A stretch of 64,000 bases of DNA, taken from positions 1 to 64,000 of IMG/VR virus record IMGVR_UViG_3300023179_004149. The stretch is one strand, 5' to 3'. The notes beneath the pieces are model-generated. The model was given only the letters and a program-made list of their open reading frames with translations. It did no database searches and was not told where the DNA came from. This document shows positions 1 to 64,000 of the stretch, piece by piece. Numbering within the stretch: position 1 is the stretch's first letter; the number at the start of each line of letters is the position of its first letter. Made by a program: the position numbers and the translations under genes.

Positions 1-308
1 CCGATCAGTTTGCACTGAATCTTGATTTTGGCATAATTTGGTAGATCAACCATACGATAGTGCGTCATCCAGGGAAACATATCACTGGACATACGGTAAA
101 CCATAATACCATTATATAGGTTATACTTCAAAATACGCAAACAATCCGTGAGATTTTGTTGTATCAGTTCAGATACATAAGGTAACCCCTTACTTTCAAA
201 GGTTTTTTTAACCATACCACGATTAACGGTAACGTGATTTTGTTTGGTAACACCCTCGTTTATACCCATTGATATACAGCAATACCCAATATTCTGACTC
301 ATTTGCAT
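1..308 (-). CDS. uvsE: UV damage repair endonuclease (UvsE/UvdE family), 5' part only; runs off the window start
   Basis: Manual translation gives MQMSQNIGYCCISMG...NRGMVKKTFESKGLPYVSELIQQNLTDCLRILKYN...YRMSSDMFPW, matching the UvdE N-terminal motifs. Not in the ORF track. Confidence 0.85.
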   Translation of the reverse strand, partial: MQMSQNIGYCCISMGINEGVTKQNHVTVNRGMVKKTFESKGLPYVSELIQQNLTDCLRILKYNLYNGIMVYRMSSDMFPWMTHYRMVDLPNYAKIKIQCKLI

Positions 309-385
309 TTTTTGACAAAAGTAGATAAAATAACGACACCAACAAAATTTTTTTCGGGTTTTGACTATTTATAATAAAAAAGACT

Positions 386-856
386 ATGGAAAACATTAAA
401 TTCTCACAAGGGGCTGTTGATTTAATAGCGAAATTTGAAGGTTTTAGGTCAAAACCTTATCTTGACTCGGTAAATATCCCAACTATTGGGTACGGTACAA
501 CGTTTTATGAAAACGGTAAAAAAGTAACAATGAACGATGCTCCGATCACAGAACCAAGAGCTAAAGAAATCTTGTTAAATTATTTAAATAATCATATGTT
601 ACCTGAATTTAAAAAAAGTATTAAGGTTCAACTTGAACAACATCAGATTGATGCTCTCGCTTGTTTGGTTTATAATATAGGTAACGGCGCTTTCAAAAAT
701 TCAAGCGTGTTAAAAAACATAAATGAAAACATTAAATCGGGTGAGATGTTCGAGAAAAACTGGAAAGCCTGGAATAAAGGGGGTGGTAAAGTTCTTCAAG
801 GTTTAGTGAACCGTAGAGAAGGCGAGTATAAGTATTTTACAAAAGGTGTTTTATAA
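386..856 (+). CDS. Phage lysozyme/endolysin (GH24)
   Basis: FEG-x8-D-x5-TIGYG catalytic motif, YNIG, and C-terminal GLVNRREGE. Confidence 0.92.
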   Translation: MENIKFSQGAVDLIAKFEGFRSKPYLDSVNIPTIGYGTTFYENGKKVTMNDAPITEPRAKEILLNYLNNHMLPEFKKSIKVQLEQHQIDALACLVYNIGNGAFKNSSVLKNINENIKSGEMFEKNWKAWNKGGGKVLQGLVNRREGEYKYFTKGVL

Positions 857-858
857 TG

Positions 859-886
859 AATAAGCCAGGTTTAAACCTGGCTTATT
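859..886. terminator. Bidirectional intrinsic terminator between convergent genes
   Basis: Inverted repeat AATAAGCCAGGTTT/AAACCTGGCTTATT with A/T-rich flanks. Confidence 0.75.
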
Positions 887-1410
887 TTATTTTGTATCTT
901 ACCTTGATACACATGATATAACGTAAACTTATATTCGGGTTCGTCTTCGAAAATTTGTTTTGCGTTGTACAGGTGTTTCAGATCATCATCATAAAATTCA
1001 AAAATCTTATAATCGGGAAACTGGTTGTGTAAAATATCCCAAATTCTTTCACCCTTTTCCTTATGGTCTTTCTTATAAGAATAGGCATCAAATGTGATAT
1101 TGTGCTTAACCAGCACGTTTTTAATTGCCTCTGAGTTCTGAGGTATTCGGTTTGTCAGGAGAACAACCTTTGTATCGGGATCAGCGGCACACTTTTGGTA
1201 TTCGGCATAAATTTCCTGGTTTGGGTGAATATCGAACACATTCAAATCCAAACTCTCATTCCTACCCCACCAACCTTTATGTGGATATGGTTTACCCATT
1301 TTTTCGGTCCAAATTTGCTTTCCTGGGTCTGGATGAGGCGAATCCATTAAACAGCCATCAAAATCAAAAAAGATAATTTTTTTGGCACCTTTCTGTGTAT
1401 TTTCTGTCAT
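871..1410 (-). CDS. HAD-superfamily phosphatase, Swiss Army Knife RNA-repair-like type
   Basis: FFDFDGCL motif I, GWW..NESL, LLTNR motif II, FYDDD motif IV. Confidence 0.75.
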   Translation of the reverse strand: MTENTQKGAKKIIFFDFDGCLMDSPHPDPGKQIWTEKMGKPYPHKGWWGRNESLDLNVFDIHPNQEIYAEYQKCAADPDTKVVLLTNRIPQNSEAIKNVLVKHNITFDAYSYKKDHKEKGERIWDILHNQFPDYKIFEFYDDDLKHLYNAKQIFEDEPEYKFTLYHVYQGKIQNKISQV

Positions 1411-2579
1411 TGTGTTTCCCCTTTTAAATATTTAATAATCTCAGCCTTATTGTTGCTGATTTCGTCACTATAGATGGCGCCGATGATACTCATCAAGGCT
1501 TTACCCACTTCCTGACCCTTATAACCCATTTCCATCAAATCGTTACCGTTAACAGTAAGTTTAGAGATTGATGCTGGATATTTGTTGGTCATGAAGTCAT
1601 CCATAACATCATTTAGGTGACTTTGCACAAACTTACTAAAAAATATTGAGGGGGCCAACTTATTTAGTTGAAAATATATCCATCTTTGTTTTATTACATC
1701 ATCGCCTGGTAAATTAGCGTACAAATAAGACAAAGCCCCTATTTCTTTCGTAACCTTATCTTCGCCCTTCATTATATTCTTAAAGTACTGGTCTGGTTGG
1801 TCAACGATACCTTTAATCAGCCAGAATATAAATTCACTCATCCTGGTAACGTAATCAAAGGGCTCAAAATCACCCACAAACCCAGTACCAAAAATACCTC
1901 TGAATAAACCACTCTTATCCAACAAAACAGCACCAACATGTGGGTTACCTTTGTTTACTATCTTATCAAATTCGATCAAAATCCTTTCTTTTGATATTTC
2001 AGATATTTTATCTGCGTTTCTTTCGATCAATTCAAACGTTCTTGGTTCAATTGTAAAATCGAACCTTGAAGCTTGCGCCACACATCTTAACATTCGTAAT
2101 GGATCATCGATGAATGATCGAGTTGATGTTGCCGATATAATTTTATTTTTGATATCAGCTAATCCATTGAACGGGTCAATTAATTTATTATTAATCATAT
2201 CATAAGCCATTGAGTTTAATTTTGTATCACGCCGCTCCAGATCCCTTTCAATAGGTAGTGTGTGGTCAACATTAATATCAAACCCTTTATAACCACCAAG
2301 ACCATTAACGCTTTCTTTTCTTGGTAAGGCAATATCAATTTCTTCACTATTAACACTATCGGTAAATTTTATAATACCAAAAGATTCACCAACAACATCC
2401 ACCTTTCCGTATTTAGATAATATATTTTTTAATTCATTTACCTCAATGCCTGATATAACAATATCTAAATCTTTAGACGGTTTATTCAGATAAAAATCTC
2501 TAACCGCACCCCCAACGATATATATTTTACCTCCCCTATTTTGTATAGCATCGGTAAAAGGTAATTTAATGTTCACCAT
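1407..2579 (-). CDS. cca: tRNA nucleotidyltransferase (CCA-adding enzyme, class II)
   Basis: VGGAVRD, DLD, RRD..NSMAY, DPFNG..D, DDPLRMLR, ERI..EFDK. Confidence 0.9.
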   Translation of the reverse strand: MVNIKLPFTDAIQNRGGKIYIVGGAVRDFYLNKPSKDLDIVISGIEVNELKNILSKYGKVDVVGESFGIIKFTDSVNSEEIDIALPRKESVNGLGGYKGFDINVDHTLPIERDLERRDTKLNSMAYDMINNKLIDPFNGLADIKNKIISATSTRSFIDDPLRMLRCVAQASRFDFTIEPRTFELIERNADKISEISKERILIEFDKIVNKGNPHVGAVLLDKSGLFRGIFGTGFVGDFEPFDYVTRMSEFIFWLIKGIVDQPDQYFKNIMKGEDKVTKEIGALSYLYANLPGDDVIKQRWIYFQLNKLAPSIFFSKFVQSHLNDVMDDFMTNKYPASISKLTVNGNDLMEMGYKGQEVGKALMSIIGAIYSDEISNNKAEIIKYLKGETQ

Positions 2580-2648
2580 AAAATATATTATTTATTACGT
2601 TTAAAACTATTTCCCTATTTTTTAATAACACGAAAAATACGCAAAGGA

Positions 2649-3077
2649 TCATTTTTTTTGGTCTATCTGTTTTACTTCGGTTATAACCCCAGTCAAAACA
2701 AAATCGGTTTCATATGGTTTCCAATCAGTTATCAGGTTTGACATCTGTGGTTTACCACCCTCGGCCTTGTTTACGGCCAGGGTAATGTGTGGTTTACGCT
2801 TTTCAGAATAAGTACCCTTAACCCCAACAGCCAGAGCCATATTGCTCATCCCCAAATCAGTAATAACCAAACGAGCCGTTTTACCCACCAATTCAGAACG
2901 CATTGGTTCAGCCAACGCACCCATCTTTATGGTCATACGATGGGCGATCCATTCCCAACCCTCTGGTATCTCTCCACTCCAACTATAAAATTCTTGTCTT
3001 AGCTTTTCCCTTGATATTGAATCAAGTACAACCGCTGTGTATGAAACTTTCTGCATATTAAAATAAATATTTCTCAA
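2649..3077 (-). CDS. 2H phosphoesterase-like protein (tRNA-ligase CPDase-like)
   Basis: SYTAVVL, AHRMTI and PHITLAV; the second HxT motif is intact, the first reads R-M-T. Confidence 0.7.
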   Translation of the reverse strand: MRNIYFNMQKVSYTAVVLDSISREKLRQEFYSWSGEIPEGWEWIAHRMTIKMGALAEPMRSELVGKTARLVITDLGMSNMALAVGVKGTYSEKRKPHITLAVNKAEGGKPQMSNLITDWKPYETDFVLTGVITEVKQIDQKK

Positions 3078-3125
3078 AGGTATGGAATTTTTTCGAGAAA
3101 ATATTTATTTTTGTAAAAAAAACTT

Positions 3126-3425
3126 ATGGAAGCAGAAATAACAAACTTAATGGAGTGGTGTAAATACCAAAATTTAAGGATAAAACAGAATGATGAGGTT
3201 TTTTTCATCAACGAAAGAGTTTTGGTTAAACCTGGTTTTATAATCAATAACAAAATCTTTGTTGATATACCAGATGAGTTTGAAATGACCGAGAAATACC
3301 TTCAAATTCGTAAAGATTTCTCAAAATCATACGGAACCCTGATTATTCTACCAAAATCCGTATTGGCTAACATAATGGATATCTCAAAAATTGATATCCA
3401 AACTAAGTTTAACATTAGGTTTTAA
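3126..3425 (+). CDS. Hypothetical protein
   Basis: ORF in a tightly packed four-gene plus-strand run. Confidence 0.6.
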   Translation: MEAEITNLMEWCKYQNLRIKQNDEVFFINERVLVKPGFIINNKIFVDIPDEFEMTEKYLQIRKDFSKSYGTLIILPKSVLANIMDISKIDIQTKFNIRF

Positions 3426-3844
3426 TGGAAATATTATATTGCAATTATATTACATTAACCCCAAATTTAAGGAAATTGCTTTATTTTTCGGAAATAACCG
3501 ATTTTCCGACAGATTTTCGTTACTGTATGAATTACTATGAGTTTCATTACTTGGTTCATTTTACTAGAGATCAGAATCACTTATTTAGTAATTTGAATGA
3601 TGCTTTTTTCAATAAACTATCAACACATAAAGATAAACTATCCCTATGTGGGTTAATAAATGTGAACACAAACACATTTATCCCGACGGAACTAATATAC
3701 CAACTTGATAACGGTGAATTAGGGTTATATATTAGGAAGAGTATTCTATCCACATTCAACGACCATGGTGTTGAGTTAAGTTTGAACTACAAAGGTATTG
3801 AAAAGAAAGTAACCCCAAAGAAAGCCGTATTCAAAATCGGGTAA
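3425..3844 (+). CDS. Hypothetical protein
   Basis: Start overlaps the previous stop codon. Confidence 0.6.
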   Translation: MEILYCNYITLTPNLRKLLYFSEITDFPTDFRYCMNYYEFHYLVHFTRDQNHLFSNLNDAFFNKLSTHKDKLSLCGLINVNTNTFIPTELIYQLDNGELGLYIRKSILSTFNDHGVELSLNYKGIEKKVTPKKAVFKIG

Positions 3845-4091
3845 CTTGACTTTATTGGTTATTTTTCTTATAATTGTACCTTATGGAAAATTTAACTAAA
3901 CTATCGAAAATAAGTGATAACATTGACCGATTGCGTCAATACAACATAAGCCCAGATTTAATTGGGGAATATGAAAAGTTTTTACTGAATGCTAATCTCA
4001 CAGATAATGAGATTGGTGGACTTAATAAAATAATCGAACGTATGATATCACAACACTACGTTAACAAACTATTAATGCAAACATTATAGAT

Positions 4092-4481
4092 ATGACGCTA
4101 AAAGATGTAACCTTAATAACCGCAAACAATAATCACTATCTTACGGTAGACGAGATAACCGAACGTTGTTTGTATTGCGTTAACGGTGAACAATATGAAG
4201 ATTTGTATTCGAATACACTCGATCAAAAGGTTGATTGGGTTAAAGGCATTATAGCTGGTCCAAATCAAATTGGTTTGGTGTTTGAACGAGAATTATCTGG
4301 TGGTCTGTGTTTGCTCTCACCATTTAATGGCTATTATTTGGCTGAGATAGAAAAAAATAACGGTTCCTGTAAAATTGAACTACAGGAACCGTCACATCAC
4401 AATAAAAATGATATCCACCCCAAAGATATCAAAATTGAACCAGTATTGGTTGATAATAAAGTAGTCATTCACCTCGCTTAG
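4092..4481 (+). CDS. Hypothetical protein
   Basis: 129 aa ORF with AT-rich codon usage. Confidence 0.55.
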   Translation: MTLKDVTLITANNNHYLTVDEITERCLYCVNGEQYEDLYSNTLDQKVDWVKGIIAGPNQIGLVFERELSGGLCLLSPFNGYYLAEIEKNNGSCKIELQEPSHHNKNDIHPKDIKIEPVLVDNKVVIHLA

Positions 4482-4626
4482 AGAATTTGCGTAAGAAGTA
4501 ATAGCACAAAAAGAACGTGGCCGATATAAGATAAAATATAATGTCGGTTATCCAGTACGATCCTCTCCACTTCATGATTCGGGCAAACAATCCATCGTAA
4601 CCAAAAAGTAGAAATCTCGAGTAAAA
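4465..4626 (-). pseudogene. Start-less diverged copy of the 3' two-thirds of the 5575-5790 membrane gene
   Basis: Translates FGYDGLFARIMKWRGSYWITDIIFYLISATFFLCYYFLRK, versus FGYDGLFALIMQSTGSYWITDLIFYLISVLFFTLHYFLRK in the intact gene. Confidence 0.85.
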
Positions 4627-4628
4627 TT

Positions 4629-5525
4629 TTAAATACCATCTTCAATTATTTTTTCAATATTTTCATAATCAATATATGAAATACGTATTAATTTAGGTGA
4701 GCCAGGTTGTGAACAAAACTCATTTTTTATTTTATCCTTCAACATCATTTCTTCATAATTTTTACTATATATTGTGTTCGGTATAAAATGTTGTTTACCA
4801 TCATATTCTATGCAAATATTCTGTTCAATTAAGAAGAAATCAAATGGTAATGGTTTTTTATATCTACATTCGAGGAATCTTTTTTGTTGAGTGTAGATTA
4901 TTGAATTATTATCAAGAAATTTTTTGATTTTTTCTTCCCCTTTAGATAATTTACAATTAGGGCATCCGATACCTTTAACATGATCATTGGGCCGCTGTTC
5001 AAACGGGCCATGATCTTTACATATAATTTTTATTTTAGTCTTAGTGTTTATATAAACAACATCAGAATAATCATATTTACTACCATGTTTCAATACGGCT
5101 TTATTAATAAATGATTCGTTATTATCTAATTTGGATTTTTTAATGGTTAATAACCCACAATCGGGGCAACCACAACCATTTATATGAACGGCTGGCTTTT
5201 GAATGAAAATGCCATGAATAGGGCACTTTATAATAACGGGTGTTCTATTATTAACATAATTACAGTCGGTATAAGTATATTTATTCTGGTGTATGATGTT
5301 AGCCTTATCAATGAATGATTGTGTTGTTAATTTGACACCACCCTTACATGTCGGACAACCAGTTTTTAATCTAATGTGATTATCTGGGGTTACAAAAAAT
5401 GAACCATGTTCTGAGCACACCAACTCAACCTTAGTTCTTGCATTTTTGTAATCAATTTGCGAATAATTGTATTTATTACCATGTACATTATTTGCTTGAT
5501 GAATGAATTTTTCGGATTTGTTCAT
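4629..5525 (-). mobile_element. Free-standing homing-endonuclease-like gene (three Zn-ribbon repeats plus PD-(D/E)XK/Vsr-like nuclease domain)
   Basis: Repeated C..HG.F...P..H..G.GCP.C; C-terminal PFDFFL...ICIEYDGKQH; likely start MNKSEKF after a TATTTATA motif. Confidence 0.8.
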
Positions 5526-5574
5526 AAAACCATTTACTATAAATAGTATGGGAAATCGTAAAATCAGCACTTGG

Positions 5575-5790
5575 TTACGATTTTCGTAAGAAATAATGTA
5601 ATGTAAAGAAAAGTACCGAAATAAGGTAAAAAATTAAATCCGTAATCCAATAAGAACCTGTCGATTGCATTATTAGAGCGAATAGTCCGTCGTAACCAAA
5701 AGGTAAGAAAAAACTCCCGAAAAATAAAGATATTGTGGCTAACCGCTCCCTCGAACGAAGGATTGTTTTTATTCTGTTTATTAGGGTCAC
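5575..5790 (-). CDS. Small membrane protein
   Basis: Two hydrophobic segments; coding status supported by the diverged duplicate at 4465-4626. Confidence 0.75.
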   Translation of the reverse strand: MTLINRIKTILRSRERLATISLFFGSFFLPFGYDGLFALIMQSTGSYWITDLIFYLISVLFFTLHYFLRKS

Positions 5791-5912
5791 CGTCCATATT
5801 TTAAGTTTAAATAATTATGCTTCATAACCTGGGTTTAGGTTATTGCGTTCTATATAAATATCTTGCGGATAATCAAAATTATAAAAGGTCAGAAAATTCT
5901 GACCTTTCTTTT

Positions 5913-6530
5913 TTACTCTGTAAATAGCTTGCTGTTGAGATTATGAATCTTCTTAAAGAAACGATGTAATCTTTCAATCTCGGCTACATTAACTTCACCA
6001 TCGTTTTCGATAACAACATCACAATACATCATCTTCTCATCTTGCGGCATCTGGTTCTTTATCTTTGCCATGATTTGCGTTTCATCGTGGCCCAAGTCCC
6101 TGGCTCTGATCCTGGCCATTCTAACCTCAGAACCAGCATTAACACCAATCATGAAATCAACCAGGTCATCCATATTATATTCAAAGAATATGGCTGATTC
6201 AACAAGGACATATGATTTGTACCAGTACTTATCGTAAAAAGCAAGAATGTCATTCTTTAGATAAGGATCAAAGATTAAAGCGAGATCAACTTTTTTCACC
6301 TTATCATTGAATATAACATCAGCAACATATTTGCGATTGTATTCATTGTTTTCATCAAACACATTCGGCCCCAGAAACTCAATAAGTTTTACCCTCAGCT
6401 CTTTGTTTTCTTTGATGAGAGTTTTTAACCTATCATCCATGACATATGTCGGAACATCCAGTTTTTCAAACTCTTTCAATATGGTTGTTTTACCAACCCC
6501 CATGTTTCCCGTAACGCCAATCTTAATCAT
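5913..6530 (-). CDS. coaE: Dephospho-CoA kinase
   Basis: IGVTGNMGVGKTT P-loop, ESAIFFE, R...RD, Q......K..CD.VIENDG. Confidence 0.9.
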   Translation of the reverse strand: MIKIGVTGNMGVGKTTILKEFEKLDVPTYVMDDRLKTLIKENKELRVKLIEFLGPNVFDENNEYNRKYVADVIFNDKVKKVDLALIFDPYLKNDILAFYDKYWYKSYVLVESAIFFEYNMDDLVDFMIGVNAGSEVRMARIRARDLGHDETQIMAKIKNQMPQDEKMMYCDVVIENDGEVNVAEIERLHRFFKKIHNLNSKLFTE

Positions 6531-6553
6531 ATGTTAATTTTTATAAAAAAAAT

Positions 6554-6845
6554 TTAATCCAAATATTTAACAAAATCGGCATTCTCAAATCTTTCAACGC
6601 CACTGGCATCAAGAGCTTCAATATAAACCATAGGTGATGTACCCATTTCGAGCATACAGATGTTCTTATAACCATTTTCTTTGGTTATTTCGGTGTTTGA
6701 TTCATTGATTACTTCACTCATCTTGGAAGTCACCTTTTCGATCTTATTTTGGCCAGGGATTACATTACCCCATTGGACATGCGGATCACCAAATTCCTCA
6801 ACGCAGAACTTGCGCCCACTCTTCATGTAAACAAAATACCGTCTG
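6554..6845 (-). CDS. Hypothetical protein
   Basis: ORF from MSNRRYFV. Confidence 0.6.
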
Positions 6846-7339
6846 TTACTCATAACGTTTCTTTTTTTTCTTCTCCAGGCGATTATCAAAATCTTTTAAA
6901 AACGACTCTGGAATTATTATATTTCTATTCTTAAACTCATCAAGGATTTCTTCACGTGTGAAGCACCAATCAGCGATACCATCTGTCCACTGATCAAGCC
7001 ATAATCCCCAACTTTTTTTACCTATTATTACAGATCTTAAGATGTTCGGATGTCGTGATGTTATTACTTTACCACCTTTGAAGTGGCCATCATCATACAA
7101 CCTGAAACCCTCTTTACAATCAACGCCATTGGGGTCATATTTTACTTGTACGTCCTCACCACAAAATGTGAGTATCCCCGATCTGTTACTTCTTAAGAAG
7201 AAGCTGAATTTTTCATTGAAACCCTCAGAGAATTTTCTGAGTTTGCGCTGATGTCTTGTTCCTATACGACCAGATATTTCTTTTAATACCTGGTCTTTTG
7301 TGCGACCAGCGTGGTTTCTCCCTTACATGTGTTTTCCAT
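6846..7339 (-). pseudogene. Hypothetical gene with an apparent frameshift near its 5' end
   Basis: The frame of the 6846-7100 ORF stays open to about 7320, but the nearest ATG (7339, MENTCK) is in another frame. Confidence 0.45.
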
Positions 7340-7368
7340 CTTTTTGTTTTTTACTGGTTAAATAATAA

Positions 7369-7560
7369 AATTAACACCCGTAGCCTCGATTCTGTTCTAT
7401 CCTACCATCTATCTTTGCCTTAACCCATCCTCATAGGGAAACCGACACCCTCGGATTGTTTAAGTTGCAGCTTCTTTGGTATAACGATTGTTTAGATCTC
7501 CCAAATTAGGTTTTGCTGTCGAGAACTTCCTCTGTTTCCAGCGGTAGGTCGATGTTAATT
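7369..7560 (-). ncRNA. rnpB: Miniature RNase P RNA (about 192 nt)
   Basis: P1 AAUUAACAUC/GGUGUUAAUU; P2 CCUACC/GGUAGG; P3 CUG-GAAA-CAG; P4 GAGGAAGUUCUCGA with ACAGAAUCGAGGCUA; P5 CAGC/GCUG followed by CAA; P15 CUUAA/UUAAG with GGU; AGAUAGAUG before the P2 3' strand. Confidence 0.85.
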
Positions 7561-7649
7561 TTAGTAAAATCCAAATGATTGGTAAGTATTGGCGGAGCCC
7601 GTTGTATTACAAGTCGCTATTCTATTACCTTTCAAAATTAAATTAAGTG

Positions 7650-7669
7650 TGGAGCGTGTGGGTAACGAA
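7650..7669 (-). pseudogene. 3' remnant of a tRNA, probably tRNA-Ala
   Basis: TTCGTTA-CCCAC-ACGCTCC-A reads as T loop, T-stem 3' strand and acceptor 3' strand with U70 and A73; the rest is missing next to an endonuclease gene. Confidence 0.5.
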
Positions 7670-7707
7670 AAGTGAATTTTTAGTGAAAACCATACTATTT
7701 ATTAAAT

Positions 7708-8382
7708 ATGACACCACTTTATACACAAATTGAGTTTGATTCAGCCAAATCGCAGACCAAGTTACCTTGTAAATGCGAATATTGTACCAATACGTTCCAT
7801 AAACCAAAAAAAGAAATAGTCTACGAATTAAAAAATAATCGTGGTGCTATTCGTTTTTGTTCAATACGATGTTGTAATCATAATAGCAAGGGAATTAAAC
7901 AATTAGTATTATGTGATCAATGCAATACGCAATTTGAAAAACACACTTCTCAAATTAAAAAATCTAAGAACAATTTTTGTTCGAGATCATGTTCTGTTAC
8001 ATACAATAATAAACATAAAACCACTGGTAATAGGCGTTCTAAGCTCGAAATTTGGCTCGAAGAGCAACTAACAACACTTTATCCTAATCTTATTATAGAT
8101 TATAATAAAAAGGATGCCATTGGCTCTGAACTTGATATTTATATCCCATCACTTAACCTGGCTTTTGAATTGAATGGGATTTTTCATTATGAACCCATAT
8201 ACGGTTTAGATAAACTAAACCAAATTCAAAACAATGATAATAATAAATTCCAATACTGTTTAAAATATGGAATATCTTTATGCATTATTGATACATCAGA
8301 TCAAAAATATTTTAAAAAGATAACATCTAAAAAATATTTAGATATTATTATTGATATTATAAATCAAAGAACTTCTTATTAA
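7708..8382 (+). mobile_element. Free-standing endonuclease gene (Zn-finger repeats plus PD-(D/E)XK-like domain)
   Basis: CEYC/FCS.RC, CDQC/FCSRSC; ELDIYIPSLNLAFELNGIFHY; antisense to the tRNA cluster. Confidence 0.75.
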
Positions 8383-8444
8383 CCTCTTATCCAGTATTAC
8401 CTGTTTCCAATAACAACCAAGTGGGGTGGGTTAACTTTATTATC

Positions 8445-8516
8445 TATTGATGAAGGGAATCGAACCCTCGTTTTCAGATCGAAAATCTGACGTGCTAACC
8501 GTTGCACCACACCGAC
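8445..8516 (-). tRNA. tRNA-Glu(TTC), imperfect acceptor stem
   Basis: TCAGA-TTTTCGA-TCTGA anticodon arm; GAGGG-TTCGATT-CCCTT T arm. Confidence 0.8.
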
Positions 8517-8580
8517 ATTTGCTGTCTTTTCCAGCCGTCACTAACGTTCTTATTTCCTTCGTTGGGCGTTATCACCAACC

Positions 8581-8671
8581 TGGCGGAGAGTTACGGGATC
8601 GAACCGTATCCAGTTTTCACCGAATGTCATACTTAGCAGGTAGACCCCATCACCGTTTGGGTAAACTCTCC
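8581..8671 (-). tRNA. tRNA-Ser(GCT)
   Basis: GGAGAGT acceptor, CTGCTAA loop, long variable arm, encoded CCA. Confidence 0.88.
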
Positions 8672-8677
8672 ATTTTT

Positions 8678-8893
8678 TTACATGATCCAACGTTGCATGA
8701 GCTTCGCTTCCATCTGTATTCCGAAATCAGCATCACCCATGTCTTCAACTGGTATCTCAAATTGTACAAACACCGAACCTAATTCAGCATCTTCAATTGT
8801 AGTGGAGTAATACGCCTTACCTTTTCTGATATACTGAAAATCAGCTGTTGGTTTTTGCTTATACAAAGCTTTCTTAATGTCGTTCTTTTCCAT
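8678..8893 (-). CDS. Small hypothetical protein inside the tRNA cluster
   Basis: MEKNDIKKALYKQKP...; fills the gap between two tRNA genes. Confidence 0.6.
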   Translation of the reverse strand: MEKNDIKKALYKQKPTADFQYIRKGKAYYSTTIEDAELGSVFVQFEIPVEDMGDADFGIQMEAKLMQRWIM

Positions 8894-8907
8894 GTTCACT
8901 TTTAGTT

Positions 8908-8982
8908 TGGCACGGGTAGAGGATCTCGAAACCCCATCTGCGGTTTTGGAGACCGCCATTCTTGCCTTTGAACTATACCCGT
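8908..8982 (-). tRNA. tRNA-Trp(CCA)
   Basis: GCGGT-CTCCAAA-ACCGC anticodon arm; encoded CCA. Confidence 0.9.
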
Positions 8983-8993
8983 ATGTTTTACTT

Positions 8994-9085
8994 TGGCGGA
9001 GAAGGGGGGACTCGAACCCACAAGCCGTCTTTCGACGACACGGCTGTTTTCAAGACAGCTGCATTACCAATTATGCTACCTCTCC
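8994..9085 (-). tRNA. tRNA-Ser(TGA)
   Basis: GCTGT-CTTGAAA-ACAGC; long variable arm; encoded CCA. Confidence 0.92.
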
Positions 9086-9162
9086 ATTGTTCGTTAATCA
9101 TTTAGCCAATGTCTCCATTGTTACCAGTCATCACTACGTGGAAGTAGATTAACATGATGACC

Positions 9163-9237
9163 TCGAGTGGACAGGATTCGAACCTGCAACCTCACCGCTC
9201 CAGACGGCGTATTCTGCTCTTATTGAAATACCACTCG
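9163..9237 (-). tRNA. tRNA-Pro(TGG) with atypical C33
   Basis: CGAGTGG/CCACTCG acceptor; CGCCG-TCTGGAG-CGGTG. Confidence 0.8.
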
Positions 9238-9350
9238 TTTTAAGTATCTCTGGTATTTAACGTTTTATAATTGAAACGTTCAAAATGAACCATAAGCTAT
9301 GGTAGCTTGATAGCGGTATCCAGAATAACCGTCAATTTTTTGATACTTTG

Positions 9351-9423
9351 TCGAAAATGTGCGATTCGAACGCCCCTACAGACTCCCAAAGTCCGTGTGC
9401 AACCTGGCTACACTTCATTCTCG
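9351..9423 (-). tRNA. tRNA-Pro(TGG), second copy
   Basis: CGGAC-TTTGGGA-GTCTG; TTCGAAT T loop. Confidence 0.82.
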
Positions 9424-9515
9424 TATTTTCTTATTGTGTTATCACTAACACCTGAATTTCTACGCTTCGCTGGTTATACACCGCTTCTATGAAATTCTAA
9501 CAATCTGTCGCTGCG

Positions 9516-9597
9516 TGGGCGCAAGAGGACTCGAACCTCTGAACTCAAAAGAGGGGTGGGTTACAGCCACCTGCAATTGCCGCTATGCGATACACCC
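9516..9597 (-). tRNA. tRNA-Tyr(GTA)
   Basis: GGTGG-CTGTAAC-CCACC; long variable arm. Confidence 0.92.
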
Positions 9598-9602
9598 AAA
9601 TT

Positions 9603-9640
9603 AAAAAACCCCAGATACTTTCGTAACCTGGGGTTTCTAT
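9603..9640 (-). terminator. Attenuator terminator 1
   Basis: AAACCCCAG...CTGGGGTTTTTT directly before the first tRNA of cluster 1. Confidence 0.85.
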
Positions 9641-9653
9641 CTTTTTTACTCTT

Positions 9654-9773
9654 TTATGCTCCTGTATCTGATACATTAACATTTCGAGTATAGAAACCCC
9701 TTCCGTGTTCATACGCTGGGTATGACGGTTCATAACTTGATGCTGACCAGGATGTTAATACTGAGTTTCTCAT
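9654..9773 (-). CDS. Leader peptide 1 (39 aa, MRNSVLTSWSASSYEPSYPAYEHGRGFYTRNVNVSDTGA)
   Basis: Manual translation; S/W/Y/E/P-rich core; contains an 11-nt perfect complement of the terminator left arm. Confidence 0.8.
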   Translation of the reverse strand: MRNSVLTSWSASSYEPSYPAYEHGRGFYTRNVNVSDTGA

Positions 9774-9806
9774 TTTATTTTCTTTTTATTTTTTTTTATA
9801 AAAATC

Positions 9807-9855
9807 AGGATGTTTTTGTATTTCGTACCAGAAATTAAATTGCTGAACACATCCT
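9807..9855 (-). ncRNA. CAGCAA-box RNA, short form
   Basis: AGGATGT-GTTCAGCAA...ACATCCT terminal stem. Confidence 0.5.
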
Positions 9856-9873
9856 CTGTTTATATAATTATTG

Positions 9874-9905
9874 CAAAAGTAAGCAAAGTTCTCGAAACTA
9901 CCAAA
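9874..9905 (-). promoter_or_regulatory. Bacteroidota-type primary-sigma promoter (representative of at least 14 copies)
   Basis: TTTG (-33), 20 nt spacer, TACTTTTG (-7, consensus TAnnTTTG). Confidence 0.8.
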
Positions 9906-10059
9906 TTTTTTTGAACTTTTTTTATTTGGGTTATTTTGTTTCGTTTTCCTCTCAATTACAGTACAAAAGTAAGAAAGGTTTCTAAATAAAACAAGCGCTT
10001 TTTGAAATATTTTTTATTTTTATTCGTTTTCGACAATATTTATCAATAAATACATTACT

Positions 10060-10305
10060 ATGAAAAAGTTTTTTATGGATCTTATATCAGGTTCAAGTGA
10101 AACATCAAGCAAAAGGTTTGCTTCTTTATTTACTTTATTTAACATTATAGTTCTGGCTTATCTTGCTGCTTGGAAAAATAACTGGGTTACACCTGAACAT
10201 ATGTTTGATGGTCTTTGTCTTATCACTGGTGGTGGTTTAGGACTTACAGTTATCGAAAAAGTATTTTCTAAAAAGAATAAAGAAGAGGGAACGTCAGAAC
10301 AGTAA
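10060..10305 (+). CDS. Small two-TM membrane protein (possible holin)
   Basis: Two hydrophobic helices and a charged C-terminus. Confidence 0.5.
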   Translation: MKKFFMDLISGSSETSSKRFASLFTLFNIIVLAYLAAWKNNWVTPEHMFDGLCLITGGGLGLTVIEKVFSKKNKEEGTSEQ

Positions 10306-10976
10306 TGAAAGTTTTTAATTCCATACTAACAATAGCATTAAACGAAGGATTAATTCGCACAGAAGAAATTAATAATACCATTAAGATATTACGTAATTCT
10401 TATCCAGACGCTCAAATAACGAGGTATATGGAGAGCATTGAAATTAGTCTTTTAACTGATAATTTAGATCGTTCAAAAATTGAATCATTTTTGAAGTTGA
10501 TAAACAATTTGGGTTGGTATCCGTCAGGTTATTACGCTAAGTCAGAATGGCAAAAGTTCACAAGAGATGGTTTTATTCGAGACATACAAAATTTTAGAAG
10601 GGTAGATCTGATAATTGAAAAGAAATATGACCGAGAATTCAAGAAACAAGATATATTTTACCATGCCACTAAATTGAAGTACGCTCATAAAATAGAAAAG
10701 ATAGGATTAACACCAAGAGCAAAATCCAAAAAAGGCTATCATCCTGAAAGAATTTACCTCGCTATATCATACGATGCGGCATACGATATTCTTGGTTTGT
10801 TATACGATCATGATGAATATTCGGACCCGAATTGGGTTATTTATGAGATTGATGTAAGTAATATACCTAACTTTAAAACAATGGTCGACCCCAACTTTGA
10901 TGGGGGTGTTTATACAACACAAAACATACCACCATCAGCGATAAAACGATTTAAAATTTTAGATCTTTCAAAATAA
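10305..10976 (+). CDS. ADP-ribosyltransferase-fold protein (Tpt1/KptA-like C-terminal domain)
   Basis: FYHAT...IEKIGLTPR, RIYLA, IYEID, YTTQNIPP. Confidence 0.55.
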   Translation: MKVFNSILTIALNEGLIRTEEINNTIKILRNSYPDAQITRYMESIEISLLTDNLDRSKIESFLKLINNLGWYPSGYYAKSEWQKFTRDGFIRDIQNFRRVDLIIEKKYDREFKKQDIFYHATKLKYAHKIEKIGLTPRAKSKKGYHPERIYLAISYDAAYDILGLLYDHDEYSDPNWVIYEIDVSNIPNFKTMVDPNFDGGVYTTQNIPPSAIKRFKILDLSK

Positions 10977-11311
10977 TTAATCGAATATATCAAGTTTTTG
11001 ACCCTCGTAAGTGGTTATGCTGGATCCATCAACAAAGTATATCTTGGTTTCACTCCGATCCCTGGTAGCTGGCCACAAAATCTATTCGGTGCTGGTATTG
11101 ATTCGAGGTAAATATTTCTGTTCAGTGGAAATCTCATGTACAGTTTTTTTTATTAGGTTTTTAATTTTTGGTCTAGTTCTCAAATCATCATAATAATCCT
11201 GATAAGTCTTAGCTTCCGTGGATTTACCTTCATCTTTACAGTTTTTTATTAACTGTATAAGCCGATCTAAGTTAGACATAATATTGTATTCGTGTATGTT
11301 GTGTTCACAAC

Positions 11312-11593
11312 TCATTTCCAACTTATTTTATATTCCAGTGTGCTAAACTCAGCATCTGGTCTACATGGTTTGTGTTCAACCTTAAACCCATCTTCTATAA
11401 GAATACTCTTAACCTGATCGTTGACGGATGAGGTTGCTACCATTATGTAGAAGTGACCATCGTTTGCGGCTTGTTCTATTTTCTTATAAACCTTATTGGC
11501 GTGTGATTTCAACACTGTCTCGGCTATGTGTTTAGCTTCTTCTGCGTTCATATTATAAATATTAGTATTTTGAAAATTTGATAGTATCACCAA
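11312..11593 (-). CDS. Hypothetical protein
   Basis: ORF in a packed minus-strand run. Confidence 0.55.
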   Translation of the reverse strand: MVILSNFQNTNIYNMNAEEAKHIAETVLKSHANKVYKKIEQAANDGHFYIMVATSSVNDQVKSILIEDGFKVEHKPCRPDAEFSTLEYKISWK

Positions 11594-11834
11594 TTTCTTT
11601 GTTTTTGGTTGGTGATGTAATAGTTACATCACAATCCGTGTGGAAATGATATAACGGGTACGGTTCAGAAACCGAAGTTTGAGGTACTAACCATACACTA
11701 TCCACCACGCACCTAAAATAAGGTGCTTTTGTGTCATTGCATGATGTAAAAGAGAGCATCACCCACAGAGCAGCGGCCAGTACGAATAAACCGAATAAAT
11801 ACGGCCATAATCTTAAAATGGTTTTTAGTTTCAC
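11562..11834 (-). CDS. Hypothetical membrane/lipoprotein
   Basis: N-terminal hydrophobic stretch followed by FTSC. Confidence 0.55.
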   Translation of the reverse strand: MKLKTILRLWPYLFGLFVLAAALWVMLSFTSCNDTKAPYFRCVVDSVWLVPQTSVSEPYPLYHFHTDCDVTITSPTKNKEIGDTIKFSKY

Positions 11835-11838
11835 GGTC

Positions 11839-12315
11839 TTAGTTCATTATTTCGTTACGTACCAACATAAGGGCCGAACCAAGAAGATTGGTTCCTCTCC
11901 ATGCTGATGGGTCTAAACTGAGGGGATCATTCTCACCCCTTTCAATACCCCAGATAAAGTCAACTGGTGATGCTTCCACCAGTGTTCTGGTACCTGTGTT
12001 AATCAGCTGTTGTCCCAGGTCTTTATTCTGCGTGAATTTGGCGTAGTTACCCTTATAAACGATGGCAAGGCAATGACGCTTCCATATGGCATCATCATAA
12101 CCCTTAACCCTTCTTCCGAGAGCTTTATGATCAGCTGGGTTGGTGACCAACATAACCTCAGCGGCTATTTCTTTATCGCCGAATAACAATGCTTTCTGAT
12201 GCATCATATATTGTTCAGCCGACGAATAAGTTACACCATCAATTATAAAAACGGATGGTTCCCACTGACTAAAAACACCATCCCAAAATAGCACATATTT
12301 GTCTGTAATTTTCAT
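11839..12315 (-). CDS. NADAR (YbiA-like) family hydrolase
   Basis: FSQW, SAEQYMM.QKA.LFGD, KALGR.V, KFTQN, LVEASP.D.IWGI, G.NLLG.ALM.VR. Confidence 0.92.
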   Translation of the reverse strand: MKITDKYVLFWDGVFSQWEPSVFIIDGVTYSSAEQYMMHQKALLFGDKEIAAEVMLVTNPADHKALGRRVKGYDDAIWKRHCLAIVYKGNYAKFTQNKDLGQQLINTGTRTLVEASPVDFIWGIERGENDPLSLDPSAWRGTNLLGSALMLVRNEIMN

Positions 12316-12318
12316 ATC

Positions 12319-12720
12319 TTAGTTATTTTCTGATTTAATGTCTGCGATAATCATATCGATGAATAGCGGTGTGTTCCCAGCCAGGATGAAATTATTTAGT
12401 TTATCGAATGAAACCCAGAAATATTCTGAGTGTTCACGTTCTGATAAAATAACTGGCGGGATCGAATCTATTGTTGTGTAGTAACAACTAACCATAAATT
12501 CACCACTACCAGATAGACACTCGCCCACATATATTAGATCAGATACTTTTATTCCAGTTTCTTCAAACGTTTCTCTGATGGCACCTTCGAGTGTAGTTTC
12601 ATCTAGTTCGACTTTACCACCTGGTATACACCATCCGTTTGATTTACCCACTCGGTATTGTCTTTTCAGTAATAAGATCCTATCACCGACAACGATACCG
12701 CAAACAGCTGATTTTTTCAT
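12319..12720 (-). CDS. NUDIX hydrolase
   Basis: Nudix box PGGKVELDETTLEGAIRETFEETG; likely start MKKSAVCG just after a promoter. Confidence 0.88.
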   Translation of the reverse strand: MKKSAVCGIVVGDRILLLKRQYRVGKSNGWCIPGGKVELDETTLEGAIRETFEETGIKVSDLIYVGECLSGSGEFMVSCYYTTIDSIPPVILSEREHSEYFWVSFDKLNNFILAGNTPLFIDMIIADIKSENN

Positions 12721-12803
12721 TTCTTTTTGTTTAGGATACAAAAGTAAGAATTTTTTTTGACATAACCAAATAAAAATGGGATAACTTTCGTTATCCCATT
12801 GCG

Positions 12804-12877
12804 TTGTCCTGGTGAGAGTTGAACTCACTACCTTCACCTTATCAGGGTGACAATCTAAACCGTTGATATACAGGACA
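12804..12877 (-). tRNA. tRNA-Ile(GAT)
   Basis: TCACC-CTGATAA-GGTGA. Confidence 0.9.
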
Positions 12878-13000
12878 AAATAAGGTCATTGTTACAACAT
12901 CTCTCACCCACTTTCTTGGCAGGGTATCCATCATGCGTTCCGTTAACCGATGTATAATTTTATAGCCCTTGACGGAACAAGCTGGGCAACCAATTTTTTG

Positions 13001-13072
13001 GGGTCAAGCACGGTATCGATCCGAGTTCTCCTGATTCACAGTCAGGCACATCACCTTAATGCTTCAAGACCC
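13001..13072 (-). tRNA. tRNA-His(GTG)
   Basis: CCTGA-CTGTGAA-TCAGG; G-1:C73 possible; A54-type T loop. Confidence 0.85.
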
Positions 13073-13080
13073 ATGTGTTG

Positions 13081-13153
13081 TAGCCTTATGGTGAATCGAA
13101 CACCAGTTGTCGTCTTGTAAGGACGATGCACTAAACCACTGTGCTATAAGGCT
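13081..13153 (-). tRNA. tRNA-Val(TAC)
   Basis: TCGTC-CTTACAA-GACGA. Confidence 0.9.
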
Positions 13154-13160
13154 ATTAATG

Positions 13161-13232
13161 TTGTGAGTACGAGGTTCGAACTCGTATGACGAATGTATAA
13201 GATTCGCAGCCTAACCATTAGCTGAACTCACA
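13161..13232 (-). tRNA. tRNA-Ile(TAT)
   Basis: CGAAT-CTTATAC-ATTCG; TGTGAGT/ACTCACA acceptor. Confidence 0.82.
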
Positions 13233-13315
13233 ATAATTCTGTCTTTCCAGATGTCAAATATACTATTGACTTGTCAATACTTTAATATTGACGCTTACCG
13301 CATATTAGGGTTAGG

Positions 13316-13387
13316 TGCGCCTTGCTGGTATCGATCCAGCCCCCGCAGCTTAAAAGGCTGCTGCCTACACCTGTTTGCCAAAAGCGC
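13316..13387 (-). tRNA. tRNA-Lys(TTT)
   Basis: GCAGC-CTTTTAA-GCTGC. Confidence 0.88.
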
Positions 13388-13390
13388 ATT

Positions 13391-13840
13391 TTATTGTTCC
13401 AACCATTTATACCAACCTTGTTGTTTAGCTGTTCGCCTATGGTGACAGTTAGCACATCTGGTTTCGCATTTTTTTAATTCTTTCTCTATGGTACCCCAAA
13501 CAGTGGAATATACCATATTTGAAATCACACCCTTTTTATCAACACCATCCATATGATCCGACTGGAGAACTATGGGGTCAGTTTCACCACAAACAACACA
13601 AGGATGATCTAAATAATGCTGATACAATTTTCTCCTATTCTCTTCAATTTCAGCTTTCCTTCGTTTTCTAATCACCGCTTTATGGTGGTTGGTATTTTCT
13701 GAATAATATTGTTTTGATCGTTCATTACTACATTTTCTACAAATATTATTATATCCGTCTTTTTTACCCTTATTTTTATTAAATTCGGATATTTTTTTCT
13801 CGTCTTTGCACTTAGTGCATATTTTCTTATTTTCTTCCAT
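13391..13840 (-). mobile_element. HNH endonuclease gene inserted in the tRNA cluster
   Basis: CTKC...CRKC Zn motif; CVVCGE...LQSDH...CANCHHRRT HNH core. Confidence 0.85.
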
Positions 13841-13881
13841 AATAATAAATATAAGGAAAAAACTTTTAAAATAAACACTGG

Positions 13882-13919
13882 TTAAAAGTGTGGTGCTCTA
13901 CCGATTAAGCTACGAGACC
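13882..13919 (-). pseudogene. 5' half of a tRNA-Lys(TTT), cut just after the anticodon loop
   Basis: GGTCTCG-TA-GCTTAATCGGTAGAGC-A-CCACA-CTTTTAA, then unrelated sequence leading into the HNH gene. Confidence 0.8.
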
Positions 13920-13926
13920 ATTAAAG

Positions 13927-13999
13927 TAGCTCCGAAGGGACTTGAACCCCCAACCCGCTGAGTAAGAATCAGCTGCTCTGCCAATTAAGCTACGAAGCT
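13927..13999 (-). tRNA. tRNA-Lys(CTT)
   Basis: GCTGA-TTCTTAC-TCAGC. Confidence 0.88.
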
Positions 14000-14003
14000 A
14001 TGT

Positions 14004-14041
14004 AAAACTAAAAATGCTCCAGGGTTCACCTGGAGCATTTG
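14004..14041 (-). terminator. Attenuator terminator 2
   Basis: AAATGCTCCAGG/CCTGGAGCATTT 12-bp stem plus T-tract directly before tRNA-Lys(CTT). Confidence 0.85.
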
Positions 14042-14064
14042 CTAAATTTTATTCTTAAACCCTG

Positions 14065-14145
14065 TTAAGAATTAGACAAATAGTCACCAGGCATAGTTTT
14101 AGCTATGACGTGTTTAATATGCTTTATAATGACTAACTGTTTCAT
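14065..14145 (-). CDS. Leader peptide 2 (26 aa, MKQLVIIKHIKHVIAKTMPGDYLSNS)
   Basis: Manual translation; V/I/K/H core; 3' part complementary to the terminator left arm. Confidence 0.8.
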   Translation of the reverse strand: MKQLVIIKHIKHVIAKTMPGDYLSNS

Positions 14146-14247
14146 CTTATTGATTGTTTATGTTGTTTTAAAATTGTTCTCTTTAATAATTATTACAAAA
14201 GTACGAAAAGTTCTTGATTTTGCAAAGTTTTTTTCAAATATTTTTTT

Positions 14248-14907
14248 TTAATATCCGTAATATATCATTACGTTCTTTTTCCAGTTAAATGTCTTATAAA
14301 TGTTTATAAGCCCAAATATACCGTACTCATACTTCCAACTGGTTGTAATGGTATCACCATGTTCTAAACTAAACGGTGGTAATCCACACCACTCCATATT
14401 CATTGACTTAACATGATTTATCATTTCAATAATAGCTGTCTGTTCTTCGCCAGTTAATTTGGTTCCATCAAAAGTATATTTTGTAAACGGCTCCGAACTC
14501 CAATGGTATTCACTCTCAATTGACTTAAGAAATTCAGACGATCTTTCTTTTTCTCGAGAAAACGGTGCCACCATCACTTGATAGTACTTCTTTATTCTTT
14601 CCTGATAGGTCGAAATCACATAAGCCAGAAACTCTTTAGTCACAATATAAAAATCATATTCATCGTAACGAGCCATTAACTCCTTATTCTTAAAAAATCT
14701 TTTTAATGATTTTTTTGGTGGTTCAAACCCATCGTATTTACCAAATTCATACAACTCAGTACCATACTCATATACGCCTTTATACCAATCATCGTCAGAA
14801 ACATGTTCCTTATTAGGATAATGGTCTTTAAGTTGTTCAAAAGACATTGACTTGATTTTATTGTACTCTCGTTTAGGCATCGAGCCTATGTATGTTCTAT
14901 AACCCAT
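14248..14907 (-). CDS. Hypothetical protein
   Basis: 219 aa ORF. Confidence 0.7.
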   Translation of the reverse strand: MGYRTYIGSMPKREYNKIKSMSFEQLKDHYPNKEHVSDDDWYKGVYEYGTELYEFGKYDGFEPPKKSLKRFFKNKELMARYDEYDFYIVTKEFLAYVISTYQERIKKYYQVMVAPFSREKERSSEFLKSIESEYHWSSEPFTKYTFDGTKLTGEEQTAIIEMINHVKSMNMEWCGLPPFSLEHGDTITTSWKYEYGIFGLINIYKTFNWKKNVMIYYGY

Positions 14908-14954
14908 TAAATATTACAGCTTTAAACCGACTCACTTTTTTTGTAAAAATATTT

Positions 14955-15539
14955 TTAGTAAGCTAATAGCTCATCAGCGGAGAGTATTTCAGCGTAAAAA
15001 TCTATAGCTACGGTACCCTTACTATGGGGTTCTATTTCAGAACCTCTGTATTTAACACCAGTAAAAAATACCTCACCCCTTATTTCTTTTGTGATAAACT
15101 CAAAATCGTTGATGTTGAACTTATCATTTTCGTCAACATCCAGTTCGACATTGATAAAGTTACCCTTTTCTTCTTGGAAGCAAACCAAATAATCACCAGG
15201 TTCTATTTTACTCTCATCAACAACAACCGTCTCTGATTTTCTTAGTTCGCTGAGTGAGTAATCTTTGGTTTTGTATGTGTGTTCTTCATCACCGAACTTT
15301 ATTACGACTTCAATATTGTAATAAGCACCGTATGTATGATCAATATTATCATTTTCATACCATGGGCCAATGAATTGGTCATCGGTTAATTCTTGGTTAT
15401 CGTCATAGAATCCAACATGATCTATTAACTCAGCGTCGTATTTTTGTTTCCAAAAAGTCGCTTGTTCATTAGTTAGTTTACCTATGGTGTGTTCACGACC
15501 GTAACCATCAATAATAACTGATACCTTTTTCGTAGCCAT
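14955..15539 (-). CDS. Hypothetical acidic protein
   Basis: 194 aa ORF. Confidence 0.7.
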   Translation of the reverse strand: MATKKVSVIIDGYGREHTIGKLTNEQATFWKQKYDAELIDHVGFYDDNQELTDDQFIGPWYENDNIDHTYGAYYNIEVVIKFGDEEHTYKTKDYSLSELRKSETVVVDESKIEPGDYLVCFQEEKGNFINVELDVDENDKFNINDFEFITKEIRGEVFFTGVKYRGSEIEPHSKGTVAIDFYAEILSADELLAY

Positions 15540-15871
15540 TACATTAAGGTTGAGCCAGATAAACCATCTAATTCGATCTTATCGCCCCTCATTGGTGGCA
15601 TAATCATTGCTGATGATTCAACACCCATGATCCTAACGGGTTCCAGGTTGGTTATGAATGGTAATGTAATAAACATTAAATCATTCACATTTTCTAGTCT
15701 GTTGCCGATATTTGTCATAACGGTTCTTTCGTCACCCTCGCTGAAGAATACGGTAAGTTTAAGCATCTTATCGCTATTTGGCATCCTTTCAACTGATTGG
15801 ATTGTACCCAACTTTATCTCTAGTTGTTTTTCTAATTGGAGATACGTCTCTATATTAATTTTCTTTTTCAT
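15539..15871 (-). CDS. Stand-alone tRNA-binding OB-fold protein (Trbp111/CsaA/MetRS C-terminal-like)
   Basis: LEIKLGTIQSVERMPNSDKMLKLTV...ERTVMTNI...ITNLEP..IMGVESSAMI. Confidence 0.85.
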   Translation of the reverse strand: MKKKINIETYLQLEKQLEIKLGTIQSVERMPNSDKMLKLTVFFSEGDERTVMTNIGNRLENVNDLMFITLPFITNLEPVRIMGVESSAMIMPPMRGDKIELDGLSGSTLM

Positions 15872-16062
15872 CTTTCTCGTTAAAATACTGTTTTAATTCG
15901 TCAATGGTACAGTCCAATCGATATGATATCATATCTTTGGACATGGATAAAAGATAATTTTTAACATCTGTTAAAAAAGATATCATCTCTTCTTTCCACT
16001 CTTCAGTACCGACAATATGTTTTGTCTTCATCTTTATAGTTTTATATCTATAAATATCAGAG

Positions 16063-16135
16063 TGATTCCAGTGGGGATCGAACCCACACCTAATTGATTT
16101 AGAGTCAACTATACTGCCGATTATACTATGGAACC
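16063..16135 (-). tRNA. Amber suppressor tRNA (CTA)
   Basis: GTTGA-CTCTAAA-TCAAT anticodon arm; complete cloverleaf, short variable loop, A73. Confidence 0.85.
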
Positions 16136-16260
16136 GTTAAAACGCGCACTATGGGTTAAATGCGCACTCACCCAAAAATGATATATAGTTCACGGACATA
16201 ATTCCGCTGGGTTTTCACCGTTAGAACTGGATATCAACCATTCTTATTGTGACGTTTTAG

Positions 16261-16334
16261 AGGACAAGGATAGGATCGAACTACCGTTTGAGACTTTGCA
16301 GGTCCCCGCCTAATAACCACTCGGCCACTTGTCC
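16261..16334 (-). tRNA. tRNA-Cys(GCA)
   Basis: GGGAC-CTGCAAA-GTCTC; U73. Confidence 0.88.
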
Positions 16335-16705
16335 AGTTATTGGTACCAACTTACGGGTCGGCAACCAATGTCTTTACTTTGTTTTATTCCAATTTTTCCA
16401 GTGGGTTGGCGGCTCCCATAATTCCTCTGGTTTATAATTGTAAGGTGTCACCGATGGGTTCAAAAAACGATCTACTTTTTTACTATTAATAAGTAAGTAA
16501 AAACCCTCAAAAAAGTAACGTACCATAAACATTCTACAACCCATTAGTACCGCTAAACCGATAATTTTTAATAGTATCATTTTCTCTGTTTTTAAATTAG
16601 AATACAAAAGTAAGAAAGGTTTTTGAATTAAACAAGTTTTAATGATCCATCTGGAAACCGTCTTTGGTTCATATGGTTCAAACATTTTTTTATCCATAGG
16701 TATTT

Positions 16706-17149
16706 TTACCTATAAATAGCGATGGAATTAGAAATTAAACCATAACATTGACTAAAATCAAAATCTGAATGCAATTCGGGATTAATATAAACACAACCTT
16801 TAATAGGTTTTTGTCCCCAAATGACATTATACCATTTGCTTGTCCTGGCTATCGGATCTTTGTCGATAAAGAAATAATTCAATTTAGTACCCATAGGATC
16901 CAAATCGTAAAACCTGTCAATGATTGTTAGATCATGACATTGCAACCATAACTTATGGTGGTGTTTCTCTAACCAATCGATATCCAACTTGTATTCAGGT
17001 TTGTAGGTACCCAAATAGAGTTGATTGTCCTGGAGCCAAAGGTCGACTTTAACATCAAACCCTTGGTTGATTGCTTGTTCAATATGTTCTGGTTTATTGT
17101 CATTATCGGTTAATCCAAAAAGATTACCAGCGTTTGATATTAGTTTCAT
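16706..17149 (-). CDS. Glycerophosphodiester phosphodiesterase-like protein, catalytic motifs degenerate
   Basis: ISNAGN, GFDVKVDLW and LYLGTY align to the usual IAHRGN, GYDVEIDV and LYLGHD. Confidence 0.55.
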   Translation of the reverse strand: MKLISNAGNLFGLTDNDNKPEHIEQAINQGFDVKVDLWLQDNQLYLGTYKPEYKLDIDWLEKHHHKLWLQCHDLTIIDRFYDLDPMGTKLNYFFIDKDPIARTSKWYNVIWGQKPIKGCVYINPELHSDFDFSQCYGLISNSIAIYR

Positions 17150-17601
17150 TATTTATTTCTTTTTTCGTTTTCAGTTTCGTCTGGTGTTAATAACCCACGA
17201 CCATATTTTTCAATCCTATCTTTATACCTGTTTTTCACACGTTCACCGATAGGTACTGGGTTACCTTCTTCATCGATACGCACAAACTTAATATTTGTCT
17301 GAGTTACGACTTCCTGAATACCAGTATATACGTTATGTTTACGTACCTCAATATAAAGTGTTAGTGATGTGGTACCAAACTCTTTAACCTCACCATAAAC
17401 TTTGATCAGGTTACCGACTTTTACTGGTTTTTTAAACAAGAGTTCATCAATTTTTAATGTTACAACTCTTGGATTGTCACATATTTGCATGGCGTATGCC
17501 GCTGATGCGTCGTCAATGAGGGACATAATATCACCACCGAACATGTTGTCGTGTATGCCGATATTTTTTCCTTTGCTGATATAGGTAGTTATGAGTTCCA
17601 T
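17149..17601 (-). CDS. Acyl-CoA thioesterase (hotdog fold, YciA-like)
   Basis: NMFGGDIMSLIDDAS, VVTLKID.L.FKKPVKVG, G.TS, FVRIDEEGNPVP. Confidence 0.88.
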   Translation of the reverse strand: MELITTYISKGKNIGIHDNMFGGDIMSLIDDASAAYAMQICDNPRVVTLKIDELLFKKPVKVGNLIKVYGEVKEFGTTSLTLYIEVRKHNVYTGIQEVVTQTNIKFVRIDEEGNPVPIGERVKNRYKDRIEKYGRGLLTPDETENEKRNK

Positions 17602-17971
17602 GTTAACTATGTTGTTTTACAAAACGATCAGCCATTTCATATGTAAGATCACCATATAATCCAGCTATGTGAAGTGGATTTGTATTCGCTTCCCTATTAC
17701 TATTTACGTGATTGATAACGGGTTCGGGTAGTTTAGCTAACACCCTTTCAGCCACAACCAACTCACCGTTCTTTACTTTGATGATTTTTTTCAGTCCTTT
17801 ATACGTAGATACTAATTCTACGTCAGTGAACTTTTTAAAATTGATTCTCCTTTTCATACCGCAAAAGTAAGAAAAGTTTTTGATCACACCAAATAAAAAA
17901 TGGGATTCTTTTGGAATCCCATTCTGGTCAAACGCTTTTCAGCGTCGATCTCAAGATACTATCTTGAGAGA

Positions 17972-18385
17972 TGGTGGAGGTAGGGGCATCGAAGCCCCGT
18001 GTCAAGTAATAGCAAATTAACTTTCATTCACATGTTTATCAACTTTTTCTAAAGGTGAAAAATAAATGGAACTCTATTTGTCGGGGTAACATACCGTGGT
18101 ATGTTGCGCTGTCGTCAATACCGAATCCATTGTCCTGGGTATTGCAACATTTAAACCCCCTCACGCTTTGCAGATTTTAGCGACTGTTGTCGATAACCCC
18201 GAAGGATTAAGCGAATGCAGGTTCTGCAACCTCAACAGGCTGACCGTTGAGAACGATGTCTCCGTCAGCGGTAATATAGCTTGCGCCATTTAACTGTTCA
18301 CATAGGTTATTTAAGTGTTTCCAATGCTAACACTACATGCATCAAATTAAAGAACTAATTTACCGATCAAAACCTGGTTACCCCC
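17972..18385 (-). ncRNA. ssrA: tmRNA with a 26-aa tag (GASYITADGDIVLNGQPVEVAEPAFA*, 18287-18207)
   Basis: 5' GGGGGTAACCAGGTTTTGAT; 3' GACACGGGGCTTCGATGCCCCTACCTCCACCA with G3:U70; UUAAAU just before the GGC resume codon. Confidence 0.9.
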
Positions 18386-18469
18386 AAATTAAAATTATTT
18401 GTTAATTTCTTAGTCACCATCACTGGTGTGCAGTAGCCACTACGTGCAAGTGAATTAACTTCGGCTACT

Positions 18470-18554
18470 TACCTCAGATGGGAGTCGAACCCACACGACC
18501 CTTACGGGTCACAGGTTTTTAAGACCTGCATGTCTACCATTCCATCACCGAGGC
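18470..18554 (-). tRNA. tRNA-Leu(TAA)
   Basis: CAGGT-CTTAAAA-ACCTG; long variable arm. Confidence 0.9.
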
Positions 18555-18614
18555 AGGTGTTTTATAAATAGAGTACAAAAGTAGTAAAACTTTTTGAATC
18601 CTCCAAATGTTTTT

Positions 18615-19202
18615 TTAAGAAAACTTCAAACTTTCTTTTAGGTGGTTTGCAAACTCTCTATTATACAAAGGCGCATTTTCTTTTTTAACATAGTATGTTT
18701 TAAAGTTAACCACACCCTCAGCACATTCTTCACCAGGGATACACAATTGATATTTTATAGCATACAATATCGGTTCGTGTGTATCATATTCCATAACCCT
18801 ATAATTAAGGTTATTTGACTTTATGAGATCATCAACGATTTCTCGTGTTGCCAAAAAATAATAATCCGAATATATTTTATTGTCAACGAACTCAACGCCT
18901 TTTAAAATAATGTCGCCATTATTTGCGATGTGTTCTGTATGATCCATAAAGATCTTTACAGCTCGTATCTTACCGTTAGCGTCACGTTTAACAGAATACT
19001 GCTTATAAGGCTCAATATCGACGTTAAAACCTGGATTGATCTCTTTTACAGCTGACTTAATTTCATCCAAATTTTGGGCTATTATGTACTCGCTATTAAG
19101 TTTATCGGTCTCGGTTATAAAATTCGCCGTTTTGTCCGTAACGCTGGCTTTTATATCACCATCAAGGTCAATATAAAAATCGTTTAACTCATTAATTTCC
19201 AT
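18615..19202 (-). CDS. Hypothetical protein
   Basis: 195 aa ORF. Confidence 0.65.
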   Translation of the reverse strand: MEINELNDFYIDLDGDIKASVTDKTANFITETDKLNSEYIIAQNLDEIKSAVKEINPGFNVDIEPYKQYSVKRDANGKIRAVKIFMDHTEHIANNGDIILKGVEFVDNKIYSDYYFLATREIVDDLIKSNNLNYRVMEYDTHEPILYAIKYQLCIPGEECAEGVVNFKTYYVKKENAPLYNREFANHLKESLKFS

Positions 19203-19413
19203 TATTCAAATCTTTAAATGAGGCCCAGGTTATCCACCCTGTACCGTTACCAAAGTTATGTGTTCTGTTATTATAGAACAGAACTTTACACATTTCGGTC
19301 TTTTCATCAACCTCAAGCACTTTACAACTTGTATTCAATTTTGATGAATTATATTCTTTAGGTGTTTCTGGTTTCATTTTACAAAAATAATAAAAGAACT
19401 TCAAAAAAACAAG

Positions 19414-19484
19414 TACTCCTATTCCGTAACGATCAGAATTCTCATGAGTCAAAGTCATGCGCATCACCTTAATGCTTTAGGAGT
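19414..19484 (-). tRNA. tRNA-Gln(TTG)
   Basis: ACTCCTA/TAGGAGT acceptor; CATGA-CTTTGAC-TCATG; A54-type T loop. Confidence 0.85.
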
Positions 19485-19490
19485 ATATAG

Positions 19491-19561
19491 TAGTGCCTAA
19501 TGGATTCGAACCATTGATACAACTTTCAGAGAGTTGAGTGTTACCGCTACACTAAAGCACT
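19491..19561 (-). tRNA. tRNA-Gln(CTG)
   Basis: CAACT-CTCTGAA-AGTTG. Confidence 0.88.
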
Positions 19562-19567
19562 ATTTTG

Positions 19568-19624
19568 TAGTCCCCGAAGGATTCGAACCCTCACCAAGTA
19601 TGCTTACCGTTACACCAGAGAACC
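19568..19624 (-). ncRNA. Anticodon-armless tRNA-like RNA (57 nt)
   Basis: Acceptor, D arm and T arm intact; D and T arms joined by only ACTTGGT. Confidence 0.65.
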
Positions 19625-19724
19625 ATAGCCACGTAAATCGGATTCCATACCGATATCTTATACCCTCCGTAGGTAGTGTGCAATTTACTCACGTCTGAGT
19701 ATGGATCTTACACTTTTACGCTTG

Positions 19725-19798
19725 TACCCCTAACGGGATTCGAACCCGTAAACTTCTGGGTCTAAACCAGACGACTTTCCCATTTTGCCCACAGGGGT
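19725..19798 (-). tRNA. tRNA with TAG anticodon (Leu) and short variable loop
   Basis: TCTGG-TTTAGAC-CCAGA; 5-nt variable region. Confidence 0.78.
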
Positions 19799-19805
19799 GT
19801 GTTTG

Positions 19806-19887
19806 TGATCGAAGAGAGACTCGAACTCTCAAACCCGAAGGTATGGGTTTCTTAGACCCACGTGTATACCAATTCCACCATTCGACC
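19806..19887 (-). tRNA. tRNA-Leu(AAG)
   Basis: TGGGT-CTAAGAA-ACCCA; long variable arm. Confidence 0.85.
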
Positions 19888-19893
19888 TTATTG

Positions 19894-19967
19894 TGACTTC
19901 TTTTGGATTCGAACCAAAAATCTGAACTTTCGTAGAGTCCTATGCTTATCCGTTGCACCAAGAAGCC
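19894..19967 (-). tRNA. tRNA-Arg(ACG)
   Basis: GGACT-CTACGAA-AGTTC. Confidence 0.88.
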
Positions 19968-20009
19968 AAAAAAAGAAAAAACCCCCAGTCGCTTTGCGTC
20001 CAGGGGCTA
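19968..20009 (-). terminator. Attenuator terminator 3
   Basis: GCCCCTGG...CTGGGGGT plus a long T-tract abutting tRNA-Arg. Confidence 0.85.
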
Positions 20010-20036
20010 AATATTTTTGCTTATCTCTTTTAATTG

Positions 20037-20138
20037 TTAATAACAATCATCATCTTCATAACAAGCAATACTCGCCCCTTCTCTTAGTTGTAAGAGTTGT
20101 AACTGGCGTTGACGTAATATGTTAGTTATGTTTTTCAT
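20037..20138 (-). CDS. Leader peptide 3 (33 aa, MKNITNILRQRQLQLLQLREGASIACYEDDDCY)
   Basis: Manual translation; 12 consecutive L/R/Q codons; AGGGGCGAGTATT pairs with the terminator left arm. Confidence 0.82.
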   Translation of the reverse strand: MKNITNILRQRQLQLLQLREGASIACYEDDDCY

Positions 20139-20172
20139 TTTATATAAATAGTTTAGTTTTTTACAAAAGTTA

Positions 20173-20273
20173 CAATTCATCGGATTATTTTAGAAAATCC
20201 CCGTGGGGACTTTTGGAGTTGAACCAAATTTACAAATTTAACCAAAGTAGTTGCTGGAAATAATCCCGAATTG
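20173..20273 (-). ncRNA. CAGCAA-box RNA with an internal T-loop-like hairpin
   Basis: CAATTCGGGATTATT-TCCAGCAA...TTGG-TTCAACT-CCAA...AATAATCCGATGAATTG. Confidence 0.6.
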
Positions 20274-20340
20274 TTTTACAAAAGTAAGAAGAGTTTTTGA
20301 ATTAAACAAGTCTTTTTAAAAGTTTTTTCAGATATTTTTT

Positions 20341-20961
20341 TTACCACATGCGATTTCTCATTGCGGCCCTATCTTGTATATCAAATAAAGTAAGGTTCCC
20401 ACTTTTATCGTAGCCCAGGTTTCCGTAATTAACATCTGGTGTTCTTATACCCAATTGGGTACATGATCTATAAATTGTTGCGAGATCATCCATGAATTTT
20501 ATTGTTTCTGGTGTCAAAGGCCCTTCTGAACCATCATATTCGTCCTCATCAAATGAGCCCGTTTGTGATATATCGAGTCCTTGGGTTGTTAATATCATCT
20601 CAACGGTTTGAAAAATATCTTCTATCGATGAATCGGTATCGAGTTCTTCCATCACAATATAATAAAGTTTAGGTTTTTCATCACGATACCAACCTCGTGT
20701 ATATATTTTTACTAAACCAGGTAATTGGTGATTTTTAACTTGACTGGCGAGATAGAATTCATTTTCGGAATTTGTAATCTTAAGGACCGTGCCATTGCCG
20801 AGTGAATAAGCATTACCGTATTCACCTTGACCAATCCAATCAACCGAATTGAATTCTATACCTTCATCTCTTAAAAACGTTATTAAATCGTCTTGATCAA
20901 CACTTTCGATCAAAGCAATCATGGTTTTTATTTTTTTGAGTGCCTCGTTTAACTTATTCAT
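20341..20961 (-). CDS. Protein-kinase-like (PKL fold) protein
   Basis: IGQGEYG Gly loop, VLK, YYIVMEEL, D..YGN, LFD. Confidence 0.7.
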   Translation of the reverse strand: MNKLNEALKKIKTMIALIESVDQDDLITFLRDEGIEFNSVDWIGQGEYGNAYSLGNGTVLKITNSENEFYLASQVKNHQLPGLVKIYTRGWYRDEKPKLYYIVMEELDTDSSIEDIFQTVEMILTTQGLDISQTGSFDEDEYDGSEGPLTPETIKFMDDLATIYRSCTQLGIRTPDVNYGNLGYDKSGNLTLFDIQDRAAMRNRMW

Positions 20962-20981
20962 ACTAATAAATATTTATAGTT

Positions 20982-21410
20982 ATGCAAGAATTACTTAACG
21001 AAATAAATAATATTAAAAAATGGATGGTTATATTAGGTGAAAATCTAATAACGGAAGACACTATTATTTTGATGCACAATACCGATAAGTCACCTTATTT
21101 CGGATCAAGATTTGGACAAGATGTTGAACCCGCAGGTTATTACGCCACAAAATATGAGGGGTTTTTAAATGATGGTTGGGAAATTGTTGAGTTGACTTAC
21201 AATAATCCATTAATTGTACCCGTCACGGATGATACGTTGGTTTCATGGAAATATGATTTATCGAATAAATATAAAGCCAAAAAACAAAACCTAAGTAAAA
21301 AATTACTTAGGTTAGGTTATGACGTTATTATAACTCGTTACCCCAATAACGAGACGGGAGAAATTATCGTTTTGGACACAAGTAAACTTAAAAAATTAAA
21401 AACCAGGTAA
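20982..21410 (+). CDS. Hypothetical protein (possible ART-like fold)
   Basis: LMHNT, GYYAT, NPLI and GYD.II motifs; weak. Confidence 0.5.
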   Translation: MQELLNEINNIKKWMVILGENLITEDTIILMHNTDKSPYFGSRFGQDVEPAGYYATKYEGFLNDGWEIVELTYNNPLIVPVTDDTLVSWKYDLSNKYKAKKQNLSKKLLRLGYDVIITRYPNNETGEIIVLDTSKLKKLKTR

Positions 21411-21420
21411 ATTACCTGGT

Positions 21421-21903
21421 TTATTTGTTTTTGTTGTTTATAAACTGTAGAATATCTTTTTTGGTTATTGTTGTTGCCTCTTTAGGGGTTTCTTTTTTAA
21501 CCGCCTCTTTCACTGGTTCCTTTTTTTCAGGTACTTTAGTTGCCTCGGTTAACGTAATTGTATTCATACTTATCGTTGGCTTTTTAAATTCCTGTTCCTG
21601 GATGGTTGCCACAACCTTTTTATCGGCACCAACCACAAAATCAGATGTCCATGGTTCAAAATGCATGTCATCGGCAATAACTTCAAGTCTTAACATTCCG
21701 ATGGAACCCTCATTCAAAACACCTTTTAATTTCGGTAATTCAAATTCGCATAATCCATCCTCATATATTTTCCCTTTGAACAAATAATTCATTTCATTTG
21801 TTTCAAGGATCACACGAGCTTGTGATTTAAGCAATGATGTACCTTCAACCTGGAGATTGCACTGAAATTTGTTGATTTTATCGGTGAATAATTTATAACT
21901 CAT
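21421..21903 (-). CDS. Hypothetical protein
   Basis: 160 aa ORF. Confidence 0.65.
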   Translation of the reverse strand: MSYKLFTDKINKFQCNLQVEGTSLLKSQARVILETNEMNYLFKGKIYEDGLCEFELPKLKGVLNEGSIGMLRLEVIADDMHFEPWTSDFVVGADKKVVATIQEQEFKKPTISMNTITLTEATKVPEKKEPVKEAVKKETPKEATTITKKDILQFINNKNK

Positions 21904-22220
21904 ATTTTAGCAATTACTTTTATTTGTCTTAATTCTTTAATAAATAGTTTAATGTCACGCATTGTTACATCTATTTCCTCTTTTTTTACTTTTTTTTCGT
22001 CTGTTGTATATAAATATCCGTTTTCTTTAATTCTTACCATTAATTTTATTACGGTTTCCTTTTCGTCTTTATTTAAGACCTCCCAAACGTTTCTTCTTAG
22101 TTTACCTCGACCACGGGTTTTGAGAATTTTGGCAATGACACACCCTTCCTTCCATGTTATTTCTAACTCGCTCCATTTATAATTTCCCCCGCTCCAGGAG
22201 ATGCATTCATATTGTGCCAT
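21900..22220 (-). CDS. Hypothetical protein
   Basis: 106 aa ORF, 4-bp overlap with the next gene. Confidence 0.6.
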   Translation of the reverse strand: MAQYECISWSGGNYKWSELEITWKEGCVIAKILKTRGRGKLRRNVWEVLNKDEKETVIKLMVRIKENGYLYTTDEKKVKKEEIDVTMRDIKLFIKELRQIKVIAKI

Positions 22221-22275
22221 ATTTATAATAAATATTCCTTTATTTTAGAAAGGAAATACTTAAATTTTATACGCA

Positions 22276-23871
22276 ATGAATATTTCAGATTTTCTAATAA
22301 AAGACTCATATGATTATGTCTTACAATCGGATTTAACCACGGGTGTTGTTTACCGAATTGGTGGTGATGTTCCAGTAAACCCAACATTTGCGTCTGGTTT
22401 AACGGTTAATGAAAATTTTACATATAAAGATGGTTCGGAACAAAATGGTTATGTATTAACTTCTGACGCTGACGGTAAAGCTTCCTGGAAATCAGTTAGT
22501 GGTGCGGTTAGTGGTAGTAACGGTACATCTGGTAGCTCTGGTGAAAGTGGTTCATCTGGTAGCTCAGGATCTTCTGGTAGTAATGGTGAAAGTGGTTCAT
22601 CTGGTTCATCGGGGTCATCAGGGTCATCAGGTACTTCAGGAACAAGTGGTATAAATGGTATTTCGGGTGGGGCGATTTATTACTTCAATCAATCCGTAAC
22701 CCAAACCCCATATAATGAATTTTCAACATTATCAACCACCGCATCTCAACAAACATCTACAGTCACTATTGCAAAGGGTGCAACATCAACAATTAATTCA
22801 TATTTAACCCCATCAAATATACCAAACGTATCGGTTATTCCGCCAGGTATTTGGTCATTTTATCTGCACACATATAAAGAAGACAGTAACTCATCATTTG
22901 AAATTTTTTGTCGGGTTTATTCAAAAGCTATAGATGGAACTGAAACTTTATTATTTGAAACAGATCCCGCACCAGTAACGAGTATTTCACCAAATCCATC
23001 AATGGTATTAACCGATGTGTATCAGCCAGGGTATTCTATCAATACAACTGATAGAATCATAGTTAAAGTAAGTGCAACCAATACATCTAATCAATCACAC
23101 TCAATTACATTTGTAACAGAAGGTACTGTTCATTATTCTTATGGACAAACAACATTAGGTATTTTTGGTAACTCTGGTTCATCTGGTTCATCTGGTTCAT
23201 CGGGATCATCTGGTTCATCTGGTTCATCGGGATTATCGGGATCATCTGGTTCATCTGGTTCATCGGGATTATCGGGTTCATCTGGTTCATCGGGATTATC
23301 GGGTTCATCTGGTTCATCGGGATTATCGGGATCATCTGGTTCATCTGGTTCATCGGGATTATCGGGATTATCGGGATCATCTGGTTCATCGGGATTATCG
23401 GGATCATCTGGTTCATCGGGATTATCGGGATCATCTGGTTCATCGGGATTATCGGGATCATCTGGCTTAAGTGGTACATCTGGTAGCTCAGGCACATCAC
23501 CAGATATAACGAACGCTAAAATAGGTACTATAACATTTATAGCTGATGGAAGTGGTGGTGTTATTACCACTGGTAGTAAAGGGTATATAACAATACCATA
23601 TAATGGAACACTTTTATCTTGGTATTTATTTGCTGACCAGTCTGGTTCTATATCAATAGATATTAAAAAATGCAATTATAGTACGTTTCCAACCACTACA
23701 AGTATTGTAGCTGGAAATTATCCAAATTTAACGAATCAACAAAAAAACACGGATTCAACATTAACTGGATGGGATACATCATTAAACAGTGGGGATATTC
23801 TTGAATTTGTTATAAATTCAACAATTAGTGTTAGCCACACAACATTACAATTAACAATACAAAAAGCATAA
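22276..23871 (+). CDS. Ser/Gly-repeat virion fibre-like protein
   Basis: Two (SGS/SGL)n tracts separating beta-rich domains. Confidence 0.7.
   Translation: MNISDFLIKDSYDYVLQSDLTTGVVYRIGGDVPVNPTFASGLTVNENFTYKDGSEQNGYVLTSDADGKASWKSVSGAVSGSNGTSGSSGESGSSGSSGSSGSNGESGSSGSSGSSGSSGTSGTSGINGISGGAIYYFNQSVTQTPYNEFSTLSTTASQQTSTVTIAKGATSTINSYLTPSNIPNVSVIPPGIWSFYLHTYKEDSNSSFEIFCRVYSKAIDGTETLLFETDPAPVTSISPNPSMVLTDVYQPGYSINTTDRIIVKVSATNTSNQSHSITFVTEGTVHYSYGQTTLGIFGNSGSSGSSGSSGSSGSSGSSGLSGSSGSSGSSGLSGSSGSSGLSGSSGSSGLSGSSGSSGSSGLSGLSGSSGSSGLSGSSGSSGLSGSSGSSGLSGSSGLSGTSGSSGTSPDITNAKIGTITFIADGSGGVITTGSKGYITIPYNGTLLSWYLFADQSGSISIDIKKCNYSTFPTTTSIVAGNYPNLTNQQKNTDSTLTGWDTSLNSGDILEFVINSTISVSHTTLQLTIQKA
23173..23490 (+). 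repeat. Tandem 9-nt coding repeat (TCTGGTTCA / TCGGGATTA / TCGGGATCA)
   Basis: Directly visible; encodes SGS/SGL units. Confidence 0.9.
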
Positions 23872-23875
23872 AATT

Positions 23876-24115
23876 ATGACTTACAAAATTATTAACGCAA
23901 CACAATATGGTGATTCAATTAATACAGTCGTTGAATTAACAATTGATAATCAGACATCTCAAGTTACGATTGCGCATTTTCGACCAAACTCAGTAACTGA
24001 AATTTATCAAAATATTGAAAACAGAATGATGAGTGAACAGGCCGCATTACTAGCAACGGCAACATGTGGTAACATAATAAATAATATAAAAATTGGTGAA
24101 ATCGTAACAGTATAA
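23876..24115 (+). CDS. Small protein, possible fibre assembly chaperone
   Basis: Sits between two structural genes. Confidence 0.5.
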   Translation: MTYKIINATQYGDSINTVVELTIDNQTSQVTIAHFRPNSVTEIYQNIENRMMSEQAALLATATCGNIINNIKIGEIVTV

Positions 24116-25698
24116 TGGCCACAAAGTACTTTGTAAATGGTGGCGGTGGAGCGTGGAATAACACGTTATCTTGGTCATTAAGTAGTGGTGGTGGTGGTGG
24201 TGCTGGCGTACCAACAGCATCGGATGATGTGATTTTAAATGCGAATAGCCCCGCTTGTACTGTATCAACAACGGCGGGTGTTTGTTTATCGTTTACCGCA
24301 ACCAATTACACATCATTATTAACCGCCAATGTTAACATTACGGTTTCGGGAAATTTAACATTTGGATCGGCAATGACGTTCGCTGGTACTGGTACTATAA
24401 TTGTTAATGCAACAGCTACGTTAACAAGTAACGGTGTTACTGTGGGGTTACCATTAACATTAATTTCGGGTGTATCTACGACCTGGACTTTGGGTGATAA
24501 TTTTACAATGAATAAATTATTCCAGACACAAGGTTCAACAGGTGGTTTAACATACACTATTAACGGTAACATATTAACCTTATTAGCTGGCGCTTCATTT
24601 AATGGTGGTAGCGGATCATCCGCCACCATCACAAATGGTACAACAAATATTGTTATTGCGGGTACTGGTACGTATACTATTGGTAATGGCTCATTGCGAA
24701 ATAATGTAACTATCAACGCCCCAGGACAGATTTTAACCTTTCCAACATGGGTATATAATACAGGAACGCTAACATATACGGCTGGTACTATTAACGGCAC
24801 ACCGACTTGGACTTTTAATGGTTCAGTAACATTAGATACGAGTTCAACGACTATATATGATATGCCTGTTTTAGTTAATATTAGTGCGGCAACGGTCGTT
24901 CTTACGTTACTTAGTGATTTTCGCACATCACGTGGCCTTACATTAGCGGCTGGTGGTAACCTTACAATTAATAATTTTTCTTTTTATATTAGTGGTGGTG
25001 TATTTACACCAAACTCATCAGTATCTGGTACGGCAACAATTATTTTAGGTGGTGTCAATGGTGCCAGCACCGTAACTTGGTCTGGTTCGTCAAGCGTTAG
25101 AACAAATATTACAATTAATACACCTGGTACGGTTACGATATCGGGCACTATTTTATATAGTACGGGTACCTTTACTTATACAGCTGGGGTAGTCAATACG
25201 GTTGGTTCAACAATTAATATTGGTGCAGCAACAACATTTAATACGGTGGGTATGTCGTTTAATAATATTACATTAACTGCGGCCATTACATTAACACTTA
25301 ATTCAACCTTATCAGTAAGCGGCACATTAACTTGGGGTGCTTTATCACAAACATTTACAGGAACAGCGGGATTTAATGTTGGGTCGTTAGTCGTATCAGC
25401 CGTTAACGGTAATTCAGTAACACTTTTAAGTGGTGTTGAATACATCGTTAATAATAATTTTTCAATAGCGTCCACATCAACAAATAGATGGACATTAAAA
25501 TCAAGTAACTCTGGTGTACAAACTATATTTACATTAAAACCTGCGGCATCACAATTAAGTTCATTTGTTACCACCACTGATATTAACAGTAGTAACGGAC
25601 AAACAATTTGGTGCTGGAATATATCGCAAACTAACACAACTAATTGGTATAGTTTGGTACCATCCGCAATGCAAAATTCAGCGATTTATATAACTTAA
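24115..25698 (+). CDS. Thr/Gly-rich beta-solenoid virion or adhesin-like protein
   Basis: GGGAWNN..SWS..SGG..GA.VPT..DDV start and recurring TLTYTAG/GTFTYTAG units. Confidence 0.65.
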   Translation: MATKYFVNGGGGAWNNTLSWSLSSGGGGGAGVPTASDDVILNANSPACTVSTTAGVCLSFTATNYTSLLTANVNITVSGNLTFGSAMTFAGTGTIIVNATATLTSNGVTVGLPLTLISGVSTTWTLGDNFTMNKLFQTQGSTGGLTYTINGNILTLLAGASFNGGSGSSATITNGTTNIVIAGTGTYTIGNGSLRNNVTINAPGQILTFPTWVYNTGTLTYTAGTINGTPTWTFNGSVTLDTSSTTIYDMPVLVNISAATVVLTLLSDFRTSRGLTLAAGGNLTINNFSFYISGGVFTPNSSVSGTATIILGGVNGASTVTWSGSSSVRTNITINTPGTVTISGTILYSTGTFTYTAGVVNTVGSTINIGAATTFNTVGMSFNNITLTAAITLTLNSTLSVSGTLTWGALSQTFTGTAGFNVGSLVVSAVNGNSVTLLSGVEYIVNNNFSIASTSTNRWTLKSSNSGVQTIFTLKPAASQLSSFVTTTDINSSNGQTIWCWNISQTNTTNWYSLVPSAMQNSAIYIT

Positions 25699-25725
25699 AA
25701 AGACCCCAATTTTGGGGTCTTTATT

Positions 25726-26763
25726 TTATTTATTAAATCTATTTAAGGCGTTTGTGCTAATTTGTATTGTTTTTACACACCCAATAAAATCACAAAGTGT
25801 TTTAGAATTTGTATAACTCATAGCAGAACAAAGATAATGTTGAAAATTCTCACACCAGCCTGGTATAGTGTATTCAACTTTTTGATATTTTACAATACCT
25901 TCCGAAGTTTTTATTTTTTTATTTCCCCAGAATTTTTGTACCTCCTTGGTACTCATACCACGATACTTTTTATAAAGAACACCTTGATTCATAAGGTGTA
26001 TCATCGATTCGGTATTATATTCACTTACTGGTAAATAATTATTATTATCTAATACATAATTTTCACCAGCGCTTTCTAATGCTTTATTAAAAATAGAACC
26101 AAGCATAACATAATCAGCACCCAGTGCCAGAGCCTTAATTATGTCAGAATATTTTTTCATACCACCATCAGCAACAATCTTAGCTGGGTTCGTCAAGTTT
26201 AATGATTTGTCATAACATTCTTTGATCAATGAAGCCATCGGATAACCAACACCTGTTTGTTGTGTTGTTAAACAACAACCACCATTACCAATACCCACGC
26301 GAATATAATCAGCACCAGCTTGTGATAAAATGGTATATGTGTCTGGGTTAGCAATATTACCGACCATTAATTGTAGTCTTTCCCCATATATTTTTTTGGA
26401 TTCCAATACCGCATCACGTACAGCTGGCATATGGCCATTTGCAACGTCAATTAAGGCGTAAAACTTTTCACCCTTAATATGATCTTCACCCAGGAATATA
26501 GACCGAAAATCGGTCAGAGAATAGGAGTAAAAGATATCCTCATTCAAAGAGTAATGATGCGGCGTGATAGTACTTTCTCTCGGTAGACAAGCCTTTACAC
26601 CAGCATCAACAAATGATTGGATATTACTCCTGTTAACAACGGTATCCATTGGTGCGGCAAATAATGGTAATTTACTACCATAGTATGGATTTACCTCAGA
26701 ACGAGAATTAATATTGGTTATATCAGCTGGTACTATTAAAATATCATCAAAATCGTATGTCAT
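25726..26763 (-). CDS. IMP dehydrogenase / GMP reductase family enzyme
   Basis: APMDTV, IDVANGH, MVGNIA, RVGIGNGGCCLT, IVADGG, KALALGADYVMLG, YRGMST, SEG; no CBS domains. Confidence 0.88.
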   Translation of the reverse strand: MTYDFDDILIVPADITNINSRSEVNPYYGSKLPLFAAPMDTVVNRSNIQSFVDAGVKACLPRESTITPHHYSLNEDIFYSYSLTDFRSIFLGEDHIKGEKFYALIDVANGHMPAVRDAVLESKKIYGERLQLMVGNIANPDTYTILSQAGADYIRVGIGNGGCCLTTQQTGVGYPMASLIKECYDKSLNLTNPAKIVADGGMKKYSDIIKALALGADYVMLGSIFNKALESAGENYVLDNNNYLPVSEYNTESMIHLMNQGVLYKKYRGMSTKEVQKFWGNKKIKTSEGIVKYQKVEYTIPGWCENFQHYLCSAMSYTNSKTLCDFIGCVKTIQISTNALNRFNK

Positions 26764-27329
26764 TCGTATTTAATATTTAAAAAATCAAAAGTTTTTTTGT
26801 TAAATTCTCCAAATGTTCCTTCGGTAAGTGTTTTAGGTGTTACCCATTTAACAACATGTGGTTCGTCATAATTGATCTCACCGTCAACAAATGCCGTATA
26901 TACGGCACAGGGTTTCATACCACTCTTATCAATACAATCGTGTATCATTTGGAATTTAAGATTAACCAAATCGAGTCCTGTTTCTTCCTTTACTTCGCGC
27001 ACAATAGCCTCAACCGTTGTTTCACCTGGTTCTATTTTACCACCAGGTAGACCGAAGTCTTCATGGTTATGCTTTCGAGATACACCAAGTAATGTACCAT
27101 CATCACCTGGTATTATTGCACATACTGAAAAAGGTATATCCGTATAACCTGGTAAGTCAATAAACCTCTCGAAGTTTTCAGAAAAATCATTTTTTTCCCT
27201 AACCCATATTCTGCCGTCGATAACAGATTCGTACACGACACAATCGATCCAGATTTGACCGATCTTCATTTTGGATTCGTGTAATACTTTGTATTCACCT
27301 TTTGTCTTTAGGTGTCTATATCTTTCCAT
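26760..27329 (-). CDS. DUF1653-like N-terminal domain fused to a NUDIX hydrolase
   Basis: YRHLK...Y.V...VVYES...IWVR; GLPGGKIEPGETTVEAIVREVKEETG. Confidence 0.8.
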   Translation of the reverse strand: MERYRHLKTKGEYKVLHESKMKIGQIWIDCVVYESVIDGRIWVREKNDFSENFERFIDLPGYTDIPFSVCAIIPGDDGTLLGVSRKHNHEDFGLPGGKIEPGETTVEAIVREVKEETGLDLVNLKFQMIHDCIDKSGMKPCAVYTAFVDGEINYDEPHVVKWVTPKTLTEGTFGEFNKKTFDFLNIKYE

Positions 27330-27698
27330 AAGAATACAAAACTAATAAATTGTTTTGGTATAAACAAATATTGGTGAATAAATATGTTTGTGTCCAGCCA
27401 CATCTGAATAGCCGCACTTTCAGCGTAGTTTAATGGATCCAGTAACAGCCTTAACCCACTGGTTTCACAAACAAATAGAGTACCAACAGAGGGTTCCAAG
27501 ATCTTAACCCCAAAGTTATGTTGGTATTTCAACGGTTAATTACTCCGCTTACTTTAAGAGTTCGTGATTAGCTCACGCATTAAATTAAAAGGAATAGAGG
27601 CTGTTTGGTGCGCATTAGTGGTGTCTCTTCAAACTGTATAAGTCTGTCAACCAAACCTTAGACATTTCACCTATCTATCGCTTTTACGCATATTCCTA

Positions 27699-27773
27699 TG
27701 GAGCGGTGGGGAGAAATTGAATCTCCGTCCTTGCGTTGGAAGCGCAATATAATAGCCACTATACGACCACCGC
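27699..27773 (-). tRNA. tRNA-Gly(TCC)
   Basis: TTGCG-CTTCCAA-CGCAA; U73; encoded CCA. Confidence 0.88.
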
Positions 27774-28213
27774 ATTAAGTTCCTGGGCAACCATATGATA
27801 CAAGCGCTTGTACTGATTGGGAACGCCGTTACGTTATAACATCCTAAGATTTATAAGAGGCTTGACGGCCCACCTTATTTTTAATCCCCACGAACATACA
27901 TCCATTCACATAGATGACCCAGGATTTGAACCTGCAAAGTCCGTTTATGTATTCCTACCACACCTTCCGCTGGGACAGGGATAATTTTAAAAGTAAAGAA
28001 CTTTACCCATTCTTCATGAGCGGTTTGGCATAACCGCAGGGGAATCCTTAAACCATCCATTCATTTTTTAAAAGGGAATGGAACCTTTCAGGGTAACCCC
28101 TATCCTCACTACCATCCATTTTTAGGAAAATGGAAAACCAATATTCAACTCGATTGCGATAATACCAGGAATTGCCTCCATTATCAATATTAACCAATTC
28201 GAGTTTTTTATCT

Positions 28214-28564
28214 TTAACCCACAGAAATTTGTAAACGATAAAGCTGTGACTCATTTCTATCATTAAGAACACGTAATCTTACTACGAGTTCTTCAAGAAG
28301 ATTAATATAACTTATCATCTCCTTATTGTTATTATCAGCGTTATCTGGACGACTTTTATCAAGCAAATCAGGTTCATAACCAATTATACGATTAAGCTGA
28401 TTTTTAACAGAATAATGTAAATCATACCCGCGTTCTACTTCTTCCTGAAGTCTAGCAAGTAACCCATAAAGTGTTGGCATTTCATCTACCGCGTTTACCT
28501 TGTTACAAGGTAAGTGTGGTTCGTTCTTAGCGAATCCAGAATTTGTATGTGTTTTTGTATTCAT
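28214..28564 (-). CDS. Hypothetical protein
   Basis: 116 aa ORF. Confidence 0.55.
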   Translation of the reverse strand: MNTKTHTNSGFAKNEPHLPCNKVNAVDEMPTLYGLLARLQEEVERGYDLHYSVKNQLNRIIGYEPDLLDKSRPDNADNNNKEMISYINLLEELVVRLRVLNDRNESQLYRLQISVG

Positions 28565-28580
28565 ATTAATAAATTAATTG

Positions 28581-28651
28581 AGTAGATAATGAGAATCGAA
28601 CTCACCTCTCCGCCATGGCAAGGCGGTATAATACCGATATACTATATCTAC
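28581..28651 (-). tRNA. tRNA-Gly(GCC)
   Basis: CCGCC-TTGCCAT-GGCGG; U73. Confidence 0.85.
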
Positions 28652-28889
28652 AAATGAGGCGATTATTCGGTACGCCTCGATTCCCTATCCACCCATTTGC
28701 GGTGGCTCCAGCGGCATCTGTTTTTTTTAAACCTTTCTACTAATCGTTTGTCTATACGACCAGGTTCATTCAGACACGGTAGTGTCAACTCTGACGAGAA
28801 CGCCATGTGCAGCGTTAATAATTGATTGATTTTTCATTTTGCTCAACCAAGAAAACACGGTGACTTTTAGTGAGTTTCCCCTCTCATTG

Positions 28890-29010
28890 TTGGGCACGAG
28901 GGAATTGAACCCCCACCTCTCGCTTATGATGCAAATTGTCGTTAAATGTGCTGAATTAAATCCCTACGGATTGTCCGATGTTTAACGTGCTACCATTACA
29001 CTAATGCCCA
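28890..29010 (-). ncRNA. tRNA-like RNA with a large insertion carrying a CAGCA box
   Basis: TGGGCAT/GTGCCCA acceptor, D arm and T arm intact; insertion with AATCC-GTAG-GGATT hairpin then TTCAGCA; residual CAT loop. Confidence 0.7.
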
Positions 29011-29021
29011 ATATTTTTTCG

Positions 29022-29093
29022 AGGACACACTCAGAACCGACCTGAGAACTCATGCTTACAAGGCAAGTATTTTTCCAGCTAAACTATGCGTCC
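29022..29093 (-). tRNA. tRNA-Thr(TGT), atypical T loop
   Basis: CTTGC-CTTGTAA-GCATG; CTCAG-GTCGGTT-CTGAG. Confidence 0.7.
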
Positions 29094-29235
29094 AATTCAA
29101 CTTTTAAATTATCCCCAGAGTTGCAACTGTGCTGGAATACGATCCAGAGGTTTAGTGGCTGGTAACGTAATATACCTTAACCAGACTTTCCTATCTTCGA
29201 TCCATGATGGTCGACCATCAGAGGGCTTTTGTTAG

Positions 29236-29309
29236 TTGCGAAAGGAGGATTCGAACCTCCGACCTCACAGGTTATGAGCCTGGCGAGCTGGCCTCTGCTC
29301 TATTTCGCA
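29236..29309 (-). tRNA. tRNA-Met(CAT), initiator-like
   Basis: CCAGG-CTCATAA-CCTG; fMet-like D arm. Confidence 0.85.
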
Positions 29310-29338
29310 ATGTTTACCTTTAGGAACAAAAAGTTCCA

Positions 29339-29414
29339 TGGTTGCGGGTAATGGATTCGAACCATTGATCTCCTGGTTATGAGCCAGACGGGATGACCAC
29401 TTCCCTAACCCGCA
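29339..29414 (-). tRNA. tRNA-Met(CAT), initiator-like, second copy
   Basis: TCTGG-CTCATAA-CCAGG; encoded CCA. Confidence 0.87.
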
Positions 29415-29514
29415 ATGTATATCTTTTAACAAAAACTTTTTTGTATCAGTAAAGCTCATCGCTTTAATGTTAAAAATTAAGTTTACTGTTTGCATATATA
29501 ATATGCATCCGCTT

Positions 29515-29599
29515 TGGCGGTCTCGATGGGATTCGAACCCATGATCTTCGCCGTGACGCGTTACAGGGCGACAGGGACGACCAACTCCCCTACAAGACC
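29515..29599 (-). tRNA. tRNA-Asp-like gene with a 7-nt insertion in the anticodon loop
   Basis: TCGCC-CTGTAACGCGTCAC-GGCGA; G73; encoded CCA. Confidence 0.75.
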
Positions 29600-29737
29600 A
29601 TTTTAGTTAATACATAGAACTCTTGTTGGTATTTCTGTTATTTAACCAACTTACCCCAAGCTAACAGTTGCTATTGAGTTCCGCCAGAGGCTACGGCATA
29701 TGTATTAACCGTGAGTAGGGTACCAAGTTACTCACTT

Positions 29738-29813
29738 TGGTAGCGCTGGATGGATTCAAACCATCGGCCTTCCCTTTAGAAGAGGGACGCTCTTTTCACT
29801 GAGCTACAGCGCC
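29738..29813 (-). tRNA. tRNA-Arg(TCT)
   Basis: TCCCT-CTTCTAA-AGGGA; encoded CCA. Confidence 0.9.
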
Positions 29814-30045
29814 ATATGGTTATTTAATTCTAACCCTTTCAACCGATTCAATCTCAGCATCTCCTTTAATGAGTGCTTCGAGTGTACCTTTTCTGTAGGA
29901 TAAAGAATTGTTATTCATTATCTGGTAAGAATCGCAGATGATTGTATCTCCGTTCATCAATGTGATTTTGTATTTCATATCGTTTTTGTTTTTTACAAAG
30001 ATAAATCAAGTTTTTGAAACCACCAAATTTTTGTTTAAAAGTTTC

Positions 30046-30151
30046 AGGATGTTTTTTGTTTTTTGTTTTTATTTCAGACGGGGCTCGAACCCGTGACCCA
30101 AGGCTCTAACCAACTGAGCTACCAAAATGGATTAATTGCGGAACACATCCT
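30046..30151 (-). ncRNA. CAGCAA-box RNA variant (CCGCAA) enclosing tRNA D and T arms with no anticodon arm
   Basis: AGGATGT-GTTCCGCAA...GCTCAGTTGGTTAGAGC-CTTGGGTC-ACGGG-TTCGAGC-CCCGT...ACATCCT. Confidence 0.7.
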
Positions 30152-30167
30152 CCAAACTTTTAAATTG

Positions 30168-30238
30168 CGGTCTATCTCGGTTACGATCCGAGCACTTCTG
30201 TTAGACAGACAGATATGATACCAATTCACCAATAGACC
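30168..30238 (-). tRNA. tRNA-Asp(GTC)
   Basis: TCTGT-CTGTCTA-ACAGA; G73. Confidence 0.85.
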
Positions 30239-30253
30239 AAATACTTTAATAAG

Positions 30254-30378
30254 TCCCGACAAGAGGACTCGAACCTCTACCTTTTTCGTTTAAAGAAATT
30301 GTTTTTAGATAATGACTTGCTGTAACCATCCACTCTGGATGACTCTGTTTTTTAATGCTACCATTACACCATGTCGGA
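30254..30378 (-). ncRNA. tRNA-like RNA with a large insertion carrying a CAGCAA box
   Basis: TCCGACA/TGTCGGG acceptor, D arm and T arm intact; insertion CATCCA-GAG-TGGATG-GTTACAGCAA. Confidence 0.72.
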
Positions 30379-30479
30379 ATTTTTAAAATGAAAAACGAGT
30401 AATTGACTCTATGCCTCAAACGTCAATGTTCCGACCATTGTACCGTGTTCACCCATGAGTGGGTCGTTTTTCAAATTAG

Positions 30480-30550
30480 CGGGGCTGCCTGGGAACGATC
30501 CAAGTTCTGCAAGTTAACAGCTTGCTGCATCACCTTAATGCTTCAGCCCC
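30480..30550 (-). tRNA. tRNA-Asn(GTT)
   Basis: GCAAG-CTGTTAA-CTTGC; G73. Confidence 0.87.
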
Positions 30551-30581
30551 GTATTCACCAATATGTCAAAGATCACTTAAG

Positions 30582-30654
30582 TGGTGCCCCTCGGTTTCGA
30601 TCCGACCCCCCAAGATTTTCAGTCTTGTGCTTCCACCAGGTTAGCTTGGGCACC
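30582..30654 (-). tRNA. tRNA-Phe(GAA), divergent copy
   Basis: CAAGA-CTGAAAA-TCTTG. Confidence 0.82.
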
Positions 30655-30758
30655 ATAAAACCACTCTATTTGTACTGTTATACCATCATCTAAGCCAACC
30701 TCAGTGTGGATTTCATACATAACCTCTGTTCAGTGATTCATTTCTGAATTAGAGTGGT

Positions 30759-30834
30759 TGGTGGCACGGCCACGAGTTGAACGTGGGACACCCAGATTTT
30801 CAGTCTGGTGCTCTACCAACTGAGCTACCGCGCC
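30759..30834 (-). tRNA. tRNA-Phe(GAA)
   Basis: CCAGA-CTGAAAA-TCTGG; encoded CCA. Confidence 0.92.
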
Positions 30835-30849
30835 ATTTTATTTGTATTA

Positions 30850-30930
30850 CAATTCATCGGAATGGGTCTTTTAGCTTGAATCATTAAGAGTGAATTGCTT
30901 GTAGAGTTTGCTGTAATCATTCCCGAATTG
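30850..30930 (-). ncRNA. CAGCAA-box RNA
   Basis: CAATTCGGGAATG-ATTACAGCAA...CATTCCGATGAATTG; same terminal stem as 20173-20273. Confidence 0.6.
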
Positions 30931-31237
30931 TTTTACAAAAGTAAGAAGAGTTTTTCAATTTTCCAAATCTTTTTTGAGATTTTTTTATTTGTAAACTACT
31001 CCGTTTTTTTCTTCTTGTTTAAGAGCTTCAATCTCAGATACCAGGTAATTGAATTCTGTCTCTGACATTTGTTTTTTTTCTTTGGTTGATAAGCGACTGT
31101 ATTTATACTCAATCCCTTTCCAGTTTTCTTCAAGCATCTTTAGCAAAGCTAACCAGACATGCCAATTTAGTTTTTTCATTTGTTTCAGTGTTGTGTTTGC
31201 AAAAGTAAGAATTATTTTTGAAACCACCAAATTTATT

Positions 31238-32245
31238 TTAAATGAAACCAATTTCCTCAATATCTTTAGTCAATTGCAGAACTTTAGCTTTTTGTCCGTT
31301 TCTGTATTTATTCCATGCGGTCATTACCAGTAACACAATTTCTTTTTGAGAAAGGATATTACCCTTTTTCATATCTTTGTTATGTTTATTTAACGCCAAT
31401 CTTCTTCTAAGAGCGTATATTGGTGAGTCATCTTCTAAGTTAGAACCGCACGCTAACTTATTCATGAAGTAAACAGCATCCTCAGACGATATTTCGGCCA
31501 TTACATAATGTAATGCACTAAATAAAGCTGGCGGCATAAATTTACAAATTTTATAGTTACGAACACCATAAGTAGCCGCCTCTTGAAGTTTTTCGATGTC
31601 GTTAGAAACTTGCTCAGTTCCTTCTGTATTGGTCATTACTCGTTTTGATGATCCGATGTCCGAATACCTACCCTTTTTAAAACAATTCAAAAGTTTGGTC
31701 ATACCAATTACTGCGGTATGGTTTTTAAGACCTCTTAAAGATTCGTTAGTGTTACTTGCGATAATAATCGCATCACTTAACGTTCTCGTTTTACCCTGAT
31801 CCATTTTTGTGAAATCTTTATCTTCCACACCTTGAACAATCACAGTATCAAAATATTCAGCACCGCTTTGCAAAAAAGCATAAATTCTATTACGACCATC
31901 AACAAGTTTATAATCGAGACTGAATTTAAGGGCTTCACCAGTTAAACCCCAATCACCATTATTAAATGATGTAACATAGTTTTTTATCGATGTTTCGTAT
32001 AATCTCCTATTAACAAAACCAGTTCGTAACATTAGTTTAGCCATACTACGATCAACCCTTAAAACCCCAGTACGCAATTTTTGATCGACACCAGTGGTTG
32101 GTAATCCAGATATAAAACTAACTAAAGTTAGTTTTTCATCTGGGAGTAATTCCTCGTATATTTCTTCACCGAGTTTAGGTTTTTTTGCTTTCTTGTTTTT
32201 TGCTTCGACTTCCTGAATTGTTGCTTCTGTAAAATTACTTACCAT
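31238..32245 (-). CDS. ParB/Srx-like N-terminal domain protein
   Basis: NRRL......Y......G.W...GE...F.....LVDGRNRI.A. Confidence 0.6.
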   Translation of the reverse strand: MVSNFTEATIQEVEAKNKKAKKPKLGEEIYEELLPDEKLTLVSFISGLPTTGVDQKLRTGVLRVDRSMAKLMLRTGFVNRRLYETSIKNYVTSFNNGDWGLTGEALKFSLDYKLVDGRNRIYAFLQSGAEYFDTVIVQGVEDKDFTKMDQGKTRTLSDAIIIASNTNESLRGLKNHTAVIGMTKLLNCFKKGRYSDIGSSKRVMTNTEGTEQVSNDIEKLQEAATYGVRNYKICKFMPPALFSALHYVMAEISSEDAVYFMNKLACGSNLEDDSPIYALRRRLALNKHNKDMKKGNILSQKEIVLLVMTAWNKYRNGQKAKVLQLTKDIEEIGFI

Positions 32246-32303
32246 GGGATTATTTATTTTTTAACAAAAGTAAGAATTATTTTCGAAACCACCAAATATT
32301 TTA

Positions 32304-32335
32304 ATAAAAAAACCTGAACTTTTTGGGTTCAGGCT
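32304..32335 (-). terminator. Attenuator terminator 4
   Basis: GCCTGAAC/GTTCAGGT stem plus T7. Confidence 0.8.
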
Positions 32336-32366
32336 CTTTTTGATATTGTTATTTGGTATTGACAAC

Positions 32367-32441
32367 TTAACAAAGAAAGCCCTGGCCGAAATCTCTATTT
32401 CTGCCGAAGAATCTGTCCATCGTATTTATTATCTGTTTCAT
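32367..32441 (-). CDS. Leader peptide 4 (24 aa, MKQIINTMDRFFGRNRDFGQGFLC)
   Basis: Manual translation; N/T/M/D/R/F/G core; CAGGGCTTTCTTTG pairs with the terminator left arm. Confidence 0.75.
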   Translation of the reverse strand: MKQIINTMDRFFGRNRDFGQGFLC

Positions 32442-32558
32442 TGAATTTGTGTGATTTTATATAAATATACGCAATTTTTGAAAAAACCAAGTCTTTCTAA
32501 AAAATTTTTTATTTTGTACTGTTGAAAGATAGTATGTGGATAATCGTAAACAATAATC

Positions 32559-33041
32559 TTAACGAGCTTCACGGTCAGCCGCATACGTGCTGGCCCATGC
32601 GAATGGTTTACCAACCGCAGCGTAGCCTTTACTCATCGCATAACCAATACTAGAATCGTATAATTGGTTTGATACTTCTTCTGGTTTTGAGTTATAGTCG
32701 ACATGAATTGAGATGTTAATACCTAGATCTTTCAATTCATCAGCTACTTCAACTGAGTATTCAATTTCTTCCCACAATCTACGGCTGTTTGACCCATCTT
32801 GTAAAGCTCTTTTACCTTTAGATGTGGCTTTGTTGTCAATATTAATCTTTTTCGATATAACATGAGCTCCTTTACCTTGTTCATACAAACAAACGGTAAC
32901 AGCATATACTATGACAGCACCATGTACCTGAGAATCACAACCGATCCATATTTGGGTTTCAGACTTATCTACAAGCCATTTTTCCACATAATCCTTTAAG
33001 TCGTCAATTATTACACCTTGATGGGTTTTGAACTTTGCCAT
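32559..33041 (-). CDS. RNase H-like YkuK/DUF458 family protein
   Basis: IWIGCDSQ, G.GAH, RL.EE...S, IHVDYN, KP.AWAST.AAD. Confidence 0.8.
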   Translation of the reverse strand: MAKFKTHQGVIIDDLKDYVEKWLVDKSETQIWIGCDSQVHGAVIVYAVTVCLYEQGKGAHVISKKINIDNKATSKGKRALQDGSNSRRLWEEIEYSVEVADELKDLGINISIHVDYNSKPEEVSNQLYDSSIGYAMSKGYAAVGKPFAWASTYAADREAR

Positions 33042-33240
33042 ACAATTTTTTTGCAAAAGTAATTAATTAATGCGAGAAAACCAAATGTTTTTAATAATTT
33101 ATCTCCACATATTATTTTTATTTTTTATAAGATATTCACCATTAACAATTAATTCGGTTTTTTTATTTTGATATTTAAAACGTTCGATGGTTTCTAACGC
33201 TTTTAAATACTGCTTATTAGTTATTATTTTTGACATATAT

Positions 33241-34839
33241 TTACTCTATTTTAAATGTAGTAAAACCTATATTATTATTTACATCCCTGACGAAAGTAAT
33301 ATGTTGGGCGCGTCCATCATTATGAATGATAACGTGTGATTGTAACCAGGAGCTTGCACCTTTGTTATAACCCATTCTCAATTTTGTTGATGTTCCAACA
33401 GCTAAAGCACCATCTTTTCTACCTGGTGTGTGATAGTGACCGACAATAATCTTTGTATTCAATGTTCTAAACTGTTGTAATGAACCTTTTGAACCGTTAG
33501 TTCCCATATCGCCGTGCTGACCGAGTTCCCAGTTTTTAACCCTATACGATTCATCACGACCTAATGTTTTATATGCTGGATATTTTTGATTAATGATTTC
33601 AGGTATTACACCTTTAATATTTTCTGGGTCTTTCTCGTATTGTTCGAGTAACATGGCACTATAATTCATATATAGTTTTGAATTCTTACTAGTGGGTTGT
33701 TTTTTCCAGTCTTCATTTTTTAACCACCTATCTAGGAAATCATCGTGATTACTTCTAACAATCACAACGTTTTTAAATTTACTAAAAACAGCTAAACCAG
33801 CAATCATCGTATCTATTTCACGTTGAAGTGAATTCTGGTTGTGTACTTCTTTTGAATATTGTACAAACGGATCTTTCATCTCATGATGGTTGATTGAAAA
33901 CCCATCAAAGACATCATGTAATACGACGTGTTCTGGTTCTATCTTATCCAACAAATTAAGTGTTGTGTCGATCACATCCTGGTCGTGATTACCATAGTGT
34001 AAATCACCTAGCACAATAGCAGCAACAGAATCAATTTTTTTAACCACACCATCTTGAACGTTATAACAAAGATCCGTAAAAGAACCGTGTTTATCATCAG
34101 CCGTCACCTGGCGAACATAGAACGTTTCTTTATCTTTAATTTCAACGATGACGAAACCATATGTGTGATGGAATTCACCTTTTTTACCCGATTTCGAATC
34201 GGTATAATTCATTTTAGTTACCGCACCAGTGGTCAACATCATCTTTGGTTTATTACCTTTAAGTACGGGTATCATTTCCATTTGAACTTTCGGTGATCCA
34301 AATATTGATGAATTAATACCGCTCATACCTTGTAAACCAGACATTGGGTTTGTTGCTGTTGGTTGTATCTTAACGTCAGACATTATAGACAAATATTTGT
34401 GAATATTATGTCTTCCAGCATCCATATATTTTTCAACCTCTTCCACCCAATAATCCTGATCAGAATCTTCAAATACCGAGGTCGGATTTTTATATCTACC
34501 AAGCATTATATGAATATCAGCATCGATATGTTTAGCATAAGCTTCAATATTTTTATAAAATCCTGAGTGTACGGGTGTTGCGTTTTGGGCCCATGTGACA
34601 ATAAAACGAGATTTTGTTTTATCGTGTTCCCTTAATTTAGCCGCTTCATATTGTTCTGAAATGACTTCCATTTTTTCTTTAAAACCGAGTTTTTCGGAAC
34701 ACCATTTCCTTACTGTTCTTTCCGAACGACCAAAGAACGTCATCAGAGTTTTCATTCTCTCATCCCATGATAAATCTTTATTCCAATAGATCTCTTTGGC
34801 TTTGACTATTTGATCTTGTGTTAGCTCATTAAACTTCAT
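33241..34839 (-). CDS. Calcineurin-like metallophosphoesterase with an N-terminal HTH-like region
   Basis: LGDLHYG, LHDVFDG, SNHDD, QHGD, GHYHTP. Confidence 0.7.
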   Translation of the reverse strand: MKFNELTQDQIVKAKEIYWNKDLSWDERMKTLMTFFGRSERTVRKWCSEKLGFKEKMEVISEQYEAAKLREHDKTKSRFIVTWAQNATPVHSGFYKNIEAYAKHIDADIHIMLGRYKNPTSVFEDSDQDYWVEEVEKYMDAGRHNIHKYLSIMSDVKIQPTATNPMSGLQGMSGINSSIFGSPKVQMEMIPVLKGNKPKMMLTTGAVTKMNYTDSKSGKKGEFHHTYGFVIVEIKDKETFYVRQVTADDKHGSFTDLCYNVQDGVVKKIDSVAAIVLGDLHYGNHDQDVIDTTLNLLDKIEPEHVVLHDVFDGFSINHHEMKDPFVQYSKEVHNQNSLQREIDTMIAGLAVFSKFKNVVIVRSNHDDFLDRWLKNEDWKKQPTSKNSKLYMNYSAMLLEQYEKDPENIKGVIPEIINQKYPAYKTLGRDESYRVKNWELGQHGDMGTNGSKGSLQQFRTLNTKIIVGHYHTPGRKDGALAVGTSTKLRMGYNKGASSWLQSHVIIHNDGRAQHITFVRDVNNNIGFTTFKIE

Positions 34840-35228
34840 ATCAATTTGTTTGTTTTTTTAAATTCGTTTAGCGTTTCGATTGATTGGTCGAATGCATCAA
34901 TGGCCAATTGATGATCATCAATTTTCCCGTTTATGATAGCCAATTGTTCTTCAAAATCACGTATCATTAGATTACGATCTTCGATATTAGTCATGGTTTT
35001 TAAATGTTCTATAATAGGCTCTTTTGTCGATTTAATAAAATCGTTCTGCATACGCATTATATCCGCGCGGATCATCGACATAGTTGTGTGATTTACGTAT
35101 ACTTTTTGTTCCAAAAAACGTCTTTTTCTATCCAAATCTGTTTCTGGAACCAACTTAGAAACATCAACCATTCTTTTTTTTAATATCTCTAATAAGTATC
35201 TGGTGATTTCGTATAGTATCTTATTCAT
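34836..35228 (-). CDS. Hypothetical coiled-coil protein
   Basis: ORF overlapping the next start. Confidence 0.55.
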   Translation of the reverse strand: MNKILYEITRYLLEILKKRMVDVSKLVPETDLDRKRRFLEQKVYVNHTTMSMIRADIMRMQNDFIKSTKEPIIEHLKTMTNIEDRNLMIRDFEEQLAIINGKIDDHQLAIDAFDQSIETLNEFKKTNKLI

Positions 35229-35708
35229 ATACCACAATAGTAGTCAAATAATTTCATAGTGTCAAGATATGAAAAAACCCCAGGACAACCTGGGGTTTTA
35301 CTTTCAAATTTTCTTAACTTCATAGACCGATCCGTGAGTTGAATTCTTCTCAAAGATTAATCTCATTCTGTTAGCCTCATCCTCAGATGAGAACTCCATA
35401 ATTTCTGAGTGGTTATCTACTAAGATAACTGGGCGGATAATATCAACACCCTGGGCATCTTCGCCCATTTTGATTTGTTTTACGATAACGTACATATATT
35501 CTAATTTTTAAATTTTCTTAATACAACTGATATAACTTCAGATTCTTCTAATGAAAATACACCTTTTGCTTGAGCATACCTTAATGCCGAATGAATGGTC
35601 AATAACATGTCTTGTGATGATTTTTCATTCAACCTATTAATGTAGGTTTCATATTCATCAATATCATTATAAGCCAATATACCGAATAATACACCCAATG
35701 GTTGATTA

Positions 35709-36428
35709 TTAGTCTCCGATTTGTTCTGCTCCATATTCATAATATTGATTTATTGATAACAAGTTAAATTGCGTGATATCATGTACCATATGTTTTTCAG
35801 CATGGAAATGACCGTAAAACCAATTCTGAATGTAATTACCGTTCTTTATGAGTATATCGTACATCCTGGCAATGGATTCACGTTCATGCCTTAGCTCATC
35901 AAGTAATGTTGGGTCGTTAGCCGCGAATGAATAAACCAATTTGTTGAATTCTGTTGGGTAACAGAATATTGGCGAACTATGCGTTGCCACAACATCAATA
36001 CCATACATAGTCATCAACTTTTTTTCATCCAGAACAAAAATTTCGTCGGGCCACCAGCTTTTACCTTCAGGTCTATGCAATCTATCAATAGATACGGCAC
36101 CACCCACAAGTAAGACTCGTTTACCTTCAATCTCAATAACACTATAGTCTGGCATCAACTTGATGTTGCTCCAGTAATTCTCATATGTGCCAGTGAAATA
36201 CTGAGGGTCATCGTGATTACCGCGTAACACATACAACGTAATGTTGGATTCGGCCAGAATTGTATTAAGATAATCCATGTTTTGGATGAATTGCCCTGGT
36301 ATACCGAAGTCAAATCCCGCACCGAAATCACCTATCTGTATGAGATTAATTTTCTTTTTTCCCTCATTTTTGCGGCAAAACTTCTCGACACTATAAAAAT
36401 CTCCGTGAATATCCCCTAAGAAATGCAT
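35709..36428 (-). CDS. Calcineurin-like metallophosphoesterase
   Basis: GDIHG, GDFG, RGNHD, THSSP, GHFH. Confidence 0.9.
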   Translation of the reverse strand: MHFLGDIHGDFYSVEKFCRKNEGKKKINLIQIGDFGAGFDFGIPGQFIQNMDYLNTILAESNITLYVLRGNHDDPQYFTGTYENYWSNIKLMPDYSVIEIEGKRVLLVGGAVSIDRLHRPEGKSWWPDEIFVLDEKKLMTMYGIDVVATHSSPIFCYPTEFNKLVYSFAANDPTLLDELRHERESIARMYDILIKNGNYIQNWFYGHFHAEKHMVHDITQFNLLSINQYYEYGAEQIGD

Positions 36429-36482
36429 AGTTATTTATTTTGTACAAAAGTACGAAACTTTTCCGAATAAACAAATATTTTT

Positions 36483-37667
36483 TTACCAAACAACCCTACG
36501 AACTCTACCATCCAAAAAAGCTTTATAGTTAGGGCCTCTTAATATTAAGATTTCATTACCTTCTCTCTTAAATTTAAAGATACCAGCCGCCTCCGCAGAG
36601 TCCAATAACGTCTGTAAATATCCTTGTTTGTGCTTAAGATTGTTCTGTTCAAAGAAGTCATCCAAAATAGGTTTTTTTGCTGTAGAAATAAAGCTAATAA
36701 GGTCAAGAATGATTTTGTTTTTGTTTGGTGTGCTGAATGAATACGAAAATGATGGGTTATCTGTTTTCCAGAACACAAAGCGCTCTCTGAATGGGTCTAA
36801 CTGAATTACGTTTGTATCCACATATTTCTTCAATAATGAGAACATTGTCTTCCTAAAGAACTTTTCAGCGGAGTGATAGTCCGTTGGGATTCTATAAATT
36901 TCAAAGAACGTTTCAAGAAACTTTTTACCACCCCTGTCTTTAACTTCAACAATAATTTTATTGGTATCTTTTGGAAAGATAATTGTTTCAATTAGTATTC
37001 TTTCTTCTTCTATACTTTCCCAAATTATTGACAACTTATCATCTTTCTTGAGTGTTTTTACAGCTTTCCATTTACCAATATCAGTGGTTAATTTATAACC
37101 GTTAAATTTACTTTCAAATATGGATTTTAGAACCATATCAACCTTTCTTGGGTTTTGTGTTTTTTCTTTTTTTGCAACAGTGGGTAAGTGTGGGGTCTTA
37201 TGTCGCCCTGGTTCTTGGTTGATTGGTGTTTGTGATGCTACGTTGTTTAGTGATGGGGTAACTGATGATTGTGCTGGTACTGATGGTTTAGGTTGTCGAC
37301 CTATTTCCTGGTCGATTTCATTGAATAATTCTTCCAATGAAACATAAGGTTTTCTTTTAAGCGGGACATTCACTTCATAACCGTCATACACATCTGTGGA
37401 GGTTATATCAGTATTCTCATTGACGGTATAACCGAAATCGTTCACAATTTCGTCAATTCGTTCAAAAACGAATTCATTTAAGTATTCGTTTATTGTTGGA
37501 TATGTTGTGAATTCATCAGTCACATCAACTATTTCATCTAACGTTAATATTTCCGTATACATACCAGTATCACCGTCTAATTTTAGATTTAGACGGTTAT
37601 TAACCCGAACACCTTCTGAGATAATGTTACTTATTAGTTTTTTTCTATATAAATCCGCTTTAGTCAT
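36483..37667 (-). CDS. Hypothetical protein
   Basis: 394 aa ORF after a TATTTATA motif. Confidence 0.7.
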   Translation of the reverse strand: MTKADLYRKKLISNIISEGVRVNNRLNLKLDGDTGMYTEILTLDEIVDVTDEFTTYPTINEYLNEFVFERIDEIVNDFGYTVNENTDITSTDVYDGYEVNVPLKRKPYVSLEELFNEIDQEIGRQPKPSVPAQSSVTPSLNNVASQTPINQEPGRHKTPHLPTVAKKEKTQNPRKVDMVLKSIFESKFNGYKLTTDIGKWKAVKTLKKDDKLSIIWESIEEERILIETIIFPKDTNKIIVEVKDRGGKKFLETFFEIYRIPTDYHSAEKFFRKTMFSLLKKYVDTNVIQLDPFRERFVFWKTDNPSFSYSFSTPNKNKIILDLISFISTAKKPILDDFFEQNNLKHKQGYLQTLLDSAEAAGIFKFKREGNEILILRGPNYKAFLDGRVRRVVW

Positions 37668-37925
37668 GAAAAAACTTTATTATAAATAGTTACAAAATCA
37701 GCTTTATACTATCGTTTTAAACTTTTAATATTGTATTATGAAAATAGTAATTAAAGAAAGAAAACAAGCCAACCTCATCTACTTGATGGATGAGGTTGGT
37801 TTATCACCTTTATCGGCTAATATCGTATCTAAGGAAGAGACAAAAGTATTTGTTACCAAGCTCCTTAATTCCAACACAAAGATTAACAAAGTTGAGACTA
37901 TGAAAATGACAGATTTAGATCTGTT

Positions 37926-39605
37926 TTAACCATATTTAATTATACACACATGGCCGTTACTATTCTGGTTCATCTCATTTATCAACGACGCAGGTATTGA
38001 TGTGTCATCAATACAAATCGCCTCAATTGTTGGAATCTTACTCAGTTTAGCTGGTATAGATATGAGATTTTTATTTGAATGTATATCAAATAAAAATAAC
38101 GGACAATCAGCAATATCATCTGCAACAGATCGAATATCACATGACGATGCTGTCAATCTGTCTAATTTTTTCAGTTTACCCAGGTTTTTCGGTAATACTT
38201 TAAGGTTTTTGTTAAAATCAATCACCAATTCTTGCAAGTTTTCGTTACCCGATAAATCACCAATTTGAGTTATATCACAACCAGCACAATCAAGGCTTAG
38301 TAGATTTTTAAGTTCGGAAATCCAAGATGGTATTTCTTTTATTTCTGGGTTATTTCTAAACTTGAGGTATTTTAGGTTTGTAAGGTTCTTAATTGACTCA
38401 GGTAGATAGGTCAATTTACATTCGGTTAGATCCAATTTTTCCAATGAAGTTATTTGACCAATATCTTTGAGATATTCCGTCTCAACGATATGACCGCTGA
38501 AATCCATTGAAGTGGGTTTAGATTCTTTAAAAATTTTGATAATTTCATCACCGAAACCGAGCACCAAAAGATACTTAATTTCATCTATTTGACGTAACGA
38601 CTTTTGTCTTCTTTTTGGTAATGCGGTCTTAACAAGATATGACTTAAAGAAACTCTTAACATCAATATTATCATGTAAAAACTTATTAATGTTAATTCTT
38701 TTATCGTTAGCATCCATAAACTGATCATCCTCAAAATGGAACTGTAGTCTGTATTCTGGATGTGTCTTAATTGATTTCTTTGAACCATACCCTTTACGTA
38801 TCAGTACGAACAACTCGCCACGGCCATGATAACTGTCAAACATATTACCCCAACGAGTACCCGACGTACACCAGGTGGTGTATTTACCAAACTCAACGTT
38901 TGCTTCCTTGTTATGAGTTATTACTATAACCCACTTATCATTTTCATAAACGAGTTCAGCTGAACCCTCATCGTTCGGCGGGTTTTTACCGTATTCAACA
39001 AAGTTATGAACACACTTCAATTCCTTATGATCAAGAGTATGTACCGAATCATCACCCACATCATTAATCATATATGGTTTAACCATATCAAGGAATTTTG
39101 TTAGGGTTTTGTATTGGTTAATGTCACGTCTATCAACGTGAAGTACGTTTGTTTTCTTAAGAAATGAGAATACCTCGAGCGCTTCTTTACCTTTAGTAAT
39201 AAGGTCTTCATAGAAGTTGTTTATTTCAGATGAACTAAACACGTTATCACTATAACCATCACGAATTGAAACCCTATCTTTTAAATGTTGGCTGAACATA
39301 TTCAATAACCAACTAACATATTCTTTGTTATCGGTTGGGTCACAATCAACCAAGAAATAAAATAATTTTTCATATTGTTTTTTGTATTTAAGTGAGTCTG
39401 GTTGAAACGAAAGAGTAAAACCCATGAAGTTATTATCATAGAACATATCCAACATATCAGGTTCTCCCGTTTCTCGGTTATCTGATTTTATCGGAGATTT
39501 CTGTGGTAACGGTAGTAATATTCGTTTTTCAATACCTTTTTGATAATCAAGTTTAAATTTATCAAAAAGAAACTCAAGCCTGGTCTTTTTGGTTGAAGTA
39601 TTCAT
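37926..39605 (-). CDS. Protein with a central T-W-C-T domain and C-terminal leucine-rich repeats
   Basis: LxxLxLxxNxLxxLP repeats (LEKLDLTECKLTYLPESIKNLTNLKYL and following). Confidence 0.8.
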   Translation of the reverse strand: MNTSTKKTRLEFLFDKFKLDYQKGIEKRILLPLPQKSPIKSDNRETGEPDMLDMFYDNNFMGFTLSFQPDSLKYKKQYEKLFYFLVDCDPTDNKEYVSWLLNMFSQHLKDRVSIRDGYSDNVFSSSEINNFYEDLITKGKEALEVFSFLKKTNVLHVDRRDINQYKTLTKFLDMVKPYMINDVGDDSVHTLDHKELKCVHNFVEYGKNPPNDEGSAELVYENDKWVIVITHNKEANVEFGKYTTWCTSGTRWGNMFDSYHGRGELFVLIRKGYGSKKSIKTHPEYRLQFHFEDDQFMDANDKRININKFLHDNIDVKSFFKSYLVKTALPKRRQKSLRQIDEIKYLLVLGFGDEIIKIFKESKPTSMDFSGHIVETEYLKDIGQITSLEKLDLTECKLTYLPESIKNLTNLKYLKFRNNPEIKEIPSWISELKNLLSLDCAGCDITQIGDLSGNENLQELVIDFNKNLKVLPKNLGKLKKLDRLTASSCDIRSVADDIADCPLFLFDIHSNKNLISIPAKLSKIPTIEAICIDDTSIPASLINEMNQNSNGHVCIIKYG

Positions 39606-39647
39606 ATAATTTACCTTTTATAGCAAAAGTAAGAAATAAAAACGAAA

Positions 39648-40091
39648 TTACAAAATAGATGACTCAAATAAATTTTTTCCAGCTGGTTGTGTCTTAATAA
39701 ACTTTTTTACTATAGCGCCCGCCTTAGCGTTTGCCTCATCCTCAATTTCGCCACCAACATCTTGAACGGGGTATTCAATTCTATCTTCCTCATGTTGTAA
39801 CTGGTGCACTAATTCATGAGCCACACTTCTTAATATATCACCAAGCATCCGACCTTTACCGTAAACCATAACCACCTTACCATCATCCAAGTAATAAGCT
39901 GTCGTTTTTATACCATTCTTTTCTCTGTCTGATACTATGTGACAATGAAATTTTTCATGCAAACCCAATTCGTCAATACAAAAGTTTAAAAATTGTTTTG
40001 TGGTTGCTATTTTATTGTTATCAAAATTTAAATCATCACCGTCGATAGTGAGATCAAATTTAGACTTGGTTAATACTTCAAATAATTTCAT
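39648..40091 (-). CDS. Putative zincin metallopeptidase
   Basis: AHELVH (HExxH) and downstream EDEANA. Confidence 0.65.
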   Translation of the reverse strand: MKLFEVLTKSKFDLTIDGDDLNFDNNKIATTKQFLNFCIDELGLHEKFHCHIVSDREKNGIKTTAYYLDDGKVVMVYGKGRMLGDILRSVAHELVHQLQHEEDRIEYPVQDVGGEIEDEANAKAGAIVKKFIKTQPAGKNLFESSIL

Positions 40092-40337
40092 ATTTTTTTC
40101 AAGTTTTTTAAACCTAATATATAATCAATAATGATATCATTATCTGTGTTTAAATTATCTAATATGTCATTATCAACGTTTATATATTCATCTAATATAT
40201 GTTTATCGTCTTTTGTAAGCAACGATAGCTCAAATGCCGCTGATTTGGTGTCTAAACCATAAGCTATTAATTTAAGCTCAGCTTTAGTTACATCATAACC
40301 ATTAATATTAACCGTAATTATATCTACAACCATCTTA

Positions 40338-41921
40338 TTAAGTTTTATTTATTATTATATAGTTTACCAAACTAGTTTCACCCGTGTCTTGTGATAATAT
40401 ATTAAATGATGTATTACCAACTGAAATCTTATATGTTAAATCAGATATGGTTGGTAACGGAGTTGTTGTGCTATAATTAACTCTAGTTAAAAACACCAAA
40501 TTACCACTTATCATAGTCTTAGTAACCGTTGCCGTACCACCACTTAAATATATTTGCCCCTGATTAGCTGGTGATATTGTTGTACCAGTGTTAATTACCG
40601 TGTTTGATTTTATTTTAATTGTGTTACCGTTAGATGTTAGTTCCAAATTACCAGTTATTTGTACCTTTGAACCGCTACCAGTGTCACCACTAGAGCCAAC
40701 TAATACCACGCCATTAAAATAATTCTTTGTTAGTGAACCTGTTTGGTAATAACTATAAGCATTTATATTATTTGTTTGATCTTCAATAGATCGATAACTA
40801 CTTAATAAACTAGTTAATGTTGGTTCAATTAATATTGAACGTTTTGAACCAGTTGGCGAACCAGATTCATCTATAATTATATTTAATTTAGTTAATGTCC
40901 AATCAGCTGTTCCTCCAGATGGATTAATTGGTGTCTCATTAAACGTTGAAAATTTAGCAAGAACATATCTTGTTGTTGCCGTTGTTGTTACTGAAGAGCC
41001 GTTTTGTATTAATATTCTTAATGACCCATTTGACGATGATGTTGTTCTAATATACCTTAAATTATCAAAACCATATATATAATTAAAATTAATAAAATTG
41101 ACATGGTTTTGATTATTTCTAATACTTATATAGTTTAGTGTTGACCTAATACCAAATGAAATATTATCATACGCACCAGGTGCGGTACCATCATATGAAT
41201 CAACAATAAACCCTCTAGTACTACCGCCAATATAAGTATTTAAAAATGCTATGGCTGGACTAGTAATGCCAGATGTCACACCTGTTAAACCATAACCATT
41301 CATTCTGGTCGTTCCTCTGTAATTATCCGTTAAATCAAACGAAATCTTTTTGTTAGGGTTGTTACTATCATATGCCACCAATTTAACATCATAATTATCC
41401 AAAGTACCTCCTGTCATAGTATATCCGAAAGTATTACCAGACGATAACCACAATGTGTTTGGTGTAAAACCATTTGAACCGTAAATACCCGTTAAACCCA
41501 CCGACCCAGAACGTCCTGAGGTCCCTGATGTCCCTGACGTTCCTGATGTTGACGACCAACCCGAAGATCCATTAACACCATAAAAACCCGATGACCCAGA
41601 TGTTCCAGCTAAACCAGCACTACCAGCTGTACCGCTCGAACTAAACCCATAAAAATTCTCGGTTGAACTAACCGTTTCCCATAAGACAATATTACCATTA
41701 GTTCGGGTAAATTCGTTATTATTTAAAGCGTATGCTAATTTATCGTGTGTTGTAACACATCTATATAATTCAAACTCACCCCCAGATTCTTTATATATAA
41801 CAAATTGACCCGCCACATAATCACCGAGAGCCCACTTGTTCTTGGTTAAATAACGAAAATTACCATCCAAATCCTCAAACGATAATGGTTTTGATGTGTC
41901 TGACCTTAATATTATACTCAT
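40338..41921 (-). CDS. Tail-fibre-like virion protein with SGTSG linker (paralogue A)
   Basis: N-terminal LRSDTSKPLSFEDLDGNF, SGT repeats, beta-rich body. Confidence 0.7.
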   Translation of the reverse strand: MSIILRSDTSKPLSFEDLDGNFRYLTKNKWALGDYVAGQFVIYKESGGEFELYRCVTTHDKLAYALNNNEFTRTNGNIVLWETVSSTENFYGFSSSGTAGSAGLAGTSGSSGFYGVNGSSGWSSTSGTSGTSGTSGRSGSVGLTGIYGSNGFTPNTLWLSSGNTFGYTMTGGTLDNYDVKLVAYDSNNPNKKISFDLTDNYRGTTRMNGYGLTGVTSGITSPAIAFLNTYIGGSTRGFIVDSYDGTAPGAYDNISFGIRSTLNYISIRNNQNHVNFINFNYIYGFDNLRYIRTTSSSNGSLRILIQNGSSVTTTATTRYVLAKFSTFNETPINPSGGTADWTLTKLNIIIDESGSPTGSKRSILIEPTLTSLLSSYRSIEDQTNNINAYSYYQTGSLTKNYFNGVVLVGSSGDTGSGSKVQITGNLELTSNGNTIKIKSNTVINTGTTISPANQGQIYLSGGTATVTKTMISGNLVFLTRVNYSTTTPLPTISDLTYKISVGNTSFNILSQDTGETSLVNYIIINKT

Positions 41922-41923
41922 TT

Positions 41924-43450
41924 TTATATCTTATCTATTATTAAGTAATTAACATTATTATTATCAGAAGGATCTGTTGAGTTAATAGTAATACTCACAC
42001 CAGGTACATATGTATATGTTAAAATACCCATCGGTGGTATAGCATCATTATATGTTAAATATATTAATGGATTAGTTAAATTTGGGTTATTAAAAGTAAT
42101 AGTGGCTGTACCTGATGTTAATATTACCGTACCAATAGTTGATAACGTGGGGTCACTCCCCTTTATTTTAATTGTGTTACCGTTAGATGTTAGTTCCAAA
42201 TTACCAGTTATTTGTACCTTTGAACCGCTACCAGTGTCACCACTAGAGCCAATTAACACTGTACCATTAAAATAATTCTTTGTTAATGAACCTGTTTGAT
42301 AATAACTATAAGCATTTATATTATTTGTTCGATCTTCAATTGATCGATAACTACTTAATAAACTGGTTAATGTTGGTTCGATTAATATTGAACGTTTTGT
42401 TCCTGTTGGTGGATTACCAAAAACATCATTACTTTCATTTATGGGTAATGCAAACCTTAATAAGGACCAATTGGCAGTTCCACCTGTGGGTGAAATAGTA
42501 CTAATAGAACCAAATTCAGTCAATACTGCTTGCATTGACGTACTATTATAGGAAGTACCTGATGCGAAGGATATTGTTAACCCCGTGTTAACAGTACCAT
42601 TAATTAAGTATTGTAAATTATCGAAACCAAATATAGCGCCCGATCCAGTTAGTGAACCGCTTGGGTTATACTCAAGATTTAAATTACCATTTTCTCTAAA
42701 TCTTAAATACCTACTAGTGCCTGTTAATATACCGATACAAAAAGAATCACTTGACCCAGGTAATGAAGTTTGATAATTATCTAGTAAAAAACCTCGCGGT
42801 TCATCGTTCTCAGTTCTTGCAAAAACAACACCAGGGCTCGTATAGCCCGAACCACTACTATTACCATATAATGTAACTGTACCTTTATTAAGATCACTAA
42901 GTAACAACCTTGGTAAACCATTACGTACTAATAAGACATCTCTATTATCCAAAGTACCACCTGTCATTATCGTACCGTAAGTATTACCACTCGATTCCCA
43001 CGGTCTTAGTGGTGTTGAACCTGATGTACCTGAGCTACCCGAGGATCCAGAAGATCCCGATGAACCCGATGTACCCGATGTACCATTACCACCCGATGAA
43101 CCCGATGTACCCGATGTACCAGATGAACCAGATGTCCCAGAAGATCCAGAAAGACCAGAAGATCCGTCTATACCAGAAGACCCCGAAGTTCCCGAATTTG
43201 GGTTAGCACCTATTTTTAACCACAAAACAGTATTGTTATATGTTGTAGCAAACACACCATAAGGGTATACTTCTCGTTCATGTGTTGTCTCACAACGATA
43301 TAAAAATATACCATTATTTTCATTATTAATGATATATTGACCCCTTTCATAGGAACCTAATGACCAATATTTAATATCTAAATAAGTAAAATTGTTATCT
43401 AATTCTTTATGTGTTAAAGGTCTATCAATATCACTTCTTAATGTTATAGA
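41924..43450 (-). CDS. Tail-fibre-like virion protein with SGSSG linker (paralogue B)
   Basis: N-terminal LRSDIDRPLTHKELDNNF; shares a near-identical block with paralogue A. Confidence 0.7.
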   Translation of the reverse strand, partial: SITLRSDIDRPLTHKELDNNFTYLDIKYWSLGSYERGQYIINNENNGIFLYRCETTHEREVYPYGVFATTYNNTVLWLKIGANPNSGTSGSSGIDGSSGLSGSSGTSGSSGTSGTSGSSGGNGTSGTSGSSGSSGSSGSSGTSGSTPLRPWESSGNTYGTIMTGGTLDNRDVLLVRNGLPRLLLSDLNKGTVTLYGNSSGSGYTSPGVVFARTENDEPRGFLLDNYQTSLPGSSDSFCIGILTGTSRYLRFRENGNLNLEYNPSGSLTGSGAIFGFDNLQYLINGTVNTGLTISFASGTSYNSTSMQAVLTEFGSISTISPTGGTANWSLLRFALPINESNDVFGNPPTGTKRSILIEPTLTSLLSSYRSIEDRTNNINAYSYYQTGSLTKNYFNGTVLIGSSGDTGSGSKVQITGNLELTSNGNTIKIKGSDPTLSTIGTVILTSGTATITFNNPNLTNPLIYLTYNDAIPPMGILTYTYVPGVSITINSTDPSDNNNVNYLIIDKI

Positions 43451-43539
43451 CATAATTTCTTTTAGTATAAATATCACCCATAAAAAATAAAAACCACTAT
43501 ATAGTGGTTTTTATTTTTAAAAAGAAATAGCATAAATAA

Positions 43540-44205
43540 CTACCTTTTCTTTCTTTCAAGAACGGCATCAATCATTCCGTAATCTTTTGCTTCTGCCGCA
43601 ACCATCCAGTAATCTCTTTCTGAATCTTTGTATACTTTGTCGTATTCTTGACCAGAATGTTTTGAAATAATCTGATAAAGTTCGGTTTTCAATTTACCAA
43701 TTTCTCTCGCTGTAATTTCAATATCTGTCGCTTGACCCTCAGCACCCCCTAATGGTTGGTGAATCATAACTCTTGAGTGCGGTAAAGCGTATCTTTTGTT
43801 TTTTGCACCAGCGCAAAGTAATACCGCAGCCATTGAAGCGGCTAAACCTGTGCACAGTGTTGATACTTCTGGTTTAATGTACTGCATGGTATCATAAATA
43901 CCCAAACCAGCGTAAACGCTACCACCTGGTGAGTTAACATAGATTTGAATACCTTTGTCAGCTTCAACCGATTCCAAATACAACAATTGCGCCTCAATTA
44001 TGTTTGAAACACGATCATCTATTTGGGTTCCGAGGAAGATAATCCTTTCCATCATTAAACGCGAAAATACGTCCATTGAGGCCACATTCAATTCACGTTC
44101 TTCAATAATGTAAGGTGTTAATGAGCTCGTGTAGTTATGTAGGGTCATGCTATTAATGCCCATGTGTTTCGTTGCGTAGTTCTTAAAATCTTTTCCGATA
44201 TTCAT
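43540..44205 (-). CDS. clpP: ATP-dependent Clp protease proteolytic subunit
   Basis: DVFSRL..ERIIFLG, YVNSPGG, GLAASMAA (Ser), RVMIHQP (His), RDYWM (Asp). Confidence 0.96.
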   Translation of the reverse strand: MNIGKDFKNYATKHMGINSMTLHNYTSSLTPYIIEERELNVASMDVFSRLMMERIIFLGTQIDDRVSNIIEAQLLYLESVEADKGIQIYVNSPGGSVYAGLGIYDTMQYIKPEVSTLCTGLAASMAAVLLCAGAKNKRYALPHSRVMIHQPLGGAEGQATDIEITAREIGKLKTELYQIISKHSGQEYDKVYKDSERDYWMVAAEAKDYGMIDAVLERKKR

Positions 44206-44236
44206 TAGTGATTAATTTTGTACAAAAATAATCATT

Positions 44237-45937
44237 TTAATTGGTATAAACAAGAAAATCCTCAGCTTTTAATTTAAAATTATCGAATAAATACTTTTCA
44301 AAGTACGCCTTAGAATAGATCTGTTCCAGAAAAATCCGATTATTGTCTATTTCATTTGTCATAAACGCCTTAATATTTTTTATTATATGTGAGTTGTCAA
44401 TCCGCCCAGGTTCAGAATGTTCATAGGGGTTTCTAACACCCCATTCAATTCCAGATGTCCAGAATTTAAATATAATCTGATTTTGATTATCTCTTATAGC
44501 AAATAAAGCTGATGGACTATTTAAAGCGTATGCTTTTTCGTAGGTTTGTACTTCATAAGATGAAGTACAAACTATGTTAGTTGATTTTTTAGGTTGACTA
44601 TTTTGCAAAATTAGTAAATTATACCCTTCTGGTAATATTTTTCTTAATCTGACAACAAATAAATTATTAAGTTTAAATGTACCAGTTTCACTCCTGGCGA
44701 CACATAAAGCGTCATAAATTCGTTGATAATCATAGAGATTATCCCAATATTCAGCTGGATGTGTTATTTTGAGTTTTATACTAAACATCTCAAAATACGA
44801 CAAGGCTTTAAAAACCCTAAAACATTTGTTCAGATTTGTTATGTGATTATAATATGCTAAAACCTCACTTATGTTAAAACCATAATAATCAATCATCCGA
44901 TGAACAAACATAGGTACTTTACCATTACCAAATTCACGTTTAAAATCATGGTAATGGTTCGGTGTTATTAACTCGAGCTCTTTATATTTTGATGCTGGTA
45001 TGTTGTATCGTTTTATGAAATCCAATAAACCGACGCGGATACCTGGTAAATTAAAACAATATGAAAGCCCCCTTCCCGTTTTCACGTATTCAGCATGGTG
45101 ATTATTAAATGCTTTAATGGTGTGTAATGTCAGTTCATCTTTAATAATCATTAAAAGATCATTATCCTTAATATCGTAATGATGTTTTATGTAATCATAT
45201 ACTGATCGATTATAGAAACATTTCTTATTACATTTGTAAATAAACTCAAATATTGGTAAGTTTTCGTAATTTAAATCCTTGATACCAGATTTGAAAAGGT
45301 AATTCAAGAACGGAAATGATGGTAAGGAATGCACTAATTTTGGGTCGTAAAAAGACTGAGAAAGAGGTGGTAAATATTCATTGAAAAAATCTTTATACCC
45401 CATCAGCGGTTTATAACCAAGTAACTCATATAGTTTTTCAACAGCTTTAACTGAGTTATTATTAACAATGAAATACTTAGTAATTAACCCTTTTAAGTCT
45501 TCGGTTATTATGTTTTTTCTAATCGTATAATAGTACTTGCGCTTTTTATATATTTTTCTGTAAATTGAAAATTCGCCTGTGGTTTTATTAATTGTTAGGG
45601 AAAAATGTTCGTGCTGTGTAATCTTGAATTTAAGACGTACAAGGTTTTTAACTGGTACCGTTCGTTTAGCCATAATAAAGGCTTTGAGTGATACTGTATT
45701 TTTGGTTATGTTTTCTGATACCACATAAGTAGAACGATAAAAGGAAGCGGGATTGTTTTCACTCATCGCTTTCTTAAATTCGATTTCATCAGTCGGTAAC
45801 CAATACATTTGATCTGTCGCCGATTTAACCTCAAAACCATCAAAAGGTGATAAATCACTTTTAGATTCTTTCGGCTTAATAAGTTTGTAGTTATAATATT
45901 CTTCATCCACATGTATGTAATGTACGATATGCTCCAT
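44237..45937 (-). CDS. Hypothetical protein
   Basis: Large ORF with no recognised motif. Confidence 0.7.
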   Translation of the reverse strand: MEHIVHYIHVDEEYYNYKLIKPKESKSDLSPFDGFEVKSATDQMYWLPTDEIEFKKAMSENNPASFYRSTYVVSENITKNTVSLKAFIMAKRTVPVKNLVRLKFKITQHEHFSLTINKTTGEFSIYRKIYKKRKYYYTIRKNIITEDLKGLITKYFIVNNNSVKAVEKLYELLGYKPLMGYKDFFNEYLPPLSQSFYDPKLVHSLPSFPFLNYLFKSGIKDLNYENLPIFEFIYKCNKKCFYNRSVYDYIKHHYDIKDNDLLMIIKDELTLHTIKAFNNHHAEYVKTGRGLSYCFNLPGIRVGLLDFIKRYNIPASKYKELELITPNHYHDFKREFGNGKVPMFVHRMIDYYGFNISEVLAYYNHITNLNKCFRVFKALSYFEMFSIKLKITHPAEYWDNLYDYQRIYDALCVARSETGTFKLNNLFVVRLRKILPEGYNLLILQNSQPKKSTNIVCTSSYEVQTYEKAYALNSPSALFAIRDNQNQIIFKFWTSGIEWGVRNPYEHSEPGRIDNSHIIKNIKAFMTNEIDNNRIFLEQIYSKAYFEKYLFDNFKLKAEDFLVYTN

Positions 45938-46012
45938 AATCAGAAAAATTGATTCGCACAAAACTATGAAATAAAAACCATAAAAACAAAAATCGGGAGA
46001 ATATTCTCCCGA

Positions 46013-46384
46013 TTATTTTACATCAATTTTTAAGCTTTCCGTTTTCTGTTCCTTTAGGGGTACTTTTATTCTTAATAAACCATTTGTCATCGCCGCTTCA
46101 ACCTTACCCAGATCATATTTGTCTGTTAATTGGTATGAGTAGCGATAATCCTGGTATCGTTTAAGATACCCATCTGGCTTATTTAATTTGGTTTTGATGG
46201 TAAGTGTTTTACCCATAACTTCCAATTCGATTTCGTTTTTACTTAATCCAGGTAAAGGGATCTCCACAGAAAAGTCTTGATCTTTAGTAGTGTATGATTC
46301 CATATCATACGAATTCAGTAATTCATCAACCATCTTGATGAAGTCCATTGTGTTTGTTCTGAATGGTGTTCTAATCATGTTCAT
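46013..46384 (-). CDS. Small heat-shock protein (Hsp20)
   Basis: VEIPLPGLSKNEIELEV, A.MTNGLLRIKVP, C-terminal I-x-V. Confidence 0.88.
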   Translation of the reverse strand: MNMIRTPFRTNTMDFIKMVDELLNSYDMESYTTKDQDFSVEIPLPGLSKNEIELEVMGKTLTIKTKLNKPDGYLKRYQDYRYSYQLTDKYDLGKVEAAMTNGLLRIKVPLKEQKTESLKIDVK

Positions 46385-46495
46385 AATATTTAGTTTTATT
46401 CTGAATAAAGCACATTATGTGCCAAACGATATTTATGTTATTATGACATGACATAAATAAAAAAGGCTGACATCATGTCAGCCTTAAATGTTAAC

Positions 46496-46554
46496 TGAGT
46501 GGCTTTTTTATTTTAAATCAATTTAAATAAGTAGAAGATTGCTGTAACCACTCA
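46496..46554 (-). ncRNA. CAGCAA-box RNA, short form
   Basis: TGAGTGGTT-ACAGCAA...AGCCACTCA. Confidence 0.55.
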
Positions 46555-46580
46555 CATTATTTTGTAAAATAAGAAAAGAA

Positions 46581-46781
46581 ACCAGGTATCATCGGAATCG
46601 TATGTCTTTTGGTTACCCAGGCGACAAACCCTGACGATTTTCTTAGAAACCCACGTCACCGAGAATCAGCGCCTACCCAGACGGAGCATAACGCATAACA
46701 GTTTATTGGGGTCGATGGCTTTCCTGTTGCATAATTGAATTTTTAAGTTTCAGTTTGCTGCAAGTATTCCCGATACCTGGT
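46581..46781 (-). ncRNA. CAGCAA-box RNA, long form, 15 nt downstream of the Ro60-like gene
   Basis: ACCAGGTATCGGGAAT-ACTTGCAGCAA...ATTCCGATGATACCTGGT terminal stem. Confidence 0.65.
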
Positions 46782-46795
46782 ATCTTACTTCTATT

Positions 46796-47839
46796 TTAGA
46801 TAGTAACAGCTTCGTAACGAGCGCTATGTACTGTTTTGTTCATGATAGTCACGGGTGACATGTCTTCGCCTGTCAAAAGCGACTTTAAAATTGTCACACT
46901 AAATCCACTGATTAACGCCGTACCATTATCAGTTACTTGAACTGGGTAGTTACCCACATTACGGCTCTGGATGTTCCAGAACACAATTTTTGGTATTGCG
47001 TAACCAGCGTTTTCATACTCTTTCTTAATCATCTCAAGAGCTGTGCCATTACCACTGCGACAAGCCTTGTTGAACTCCATATCCGACATGATAAGGATTG
47101 TGGTTGGCATTTCTGATTCTGGCAAGTTATTAGACTTAGCTTTGTTCAGAACCACACTGAATACCGACTCTAGGTTTGTTGACATACCCCATTCGGCACT
47201 AGAGAGTTGGTTGTATCTGTCAGATAAGTTACCGTTAAGGTACTGTAACTGCGGTCTTTCAGAGAAGGTGATAAACGCGTTCTTGAACGGGCCTTCGTTC
47301 TTTTCAGAGATGTAAAGACCAAGCGAGATACATACATCCATACATGTAACGTTCGCATTTTTACCAGCTGGTGAACTCATTGAGCCCGATACGTCACATA
47401 CTGGAAGTAAACGCTCATTACTATTTTCCATATAGTTTGGAATGGCAGACCATTGCTTGTTAGCCATGGCCTGATCACCAAATCTCAATGTCTTTATTAC
47501 ATCGTATGGGTACACAGCACTCACGTTCACCTTAGTGTCACCAGTCTTGTACTTTGTGAAACGGTCAGAATCATGCTTACCGAAAGCTTTTGTGTAACGT
47601 GACATCGCTACCGATGGTACGTGTTCATAGGTGATTGAACCCCACTCGTTCTGACACATAGCGGTTTCAACAACCTTTGTGTTTTCCACAAGCATCTTAC
47701 GATACTGTTTTGGTGTCAACTTCATAAAGCGTTCTAGGGCAATAGCTTCCTTACCCTTACGTGGCATCCACTTAGAACACGTCTGTGATTTGAATTTAAT
47801 ACCCTCAAGTAATACTTTTAATGTGTTTTTTGCTGTCAT
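46796..47839 (-). CDS. DUF2828/TROVE-like vWA protein, C-terminal part of a split gene
   Basis: KWMPR, YRK, VET.MC...W, VPS.AM..Y..AF..HD, MIDAS DVSGSM, LILSDMEF-like IMSDMEF, IVFWN. Confidence 0.82.
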   Translation of the reverse strand: MTAKNTLKVLLEGIKFKSQTCSKWMPRKGKEAIALERFMKLTPKQYRKMLVENTKVVETAMCQNEWGSITYEHVPSVAMSRYTKAFGKHDSDRFTKYKTGDTKVNVSAVYPYDVIKTLRFGDQAMANKQWSAIPNYMENSNERLLPVCDVSGSMSSPAGKNANVTCMDVCISLGLYISEKNEGPFKNAFITFSERPQLQYLNGNLSDRYNQLSSAEWGMSTNLESVFSVVLNKAKSNNLPESEMPTTILIMSDMEFNKACRSGNGTALEMIKKEYENAGYAIPKIVFWNIQSRNVGNYPVQVTDNGTALISGFSVTILKSLLTGEDMSPVTIMNKTVHSARYEAVTI

Positions 47840-47954
47840 AACTCTTATTTTTTTACAGAATTACTAATATTTTTTCAATTTTCCAGGACTTTTAAGAAAA
47901 GTCTTACTATTTATTATTGCAAGGCATCCACTTAATGTGGATTATTTTTTTTTT

Positions 47955-48782
47955 ATGGAAACCATACCCTTTACTTACAAACTTATTTTTAAACCAACTG
48001 GTCAATATTATTACGGTGTTAGATTCGCCAAAGGTTGTCAACCATCTGATTTATGGAATAAATATTTTTCATCATCAAAACACATCCATAAACTAATCAA
48101 AGAATATGGTTTAACCGCTTTTGATTATAAAATAATGAAAACATTTACTAATAAACAAGACGCTATTAATCACGAACATAATGTTTTAGTTAGGGTTAAA
48201 GCCGATAAAAACGGTAAATTCATTAATAAATCGATATTAAAATGTTCATTTTCAAATGAAGGTTTAATTGCTATTCATCATAATGAATTAGATTTTGAGT
48301 GTTTTCATTCGCCAATGTTACCTATACCGATTGGTTGGTCAGCTGGTATATCCTCCAAACACAAAAGAACACAATCAATTATCCGTAAGGGTAAACCCGC
48401 ACATAACAAAGGTAAAAAATGTAAACCAACTGGTACATGTTCAACTCAACGTAAACAAAACATTTCAAAATCCAGATTAGAAACACCTAAAATTATTTGT
48501 GAACATTGTGGTAAAACCACTGACCCAGGTAATTTCAAACGTTTTCATGGTGAGAATTGCAAATTAAATCCAAATGTTGACCAAAATAAAATAAAAGAAC
48601 TATCAATTAAAAATAAATTATCTTACGAAAAACAAATTAAAAATGGTACTTTTAATAAACCAAAACCAAAAACAGGTTTATTTATTTGCCCATATTGTGA
48701 AAAATCTGGTACTAACTATGGTGCTATGCAACGACATCACTTTTATAAGTGTCCAAAATTTTTTGACAATCTTCCTCACTAA
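47955..48782 (+). mobile_element. GIY-YIG-like homing endonuclease with NUMOD3-like and Zn-ribbon tail
   Basis: FTYKL...YYYGVR...YFSSS; KGKPAHNKGK; CEHCGK...KRFHGENC; CPYC. Confidence 0.8.
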
Positions 48783-49227
48783 GAGTGTCTAAACTATCAA
48801 GAATAATTCTGGCTTTCTCACCAGCCCTTAAGGCATCAGCAATAAGCTGCTTAGCTTCGGTATCGAAACGAGTACCGAAAAGTACCAAAAGGTCATCCCA
48901 ACGACCATATTCTGGAATAAGGGAAAGGTTCTTACCAAGAGCATCTGCGTGGTTGTCCACCAAATACCGCATGATATCACGGAAGATCTGGCGTTCACCA
49001 GCACCACCACGAACGTCACGAACCCAGAATAAGGTTCTCATGGCCGTAAGCGCATCCTCATTAAAGGCTTTTGAGAAGCTGCTTATCAACCTCTGCTTAT
49101 CCAAACCCCTCATAGCGCCGATTGTGAAGAATAAATCGACACATGCTTTTAATGTTGACGAATTTGTCATCATACCATTTTCGGTACGGTTGTCCTTTGT
49201 GCGCAACGCATTTACAAGTGTGTTCAT
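48724..49227 (-). CDS. DUF2828/TROVE-like protein, N-terminal part of a split gene
   Basis: TENG, CVDLFF, RDVRGGAGER, IPEYGRWDDL. Confidence 0.82.
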   Translation of the reverse strand: MNTLVNALRTKDNRTENGMMTNSSTLKACVDLFFTIGAMRGLDKQRLISSFSKAFNEDALTAMRTLFWVRDVRGGAGERQIFRDIMRYLVDNHADALGKNLSLIPEYGRWDDLLVLFGTRFDTEAKQLIADALRAGEKARIILDSLDTLSEEDCQKILDTYKSDVVA

Positions 49228-50173
49228 AAAAAATGTTATTTTACCGTTTTTTAAATTTCGATTACAAAAGTAAAAAGAAGTTCTCAAACCACCAAATTTT
49301 TTTTTGGTTTTATCGTTTTACTGATTCATTTTGCTAAAAGTCGTACAAAAGTACGCACAAACTTTGGTTTTGTCAAGCCCCAGGATTACTTTTTTTCATA
49401 TTTTTTATATTATCGTGTAATCCTAGTAGAATATCATCATGTTCGTTCATCGCTGTTGGCACCACAATTCCTTTTTGAATAAGGGAATCCAACGCTTCTT
49501 CTTTTGATTTGCGTCTAGATTCGGTAATTGCGTCTTCAAACTCCTCGTCTGTCAACATAAACTCACCGTATGTATTTAAATTATTTTCAATTTTAGGTAA
49601 TAATTCCTCATAAAGGAATTCTTTCTCAAGAAAAGGATCCCCTTGAGAGAAAAGACCATCATTTTCTAATTCAGTTATTAATTCGTTTGTTAGTGCAATT
49701 GCTTCATTTCTCATAAAACAATAGTAAACAAAAAGAATCAATTAACCAAATCTAATTTGTCTGTAATCTTCATAATATCCCTGATCAGGTGGTTAGTCCA
49801 TGTTGGGGTTTTATCATAAAACTTTTTTATAATACCGTATTGTATTTTATTAAAGTAAGCTATTTCATTTGGTGTATCTTCGAATATTTTGTTGTTGGCA
49901 TAGTCGAAGAATAACTCACCTATTTCACAATGGAATAGCCCCTCTTTGTTGGGTACACTGTCGATGCTTAAATATAGGTGTCTATTATCTGGTGATATAA
50001 AGTAGATTTTAAGTTTTATTGTTTCATAATCATACTGTTTAAACCTGTACATGTGCAGGTCAAAAAGGTATTTTACCCTTTTATCAAAATTTTGCATCTT
50101 TTTACCATTTAGAAACTATTTATATTAGACTTATATAACAATAAAAGGTAACAATTATAAATATAGAGCAACT

Positions 50174-50605
50174 ATGGAAAGGAAAAAAATAATACTAACA
50201 CAAAGACAGATTGAACTCCTTGCTGAGAACGAGTTAGAACGTATGAAAGATGGTGACGATAGTGGAGATAGGATAACACCACATATCGAAAAAATGATTG
50301 GTGATGACCCTTCTGATAGAGAAATAGAATACCCCTCGGCTGGCGACATTGAAGCAATAAAAACTGGCCAAAACACCGACGATGATGAAGATAGTGAAGA
50401 GAATAAAATCGATCCTGTTGATATGGTGTCGCCACCACAAGAATTGTTAGAATATTTAGATAAGATTGACGAAGCTAAGTCAATTTTGAGTAAAGTGGCA
50501 GCTAAAGAAGAAAACGAAAACATTAAAAATAGAATTTATGCCCACTATGAGAAAGCCCAGAAACTAGCGTTCGAGTTGATAAAAGAATTTGGTATTGTTC
50601 ATTAA
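50174..50605 (+). CDS. Hypothetical acidic protein
   Basis: ORF after a TATTTATA motif. Confidence 0.65.
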   Translation: MERKKIILTQRQIELLAENELERMKDGDDSGDRITPHIEKMIGDDPSDREIEYPSAGDIEAIKTGQNTDDDEDSEENKIDPVDMVSPPQELLEYLDKIDEAKSILSKVAAKEENENIKNRIYAHYEKAQKLAFELIKEFGIVH

Positions 50606-50685
50606 AGTTATATTATTGTTATTTTTATTCATTTAAGGGGCGGTAAAAACCGCCCTTTATTTATTTCAGGTATTTACTAAACTTA

Positions 50686-51321
50686 ATGAATATGTACGAG
50701 ATTATTTTATACAACAATGGTAAACGTGTTCGTAAAATCAACAGTTATGTAAAATACAGTAACGCTATCAAAAAATACGATTTTTTGCTTAAATCTAACA
50801 ACGTATTCTTCCCCAAAGAAAAATTATGGGACGGTAGCAAAACTGATTATGAATTGGTTTTAACCGCCCCAGCAAAAAATCGTGGGAAAGAATATATAAG
50901 GAATGAATTCGGTGCAATGGTAAAAATTAAAACCAAAGGTGATTTTGTTATCAAAAAAATAAATAAGTATGCTATTGAGGACGCTTTCAAAGATCGAATT
51001 TCGGGTAAAAAATACACCTTTAAAACACTTATAAAGGAGCTTCTCAAGAATCAAAGTTTAACCTATGTTATATTAGTAATTAGTAATAAAGTCGTGATTG
51101 AAAGGTTTGAAAATGACGATGTAAATGTATTAATCCTAAAAAACCAGGAAGCCTCATATCTTTTATCTGAAACCATTAAATCGTTTAATCTCACTAACGG
51201 GGTAATTAATTTTATCTATTTCCAGGATCCCTCTCTAGATACTAAACTAAGAATTTATGATAGATTAGAAGAAGAATTCAAAATCAGCAGAGATTACATG
51301 CAGAAAGTTAGTACGCATTAA
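50686..51321 (+). CDS. Hypothetical protein
   Basis: 211 aa ORF. Confidence 0.65.
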   Translation: MNMYEIILYNNGKRVRKINSYVKYSNAIKKYDFLLKSNNVFFPKEKLWDGSKTDYELVLTAPAKNRGKEYIRNEFGAMVKIKTKGDFVIKKINKYAIEDAFKDRISGKKYTFKTLIKELLKNQSLTYVILVISNKVVIERFENDDVNVLILKNQEASYLLSETIKSFNLTNGVINFIYFQDPSLDTKLRIYDRLEEEFKISRDYMQKVSTH

Positions 51322-51744
51322 ACTGAGCGCAAAATGAATAAAACCTTATCGAGCTCCACTTGAAACACAGGTTGTGGTTTATACGATGATAATGTCGGGT
51401 CTTTCATTTTGTAAACCTCTTCTTGTAATTTATTATGGTCTGGTTTAGTGAGATATAAAATTATTTCGGCTTTCGGTACACCCCTATCGATTCCTTTAGT
51501 AATTTTAAATAACTTCTCTACTGTCATAGCGCACCTAATATTTTTCTTATTTTGGTTGTTAATTTGACGAAAAAAGACGGTTCTGGTTTTTTATAACTTT
51601 CAATGTTATTGACCATTTCACCCAACCCTGATTTCATTTCCTTAATAAACTTTTCTTTATGTGTTTTAATTTCAATCATATCTCTACTGATCTCACGATC
51701 ATACAATGATTTGACCTTTAAATAATTTCTCTCTTTATTATCCA

Positions 51745-52350
51745 TTACTTATAAATATAAATTGTGAAATCCTGATTACCGTAGTAATCAGTTATTAATT
51801 TTGTCTTTGTGTATATTGAAGATATTTCAGAATAAAATTCATCGGGATTAAAACTACTCACCCAAATTAGATCCAGAAATTCTTTTGTTAAGAAATTAAT
51901 AGCAACACCTTTATTGCATAACTCATACGCCTTAGCAATAGCCTCTAAAATCTCGTTTTTAGGCATCATAACAGTAAATACGCCAGAACCTAAGACATAG
52001 TCAAAAGACTCGCTTAAATCGAATATTTCACCACATATAAAGCGTAAACTTCTCCTAATTTGGTTGCAACTATCAACGTATCGTTCATTTATATCTAACC
52101 CAGTGTAGTTCCTAAGATTATAATCAGGAATCTCAGTAAATAAATAATCGGTTAGGTGACCCAACCCACACCCGAAGTCAAGAATGGTACTGTCTTTATC
52201 AACACCAATATCACATAATACTTTGAACCTGGTGTATTGCGCTTCTTTCGTTGACCAAGCCACGTTTTGTGACTCAAAAAAATTATTCTGATGTAGTTGA
52301 TAATGTTCAGTATAAAAGTTATTAATGTAAGTTTTAAAGCTCGTCTTTGA
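51745..52350 (-). CDS. Class I SAM-dependent methyltransferase
   Basis: ILDFGCGLG, YTGLDI, FDYVLGSGVF. Confidence 0.85.
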   Translation of the reverse strand, partial: SKTSFKTYINNFYTEHYQLHQNNFFESQNVAWSTKEAQYTRFKVLCDIGVDKDSTILDFGCGLGHLTDYLFTEIPDYNLRNYTGLDINERYVDSCNQIRRSLRFICGEIFDLSESFDYVLGSGVFTVMMPKNEILEAIAKAYELCNKGVAINFLTKEFLDLIWVSSFNPDEFYSEISSIYTKTKLITDYYGNQDFTIYIYK

Positions 52351-52660
52351 CATTTTTCTCAAGATTTAACTGTACAAGATAAAGTAACCATATAACACCT
52401 GAAATTAAAGAGGCGTCAAATAAACGAAACCATATTAAATTGGTATTACCACCTATTATATCATAGGTAATTGAGTAATCAAAAAAGATGCTGGATAATA
52501 AACCAACCCAAAAACCAGAACACATCATACAATGTATGAGATTATATACGAACTCAACTCGACCTTTAAAAAATTCCCTAACGGGTTTCATTATTTTGCT
52601 TTGAACTATAAGCATAGTTACCCCGTAACAAGCAAAAATATACAATACAACGTTACTCAT
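52334..52660 (-). CDS. DUF1360-like membrane protein
   Basis: P.R......LI.CMMC.GFWV and hydrophobic helices. Confidence 0.6.
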   Translation of the reverse strand: MSNVVLYIFACYGVTMLIVQSKIMKPVREFFKGRVEFVYNLIHCMMCSGFWVGLLSSIFFDYSITYDIIGGNTNLIWFRLFDASLISGVIWLLYLVQLNLEKNVKDEL

Positions 52661-53311
52661 CTTCTACCTCTTGTTGTTCTTGTGGTTTTGTTAATGACAG
52701 TGGTGTTTCAAACCCAATTTCTTTTAATTGATCATACGACATGGTTACGAACATTCTCTTCAAATCATTTACTTTCTGGTTGAATAACTTTTGCTTCTTT
52801 TCGATTTCTAGATTGTATTCAATTATCCTAACCAACGCCTGGTATAGTTCCTCAAACGACATAGTATCGCTAAAGATGATATAATAACTCGGACCATTAC
52901 CAGGGTCTTCTTTTTGTTTCTTTAATTTATATTGTGTGATCTCGGTTTCACCGAGATCAGGGAAAACCCAATCTTTATTAAACCAAAAGTCTATTATTTT
53001 GGTTTCCTTACTTACACGTAAACCAAATACATTTTCTGGGTATTTTTCAAATGCGTCGTTTATATTCATATATTAATACCTTTAAATATTGTCATTAATA
53101 AAAATGAAAGAGCTAAACCAAGATAGATTAGCTCTTTCCTAGTTATGGTGTATTTTTCCACTTCTGGTTTATTTAGATGTCTGCTAAATAAAAACATATG
53201 TCTACCCGTTATAAAGAGAGACATAAAAAATAGAATGAACATCGATTTATCGATGATTGATGTAATTATATTCATAACTTTTATACAAAAGTAAAAAAAA
53301 AACTAACAATA

Positions 53312-53785
53312 TCAAGAACCTTTCATGAAATATTTGTTCATTATCTTGTATATCTCAACAAAAAGATCATATTCTGATTTGGTTTTATTTTTCACCAGCG
53401 AAAAAGTATTATACCAAAATTCAAATATTTTGTCAGGTAATAACTTACTTTTATCACCATTCCTATAGAATATATCATTAAAGTAATTTAAATAATAGTA
53501 ATAGTGTTCACCAGTACTCGCTATTAATATATTTTCTTTTTTAAAATTCTCTATGTTTTTATTCCAACACCAATTAAAATGTGCTTTTTGGTCATCACAT
53601 GTTATGATAACATCATCTCCAAGGTAGGTATCGTGAACCAAATACGATAATGAAATTATAAAATCACAATACAATTCGGCTCTTTCGGGCATCACTTTAT
53701 TAATGTTATTCAAATATATTATTTGTTCATTATTCATCGGTTTTGAAAAATACTCCACAAATCGCCCTATTGGTTCTCTTGCCAT
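53312..53785 (-). CDS. Hypothetical protein
   Basis: 157 aa ORF. Confidence 0.6.
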   Translation of the reverse strand: MAREPIGRFVEYFSKPMNNEQIIYLNNINKVMPERAELYCDFIISLSYLVHDTYLGDDVIITCDDQKAHFNWCWNKNIENFKKENILIASTGEHYYYYLNYFNDIFYRNGDKSKLLPDKIFEFWYNTFSLVKNKTKSEYDLFVEIYKIMNKYFMKGS

Positions 53786-53860
53786 ATCGTAAATTCATTT
53801 ATAATAAATAAGGGGCTCCTAGATAAGAGCCCCCAGTATATTATACCTAAATAAAAGAAA

Positions 53861-55345
53861 TTAAATAAATTTTTTCTTACTTATACTTTGATAAAGTATA
53901 TTATCTTCACTCAAAGTTGTTTTCTTATTTTCGTTTAATTGTATATCTTCATACACAAACATTTTTTTCATTCTTTCAATCTCTTTGTCAACATTTTCAT
54001 TGGTTAAATCACCGCCACCGCTTATTTTCTTTCCATCTTTTGGTTTACCTGAAATACTTGTTTGCTCATACGGTGTTTTAGTAACTCTAATTGGGTTTGC
54101 TTTGTAGAAGTCATCCCTTTCACCCTGGTTAGCCTGTGATGCGTTCCAAATAGCTTCACCAACACGCTTAGTTGATTCATGATCAACATTTGCCTCTTTA
54201 CCAAATTTTGCCTCATCACGCTTTCTTGAATGACCAGTTTTAACTTCCATCTCAACCCTATCTTTGTATGATTGTGGTACTTCGTTTTGGAAATCGAGAT
54301 TTAGACTATTAAACGCACCAAGACGCTTTTCTTCAACACCCTTTTGGAAATCGCTTTCCATATCTGGTGAGAATTTCACGTTTATCTTTTCTTCTGTTTT
54401 CTCTTCCTTGGTTTTCTGTGAATTCTTGGCATTTTTAACTTCGGTATTACCGTTCTTATTTGCGTTGTTCTTGTTGTCGATATCTATATTTTTACCTTTT
54501 ACTGGCTTGAATGTAGGTAACATATCTTCATTTATAGATTCGTCTTCGTCCGCACCTGGTTCCATACTATTATCGTCTTGAATTTCACCAGATAAGAAAT
54601 CAAATACCTGATCGATACTTTCTTTAGCTGTTGATATATGATCTTGTGCCCAATCATGACCCGCGTCCAATACTTGTTCAATTTCGTTATGATCCATTGA
54701 TAGTAATTGTTCACATTGAGCTTTGATTTGTTCTAAATCAGCAAAGAACATATAACGCCCGTTATGATCATCCTCATTACCCATAGTATCACCTTCGTCA
54801 TCTGTTTCTTCCATTTTTTCAAATGTTTCTGGGTCTCTACCTTGCTTATTAGCTGTGGCGTAATAGACATTAGTACCTCTTTTTTTTCCATACTGATCTT
54901 TCATCTTACCCATTACTTCTTTGTCGTACTCATCCATTTCAGATTTATGAGAACCTCTCAATATTTCAAAATCCTGAGCGTCAATAACACCATTATGGTT
55001 TCTATCGAGTTTCTTTTGACCACCATATAACTTTTCGTTAAGCCATTCTTGCATTGTGATACCGCATTCGCTCGTATTACCCGCACATGACTTATACATC
55101 TCTGATAGAACTTCGTCATCTTCCATCATCATTTCACACATTGATGAGTGGTCTTCACCCTCACTTAATTCGTTAGGTAAAAAACCCTCCAGTGCTAATA
55201 CTTCATAAAGACAAGATGACATATTGTCATCATGCATCATTTCGGTCATATAATTTCTCATTTCCGAAATATCGATGTTTTTTAATTCCCTCATTTCTGA
55301 TATATTTTGTTTGTTTATTAATTCGATTGATTCGTCTAGTTTCAT
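53861..55345 (-). CDS. Acidic Met/Glu-rich hypothetical protein with one EF-hand-like loop
   Basis: DRNHNGVIDAQD. Confidence 0.65.
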   Translation of the reverse strand: MKLDESIELINKQNISEMRELKNIDISEMRNYMTEMMHDDNMSSCLYEVLALEGFLPNELSEGEDHSSMCEMMMEDDEVLSEMYKSCAGNTSECGITMQEWLNEKLYGGQKKLDRNHNGVIDAQDFEILRGSHKSEMDEYDKEVMGKMKDQYGKKRGTNVYYATANKQGRDPETFEKMEETDDEGDTMGNEDDHNGRYMFFADLEQIKAQCEQLLSMDHNEIEQVLDAGHDWAQDHISTAKESIDQVFDFLSGEIQDDNSMEPGADEDESINEDMLPTFKPVKGKNIDIDNKNNANKNGNTEVKNAKNSQKTKEEKTEEKINVKFSPDMESDFQKGVEEKRLGAFNSLNLDFQNEVPQSYKDRVEMEVKTGHSRKRDEAKFGKEANVDHESTKRVGEAIWNASQANQGERDDFYKANPIRVTKTPYEQTSISGKPKDGKKISGGGDLTNENVDKEIERMKKMFVYEDIQLNENKKTTLSEDNILYQSISKKKFI

Positions 55346-55830
55346 TGGTATAAAAATTTTTCTCTTATTAATTTAGCGATATATTCAGGGTTTTTACCAG
55401 TTTCTTTTGCAACCTCTGAAACATATTGATAACAATGCTCACACATATGTTCTTTAGTCTCACCAATTAATTTAACTGGTTTATCAACTGAACCCTGAGA
55501 ACAATATGGGAACGCCAGGCACTTTGGTTCTATCTTAACCAATCTACCACCATTCCAAGATGGTTTTTTACTCATATCGTTACCAAACCACTCTTGTAGA
55601 TTTTGTTCGGTAACAGGTGAACCATCAATTGAATACAAATATTCGTTAGATTCACTTAAGGGCGTTTTAACAACTTTATAGCTTGGTGATACTCTACTAT
55701 AGAACTTTCTTTTTGACACCATACCTAAAGGCCCAACATAACCACCAGCGCTGCCAATAGTTGTTACTTCGTCAACGTTAGCTAATTTAAGTTTCTCAAT
55801 AACCTTATCTACCATGTGTTTATTATCCAT
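55342..55830 (-). CDS. Hypothetical protein
   Basis: 162 aa ORF. Confidence 0.6.
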   Translation of the reverse strand: MDNKHMVDKVIEKLKLANVDEVTTIGSAGGYVGPLGMVSKRKFYSRVSPSYKVVKTPLSESNEYLYSIDGSPVTEQNLQEWFGNDMSKKPSWNGGRLVKIEPKCLAFPYCSQGSVDKPVKLIGETKEHMCEHCYQYVSEVAKETGKNPEYIAKLIREKFLYQ

Positions 55831-56195
55831 TAGTTCGGGGAGTTTTTTAAATCACTTGACCAAAAATTTCTTCTCGTCCATAAGTTTTTATATAATTGAA
55901 TGAGTACATTCTTAGTTAAATCAACCAGGTACTTCTCATTCTCTTTATCATTTTTTAATTTTTTTCTAATGATATCAGAAACCTTAGTTTCAAATTCAGG
56001 AGAACGATTATTCTCCAAAAAGTCTTTAATTTCTTTCTTAACCATAGATTTAATGTCACTCCTATCAGTCGGCGTTAACGATTCGTTTATAAGACCAGCA
56101 TCCATTTCGGTAATAACCTCACCAAAATAACCCTTTAATTGCGACTCTGTAACCTTTACTTTCATAATGTTATTCCTCTATATAAATATTATATT

Positions 56196-57002
56196 TTATC
56201 TCAGTGTTATATAATAACCAAAACTAATATTTGGTGTAACTATTATTTTTCCGTTATTTATTCCAACACCGACAGGATTTAAATTAAGACTCCAACCAGT
56301 TTTAAATTTGCTTTTTTTAACAAAAGGTTCTGGGTCTTTATTAGGTGTAAATGGCTTATCCAATATCTCAGCGTTTCTAAAATTTATTTTTAATAAAGAT
56401 TCTGGTATTGGGTCACCCAATGACCCATCACTTTTGACATAGAAAGGAACAATTTTAGTTCTTGTATATTTTGTTACCTGGTCTTCATATTGCGATATTA
56501 CCATGCTAAAATTAAGTTTAAAATCCTTTATATCTGTGTTTTCGGGTATAACCATAATTCGATTATTGGTTGTATCAAATTTAAACCAAGAAACGCCGTT
56601 AATAGTTCTAACTGGGTCTTCGCTGGTGAATTGTAACCCGTAAGATTGTCTTGGTGTATCAATCAATAGGTTATTTGGAACTACAACGTCTTTTCCCACA
56701 TATACTGGTCTGGTAACCGTGATCATTTTAGATTTAATATTGTTTAAAGAATCAATTTTTACCAGGGCTTGATGCATATGACTATCTACGTTAGCCAATT
56801 GTTCCTTGGTAACTCTTAATTGAATCGCGCTATCAGACATTGCCGCCATATTTTGTTCGGCGATATGTTGAGTTGTCGCAAGTTGATCTTTAATGTTTCT
56901 TGTTACCGAACACTGCTGTAACCACATACATAGAAATAATATCATTAAGGCTCCGCTTATGAATTGTATGTTTTTCTTAATTGTTTGAAATATTGCTAAC
57001 AT
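56196..57002 (-). CDS. Membrane-anchored coiled-coil protein
   Basis: N-terminal TM, coiled coil, beta-rich C-terminus. Confidence 0.6.
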   Translation of the reverse strand: MLAIFQTIKKNIQFISGALMILFLCMWLQQCSVTRNIKDQLATTQHIAEQNMAAMSDSAIQLRVTKEQLANVDSHMHQALVKIDSLNNIKSKMITVTRPVYVGKDVVVPNNLLIDTPRQSYGLQFTSEDPVRTINGVSWFKFDTTNNRIMVIPENTDIKDFKLNFSMVISQYEDQVTKYTRTKIVPFYVKSDGSLGDPIPESLLKINFRNAEILDKPFTPNKDPEPFVKKSKFKTGWSLNLNPVGVGINNGKIIVTPNISFGYYITLR

Positions 57003-57505
57003 ATTATATATTTCCTTGTGTTGATGTAATTAATGCTGTTTTCCCGACCTGTGGATCGTTAAATGTGCGTGATATTGTTTGAATTAAATTAGAGAAATCA
57101 GGTGTGATATCTAATCTACCCGCCACCATTTCAAAATATGGGCTCTCTTCATCCGTGTCAAAAGTAATTGATTTTATAGCATTCATAGCTGGGTTTTTCA
57201 AAGTATCACTCGTGATGTTAATCTTTTCATCTTCAATGGTTATATTAACAGTATCCATCAACAACCCAGTTGATTTGATAAAAACACCAACAGCCGCTTT
57301 TACATTATTTTTAATTTCATCACGAACATTTCCATTTATAAAACCAACAGTTGTTATGTCATCAAATTGTATTTTTTCACCTGATGGTGTTTGGCGAGTT
57401 TGTTGCTGATTTGGTTGTTCCATTGACATAGATTGCTGATATCTCGTCGTATCTTCCTTGATGGTTCTTATCTTTCCGAGCATGTTCCTTATTTGATCAT
57501 ACTCA

Positions 57506-58114
57506 TTAATTAATTTTTTCATTTTCTTTGTTTAATACTTTTGTTAATCTTTCAAAATCAAAAGCGGGTGTTAGATCGAAGTGTAGTTTACTAAAGTTAC
57601 TTCGGTTTATTATACCTTTATAATTCTTAATTGCACTTATAACATTATTTCCAATGAATTTTTTATTAATAGAGTGCTCTTTACATAAATAGTCTATTAA
57701 TTCAATTAAAGACAAAAATTGTTTATCTGAATACTCAGCCCAGAACCTTTTACCGCGCCAGGGCATTTCCATAACCGAATCATCATACCTAACACCCCTC
57801 CAATCTTTAAAAAACTTATCAAAATCAACCCACCCCACATTCTCTAACGAAATAACAATAGCCTGGCGATCTAAACTATCGTTATCCAATATTTTTGATG
57901 TGTATCTCGAATCAAAATGTTGATACATCAACCCCGACCTATTTATTGTAAAAGCTGGCACTTTGTCGTATTTGCCACCATACCTTAATTTTAATTTATT
58001 AAAATGATCTTCTGCTGGTAATGACGTATTAATTAGTACGATTTTTTCTTTAACGGTATCATATAATCTAATATTATCGTTCTCAATAATATAATCATTA
58101 TTTAACCTCACCAT
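57506..58114 (-). CDS. N-acetylmuramoyl-L-alanine amidase (Amidase_2)-like protein lacking the Zn-binding His residues
   Basis: KIVLINT, FTINRSG..YQ.FD, AIVISLEN, IINRSN...DLTP. Confidence 0.55.
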   Translation of the reverse strand: MVRLNNDYIIENDNIRLYDTVKEKIVLINTSLPAEDHFNKLKLRYGGKYDKVPAFTINRSGLMYQHFDSRYTSKILDNDSLDRQAIVISLENVGWVDFDKFFKDWRGVRYDDSVMEMPWRGKRFWAEYSDKQFLSLIELIDYLCKEHSINKKFIGNNVISAIKNYKGIINRSNFSKLHFDLTPAFDFERLTKVLNKENEKIN

Positions 58115-58826
58115 TTACAAAAACCTTTATGTTGTCGAGGATCTTCATTTTTGGATCGTCCTCTTTATTTTTTTCAACAATTTGCTCTTGTTCTTTATCA
58201 TCAACCATATCTAGATGTTTTACGGTATTCGGATAGGCTAACGCTGTTGGCCCATCCTCATCTTGCTCCGCTTTAATAATTTCATCGTGATTCTGTTTGG
58301 TTTCTTTAAGTTCAATGATGTCAACCACTTCTTCCTTAGTTTTATTTACCTGGGTGATTTCGGTGGGTGTTGCGGTTATTGAGACCACTTCCTCTGGTTT
58401 AATATAATCAACCAGGGATTTAATAAAACCAAGTGCCACAAGTGGTAATATAGCACCAGAAACAAGCGATAAAATACGTTTTTGTTCAATCACATCACTA
58501 TCAACCAAACCAAATAATTCAATCCAACTCTGATAGTTGATCAAGTGAGTATACGCATAATATGTGTTACCCATAGCTTGCATAAGTGTTAAAATAAAGA
58601 ATAAACCCCATACAATACCCTTATTCATCTTCTTAAGGGCTATGATAGAAGCTAACGATGCGGCGGCGCCAACTTCAAAAGCTATCGCCAGGGTTGTGGC
58701 CAACCAATCTGGATTAGATAGTTTAAAGAAATCAATTACGTGTATCGTGGATATTAATGAAACTAAAATATATAATGTAACAAACGTACCAATTATAAAA
58801 TTCTTAGTTATGTTCTCTTTATTCAT
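58098..58826 (-). CDS. Multi-pass membrane protein
   Basis: Four hydrophobic helices and an acidic tail. Confidence 0.65.
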   Translation of the reverse strand: MNKENITKNFIIGTFVTLYILVSLISTIHVIDFFKLSNPDWLATTLAIAFEVGAAASLASIIALKKMNKGIVWGLFFILTLMQAMGNTYYAYTHLINYQSWIELFGLVDSDVIEQKRILSLVSGAILPLVALGFIKSLVDYIKPEEVVSITATPTEITQVNKTKEEVVDIIELKETKQNHDEIIKAEQDEDGPTALAYPNTVKHLDMVDDKEQEQIVEKNKEDDPKMKILDNIKVFVNGEVK

Positions 58827-59166
58827 AAATTAATTAATGTAACAATTCAACTCATAACGACCATTACCCATACCGTAGATTTGGATATGTAACATTTTAC
58901 GTTGTTCAATGTTGTTTTTATATAATGTGATATCAAATTTATTTGTTTTACCCTCATCAGGTTTACTTGGCCCCAAACCAATTTTACTACCAACTTCTTC
59001 TTCATTTGTTTCATAACCTCTTTTGAGTGCATAGGTTAGTGCTGTATTTACGGCGGAAGTGTAACTACCATGGTACACTTCGTAATCAGTTTTCAAATTA
59101 GCCATTTCATTCATTTCAGTACCAGCGGATAAATTTTTAATACGCTCATCTGCTTGTGCAATGAGA

Positions 59167-60693
59167 TTATTTAGTTTTTGTAAATGTTCCATTATATGTT
59201 GTTTTGAAGTCCACAATTATGTTTTTAATAGAGGTAAGTGATTCACTTAATTCATCTGGGGTTTTTGTCACATCGGGCGCATATTTTTCAATTTGCCTAA
59301 TAATGAACATGGATACATCCCTAATGATATTTTGATATTTCTTTAATTTTTCTTTGTTTTGTTTCCAGAGTGCCAGATAATTAATGGAGTGTTGTATCGG
59401 GAAATCATATGTTTTCAATACCGTATACGCTACCGATTCAGCGTGTAATTCTCTTTCGTCACTACTGTTTTGCCTACCAACATATAACTTACCATCAGCT
59501 ACACGTTTATTTTTTTCATGGTGCATTAATTCGTGAGCCATTTCATGAATAAATGTTGCTAATAAAGAAACACCCGCCGAATTTGTTAGTAACTGAATAT
59601 GCCCACCTTTACTTACACCCCTCGCACCCCCAAGATCATCTGTTTGTGAAATAGTTATATTATTATCTTCAGCAAATCGTTTTAATGCTTCGATCATAAT
59701 TGATGACTTTTCATCCTCAGTATCGTCAGTGCTAAACCATTGTGGTGGCTCTGGTGCGTTTATTTGTTCCATTCCAGGTATCGGCTCAACATTCGTATTG
59801 TCGTATATTGGAACCTCATTAAATACCTTTGTTACCTGATATTCGACATATCCTTTGCTATTGGCCCAGTTCCAGAAAGCATTATATTTTTGAGGTGGTA
59901 TTGGGTTTTTCATGTCTTGAATAACAAAACCAACTTCTTTTGCAAATTCTTTTGGTGAATTAGGGTGTGATGTTATGATTTTTTTAACATTAGCCGCTAA
60001 TGAACCCGTGTTACCTGGTTTCAAAATGAATATTTTTCTCGCATTTTCTTTTGGTTTGTAACCCCTACCATACCAATAAGGCTGGGATCCAAATTCATTA
60101 GCCCCCTTTATCAATCGACTTTGTAACCATATTAAGAATACATTACCGAAACTATAAGGATATTTACCCGTTTCGAGTATATATGCCTTAGCCGCCCTAT
60201 TAAATGATGCAATATCTTCTAATAACTTATCATTATCTAAACTATCACCAAGTTGATCGAGATAATCGTCAACAATATCTTTTGTTATTTTACCAGAACG
60301 ATTCTTGATAAACTCATAAGCACCTTTTACATCTTCAAGATATTCTTTGATCTTTTCATATAGTTCAATATCGCCAAATGATTTAATCTCTGGGGTTTCG
60401 GAGTCTCGTTCAAAACCGAGATGTTTATTTGCAGCGGCAACCGCATCAGTAGCTAATTTGAATATCTGGTCTTCGGTCTTAAATCGATCATTCCAGTACC
60501 AATACCCGTTAGCACTATCCCATATACCACCATGTTGCTTTAGTATAGCCTTAGTATGATAAGTTTCATCGGAAGCTTTTTTAGGATCGGGATTAGTAGA
60601 TACAACAATTATTCTCTTTTGCCCATATTGGTCTTTGTCTACTCTCCTAAGATCCAAATCCTCATTGGTTGGTAAATTTTTAACTTCAAGCAT
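59167..60693 (-). CDS. ArdC-like ssDNA-binding domain plus zincin metallopeptidase domain
   Basis: YSFGN..LI..Q...W...G; HEMAHELMH; ELHAESVAY; YL..W. Confidence 0.72.
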   Translation of the reverse strand: MLEVKNLPTNEDLDLRRVDKDQYGQKRIIVVSTNPDPKKASDETYHTKAILKQHGGIWDSANGYWYWNDRFKTEDQIFKLATDAVAAANKHLGFERDSETPEIKSFGDIELYEKIKEYLEDVKGAYEFIKNRSGKITKDIVDDYLDQLGDSLDNDKLLEDIASFNRAAKAYILETGKYPYSFGNVFLIWLQSRLIKGANEFGSQPYWYGRGYKPKENARKIFILKPGNTGSLAANVKKIITSHPNSPKEFAKEVGFVIQDMKNPIPPQKYNAFWNWANSKGYVEYQVTKVFNEVPIYDNTNVEPIPGMEQINAPEPPQWFSTDDTEDEKSSIMIEALKRFAEDNNITISQTDDLGGARGVSKGGHIQLLTNSAGVSLLATFIHEMAHELMHHEKNKRVADGKLYVGRQNSSDERELHAESVAYTVLKTYDFPIQHSINYLALWKQNKEKLKKYQNIIRDVSMFIIRQIEKYAPDVTKTPDELSESLTSIKNIIVDFKTTYNGTFTKTK

Positions 60694-61022
60694 GTTATTT
60701 GGTATTTTGGATACTCTTTATTTCAGCCTCGATCTGGTTTTGTCTTTGTACATCGAGAATTTTTCTATCTGTGGCCTGGATCATCCTAAGCTCAGATCTT
60801 AAACCTTCTATCTTGATCTCGTTCTTTAATTGTGTGGACATACTATCATTAGCCCGTCTAACACTAATGATTTCTTTCTTAATTGATTTCATGTTACTGC
60901 TCTGGTTACAATTCTGCACGGTCAGTAAAAACATGAAAGCGACCACCAAAAGGTAGCCACTTTCATTAAAAAAAATTTTTATTTTTTTCATAGGTTTTCT
61001 TTAACAATAAATATAGCTGAAA

Positions 61023-61814
61023 TTACAATAATTCGAATAACCCAGCGCAATTATACCTTAGCTTTTTGATAGCTTTTTCTTTGATTTGTCTAACCCTTTC
61101 TTTGGTTAACTCTAAATCATCTGAGATATCTTGAAGCGTTAGCGGTTCACCGTCTAAACCAAAATACTTGATAATAACATATTTTTCAGACTCATTTAAC
61201 TTGTTTAACAAAGCTTTTAATTTCAATATGAGCTTTGTTCTGTCGTCTGGGAACAATAAGTCAACCCTCTCACAACTTTCATCTTGGATGATGTCATAGA
61301 ATGAGCTACCCTCATCATCAATTGGTTGGTCAAGTTGGCCAACAGTTGGCAACATAAGTGCCGCATGTGGGTCTATATCGGTAGTTTCTGGTTGCATGGC
61401 TTTCTTGAACTCGTTTAATTCGTTAATTTTATTAACTGGTAAACGAATAGCTCTTGAATTTTCATGTAACGACTGGAGGATGCTCTGTCTTACCCACCAT
61501 ACAGCGTATGATAGGAACCTAACATCTGTTTGGTTATAATCGTACCTTTCTGCGGCTTTTATAAGGCCATAATTACCCTCGGAGATAAGGTCAGTTAAAT
61601 CTAAACCCTGGCCAATGTATTGTTTTGCCATGGTTATTACAAATCTAAGATTAGAATAAATCAGTCTATCTTTTGACTTCTGACAACCTGATTTGATCAG
61701 CTGAATCAAATTAAACTCCTCTTCTCTGGTTAATGTTGAGTACTTCCTAACATCTTGTAAGTATGTAATAATTTCTCTCTGGTCAATCCAGTGCGCTGTG
61801 TTTTGTTTAGTCAT
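61023..61814 (-). CDS. RNA polymerase sigma-70 family factor (RpoD/RpoS-like)
   Basis: LI.SNLRFVI..AKQY, DLISEGN.GLIKAAERYD, FLSYAVWW.RQSI, TKERVRQIKEKAIKKLR. Confidence 0.93.
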   Translation of the reverse strand: MTKQNTAHWIDQREIITYLQDVRKYSTLTREEEFNLIQLIKSGCQKSKDRLIYSNLRFVITMAKQYIGQGLDLTDLISEGNYGLIKAAERYDYNQTDVRFLSYAVWWVRQSILQSLHENSRAIRLPVNKINELNEFKKAMQPETTDIDPHAALMLPTVGQLDQPIDDEGSSFYDIIQDESCERVDLLFPDDRTKLILKLKALLNKLNESEKYVIIKYFGLDGEPLTLQDISDDLELTKERVRQIKEKAIKKLRYNCAGLFELL

Positions 61815-62436
61815 TTTTTGCGTATTTTTTTAGTATCTGTTTTTCCCTATCTGTAAGACTTTCCATACCATGGTCTTTAATTTTATCCAGTATCGGATTG
61901 ATATCATCCATGCTTATTTTATATTCTTCGTCTTGGTGAGTTGGGTTATTATCTAATAGTCCTTTCTCTTCCTGAATTAAAGCCATCTGTTGGTTTACAA
62001 ACTCTAACATCTCAGACCTCATCTGGTTCACAGATATGATAAAGTTTTGTACTTTCTCCAGTACTTCATTGGTTGTAAACTTAAAATAGTTTAAATCATA
62101 CAGGTGATTATAATGAGTACTTGATAATCCCTTAGCGAAATTATTGTCATTCACGTCGAATAACATGTAGCTATCAACATAGCCAACATACACACGGTTA
62201 AATATGTCTCTGATTTCTTTGATCTTTTTTGTGCTGGTAAAGCGTACTATTATTACAGACTGACCCATGCTAAATCTAACAAGGGAATCGGAATTAATAA
62301 CAGCGGATATACCGTGCCTAAAATTCTCTGGGTATCTACCCAAAAAGAATAACATATACTCTCGCTTACGGGACTTAGTAAGTTTCATCATATTTTCCCA
62401 AATATGATACTTTAATTTAAAAAGTAGAAAATCCAT
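61807..62436 (-). CDS. Hypothetical protein with a DUF6576-like C-terminus
   Basis: INPILDKI...GMESLTDREKQIL. Confidence 0.6.
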   Translation of the reverse strand: MDFLLFKLKYHIWENMMKLTKSRKREYMLFFLGRYPENFRHGISAVINSDSLVRFSMGQSVIIVRFTSTKKIKEIRDIFNRVYVGYVDSYMLFDVNDNNFAKGLSSTHYNHLYDLNYFKFTTNEVLEKVQNFIISVNQMRSEMLEFVNQQMALIQEEKGLLDNNPTHQDEEYKISMDDINPILDKIKDHGMESLTDREKQILKKYAKND

Positions 62437-64000
62437 TATATCGTGTCTATTAATGTTGAGATGTTATTTTCCTTTTTAACAAGAATTCTGTGGTCGGCCC
62501 AATCTTGAATCAATGGATTATGACTGATAATCCAAATGTGTTCAAAGAACTGTTTGAGTTTTTCAAAAAACAGACCGACTTTTTCAAGGTTCTGGTTGGA
62601 TACTTTTCCAGTAACTTCATCAAACACTATGATATTAGGTTTTGGTAATGAACATACTTTACTCAACACACATCTTAGTGCTAGAGAACTTACAGTTTTT
62701 TCATACCCCGATCCCGCATTAATTGGTTTTTCAACACCTGTTTCGCTATCTACCATCCAGAACTCAACCTCACCCTTTTCATTCATGCGCATCTCAAGAA
62801 CAAACTCACAACTATCAGCAAGAAGTATTTTAAGATGGCTATTAATGAGTGGTATCATAGTACTTAACACCATTTTAGAAATACCATTCTTACCGTAAAT
62901 ATCCAAGTAAACCTTAAAAATGTGGTCTATCATTTCTTCGTTCTTCAACTCTTTGAGTAGTGCGTTATAACCCTCTATTTTACCATTAGCGGTCAGAATA
63001 TCTCTATCTGTTCCGTTTATTTGTAAAGATACGGTTTCTTTTTCTTCGTTCAAAGAATTCAAAGAGAATTTTATTTTTTGAATATCAGTATCTATTAACT
63101 GGTTCTTCTCAACCCTACTCTTTATATCTCTATAGTTCTTTAACTTCTCATTACCACGGATTAAGCTATCCTGATACGCTTTCAACTCTAAACGGCTTTT
63201 CTCAATTAATAAATTGTTCCTGTTATATAAATCCCAGGCTACTTTTGCTTTATCAAGACCCTCTATCTTAGTATTGGCTATTTTTATAATCTCTTGTGTT
63301 GTTTCAAGAGATTCGTTTTTCTCTTTGAGTGACGTTTCGTTTTTCTCGATTTCATCACTATGATCAACGTTGTCCAGTGCCCTTTTACAAGTCTGGCAAA
63401 TCTCACTATTCTTCAACATATCGATAGTGGCTTCAATCGTATGTATTTCCAGTTTGGTTTTTATCTCTCGTTCTGTATAATCTCGAAGCTCTCCTTTGAG
63501 AGTACCGTATAAATCAATATCATACTCAATTTTAGGTTCTGGCATAGCGTCGATAAGGTTTCTGATACTCTCTTCCTTATCTTTGATAAGAGATTCGAGT
63601 TTCTGTATACCAGTGATGATGTTTTCTTCGCTCGATTTGTATAATTCGGTATCGATATCGTTATATCGAGTTTTATATAATTTTTCTGATTCATCTGTCA
63701 ATTCGGTTATTTTGGTTTTTAGTTCGTTAAGTTTTGAGTTTAAACCAACTAACATACCTTGGTATTGTTTAATATGATCTTCTTCAAGCGTAATTTTAGC
63801 CATAATTTCTTGGCTATTGTTATAGTAAAGCTTTGATTTCTCTTTCCATTCTGTATATTTTTTCTTGGCTATCTTTTCTTTCTCACGGAAAAATTCAAGA
63901 CCTATAAACCTGGTTAATATCCTACCGCGCTCAGTTGGTTTGGTTTTAATTAAATCATCCAGATTATCACCCGTTGTTAAGATCGTAATCAAGAAATCAT
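62436..64000 (-). CDS. SbcC/Rad50-like recombination ATPase (gp46-like), 3' part; starts outside the window
   Basis: Zn hook CQTC, signature GSGYEK, Walker B IVFDE, H-loop ISH. Confidence 0.9.
   Translation of the reverse strand, partial: DFLITILTTGDNLDDLIKTKPTERGRILTRFIGLEFFREKEKIAKKKYTEWKEKSKLYYNNSQEIMAKITLEEDHIKQYQGMLVGLNSKLNELKTKITELTDESEKLYKTRYNDIDTELYKSSEENIITGIQKLESLIKDKEESIRNLIDAMPEPKIEYDIDLYGTLKGELRDYTEREIKTKLEIHTIEATIDMLKNSEICQTCKRALDNVDHSDEIEKNETSLKEKNESLETTQEIIKIANTKIEGLDKAKVAWDLYNRNNLLIEKSRLELKAYQDSLIRGNEKLKNYRDIKSRVEKNQLIDTDIQKIKFSLNSLNEEKETVSLQINGTDRDILTANGKIEGYNALLKELKNEEMIDHIFKVYLDIYGKNGISKMVLSTMIPLINSHLKILLADSCEFVLEMRMNEKGEVEFWMVDSETGVEKPINAGSGYEKTVSSLALRCVLSKVCSLPKPNIIVFDEVTGKVSNQNLEKVGLFFEKLKQFFEHIWIISHNPLIQDWADHRILVKKENNISTLIDTI

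What the first reader, a model, noticed from the sequence alone, without database searches (positions are those of the whole stretch)
14004..14145. Attenuator 2: VIIKHIKHVIAK leader before Lys, Lys, Ile(TAT), Val, His, Ile(GAT) tRNAs
11 of 12 codons at residues 5-16 are Val/Ile/Lys/His. Both AAA and AAG, and both ATT and ATA, are used, mirroring Lys(TTT)/(CTT) and Ile(GAT)/(TAT). CCTGGTGACTATTTG (14091-14077) pairs with CAAATGCTCCAGG (14041-14029) as antiterminator. TAGTCATT (14135-14128) pairs with GGTGACTA as anti-antiterminator.
Basis: partly seen in the sequence, partly recalled or inferred. Interest (0 to 1): 0.9.

Follow-up and report, generated by a model that had tools for sequence, protein, structure and literature searches.

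The report
Codon-matched attenuator before phage tRNA operon
A jumbo phage places a 26-codon mini-gene rich in Lys, Ile, Val and His codons plus a transcription stop signal in front of its Lys/Ile/Val/His tRNA genes, apparently so that these tRNAs are made only when ribosomes stall for lack of them, a use of leader-peptide attenuation that I could not find described.

Summary
On the minus strand the order is: Bacteroidota-type promoter (14226-14196), 26-codon ORF MKQLVIIKHIKHVIAKTMPGDYLSNS (14145-14065), intrinsic terminator (14040-14012 plus U tract), then tRNA-Lys(CTT) from 13999. Lys(TTT), Ile(TAT), Val(TAC), His(GTG) and Ile(GAT) follow, and a second terminator (12800-12775) closes the operon.

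Residues 5-16 are 11/12 Val/Ile/Lys/His. No other 12-residue window in the six-frame translation of the 64 kb reaches even 10/12.

Folding gives the classical four-segment design: 1:2 helix, 2:3 antiterminator, 3:4 terminator. The antiterminator can form only while a ribosome sits on codons 3-14.

Two other tRNA operons in the window have the same layout with their own matched leaders: LRQRQLQLLQLR before Arg/Leu/Leu/Gln/Gln, and SWSASSYEPSYPAYE before Tyr/Pro/Pro/Ser/Trp/Ser/Glu. Related jumbo phages carry orthologous and additional leaders whose composition follows their own tRNA sets.

I read it as a ribosome-mediated transcription attenuator whose regulated genes are tRNAs. The mechanism is a known kind; the target and the phage setting appear new. 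Regulation itself is untested. Confidence 0.8, interest 0.87.

The parts
14196..14226 (-). Promoter of Bacteroidota type: -33 TTTG (14226-14223), 19-nt spacer, -7 TACTTTTG (14203-14196). Predicted transcription start near 14190.
   Evidence: The motif TTNNTTACTTTTGYA occurs 17 times in the window against 1.08 expected, always on the minus strand. One copy lies at 14208-14194. Sequence read. The start site is inferred.
14146..14190 (-). A/U-rich, unstructured 5' leader ahead of the start codon, with no Shine-Dalgarno sequence.
   Evidence: Unpaired in the centroid fold. All three leaders in the window start ...AAAATGA(A/G)AAAC.
14065..14145 (-). Leader ORF of 26 codons plus TAA: MKQLVIIKHIKHVIAKTMPGDYLSNS.
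   Evidence: The ORF is intact in the orthologues L237, L240, L155, L238, L242 and L244.
14098..14133 (-). Regulatory codon run, codons 5-16 (VIIKHIKHVIAK): 11/12 are cognate to the tRNAs of the operon.
   Evidence: the only region of the window with >=10/12 in {H,I,K,V}; P = 1.4e-6. Between the window and L240 the run (codons 5-14) shows 4 synonymous and no non-synonymous changes, and the Leu-to-Val change at codon 4 just upstream adds a cognate residue.
14118..14140 (-). Segment 1 (ACAGUUAGUCAUUAUAAAGCAUA), the 5' strand of the 1:2 anti-antiterminator helix. It overlaps codons 2-9.
   Evidence: Minimum-free-energy and centroid folds of 14190-14000 (z = -3.84, 0 of 200 shuffles fold as well).
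14076..14095 (-). Segment 2 (UAUGCCUGGUGACUAUUUGU), codons 17-24. It pairs with segment 1 or with segment 3.
   Evidence: The RNAalifold consensus of five orthologues is the 2:3 pairing, with CUGG/CCAG invariant and several pairs changed on both sides.
14051..14072 (-). Small 8-bp hairpin (AUUCUUAA-CAGGGU-UUAAGAAU) that contains the stop codon and sits in the loop of the antiterminator.
14004..14041 (-). Segments 3 and 4, the intrinsic terminator. 12-bp stem AAAUGCUCCAGG / CCUGGAGCAUUU (14040-14012), loop UGAAC, then UUAGUUUU (14011-14004). Segment 3 (14041-14029) is shared with the antiterminator.
   Evidence: Terminator scan, -16.7 kcal/mol for the core stem and -21.1 for the terminator region folded alone. 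L240 keeps the hairpin with a different stem sequence (AAAUCCCCAGG / CCUGGGGAUUU).
13926..13999 (-). tRNA-Lys(CTT), first gene of the operon. It starts 4 nt after the U tract.
13391..13920 (-). 5' half of a tRNA-Lys(TTT)-like gene (13920-13880), followed by a 149-aa ORF with an HNH-like motif (13840-13391). It looks like an insertion inside the operon.
   Evidence: Read from the sequence. Pfam gives no hit, so the HNH call rests on the motif only. The Lys(ctt)-Lys(ttt) spacing is the same in L237.
12803..13387 (-). tRNA-Lys(TTT) 13387-13314, Ile(TAT) 13232-13160, Val(TAC) 13153-13080, His(GTG) 13071-13001, Ile(GAT) 12877-12803.
   Evidence: No promoter motif and no minus-strand terminator between 13999 and 12803.
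12775..12800 (-). Terminator that closes the tRNA operon (11-bp stem plus U tract). The next promoter motif is at 12751-12737.

Best explanation
This is a ribosome-mediated (leader-peptide) transcription attenuator that gates a phage tRNA operon.

Proposed sequence of events:
1. Transcription starts at the promoter near 14190, and a ribosome begins translating the 26-codon leader.
2. If Lys, Ile, Val and His codons are decoded quickly, the ribosome runs on over segment 2 (codons 17-24) to the stop codon. Segment 3 then pairs with segment 4, and RNA polymerase terminates at 14011-14004, just before tRNA-Lys.
3. If no ribosome loads at all, segment 1 pairs with segment 2 and the terminator forms again.
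4. If decoding of the run at codons 5-16 is slow because the matching charged tRNAs are scarce, the stalled ribosome covers segment 1. Segment 2 pairs with segment 3 as an antiterminator, and polymerase reads through into Lys(CTT), Lys(TTT), Ile(TAT), Val, His and Ile(GAT).

The result is negative feedback: the phage supplies a group of tRNAs only when that group limits translation. The phage and its relatives carry one such sensor per tRNA operon, each written in the codons of that operon.

Shown from sequence: the parts, their order, the statistics, the alternative pairings, and the conservation and co-variation across relatives.

Inferred: translation of the ORF, the start site, the response itself, and that tRNA shortage rather than amino-acid shortage is the natural signal.
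For: 1. Composition: 11/12 cognate residues, unique in 63,489 windows, P = 1.4e-6.
2. Layout: promoter, ORF, terminator, then the tRNA 4 nt after the U tract, with a second terminator closing the operon.
3. Structure: the fold of 14190-14000 has z = -3.84 and shows 1:2 plus 3:4. In the nascent transcript the 2:3 antiterminator is the best fold (about -19 to -20 kcal/mol) with the A site on codons 3-14. It is impossible from codon 15 to the stop, where only -5 to -16 kcal/mol of unrelated pairing remains.
4. Two more operons in the window have the same design. LRQRQLQLLQLR (12/12, P about 1e-10) precedes Arg, Leu, Leu, Gln, Gln. SWSASSYEPSYPAYE precedes Tyr, Pro, Pro, Ser, Trp, Ser, Glu.
5. Orthologues of this leader:
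   - L237 MKQVVIIKHIKHVIAK... before K,K,I,K,V,V,H,I.
   - L240 MKQVVIIKHIKHVITF... before K,I.
   - The L155 clade MNT[MI]VNIIKSIKHISVK... before K,V,I,S,(H), where Ser codons appear in the leader together with a tRNA-Ser in the operon.
6. Other operon types in relatives carry their own matched leaders. TTGTTYQPKQYTQGGKP precedes P,P,Q,Y,T,G,G,K,K,K. NIGMTFGRVNDH precedes H,F,M,N,D... WPYSCPAAPAYP precedes Y,P,P,W,C. In a leader-by-operon score matrix the true assignment beats all other 719 permutations.
7. In 13 of 13 leaders the best partner of the terminator's 5' arm lies inside the ORF (codons 16-35), from overlapping the last codons of the regulatory run to a few codons after it. The RNAalifold consensus of the D-type alignment is the antiterminator.
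8. A terminator directly before a tRNA is rare: 10 of 348 and 6 of 152 tRNAs scanned. Most of these cases carry a matched leader.
9. No Rfam family, including T-box and the known leader families, matches the leader.
Against: - There are no expression, Term-seq or ribosome-profiling data. The phage is known only from metagenomes, and its host is inferred from the promoter type.
- At equilibrium the terminator is more stable than the antiterminator, so the switch must be kinetic. This is also true of classical attenuators, but it is not demonstrated here.
- The 1:2 helix is only partly conserved: L240 loses two or three pairs without compensation.
- Both Val codons in the run are GTC, the rarest Val codon (0.08). 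tRNA-Val(UAC) reads GTC only if its U34 is suitably modified, so part of the signal may report host tRNAs.
- One residue of the run is Ala, and the window has no tRNA-Ala.
- The tRNA-His gene has three U-U mismatches in its stems.
- In leaders B and E the stop codon lies in the antiterminator loop, so a ribosome paused at the stop would not mask segment 2.
- Transcription-translation coupling in Bacteroidota is little studied.
Confidence: 0.8

Rival explanations
1. The structure is the same attenuator, but the natural signal is amino-acid starvation or the general charging state of the host, as in biosynthetic operons. The phage would use it to read host physiology rather than to balance its tRNA supply.
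For: A stalled ribosome cannot tell a missing tRNA from an uncharged one. The architecture matches classical amino-acid attenuators. The conserved rare GTC codons may report a host tRNA.
Against: More tRNA does not relieve amino-acid starvation, so the feedback would have no benefit. Each leader follows the exact tRNA content of its own operon, including gain of Ser or Cys codons together with the matching tRNA. That is expected if the product corrects the measured shortage.
Confidence: 0.12
2. The terminator is a constitutive, leaky damper or an RNA-processing and stability element. The short ORF is not translated, and its composition has no function.
For: There is no direct evidence of translation. 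Hairpins next to tRNAs can serve processing. Individual segment 2:3 duplex scores are only modestly better than shuffles (z from -0.8 to -3.5).
Against: - The composition is unique in the window.
- ORFs are intact in every relative.
- Changes within the run are synonymous, while the nucleotide sequence of segment 2 is conserved.
- Leader and operon match across six operon types.
- The antiterminator partner always lies inside the ORF, at or just after the end of the run.
Confidence: 0.05
3. A translation-independent RNA sensor, similar to a T-box, in which the codon run binds tRNA anticodons directly.
For: The run displays codons for every tRNA of the operon.
Against: There is no T-box or other Rfam match, and no specifier-loop or T-box sequence. 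A start codon, reading frame and stop codon are kept in all relatives, and synonymous codons change freely. That points to decoding by ribosomes rather than to fixed base pairing.
Confidence: 0.02
4. The ORF encodes a functional micro-protein, and the terminator simply ends its transcript.
For: It is a conserved small ORF with its own promoter.
Against: The tRNAs would then have no promoter. Peptide sequences differ completely between operons yet follow tRNA content. Residues after the run change freely except where they overlap segment 2.
Confidence: 0.01

Closest known systems
Multivalent leader-peptide attenuators of amino-acid biosynthetic operons in enterobacteria (ilvL of ilvGMEDA for Ile/Leu/Val, thrL for Thr/Ile; also trpL, hisL, pheL, leuL). 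The principle is described in PMC1183508; the gene names are from my own knowledge.
   Same: A short translated leader with a run of regulatory codons for more than one amino acid. Mutually exclusive 1:2, 2:3 and 3:4 hairpins. An intrinsic terminator before the first regulated gene. Ribosome position decides between termination and readthrough.
   Different: The regulated genes here are tRNAs, not enzymes, so the output restores decoding capacity rather than amino-acid supply. The element is in a phage and behind a Bacteroidota-type promoter without a Shine-Dalgarno sequence. Each operon has its own leader covering 3-7 amino acids. None of the curated Rfam leader families matches.
pheM leader of the E. 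coli pheST operon (phenylalanyl-tRNA synthetase), from my own knowledge.
   Same: Leader-peptide attenuation applied to a gene of the translation apparatus rather than to biosynthesis. It responds to the level of charged tRNA.
   Different: It controls a protein-coding synthetase and senses one amino acid. It is cellular, not viral.
T-box riboswitches
   Same: They sense tRNA status and switch between terminator and antiterminator ahead of translation-related genes.
   Different: T-boxes bind uncharged tRNA directly through one specifier codon and a conserved T-box sequence, without translation. Neither feature is present here, and the ORF is conserved.
tRNA gene clusters of large phages, thought to offset codon-usage mismatch, host tRNA decay or tRNA-cleaving defences
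   Same: A large set of phage tRNAs, 31 or more in this window, grouped in clusters.
   Different: Eight full-text literature searches found no description of such clusters being gated by codon-matched leader peptides.

Membership tests
Ribosome-mediated (leader-peptide) transcription attenuator | Short ORF with start and stop codons in the 5' leader of the regulated transcript | tested here: met
   26-codon ORF at 14145-14065, downstream of the promoter motif at 14208-14194. It is intact in six orthologous loci.
Ribosome-mediated (leader-peptide) transcription attenuator | Run of regulatory codons cognate to what the operon supplies | tested here: met
   11/12 V/I/K/H, unique in the window, P = 1.4e-6. 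Leader-operon matching across relatives: 1 of 720 permutations is as good.
Ribosome-mediated (leader-peptide) transcription attenuator | Intrinsic terminator between the leader ORF and the first regulated gene | tested here: met
   12-bp stem with 6 GC pairs plus a U tract at 14040-14004. The tRNA starts at 13999.
Ribosome-mediated (leader-peptide) transcription attenuator | Antiterminator that uses the 5' arm of the terminator and a segment inside or near the end of the ORF | tested here: met
   14091-14077 pairs with 14041-14029. This is the best fold of the nascent transcript and the consensus structure of the five-sequence alignment, with pairs changed on both sides.
Ribosome-mediated (leader-peptide) transcription attenuator | Anti-antiterminator (1:2) that forms when the leader is not translated | tested here: inconclusive
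   An 18-bp interrupted helix is predicted in the window. L240 loses two or three pairs without compensation, and the L155 clade was not analysed for it.
Ribosome-mediated (leader-peptide) transcription attenuator | Geometry: a ribosome on the regulatory codons leaves segment 2 free, and a ribosome further on masks it | tested here: met
   Footprint simulation: the antiterminator forms with the A site on codons 3-14 and cannot form from codon 15 to the stop. A cruder test gives a similar pattern in 12 of 15 leaders.
Ribosome-mediated (leader-peptide) transcription attenuator | Readthrough rises when the cognate charged tRNA is limiting | not testable with these tools
   Needs reporter, in vitro or infection experiments.
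Amino-acid biosynthesis leader families curated in Rfam (His, Leu, Thr, Trp and Phe leaders) | Match to the family covariance model; regulated genes are biosynthetic enzymes | tested here: not met
   No such hit at E <= 0.1 in 8000-32000. The regulated genes are tRNAs.
T-box riboswitch | Specifier loop and conserved T-box sequence (Rfam model) | tested here: not met
   No hit at E <= 0.1.

The most novel reading that the evidence does not exclude
Jumbo phages of Bacteroidota, and possibly unrelated huge phages (candidate in L051, a 498-kb contig), run a modular tRNA homeostat. tRNA genes are sorted into operons, and each operon is gated by its own leader peptide written in the codons of exactly those tRNAs. 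The phage would thus measure decoding capacity group by group and top up only what is depleted. This could serve as a built-in answer to host tRNA decay or to tRNA-cleaving defence nucleases.
Probability: 0.5. Interest if true: 0.92.

Novelty: new variant of a known kind. Interest (0 to 1): 0.87.

Why it matters
Leader-peptide attenuation is a textbook mechanism, but it is known for amino-acid biosynthesis and a few synthetase genes. Cellular tRNA genes are thought to be controlled mainly at the promoter.

Here the same device appears to control tRNA genes, in a virus, and in a programmable form. The leader is in effect a list of the operon's anticodons, and it changes when the operon gains or loses a tRNA.

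If this is confirmed:
- It gives a direct reason why large phages group tRNAs by amino acid.
- It shows that phage tRNA supply is demand-driven rather than constitutive.
- It offers a testable link to tRNA-targeting host defences.
- It provides a simple sequence signature (short ORF, terminator, tRNA) for finding regulated tRNA operons in metagenomes.
- It provides natural, compact sensors of the availability of specific tRNAs.

Tried and rejected
- GenBank phage search with 12700-16400 gave only tRNA-length hits in unrelated phages. The three gut-phage hits have single tRNAs and no leader.
- Synteny through the 219-aa gene just upstream (14907-14248): 336 homologues at 64% identity or less, and 29 IMG/VR loci plus two 20-kb walks, but no tRNA clusters next to them. 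This gene is not linked to the operon in relatives.
- A tRNA-Lys(CTT) pattern fetched 35 loci from many unrelated tRNA-rich phages. None had a convincing leader except the window's own contig and the candidate in L051.
- I recalled that E. coli tRNA-Phe genes might have Phe leaders. The pheV upstream region shows none, so I dropped this lead.
- The Thg1 anchor gave 80 loci, but only 10 had tRNAs. It was useful only for the L156 contig.
- The genome-contig scan with the D-leader pattern gave one chance hit in a Candidatus Doudnabacteria MAG.
- No matched leader was found in the window before the Phe/Asn/Asp cluster (30834 onward) or before Cys plus the suppressor tRNA (16334 onward). Relatives do have an H/F/M/N/D leader.
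- Formal pair counting on the terminator was not done, because the 3' arm is out of register in alignment A2. I report per-sequence hairpins instead.
- A codon-level (anticodon) match beyond the amino-acid level could not be shown.

Full report
**What the window is.** The window is roughly the first 64 kb of a 320,934-bp viral contig, IMGVR_UViG_3300023179_004149. GC content is about 34%. It carries at least 33 tRNA genes, all on the minus strand between 8.4 and 30.8 kb. It also encodes a tRNA nucleotidyltransferase and tail-fibre-like proteins. No close relative exists among GenBank phages. A promoter motif of the Bacteroidota kind (TTTG, about 19 nt, TAnnTTTG; here TTNNTTACTTTTGYA) occurs 17 times against 1.08 expected, always on the minus strand and in intergenic positions. 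This suggests a Bacteroidota host; that is an inference.

**The observation.** On the minus strand the order is:
- promoter: -33 TTTG at 14226-14223 and -7 TACTTTTG at 14203-14196;
- a 45-nt A/U-rich leader;
- the ORF at 14145-14065, MKQLVIIKHIKHVIAKTMPGDYLSNS;
- an 8-bp hairpin over the stop codon;
- a terminator with a 12-bp stem (14040-14012) and U tract (to 14004);
- tRNA-Lys(CTT) from 13999.

The operon then contains a 5' half of a tRNA-Lys(TTT)-like gene with an HNH-like ORF behind it. Next come Lys(TTT), Ile(TAT), Val(TAC), His(GTG) and Ile(GAT). His(GTG) is detected by Rfam only, at 38 bits. A second terminator at 12800-12775 closes the operon, directly followed by the next promoter motif. 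There is no promoter motif and no terminator inside the operon. There is also no room for a promoter between the leader terminator and the first tRNA. The tRNAs can therefore be transcribed only by reading through the terminator.

**Is it more than chance?** Residues 5-16 are 11/12 Val/Ile/Lys/His. These four amino acids make up 0.24 of residues in the long ORFs, which gives P = 1.4e-6. Among all 63,489 stop-free 12-residue windows of the six-frame translation, the only ones with at least 10/12 are the overlapping windows of this ORF. Using both Lys, both Ile and both His codon types is consistent with the idea, but genome codon usage would give that anyway. One unusual point is that both Val codons are GTC, the rarest Val codon (0.08). 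This is kept in L237 and L240.

**Structure.** The RNA from 14190 to 14000 folds better than all 200 shuffles (z = -3.84).

I then folded the nascent transcript, cut before the 3' arm of the terminator, with a 29-nt ribosome footprint moved codon by codon:
- From codon 15 to the stop codon the footprint covers segment 2. Only unrelated pairings of -5 to -16 kcal/mol remain, so the terminator is free to form.

This is the logic of classical attenuation as set out in PMC1183508. At equilibrium the terminator wins, so the switch has to be kinetic, as in the classical cases.

**The pattern repeats in the window.** Two other tRNA operons have the same order of promoter, short ORF, terminator and tRNA.
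- Before Arg(ACG), Leu(AAG), Leu(TAG), Gln(CTG) and Gln(TTG) lies MKNITNILRQRQLQLLQLREGAS... (20138-20037). It has twelve consecutive Leu/Arg/Gln codons. These are the only windows with at least 10/12 in {L,Q,R} in the 64 kb, P about 1e-10.
- Before Tyr, Pro, Pro, Ser, Trp, Ser and Glu lies MRNSVLTSWSASSYEPSYPAYEHG... (9773-9654).

Both have a G-rich segment 2 inside the ORF that mimics the 3' arm of the terminator. In leader E these are GGGGUUUCU, AGAAACCCC and GGGGUUUUU. In these two leaders the stop codon lies in the antiterminator loop, so the geometry is less tidy than in the leader under study.

**Relatives.**
- The neighbouring 219-aa gene has many homologues, but none sits next to tRNAs.
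- A conserved 532-aa protein (33241-34839) gave 80 related loci at 61-85% identity.
- Walking along one contig, plus one pattern scan of metagenomes, gave orthologues of this leader.

D-type leaders found:
- L237: MKQVVIIKHIKHVIAKTMPGDYLSNS before Lys, Lys, Ile, Lys, Val, Val, His, Ile.
- L240: MKQVVIIKHIKHVITFVMPGDYLHEF before Lys, Ile (short contig).
- The L155/L156/L238/L242/L244 clade: MNT[MI]VNIIKSIKHISVKNWAGLVLPNLC before Lys, Val, Ile, Ser and, further on, His.

In the L155 clade the leader has two Ser codons and the operon has a tRNA-Ser. The window has neither.

Between the window and L240, the run shows four synonymous changes. The one replacement nearby, Leu to Val at codon 4, adds a cognate residue. 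Residues after the run change freely, and the nucleotides of segment 2 are kept. That split is what translation-level selection on the run and RNA-level selection on segment 2 would produce. L240 keeps the terminator with a different stem sequence. The RNAalifold consensus of the five aligned leaders is the 2:3 antiterminator, with CUGG/CCAG invariant and several pairs changed on both sides.

**Other operon types in relatives carry their own leaders**:
- LSLQRQLQLQLL and LQRQQLLQPLQ before Arg/Leu/Gln sets.
- TTGTTYQPKQYTQGGKP before Pro, Pro, Gln, Tyr, Thr, Gly, Gly, Lys, Lys, Lys.
- NIGMTFGRVNDH and HMINIGFTFGRVNDH before His, Phe, Met, Asn, Asp sets.
- WPYSCPAAPAYP before Tyr, Pro, Pro, Trp, Cys.

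I scored residues 3-20 of each leader against each operon's amino-acid set. Every leader fits its own operon type (z from 2.4 to 5.9) and not the others. For six distinct types, the true assignment beats all 719 other permutations. In 13 of 13 leaders the best partner of the terminator's 5' arm lies inside the ORF, at or just after the end of the run.

A terminator immediately upstream of a tRNA is rare: 10 of 348 tRNAs in the window plus unrelated loci, and 6 of 152 in relatives. Most of those cases are matched leaders. One candidate of the same design sits in an unrelated, higher-GC 498-kb phage contig (L051). Its leader is rich in K, A, R, N, Q, F and Y, and it precedes Ala, Phe, Gln, Arg, Ala, Ala, Tyr, Lys..., with a GGGGCUU/AAGCCCC antiterminator. 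Its statistics are borderline.

**Interpretation.** The best reading is a ribosome-mediated attenuator that gates a tRNA operon. Slow decoding of the cognate codons leads to readthrough and more of exactly those tRNAs, which is negative feedback on decoding capacity. I favour tRNA shortage as the natural signal over amino-acid starvation. More tRNA can correct only the former, and the leaders follow tRNA content closely. This point is inferred, not shown. What depletes the tRNAs is open: it could be codon-usage mismatch, loss of host tRNA during infection, or tRNA-cleaving defence systems.

**Comparison with what is known.** The device works like the multivalent ilvL and thrL attenuators and like pheM of pheST. 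It meets the structural criteria of that class, with the 1:2 helix only partly supported. It is not a member of any curated Rfam leader family or of the T-box family, and its regulated genes are tRNAs. Eight full-text literature searches found no description of leader peptides before tRNA genes or in phage tRNA clusters. A remembered lead about E. coli tRNA-Phe genes was checked and not borne out. The library does not cover all journals, so an earlier report cannot be excluded.

**Verdict.** It is a new variant of a known kind of regulation. It recurs three times in this genome and across a family of jumbo phages. Confidence that it is a functional attenuator is 0.8. Interest is 0.87.

Noticed in passing
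window 20138-19968 (-) and 9773-9598 (-): Two more leader-plus-terminator units of the same design. MKNITNILRQRQLQLLQLREGAS... precedes Arg, Leu, Leu, Gln, Gln. MRNSVLTSWSASSYEPSYPAYEHG... precedes Tyr, Pro, Pro, Ser, Trp, Ser, Glu.
   Followed up: yes
window 30930-30850 (-) and 20275-20165 (-); L140 1935-2040: A conserved long stem starts at the predicted 5' end of the transcript (CAATTCGGGA ... TCCGATGAATTG), with compensatory changes between copies. Before the Phe tRNA it encloses a short ORF and no terminator follows. Function unknown; it may stabilise or process the RNA.
   Followed up: partly
window 9855-9805 (-) and 30150-30045 (-): A repeated hairpin element (GGATGTGTTC[AC]GCAATT ... 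AAAACATCCTGA). The second copy encloses a truncated tRNA-like piece (Rfam tRNA hit at 30070-30128).
   Followed up: no
window 13920-13391 (-): The 5' half of a tRNA-Lys(TTT)-like gene ends in its anticodon loop. It is followed by a 149-aa ORF with an HNH-like motif (no Pfam hit) and then an intact but divergent tRNA-Lys(TTT). This looks like a homing-endonuclease insertion that brought a replacement tRNA. L237 has the same spacing.
   Followed up: partly
window 17972-18385 (-): A tmRNA-like RNA (Rfam RF00023, 41.6 bits, below the gathering score of 47, E = 1e-13) lies just downstream of tRNA-Leu(TAA) and operon B. A terminator at 17925-17897 closes it. ARAGORN did not call it.
   Followed up: no
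window 30253-30378 (-), 28889-29094 (-); L006 4790-6630: tRNA-like genes interrupted by insertions of 40-130 nt (ARAGORN intron mode). A relative, L006, has a whole row of them.
   Followed up: no
window 16062-16135 (-) and 29515-29599 (-): An amber-suppressor-type tRNA (anticodon CTA) and a tRNA with an 8-nt anticodon loop (TGTA). These may be recoding or frameshift-suppressor tRNAs.
   Followed up: no
window 28046-28142 (-): A match to wcaG RNA (RF01761) just below threshold: 39 bits against 42.
   Followed up: no
L154/L155 19910-20573: Relatives encode a Thg1-family protein (tRNA-His guanylyltransferase) beside their Lys/Val/Ile/Ser/His tRNA operon.
   Followed up: no
L051 5010-5230 (IMGVR_UViG_3300020429_000529, 498 kb): An unrelated, higher-GC huge phage has a candidate attenuator of the same kind. 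The leader MMSVRSKARTNVNQRKQAWRQFAYAGFAARNAKGLGPRG... plus a terminator precedes Ala, Phe, Gln, Arg, Ala, Ala, Tyr, Lys...
   Followed up: partly
window 14133-14131 and 14109-14107 (-): Both Val codons of the leader are GTC, the rarest Val codon in the window (8%). They are conserved in L237 and L240, although the operon's tRNA-Val has anticodon TAC.
   Followed up: partly

What the first reader, a model, noticed from the sequence alone, without database searches (positions are those of the whole stretch)
19968..20138. Attenuator 3: twelve consecutive Leu/Arg/Gln codons before Arg, Leu, Leu, Gln, Gln tRNAs
Residues 8-19 (TTA CGT CAA CGC CAG TTA CAA CTC TTA CAA CTA AGA) are all L/R/Q. The cluster encodes Arg(ACG), Leu(AAG), Leu(TAG), Gln(CTG) and Gln(TTG), with Leu(TAA) a little further on. 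AGGGGCGAGTATT (20079-20067) pairs with AATATTTAGCCCCT (20015-20002), which overlaps the terminator left arm.
Basis: partly seen in the sequence, partly recalled or inferred. Interest (0 to 1): 0.9.

Follow-up and report, generated by a model that had tools for sequence, protein, structure and literature searches.

The report
Codon-matched attenuator switch before phage tRNAs
A huge phage places a tiny test gene, made of exactly the codons read by the tRNAs that follow it, in front of a transcription stop signal, so the tRNA genes appear to be switched on only when decoding of those codons falters, a control not previously described for tRNA genes.

Summary
On the minus strand a 33-codon ORF (20138-20037) has twelve consecutive Leu/Arg/Gln codons. 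A GC hairpin plus a 14-nt T-run follows and ends one base before tRNA-Arg(ACG), Leu(AAG), Leu(TAG), Gln(CTG) and Gln(TTG).

The attenuator reading is strongly supported by comparison, though not by experiment.
- Twelve syntenic relatives keep the ORF, with in-frame indels only, and keep the terminator. They also keep a GGGGY:RCCCC antiterminator with compensatory changes.
- Two more devices of the same design sit in the window. One has K/I/V/H codons before Lys, Lys, Ile, Val, His, Ile. The other has S/W/Y/E/P codons before Tyr, Pro, Pro, Ser, Trp, Ser, Glu.
- A prediction made beforehand held. A relative's terminator-led His/Phe/Met/Asn/Asp... cluster has a leader with 15 consecutive cognate codons.
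- Other huge phages gave two further classes: F/D/E/A before Phe, Glu, Asp, Pro, Ala, and L/V/C before Cys, Val, Leu x3.
- The true leader-to-cluster pairing is the single best of 720 permutations.
- When Ile, His, Val, Ser or Cys tRNAs sit in a different cluster, that cluster's leader carries their codons.

I found no description of leader-peptide attenuation of tRNA genes. I rate it a new variant of classical ribosome-mediated attenuation and of high interest.

The parts
20279..20310 (-). Promoter of Bacteroidota type: CTTG, 20 nt, TACTTTTG (-33/-7 elements)
   Evidence: Read. The motif TTTG-N17-23-TANNTTTG occurs 19 times in the window against 5.9 expected, with 0 of 100 shuffles reaching 19. 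The element is conserved in all 8 aligned relatives. That these are the -33/-7 elements of Bacteroidota promoters is my own knowledge.
20170..20270 (-). Structured 5' leader element of unknown role. It starts with GGGATT..CAGCAA, is closed by AATCC, and contains a tRNA T-arm-like hairpin at about 20225-20200.
   Evidence: A similar element follows the promoter at 30924. It is conserved only in the closest relatives.
20037..20138 (-). Leader ORF of 33 codons plus TAA
   Evidence: The same ATG and a 27-33 codon ORF are present in 12 relatives. All indels within the coding part are multiples of 3. The AT-rich context without a Shine-Dalgarno sequence matches the other leaders.
20082..20117 (-). 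Regulatory run: 12 consecutive Leu/Arg/Gln codons
   Evidence: Eleven of twelve are decoded by the downstream tRNAs. It is the top window of 127,930.
20111..20121 (-). Region 1: 5' strand of the anti-antiterminator/pause helix. It lies inside the start of the run and pairs with 20076-20066.
   Evidence: Minimum-free-energy structure. The equivalent GCCU:GGGC pairing appears in the free folds of most relatives. This is prediction only; I saw no covariation.
20081..20096 (-). Small conserved hairpin CUCUUA-CAAC-UAAGAG inside the run
   Evidence: It is nearly invariant in the alignment. It means part of the codon conservation here is also structural.
20067..20079 (-). Region 2: antiterminator 5' strand (AGGGGCGAGTATT), starting directly after the run
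   Evidence: It pairs with region 3 in the nascent-RNA folds of all 12 homologues. The core of 6 pairs is 94% paired, with C-G to U-A in 5 sequences and A-U to U-A in others.
20002..20015 (-). Region 3: antiterminator 3' strand (AATATTTAGCCCCT), which overlaps the terminator 5' arm
19982..20006 (-). Terminator hairpin (regions 3:4), -16.1 kcal/mol
   Evidence: It is 88% paired across 12 sequences, with 3 pairs changed on both sides. The internal mismatch stays at the same position.
19968..19981 (-). T-run (TTTTTTCTTTTTTT), ending one base before the tRNA
   Evidence: GGGGTTTTTT is invariant in relatives.
19893..19967 (-). tRNA-Arg(ACG), the first regulated gene
19805..19887 (-). tRNA-Leu(AAG)
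19724..19798 (-). tRNA-Leu(TAG)
19490..19561 (-). tRNA-Gln(CTG)
19413..19484 (-). tRNA-Gln(TTG)
18469..18555 (-). tRNA-Leu(TAA), which reads the three TTA codons. It lies further downstream, behind two ORFs, and has its own promoter at 18607-18576.
   Evidence: In relative L006 this tRNA lies inside the attenuated cluster.

Best explanation
This is a ribosome-mediated (leader-peptide) transcription attenuator that controls a phage tRNA gene cluster.

Transcription starts at the Bacteroidota-type promoter near 20279-20310 and proceeds through a 33-codon leader ORF. The outcome depends on how the ribosome moves through the twelve Leu/Arg/Gln codons.
- Ribosome moves smoothly: region 2 (20079-20067) is covered by the ribosome or re-captured by region 1. 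The terminator (20006-19982 plus T-run) then forms, and RNA polymerase stops one base before tRNA-Arg.
- Ribosome stalls: this happens if any of the aminoacyl-tRNAs reading those codons is scarce. The stalled ribosome sits on region 1, so region 2 is free. Region 2 pairs with region 3 (20015-20002) before the terminator's 3' arm has been made. Polymerase reads on into Arg(ACG), Leu(AAG), Leu(TAG), Gln(CTG) and Gln(TTG), and possibly as far as Leu(TAA).

Because the products are the tRNAs that decode the test codons, the circuit is a negative feedback on decoding capacity.

What is shown:
- the anatomy;
- conservation of the device;
- covariation of the two competing helices;
- codon-to-tRNA matching across six leader classes.

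What is inferred:
- translation of the leader;
- termination in vivo;
- the direction and kinetics of the switch.
For: Anatomy
- Searches give the anatomy.

Statistics
- 12 of 12 cognate amino acids and 11 of 12 cognate codons. This is the unique maximum of 127,930 windows.

Conservation
- Twelve syntenic loci were reached through the upstream 206-aa protein.
- All carry a 27-33 codon ORF with an L/R/Q(/I) run, frame-preserving indels, and a terminator abutting tRNA-Arg.

Covariation
- Antiterminator core: 94% of cells paired, 2 pairs changed on both sides, 0 of 500 shuffles reaching the covariation score, and a collapse when the partner is slid by 1-3 columns.
- Terminator: 88% paired, 3 pairs changed on both sides.

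Folding
- With the run masked and the 3' arm absent, the antiterminator forms in all 12 homologues.
- It also forms in 4 window/relative leaders and in 8 more distant leaders.

Same design elsewhere in the window
- 14145-14000: K/I/V/H codons before Lys, Lys, Ile, Val, His, Ile.
- 9773-9598: S/W/Y/E/P codons before Tyr, Pro, Pro, Ser, Trp, Ser, Glu.
- The cognate-codon matrix scores 9-11 on the diagonal and 1-4 off it.

Prediction test
- I saw a terminator in front of tRNA-His in L002 first and fetched the upstream DNA afterwards.
- It holds a 27-codon ORF with 15 consecutive cognate codons. These sample all 9 tRNA identities of that cluster.

Survey of 80 IMG/VR loci
- L/R/Q, K/I/V/H and Y/P/S/W leaders recur in two more distant phages.
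- Two new classes appear: F/D/E/A before Phe, Glu, Asp, Pro, Ala, and L/V/C before Cys, Val, Leu, Leu, Leu.

Assignment test
- The true pairing of 6 leader classes with 6 clusters is the only one of 720 permutations to reach the observed score.
- Over all 17 leader-cluster pairs compared, own-cluster pairs average 9.6 of 12 and different-class pairs 2.6.

Relocations
- Ile(GAT) sits in the Arg cluster in L002, L006, L007, L021 and L012. Only there does the leader carry ATT ATT.
- His and Val sit in the Lys cluster here but in the His-led cluster in L022, and each receiving leader has their codons.
- Ser(TGA) joins the Lys cluster in L046, whose leader has Ser codons.
- Cys(GCA) joins the Tyr cluster in L062, whose leader has a Cys codon.
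Against: - There are no experimental data. The host is uncultured and is inferred only from the promoter type.
- The match is not perfect.
  - AGA is read by a tRNA in another cluster.
  - Ala codons in leaders 1 and 2 have no cognate tRNA in the window.
  - The L008 and L015 leaders keep Gln codons, but ARAGORN and Rfam find no Gln tRNA in those loci.
  - The L062 Lys leader has Ser codons without a Ser tRNA.
- tRNA-Leu(TAA) has its own promoter.
- Part of the run is a conserved hairpin, so some codon conservation is structural.
- A ribosome stalled on the last 3-4 codons of the run would cover region 2.
- With the 5' part masked, the equilibrium fold of the full-length leader still prefers the terminator for the three window leaders, though not for the L022 leader. 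The switch must therefore be kinetic, as in classical attenuators.
- The relatives are phylogenetically related. The covariation and the Ile association therefore rest on few independent events.
- Other clusters lack the device: Phe..Gly at 30834 and Cys/suppressor at 16334. In the survey only 13 of 41 clusters are terminator-led.
Confidence: 0.8

Rival explanations
1. General translation-capacity or amino-acid-starvation sensor. The device is an attenuator, but it responds to any slowing of ribosomes or to amino-acid supply. Its real targets would be the protein ORFs downstream (about 19380-18615) rather than the tRNAs.
For: Two ORFs follow the tRNAs before the next promoter. Leader attenuators classically report charged-tRNA levels, which depend on amino-acid supply as well as on tRNA amount.
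Against: The tRNAs are the constant partners of the leader across relatives, while the ORFs after them vary. Leader codon content follows tRNA content when tRNAs move between clusters. Six different codon sets make no sense for a generic sensor.
Confidence: 0.1
2. Untranslated structured 5' leader. The hairpins serve processing or stability of the tRNA precursor (for example RNase P or RNase E entry), and the ORF is incidental.
For: The run contains a conserved hairpin (CUCUUA/UAAGAG). The leader also carries other structured elements upstream. There is no Shine-Dalgarno sequence.
Against: - Indels inside the ORF are all multiples of three, while those after the stop codon are not.
- The start codon and an open frame are kept in every relative, although the C-terminal halves diverge.
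- Substitutions within the run stay within the cognate amino-acid set.
- Lack of a Shine-Dalgarno sequence is normal in Bacteroidota (my own knowledge).
- The codon-to-tRNA match only exists in one reading frame.
Confidence: 0.06
3. Ordinary small-protein gene with an ordinary, leaky terminator. The resemblance between peptide composition and tRNA identity is coincidence.
For: Short ORFs and terminators are common in phage genomes. An L/Q-rich peptide could be a coiled-coil fragment.
Against: - The run has p about 1e-10.
- The same coincidence would have to recur for six different amino-acid sets. The assignment test gives 1 of 720.
- A prediction made in advance succeeded.
- The peptide C-termini are not conserved, whereas the nucleotides that pair with the terminator arm covary.
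Confidence: 0.04

Closest known systems
Classical leader-peptide transcription attenuators of amino-acid operons (trpL, hisL, leuL, thrL, ilvL, ivbL, pheL) in Proteobacteria
   Same: A short leader ORF with a run of regulatory codons. Four RNA segments form mutually exclusive 1:2, 2:3 and 3:4 helices. An intrinsic terminator precedes the first regulated gene, and the read-out is ribosome position. Multi-amino-acid leaders are known: thrL uses Thr and Ile, ilvL uses Ile, Val and Leu (my own knowledge).
   Different: - The regulated genes here are tRNA genes, not biosynthetic enzymes.
- The leader samples the codons of up to nine different tRNA species.
- The regulated product feeds back directly on decoding of the leader.
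- The setting is a phage with Bacteroidota-type promoters.
- There is no sequence similarity, and no Rfam leader family matched at gathering threshold.
pheM leader of the pheST operon (phenylalanyl-tRNA synthetase) in E. coli
   Same: It is a leader-peptide attenuator that controls a component of the translation apparatus rather than a biosynthetic pathway (my own knowledge).
   Different: It controls a synthetase, not tRNA genes, and reports a single amino acid. I checked a remembered lead that the E. coli tRNA-Phe gene pheV has such a leader. It does not: only about 105 nt with a promoter separate yqgA from the tRNA.
T-box riboswitches
   Same: They also couple tRNA status to read-through of an intrinsic terminator through a competing antiterminator.
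   Different: T-boxes bind uncharged tRNA directly without translation, have a specifier loop and a conserved T-box sequence, and regulate synthetase, transporter and biosynthesis genes. No T-box match was found in the window. Here the signal is read by a translating ribosome.
Phage-encoded tRNA clusters as compensation for host tRNA loss or codon-usage mismatch
   Same: This is the same class of cargo: large tRNA arrays in big phages, thought to sustain late translation or to replace tRNAs destroyed during infection (my own knowledge of that literature).
   Different: I know of no description of these clusters as regulated by the decoding demand they serve, and nine full-text searches found none. 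Bacteroides phage DAC19, checked as an outside example, has no such device before its tRNAs.

Membership tests
Ribosome-mediated (leader-peptide) transcription attenuators | Short ORF in the transcribed leader between the promoter and the first regulated gene | tested here: met
   A 33-codon ORF at 20138-20037 lies downstream of a conserved promoter. It is conserved in frame in 12 relatives.
Ribosome-mediated (leader-peptide) transcription attenuators | Cluster of regulatory codons cognate to what is regulated | tested here: met
   12 consecutive L/R/Q codons, of which 11 are read by the downstream tRNAs. The rule holds for six leader classes.
Ribosome-mediated (leader-peptide) transcription attenuators | Intrinsic terminator (GC hairpin plus U-run) before the first regulated gene | tested here: met
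   Hairpin of -16.1 kcal/mol and a 14-nt T-run ending 1 nt before tRNA-Arg, with covariation in 3 pairs. Termination itself was not tested.
Ribosome-mediated (leader-peptide) transcription attenuators | Antiterminator helix mutually exclusive with the terminator | tested here: met
   20079-20067 pairs with 20015-20002. The core is 94% paired, 2 pairs change on both sides, and the slid controls collapse. It forms in all nascent-RNA folds.
Ribosome-mediated (leader-peptide) transcription attenuators | Anti-antiterminator/pause helix (1:2) whose 5' strand is covered by a ribosome stalled at the regulatory codons | tested here: inconclusive
   It is predicted in the free minimum-free-energy folds of the window leader and of most relatives. 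I saw no covariation, and pausing is not testable here.
Ribosome-mediated (leader-peptide) transcription attenuators | Leader is translated and read-through rises when the cognate aminoacyl-tRNA is limiting | not testable with these tools
   Only indirect support is available: frame-preserving indels and substitutions that stay within the cognate set.
Ribosome-mediated (leader-peptide) transcription attenuators | Regulated genes make or charge the cognate amino acid (as in all described members) | tested here: not met
   The regulated genes are tRNA genes. This is the point of novelty. It bears on 'member of the described set', not on the mechanism.
Rfam leader families (Leu, Thr, His, Trp leaders and others) | Match to the family covariance model at gathering score | tested here: not met
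   Only tRNA matches were found in the whole window.
T-box riboswitch | Match to the T-box covariance model (specifier loop, T-box sequence) | tested here: not met
   No T-box hit in the window at gathering threshold.

The most novel reading that the evidence does not exclude
A modular family of at least six codon-matched leader classes makes tRNA supply in a group of huge Bacteroidota phages demand-driven and self-limiting. Each tRNA cluster would be transcribed only when decoding of exactly the codons it serves becomes limiting, and its own products would shut it off again. This would let the phage sense and repair loss of specific host tRNAs during infection, for example through host shut-off, codon-usage mismatch or anticodon-nuclease defences. 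The leaders would in effect be natural codon-resolved sensors of tRNA availability.
Probability: 0.6. Interest if true: 0.93.

Novelty: new variant of a known kind. Interest (0 to 1): 0.9.

Why it matters
tRNA genes are usually thought to be controlled at promoters (growth rate, stringent response) or to be simply constitutive in phages. A ribosome-read attenuator in front of tRNA clusters would be a new layer of control of the translation apparatus.

It would also be a direct autoregulatory loop between a tRNA and its own codons.

It bears on the long-standing question of why phages carry tRNAs and when they use them, and it makes that question testable. The leaders state which codons the phage monitors.

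Because they are short and modular, the leaders could also serve as codon-specific biosensors.

For annotation, short ORFs directly before tRNA arrays in large phages deserve to be called and read.

Tried and rejected
- **E. coli pheV lead.** I remembered that the E. coli tRNA-Phe gene pheV has a Phe-rich leader. It does not.
- **Rfam on the whole window.** Only tRNAs matched; there was no known leader, T-box or riboswitch.
- **Exact-pattern scans of IMG/VR for the leader-3 motif.** They found only the window's own contig and one relative.
- **Scan for the GGGGTTTC..GAAACCCC..GGGGTTTTTT design.**
  - It added one unrelated contig, L026.
  - L026 has a 46-codon ORF containing all 20 amino acids, followed by a terminator and then what looks like a sigma-70 promoter.
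  - I could not fetch its downstream DNA. The tRNA-based follow-up hit a different phage without a leader. L026 is left open.
- **Scan of 185,579 GTDB genomes for the leader-3 core motif.** It gave 9 hits, all chance matches inside unrelated genes with no tRNAs nearby.
- **Bacteroides phage DAC19 tRNAs.** No terminator or leader precedes them.
- **Contig look-ups that returned no DNA.** P0018 and P0003.
- **Most distant homologue of the flanking protein.** L016 (40% identity) has protein genes after it, not a tRNA cluster.
- **Two terminator-led clusters in the survey.** L061 (Phe, Lys, Met, Trp) and L087 (Asp, Met, Met) have upstream ORFs with only weak cognate enrichment. I count them as unclear, not as support.
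- **False terminator calls.** Some terminator calls in L046, L061 and L095 lie inside tRNAs or are weak, and I discarded them.
- **Built-in terminator scan.** It missed the terminators of leaders 1 and 3, apparently because of the mismatch or wobble pairs. I located them by eye and by folding.
- **Literature.** Nine full-text searches found nothing on attenuators or leader peptides in front of tRNA genes. Subscription-only papers were not searched.

Full report
**What is there.** The window is the first 64 kb of a 320,934-bp IMG/VR contig, IMGVR_UViG_3300023179_004149 (also Ga0214923_10000005). It has 34.6% G+C. ARAGORN finds 31 tRNA genes, all on the minus strand and grouped in clusters. Rfam adds two more, including a tRNA at 13001-13071 whose anticodon loop reads GTG (His).

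Promoters are of the Bacteroidota type, TTTG-N-TAnnTTTG. This motif occurs 19 times against 5.9 expected, and none of 100 shuffles reaches 19.

At the finding's coordinates the minus strand carries the following elements in order:
- an ATG at 20138;
- 33 codons and TAA at 20039-20037;
- a hairpin, 20006-19996 paired with 19992-19982 (-16.1 kcal/mol);
- a 14-nt T-run, 19981-19968;
- tRNA-Arg(ACG), starting at 19967.

Codons 8-19 are twelve consecutive Leu/Arg/Gln codons. The tRNAs that follow are Arg(ACG), Leu(AAG), Leu(TAG), Gln(CTG) and Gln(TTG), with Leu(TAA) further on.

**Is it more than chance?** L, R and Q together make up 14.2% of codons in the window's long ORFs. The codons readable by these six tRNAs under standard wobble make up 12.1%. 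Twelve of twelve by amino acid, and eleven of twelve by codon, give binomial p of about 7e-11 and 9e-10. Among all 127,930 twelve-codon windows in six frames this is the only place that reaches 11.

**Relatives.** The 206-aa protein encoded just upstream (20341-20961) has 23 homologues of 34-90% identity in metagenomes. I retrieved their loci from IMG/VR, JGI, ENA and Logan. Twelve distinct syntenic leaders resulted.
- Each has the conserved promoter.
- Each has an ORF of 27-33 codons starting at the same ATG, with a run such as RQQQLQLLQLR or IIRLQQLQLLILR.
- Each has a GC hairpin with GGGGTTTTTT directly abutting tRNA-Arg(ACG).
- Within the ORF all alignment gaps are 3, 6, 9 or 12 nt, whereas after the stop codon they are of any length.
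- The peptide C-termini differ freely between relatives.

This is the pattern of a translated ORF whose peptide sequence does not matter.

**Competing structures.** The segment directly after the run (AGGGGC..., 20079-20067) is complementary to the 5' flank and arm of the terminator (...GCCCCT, 20015-20002).
- Across the 12 sequences the six-pair core is 94% paired.
- One pair switches C-G to U-A in five sequences, and the outer pair switches between A-U and U-A.
- None of 500 column shuffles reaches the covariation score. Sliding the partner by 1-3 columns drops pairing to 24-64%.
- The terminator is 88% paired, with three pairs changed on both sides and a mismatch kept at one fixed position.

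I then modelled the nascent RNA with the run masked, as by a stalled ribosome, and the terminator's 3' arm not yet made. In that model the GGGGY:RCCCC helix closes the predicted structure in all 12 homologues.

In the free full-length fold of most homologues, the same G-rich segment instead pairs with the CGCC of an Arg codon inside the run, and the terminator forms.

So the four segments of a classical attenuator are all present. Segment 1 lies inside the regulatory codons.

**The same device at other clusters.**
- Window 14145-14065 encodes a 26-codon ORF whose centre is VIIKHIKHVIAK.
  - A terminator at 14040-14012 follows, and then Lys(CTT), Lys(TTT), Ile(TAT), Val(TAC), His(GTG) and Ile(GAT).
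  - Both Lys codons and both Ile codon types are used, matching the two Lys and two Ile tRNAs.
- Window 9773-9654 encodes an ORF with SWSASSYEPSYPAYE.
  - A terminator follows, and then Tyr, Pro, Pro, Ser(TGA), Trp, Ser(GCT) and Glu.
- The matrix of cognate codons in the best 12-codon window scores 10, 9 and 11 on the diagonal and 1-4 off it.
- In both devices the G-rich segment after the run pairs with the terminator's 5' arm. The pairings are GGGGUUUC:GAAACCCC and CCUGG:CCAGG.

**A prediction that could have failed.** In relative L002 I saw a terminator abutting tRNA-His at the very edge of the locus, heading a cluster of His, Phe, Met, Asn, Asp, Met, Met, Thr, Gly, Gly, Met, Val and Arg(TCT). 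I predicted a leader rich in those codons and then fetched the upstream DNA. It holds a promoter and a 27-codon ORF. Fifteen consecutive codons of that ORF (GMTFGRVNDHTDRGF) are all cognate and sample all nine tRNA identities. GGGGUUUC again pairs with the terminator arm.

**A wider survey.** I used a conserved thioesterase gene (17149-17601) as an anchor and obtained 80 IMG/VR loci. Twenty-four of them contain tRNAs, in 41 clusters, and 13 clusters are terminator-led.
- Two more distant phages (L046, a 299-kb contig, and L062) have L/R/Q, K/I/V/H and Y/P/S/W leaders before the corresponding clusters.
- L050/L051 have a new class, FDFAFEFAAEAD before Phe, Glu, Asp, Pro, Ala.
- L056 has another, LVLVLCLLV before Cys, Val, Leu, Leu, Leu.
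- All eight of these show the same alternative folds.
- Taking one representative of each of six classes, the true leader-to-cluster assignment is the only one of 720 permutations that reaches the observed score.
- Over all 17 leader-cluster pairs, own-cluster pairs average 9.6 of 12 cognate codons and different-class pairs 2.6.

**Codons follow tRNAs.**
- tRNA-Ile(GAT) lies in the Lys cluster in this phage and in L014. It lies in the Arg cluster in L002, L006, L007, L021 and L012, and only those Arg leaders carry ATT ATT before the Arg codon.
- His and Val are in the Lys cluster here and in the His-led cluster in L022. Each receiving leader has their codons.
- Ser(TGA) joins the Lys cluster in L046 together with Ser codons in its leader.
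- Cys(GCA) joins the Tyr cluster in L062 together with a Cys codon.

These are few events among related genomes, so I treat them as supportive rather than as a statistic.

**Mechanism proposed.** Transcription from the promoter at about 20310-20279 runs through a structured 5' element and the leader.

*Unhindered translation.* The ribosome passes over segment 2 and stops at 20039. Segment 2 is then either separated from segment 3 by the ribosome or re-paired with segment 1. The terminator forms, and polymerase releases in the T-run, one base before tRNA-Arg.

*Stalling.* If any tRNA for the run is scarce, the ribosome stalls and covers segment 1. Segment 2 then captures segment 3 before segment 4 exists. 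Polymerase reads into the tRNAs, and RNase P would then cut off the leader.

The new tRNAs relieve the stall, which closes a negative feedback loop.

The anatomy, the conservation, the covariation and the codon matching are shown. Translation, termination and the kinetics are inferred.

**Caveats.**
- The codon AGA and the Ala codons have no cognate tRNA in their own cluster.
- L008 and L015 keep Gln codons without a detectable Gln tRNA.
- L062's Lys leader has Ser codons without a Ser tRNA.
- tRNA-Leu(TAA) has its own promoter here.
- Part of the run is a conserved hairpin.
- Stalls on the last few codons of the run would cover segment 2.
- With the 5' part masked, the equilibrium fold of the full-length leader still favours the terminator for the three window leaders, though not for the L022 leader.
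- Other clusters in the window lack the device.
- The host is unknown.

**Comparison with what is known.** In logic this is a trp/his/thr-type leader-peptide attenuator. It differs in what it regulates (tRNA genes), in sampling up to nine tRNA species in one leader, in its direct product feedback, and in belonging to a phage.
- No Rfam leader or T-box family matches.
- A remembered lead about E. coli pheV proved wrong.
- An unrelated Bacteroides phage lacks the device.
- No bacterial genome in the GTDB set carries the leader-3 motif.
- Nine full-text literature searches found no description of attenuators before tRNA genes. Absence from that library is not proof of absence.

**Verdict.** I rate it a new variant of a known kind of regulation, with interest 0.9.

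Noticed in passing
window 14000-14226 (minus strand): A second attenuator of the same design. It consists of a promoter at 14226-14196, a 26-codon leader at 14145-14065 (centre VIIKHIKHVIAK) and a terminator at 14040-14012. The regulated genes are Lys(CTT), Lys(TTT), Ile(TAT), Val(TAC), His(GTG) and Ile(GAT), and the unit ends at a terminator at 12800-12775.
   Followed up: yes
window 9598-9905 (minus strand): A third attenuator. It consists of a promoter at 9905-9874, a 39-codon leader at 9773-9654 (SWSASSYEPSYPAYE) and a terminator ending at about 9600. GGGGTTTC pairs with GAAACCCC. The regulated genes are Tyr, Pro, Pro, Ser, Trp, Ser and Glu.
   Followed up: yes
window 13001-13071 (minus strand): A tRNA found by Rfam (38 bits) but missed by ARAGORN. 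Its anticodon loop reads CTGTGAA, so it is tRNA-His(GTG). This explains the two His codons in leader 2.
   Followed up: partly
window 16062-16135 (minus strand): A tRNA with anticodon CTA (amber suppressor; ARAGORN labels it 'Pyl') next to tRNA-Cys. The same pair recurs in relatives (L010, L014, L040, L041). It suggests TAG recoding in part of the genome. This cluster has no attenuator.
   Followed up: no
window 19568-19624 (minus strand): A 57-nt partial tRNA match (Rfam, 32.9 bits) between Leu(TAG) and Gln(CTG). It appears to lack an anticodon arm.
   Followed up: no
window 28889-29094, 29515-29599, 30253-30378 (minus strand): Odd tRNA-like genes. One has an 8-nt anticodon loop (tgta). With intron search switched on, ARAGORN calls two with insertions of 43 and 132 nt. 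A further tRNA fragment lies at about 30120-30075.
   Followed up: partly
window 20267-20170 and 30924-30860 (minus strand); also 9857 and 30150: A repeated structured element directly downstream of promoters. It starts with GGGAWT..CAGCAA and is closed by a complementary AWTCC. The copy upstream of leader 3 contains a T-arm-like hairpin resembling that of tRNA-Arg. Relatives carry one to three such units. Its function is unknown.
   Followed up: partly
window 17149-17601 (minus strand): An acyl-CoA thioesterase of the YciA/4HBT type, 70-75% identical to more than 1,800 proteins. Many of those are on long contigs, including NCBI records, so the gene looks host-derived. It is widespread in huge-phage contigs of IMG/VR (175 confirmed matches).
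   Followed up: partly
L013 11026-11755: A 214-aa ORF with a Cys-rich nuclease-like motif lies between the attenuator plus a tRNA-Arg 5' fragment and a complete tRNA-Arg. It looks like a homing-endonuclease insertion into or next to the tRNA gene.
   Followed up: no
L026 1454-1660 (IMGVR_UViG_3300046819_000086): An unrelated phage contig with a 46-codon ORF that contains all 20 amino acids. GGGGTTTC inside the ORF is complementary to the arm of the following terminator. About 110 nt further on there is a sigma-70-like promoter and a tRNA. It could be an analogous sampler leader or a chance match.
   Followed up: partly
L015 2700-11600: Downstream of the Arg/Leu tRNAs this relative carries a TnpB-like fragment followed by bacterial-looking genes (TonB-receptor plug, PnuC-type transporter, NadR-like AAA, FAD oxidoreductase). 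These could be auxiliary genes, a prophage junction or a chimeric assembly.
   Followed up: no
window 22276-23871 and 24115-25698 (plus strand): Two large ORFs of about 530 aa. The one at 22276-23871, whose translation I saw, has long Gly-Ser-Ser collagen-like repeats. They are probably fibre proteins and sit between the tRNA clusters.
   Followed up: no

What the first reader, a model, noticed from the sequence alone, without database searches (positions are those of the whole stretch)
28890..30378. Two tRNA scaffolds carry a circularly permuted CAGCA box in place of a normal anticodon arm
28890-29010 (121 nt) and 30254-30378 (125 nt) keep perfect acceptor stems, D arms and T arms. Between the D arm and a weak residual anticodon-like hairpin (CAT or TAA loop) each has a roughly 50-nt insert: a hairpin ending GGAT(T/G), then TTCAGCA or GTTACAGCAA. 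This is the free-standing CAGCAA-box stem closed by a loop instead of forming the RNA ends. Inference: a permuted YrlA-like architecture that RNase P and the CCA enzyme could mature like a tRNA.
Basis: partly seen in the sequence, partly recalled or inferred. Interest (0 to 1): 0.8.

Follow-up and report, generated by a model that had tools for sequence, protein, structure and literature searches.

The report
tRNA-shaped partner RNAs of phage Ro60
Two genes in a jumbo phage's tRNA cluster look like tRNAs but carry an extra arm ending in a conserved CAGCAA box, the same box found on small RNAs beside a phage Ro60-like protein gene, so they are most likely a widespread, unannotated class of Y RNAs dressed as tRNAs.

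Summary
28890-29010(-) and 30254-30378(-) are complete tRNA frames (7-bp acceptor, D arm, T arm). Each has a 50/54-nt insert after position 26, made of a hairpin followed by CAGCA(A). They are not isolated oddities: over 100 distinct relatives occur in phage tRNA arrays, and covariation supports the acceptor stem, T arm and insert hairpin.

The decisive finding is a partner protein. A 470-520-aa DUF2828+DUF7788 protein recurs on the same strand next to these RNAs. Its predicted fold matches full-length Ro60/TROVE proteins and it has a MIDAS vWA motif. Loci chosen only for that protein carry the RNA or the box within about 1 kb. The window encodes this protein at 46.8-49.3 kb, split by a homing endonuclease. 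Directly behind it lie two free-standing RNAs with a terminal stem followed by NNN-CAGCAA, which is the same module with open ends.

As a family, the anticodon-like arm is degenerate and evolves like a linker, whereas the box is conserved. Best reading: tRNA-matured, permuted Y-like RNAs that bind the phage Ro60-like protein. Binding, processing and function are inferred, not shown. This is a new variant of the Ro60/Y RNA system, unannotated in hundreds of cultured phages.

The parts
28890..29010 (-). CAND1: tRNA-framed Y-like RNA, 121 nt (acceptor 29004-29010 / 28891-28897, discriminator 28890)
   Evidence: Sequence and segmentation. Family model R1 scores 94.6 bits.
28987..29001 (-). CAND1 D arm (GUGU-AAUGGUA-GCAC), identical to the CAND2 D arm over 14 nt
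28936..28985 (-). CAND1 50-nt insert after position 26 (linker, hairpin 28959-28972, box, linker)
   Evidence: Hairpin columns covary across the family.
28949..28953 (-). CAND1 CAGCA box
   Evidence: Present in all 71 distinct aligned members. Slowest-evolving non-helical segment.
28919..28935 (-). CAND1 anticodon-like arm (5 bp, loop AUCAUAA)
28898..28914 (-). CAND1 T arm
30254..30378 (-). CAND2: tRNA-framed Y-like RNA, 125 nt (acceptor 30372-30378 / 30255-30261, discriminator 30254)
   Evidence: R1 scores 89.9 bits. An RNA-library contig identical over 30151-30361 includes the whole insert.
30300..30353 (-). CAND2 54-nt insert (hairpin 30327-30341)
30317..30322 (-). CAND2 CAGCAA box (context GGAUGG-UUA-CAGCAAG)
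   Evidence: Close to the context of free-standing RNA 2, GAGUGG-UUA-CAGCAAU.
30283..30299 (-). CAND2 anticodon-like arm (4 of 5 pairs, loop UUUAAAC)
30262..30278 (-). CAND2 T arm
48724..49287 (-). Ro60-like protein, N-terminal ORF (DUF2828 positions 1-114; equals residues 1-135 of full-length homologues)
46796..47839 (-). Ro60-like protein, C-terminal ORF (rest of DUF2828 plus DUF7788 vWA domain with DVSGSM MIDAS motif; equals residues 139-468)
   Evidence: Fold of the family matches Ro60.
46575..46786 (-). Free-standing Y-like RNA 1: roughly 16-bp terminal stem formed by its two ends, with the box (46755-46760) 3 nt after the 5' strand
46494..46556 (-). Free-standing Y-like RNA 2: terminal stem UGAGUGG/CCACUCA, with the box (46539-46544) after UUA
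46458..46485 (-). Intrinsic terminator closing the Ro-like gene / Y-like RNA unit
   Evidence: -14.7 kcal/mol, z = -5.7

Best explanation
The two loci are non-coding RNAs of the Y RNA kind built on a tRNA frame.

Proposed mechanism:
1. They are transcribed with the phage tRNA array and cut out by the tRNA-maturation enzymes. RNase P acts at the 5' end, 3' trimming follows, and CCA is added because it is not encoded.
2. This gives a stable RNA of about 120 nt with a normal tRNA elbow and acceptor end.
3. The extra arm between the D arm and the anticodon-like arm is a short helix followed three to five bases later by single-stranded CAGCAA. It is the docking site for the phage's own Ro60-like ring protein (DUF2828+DUF7788).
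4. The tRNA-like body then acts as the effector half of the RNP. It brings the Ro-like protein to enzymes or complexes that handle tRNAs, or presents a tRNA look-alike to them. Candidates are processing and repair enzymes, exonucleases such as PNPase, and host tRNA-targeting defences.

Shown here:
- the architecture;
- its conservation and covariation;
- the strand-specific genomic coupling of the RNA and the box to the Ro60-like gene;
- the Ro60-like fold of that protein;
- the degenerate, fast-evolving anticodon arm.

Inferred:
- processing by RNase P and the CCA enzyme;
- physical binding of the box to the protein;
- the downstream partner and the benefit to the phage.
For: Architecture and selection:
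- tRNA frame with insert.
- More than 100 distinct relatives.
- 98.6% of cells paired against 35-49% in slid controls; covariation score 0.876 against 0.08-0.15.
- The module sits at the same site in frames with very different D arms and acceptor stems.

Coupling to the protein:
- The DUF2828+DUF7788 gene is on the same strand in 25 of 57 RNA-chosen loci, and 33-403 nt away in 9 of them.
- It is present elsewhere in 4 of 5 further large contigs.
- Of 80 loci chosen by protein alone, about 30 carry 1-4 model hits. All are on the gene's strand, 0.1-1.4 kb from it.
- CAGCAA is about 10-fold enriched, on that strand only, from -750 to +500 nt of the gene, and is present there in 55 of 69 non-redundant loci.

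Protein identity:
- Invariant DxSGS MIDAS motif.
- AlphaFold model with pLDDT 79.5 whose ten best PDB matches are all full-length Ro60/TROVE proteins, E 4e-7 to 5e-4.

In the window:
- The Ro-like gene is followed at once by two stem + NNN-CAGCAA RNAs and a terminator.

In named phages:
- Boxes cluster beside the gene in JH2 (4), Lumos (3, plus an Rfam YrlA hit) and Listeria AG20 (3, with terminal-stem folds).

Not decoders as a family:
- The anticodon loop changes at 0.150 per nt between close relatives, like the linker (0.165). The box changes at 0.037.
- Stems have 5 of 5 pairs in 27% against 77% of neighbouring tRNAs. U33 is 60% against 98%, purine-37 is 78% against 97%, and 29% have 8-nt loops.
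- No amino acid is consistently missing from the arrays, and five arrays are complete without the element.

Precedent:
- YrlA RNAs mimic tRNA, sit next to Ro60, and M. smegmatis YrlA is cut by RNase P and receives CCA (PMC4201824).
Against: - No binding, processing or expression experiment exists.
- RNA evidence is thin. A metatranscriptome contig of depth about 4 could be DNA carry-over.
- In this phage the two candidates lie 16-18 kb from the Ro-like gene, not beside it.
- The Ro-like gene here is split in two ORFs by an endonuclease cassette. Whether the halves assemble is unknown.
- Bas63 gp130 counters the ppl defence when expressed alone from a plasmid or from T7, so at least that activity does not need the phage RNA.
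- CAND1 and CAND2 themselves keep fairly canonical anticodon loops with U33 and A37, so decoding is not excluded for these two.
- The Pfam TROVE model and the Rfam YrlA model are both silent, and the structural match is moderate (TM about 0.5).
- Pair counts were made on a model-fitted alignment, which leans towards the structure.
- The first family set was collected with a pattern that required the D arm and CAGCA. This was later offset by the protein-anchored search.
Confidence: 0.7

Rival explanations
1. They are working tRNAs with a fifth arm. The insert stays in the mature molecule, which is charged and decodes (CAU; UAA). The Ro-like protein, if it binds, protects or regulates them, for example against host anticodon nucleases.
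For: - Intact acceptor stem, elbow nucleotides and T loop.
- CAND1 has a 5-bp stem with a canonical AUCAUAA loop, and CAND2 has UUUAAAC.
- Some relatives pair anticodon and discriminator correctly, for example the CUGUCAC loop with G73 and GCC with U73.
- They always sit in co-oriented tRNA arrays.
Against: - Family-wide, the anticodon arm is degenerate: 27% full stems, 60% U33 and 29% 8-nt loops, against 77%, 98% and none called among the 971 ordinary tRNAs compared.
- The anticodon loop evolves as fast as the linker.
- Near-identical scaffolds carry unrelated 'anticodons'.
- The elements are extra to already complete tRNA sets.
- CCA is encoded in 24% against 67% of neighbours.
- The same box occurs on RNAs with no tRNA frame at all.
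Confidence: 0.12
2. They are intron-bearing tRNA genes. The 50-54-nt insert is removed after transcription by a phage or host nuclease plus an RNA ligase, leaving ordinary 71-nt tRNAs.
For: - Deleting the insert in silico yields aragorn-callable tRNAs.
- The phage encodes an Rnl-type RNA ligase.
- Related phages place RtcB and Rnl near the Ro-like gene.
Against: - No splice joint appears at either insert in any run, and an RNA-library contig carries the full insert (weak evidence).
- No known bacterial or phage splicing acts at position 26/27 on a 50-nt insert, and there is no group I signature in Rfam.
- The box and helix are conserved as a functional unit and also occur free-standing beside the Ro-like gene.
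- The 'exon' anticodon arms are degenerate.
Confidence: 0.05
3. The CAGCAA box is a signal for something other than the Ro-like protein, such as an RNase processing site, a promoter or antitermination element, or the operator of another factor. Its link to the Ro-like gene would then reflect co-transcription, and the tRNA frames would merely host it.
For: - Boxes lie in transcribed spacers of tRNA arrays.
- In KVP40 a single box sits 26 nt before the Ro-like start codon, which could be regulatory.
- There is no direct binding evidence.
Against: - Enrichment is specific to the flanks of this one gene family across unrelated phage lineages, and is strand-specific.
- The box always follows a helix strand in a Y RNA-like layout.
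- In Lumos the boxes accompany a YrlA-type RNA.
- Ro60 proteins are known to bind exactly such stem-plus-conserved-strand modules.
Confidence: 0.08
4. They are decaying tRNA pseudogenes disrupted by a small mobile insertion and have no function.
For: - Degenerate anticodon arms.
- Homing endonucleases are active in this genome.
Against: - Compensatory changes in the acceptor stem, T arm and insert hairpin across more than 70 distinct members.
- No target-site duplication beyond the shared AGCA.
- Conserved in 248 Felixounavirus genomes at 81% identity or better, most above 95%.
- Multi-copy tandem arrays lie next to the Ro-like gene.
Confidence: 0.03

Closest known systems
YrlA (Y RNA-like A; Rfam RF02553; Chen et al. 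2014, PMC4201824)
   Same: - A non-coding RNA with D arm, T arm and acceptor-like stem that mimics tRNA.
- Joined to a stem with a conserved single-stranded motif.
- Encoded beside a Ro60-type protein, and also present in phages.
- M. smegmatis YrlA is cut by RNase P and gets CCA.
- In Lumos a YrlA-type RNA sits beside the same protein family as here.
   Different: - The topology is permuted: here the RNA ends are in the acceptor stem and the protein-binding stem is closed by a loop.
- An anticodon-like arm is kept, giving five arms.
- The box is CAGCAA, not GNCGAAN0-1G.
- The Rfam model does not match.
- The partner protein belongs to DUF2828/DUF7788, not the Pfam TROVE family.
- The genes lie inside tRNA arrays.
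Thermus phage phiLo Ro60 with Yrl1/Yrl2 (PMC12135203; PDB 9KOP, 9L5Y)
   Same: - A phage-encoded Ro60 ring protein with two small partner RNAs next to its gene.
- It is the best structural match of the protein family here.
   Different: - Those RNAs are classical stem-bulge-stem Y RNAs with a CGAA motif and no tRNA frame.
- Protein sequence identity to the family here is about 15%.
Bas63 gp130 (PhageMaP preprint, 10.1101/2024.10.10.617714)
   Same: - A Felixounavirus Ro60 structural homologue encoded directly upstream of the tRNA array.
- The authors guessed that some annotated tRNAs might be Y RNAs.
- JH2, of the same genus, has the protein, four boxes and a family member just downstream of the gene.
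   Different: - No RNA was identified or described there.
- The elements found here are mostly unannotated rather than among the annotated tRNAs.
- gp130 countered the ppl defence without phage RNA.
Phage T4 stable RNAs species 1 and 2 (rnaC, rnaD)
   Same: Stable RNAs of about 120-140 nt and unknown function, encoded in a phage tRNA cluster and released with the tRNAs.
   Different: - Not homologous: 18.6 bits for rnaC and no hit for rnaD.
- The stem + CAGCAA module is not in the same place.
- No Ro-like gene lies in the T4 stretch examined.
Class II tRNAs (long variable arm) and tmRNA
   Same: A tRNA frame carrying an extra helical element. tmRNA shows that a large insert between the D and T regions is compatible with RNase P and CCA maturation.
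   Different: - The extra arm here leaves the opposite strand of the hinge (26/27, not 44-48).
- No tag reading frame is present.

Membership tests
YrlA / bacterial Y RNA (RF02553; PMC4201824) | Match to the Rfam YrlA covariance model at or above its gathering score | tested here: not met
   No YrlA hit at E <= 10 over 27.5-31.5 kb or at gathering score over the window. A permuted order cannot be matched by that model, and custom permuted sequences could not be submitted.
YrlA / bacterial Y RNA (RF02553; PMC4201824) | Conserved GNCGAAN0-1G (GGUCCGA-like) motif on the 5' strand of the Ro-binding module | tested here: not met
   The conserved motif is N-CAGCAA-(U/A). GNCGAA is absent from both candidates.
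YrlA / bacterial Y RNA (RF02553; PMC4201824) | tRNA-like domain with D arm, T arm and elbow nucleotides | tested here: met
   U8, A14, G18G19, A21 and the UUC-purine-A T loop are present. Helices covary.
YrlA / bacterial Y RNA (RF02553; PMC4201824) | RNA ends lie in the Ro-binding stem; the acceptor-like stem is closed by a loop | tested here: not met
   It is the reverse here: an open 7-bp acceptor stem, and a module stem closed by a 3-4-nt loop.
YrlA / bacterial Y RNA (RF02553; PMC4201824) | Encoded with a Ro60 (helical-repeat ring + vWA/MIDAS) protein | tested here: met
   Met at fold and neighbourhood level. The Pfam TROVE HMM itself does not hit. In this phage the gene is 16-18 kb away, with two free-standing box RNAs directly behind it.
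YrlA / bacterial Y RNA (RF02553; PMC4201824) | Physically bound by the Ro60 protein | not testable with these tools
   Needs RIP/CLIP or EMSA.
tRNA (RF00005) | Cloverleaf recognised by tRNA detectors, with the anticodon arm directly following position 26 | tested here: not met
   aragorn makes no call. The Rfam tRNA model gives only a partial 21-bit match for CAND2 and none for CAND1. A call is made only after in-silico removal of the 50/54 nt.
tRNA (RF00005) | Anticodon arm under decoding constraint (5-bp stem, 7-nt loop, U33, purine 37, anticodon stable among close relatives) | tested here: not met
   Family against neighbouring tRNAs: 27% vs 77% full stems, 60% vs 98% U33, 78% vs 97% purine-37, and 29% 8-nt loops. 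Loop substitution rate equals the linker's. CAND1 alone meets the structural part.
tRNA (RF00005) | Aminoacylation and use on the ribosome | not testable with these tools
   Needs acid-gel or periodate assays and polysome profiling.
Intron-containing bacterial/phage tRNA gene (group I intron) | Self-splicing intron of 200 nt or more in the anticodon loop with a group I core | tested here: not met
   The insert is 50-54 nt, at 26/27, with no intron family hit and no splice joints in reads.
tmRNA | Tag reading frame with resume codon and in-frame stop between the D-like and T regions | tested here: not met
   Stops occur in 26, 19 and 21 of 49 members for the three frames, with no preferred frame or length. 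aragorn finds no tmRNA.
Ro60/TROVE protein family (for the partner protein) | Helical-repeat ring followed by a vWA domain with a MIDAS motif; match to Pfam PF05731 | tested here: inconclusive
   The fold matches full-length Ro60 (ten best hits) and the MIDAS DxSGS motif is invariant. However, PF05731 is silent, and the profile search of PDB sequences gives only E of about 1.

The most novel reading that the evidence does not exclude
Phage tRNA arrays widely hide a distinct class of ribonucleoprotein RNAs. These are Y RNAs that pass through the tRNA maturation pathway in tRNA disguise and load a Ro60-like ring protein.

Their freely varying anticodon-like loop would act as a changeable bait or address. 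Under this reading the RNP captures, blocks or repairs the targets of host tRNA-directed defences such as anticodon nucleases. That would explain why phages keep several copies with different loops next to the Ro-like gene.
Probability: 0.2. Interest if true: 0.85.

Novelty: new variant of a known kind. Interest (0 to 1): 0.72.

Why it matters
Ro60/Y RNA particles are conserved from bacteria to humans, yet what the tRNA-like half of bacterial Y RNAs does is still open. This finding matters for four reasons.

- It defines a large family: more than 100 distinct members seen here, with the partner protein in at least 710 GenBank phages and at least 556 viral contigs. In this family the tRNA mimicry is complete enough to use the tRNA maturation route.
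- It gives a simple sequence hallmark, a helix followed by NNN-CAGCAA, for the RNAs that go with the DUF2828/DUF7788 branch of Ro60-like proteins.
- It gives a function-linked identity to two Pfam 'domains of unknown function'.
- It turns a published guess about Bas63 gp130, a proven counter-defence protein, into concrete RNA genes. These can be deleted, mutated and pulled down in E. coli, Salmonella and Listeria phages.

It also warns that phage 'tRNA array' spacers contain unannotated functional RNAs.

Tried and rejected
- **tmRNA-like mini-ORF from the GCA of the box:** no frame preference.
- **Target-site duplication or direct repeat around the hairpin (mobile insert):** own-sequence repeats are no longer than cross-member controls.
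- **Pairing of the two linkers to close the insert:** -1.18 against -0.55 kcal/mol, negligible. It does form in CAND1 alone.
- **Gap-filling tRNA missed by detectors:** no amino acid is consistently absent.
- **Homology to T4 rnaC/rnaD:** rejected.
- **Genome-wide 'hairpin then CAGCA' count:** uninformative by itself.
- **blastn of members against GenBank phages:** found nothing at E <= 1e-3 because the queries are too short and divergent. The protein route succeeded.
- **Pfam TROVE search of the genome:** negative. Profile search against PDB sequences was insignificant. Only the fold comparison revealed Ro60.
- **Literature searches for an extra arm or intron in phage tRNAs:** found no description. 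Three reviews or papers could not be opened.
- **Generic test for terminal-stem versus hairpin context of boxes:** only 2-3-fold enrichment because control rates are high.
- **A second, broader covariance model:** not built.
- **In-silico permuted members:** could not be given to the Rfam tool.
Full report
**Setting.** The window is the first 64 kb of a 320,934-bp jumbo phage record from lake water. It is about 34% G+C. It carries 31 aragorn-called tRNA genes plus a few more Rfam tRNA hits, all on the minus strand between 8.4 and 30.8 kb.

**The observation.** Read on the minus strand, 28890-29010 (CAND1, 121 nt) and 30254-30378 (CAND2, 125 nt) are full tRNA frames. Each has a 7-bp acceptor stem, U8, a D arm identical in both over 14 nt, elbow nucleotides G18G19, a T arm with a UUC-purine-A loop, discriminator A and no encoded CCA. 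After position 26 each has an insert of 50 or 54 nt. The insert consists of an A-rich linker, a 5-6-bp hairpin with a 3-4-nt loop, three to five bases, then CAGCA(A) and a second linker. A 17-nt anticodon-like hairpin and a 4-nt variable region follow. Detectors miss both elements. With the insert removed in silico they are called as tRNAs with anticodons CAU and UAA.

**A family, not an accident.** I scanned viral contigs for the shared D arm followed by CAGCA. This returned over 118 loci, and 73 hits were 110-137-nt frames of the same build. The 47 unique sequences plus the two candidates align well, and RNAalifold recovers the acceptor stem, D arm, insert hairpin and T arm. A covariance model scores the candidates at 94.6 and 89.9 bits, against 29 bits or less for every other locus of the phage. 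It also finds further members whose D arms and acceptor stems are quite different, with the module at the same 26/27 site. On 71 distinct members, 98.6% of helix cells pair against 35-49% when partners are slid. The covariation score is 0.876 against 0.08-0.15, and 18 of 21 pairs show double changes. That alignment is fitted to the model.

**Not ordinary decoders.** Members lie in co-oriented tRNA arrays in 47 of 56 loci. No amino acid is consistently missing from those arrays, and five arrays are complete without the element. Near-identical scaffolds carry unrelated loops. Between close relatives the anticodon-like loop changes at 0.150 per nt, like linker 2 (0.165), while the box region changes at 0.037. 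Only 27% of members have a fully paired 5-bp stem even in the best register. U33 is present in 60%, purine-37 in 78%, and 29% have 8-nt loops. The 971 ordinary tRNAs of the same loci reach 77%, 98% and 97%. CCA is encoded in 24% of members against 67% of neighbours. CAND1 and CAND2 themselves still have fairly canonical loops, so decoding by these two is not excluded.

**The partner protein.** Clustering ORFs around the RNAs gave one family present in 25 of 57 loci. It is always on the RNA's strand, and in nine loci it lies 33-403 nt from the RNA. It is DUF2828 (PF11443) plus DUF7788 (PF25043). Four of five further large RNA-bearing contigs encode it elsewhere. The alignment has an invariant DxSGS MIDAS motif. 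The AlphaFold model (pLDDT 79.5) has full-length Ro60/TROVE proteins as its ten best PDB matches, including Thermus phage phiLo Ro60, Xenopus Ro and human Ro60 (E 4e-7 to 5e-4, TM about 0.5). The Pfam TROVE model itself does not detect it.

In the reverse direction, at least 556 viral contigs encode the protein. Of 80 loci fetched for the protein alone, about 30 carry one to four model hits. Every hit is on the gene's strand, 0.1-1.4 kb up- or downstream. The hexamer CAGCAA is about tenfold enriched, on that strand only, from -750 to +500 nt of the gene. It occurs there in 55 of 69 non-redundant loci.

**The link inside the window.** The phage encodes the protein on the minus strand in two ORFs, 48724-49287 and 46796-47839. 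Together they cover residues 1-135 and 139-468 of a full-length homologue. They are separated by a SegE-like GIY-YIG endonuclease gene on the other strand. Directly after the stop codon come two RNAs whose ends pair into a terminal stem, with the box three bases after the 5' strand (GGGAAUAC-UUG-CAGCAA and GAGUGG-UUA-CAGCAA). A strong terminator follows them. The embedded modules read GGGAUU-UAAUU-CAGCA in CAND1 and GGAUGG-UUA-CAGCAA in CAND2, and the family consensus is GGAUAC-NNN-CAGCAA.

**Named phages.** The protein occurs in at least 710 GenBank phages of Escherichia, Salmonella, Vibrio, Listeria, Staphylococcus, Campylobacter, Enterococcus, Bacillus and Mycobacterium hosts. It is annotated 'RNA-binding protein', 'Ro-like RNA binding protein' or 'DUF2828'.
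- **JH2 (Felixounavirus):** four boxes follow the gene, and one sits in a divergent family member. That element is conserved in 248 records and almost never annotated.
- **Mycobacteriophage Lumos:** the same protein family is followed by three boxes and a sub-threshold but specific Rfam YrlA hit (39.3 bits, E 3e-5).
- **Listeria phage AG20:** three boxes precede the gene, two in clear terminal-stem RNAs. RtcB, a second RNA ligase and a phosphohydrolase lie close by.

**Literature.**
- YrlA RNAs are tRNA mimics next to Ro60 with a GNCGAAN0-1G motif, and one is cut by RNase P and receives CCA (PMC4201824).
- Some jumbo phages have ROT/TROVE proteins (PMC7824862).
- Thermus phage Ro60 binds two adjacent Y-like RNAs and host PNPase (PMC12135203).
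- Bas63 gp130, a Ro60 look-alike upstream of the tRNA array, counters the ppl defence even when expressed alone. The authors only guessed that some tRNA genes might be Y RNAs.
- I found no description of the RNA family itself.

**Expression.** Two freshwater metatranscriptome runs hold contigs identical to the phage. One spans tRNA-Asp through CAND2 and includes the whole insert. No joint removing an insert was seen in any run. Depth is about 4, contigs hide rare forms, and DNA carry-over is possible, so this only weakly disfavours splicing.

**Conclusion.** The two loci are members of a large, previously unannotated family of tRNA-framed RNAs whose extra arm carries the hallmark of RNAs partnered with a divergent phage Ro60-like protein. 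They work like YrlA-type Y RNAs, with a protein-binding module plus a tRNA mimic. They fail the membership tests for YrlA proper in topology, motif, model match and Pfam family of the partner. Maturation by the tRNA pathway, binding to the protein and the biological role (RNA quality control, RNA repair or counter-defence) are inferences that can now be tested in cultured phages.

Noticed in passing
window 46796-49287: The Ro60-like gene is cleanly split into two ORFs (residues 1-135 and 139-468 of homologues). The split is caused by a cassette carrying a SegE-like GIY-YIG homing endonuclease gene (47937-48782, + strand). Both halves look intact, with the MIDAS motif preserved.
   Followed up: yes
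window 30070-30128 (-) and 19568-19624 (-): Two 57-59-nt tRNA-like elements have an acceptor stem, D arm and T arm but no anticodon arm at all; only 6-8 nt join the D and T arms. The Rfam tRNA model scores them 39.6 and 32.9 bits. The second has a D arm like that of the CAGCAA-box family.
   Followed up: partly
window 29515-29599 (-): An 85-nt tRNA with encoded CCA. aragorn reports a four-base anticodon (tgta) for it. The anticodon stem encloses a 14-nt loop.
   Followed up: no
window 16062-16135 (-): A suppressor tRNA with anticodon CUA (reported as 'Pyl' by aragorn), suggesting that TAG may be read as sense in part of this phage's genes. Two related contigs (L005, L045) carry one too.
   Followed up: no
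window 28046-28142 (-): A near-threshold match to the wcaG RNA motif (39 bits; gathering score 42) inside the tRNA region.
   Followed up: no
window 13388-13925 (-): Upstream of tRNA-Lys(UUU) lies what looks like the 5' half of a second Lys-like tRNA (through a CUUUUAA loop). It is followed by a 149-aa cysteine/histidine-rich ORF with no Pfam match. This may be a tRNA gene disrupted by a mobile endonuclease.
   Followed up: partly
window 29094-29234 (-) and 29600-29737 (-): These are two of several unassigned 100-140-nt spacers between tRNAs that contain structured-looking stretches with box-like strings: UUCCAGCACAG in the first and AAUAGCAACUG in the second. They may be further small RNAs.
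   Followed up: no
window 11839-12837 (-) and 26760-27329 (-): NADAR and NUDIX genes are interleaved with the tRNA array, and a GMP reductase/IMPDH-like gene lies at 25726-26763. This is the NAD/ADP-ribose counter-defence repertoire described for jumbo phages.
   Followed up: partly
L014, L011, L057, L165 and other loci: Some phages carry three or four tandem copies of the tRNA-framed RNA next to the Ro-like gene. The copies have different scaffolds and different anticodon-like loops. In L080 and L105, otherwise near-identical copies differ by one base in the loop (CUUUCAC against CUGUCAC).
   Followed up: partly
L211 5951 (Vibrio phage KVP40): A single CAGCAA box lies 26 nt upstream of the start codon of the KVP40 Ro-like gene, and no tRNA-framed member was detected nearby. 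It might be an autoregulatory site.
   Followed up: no
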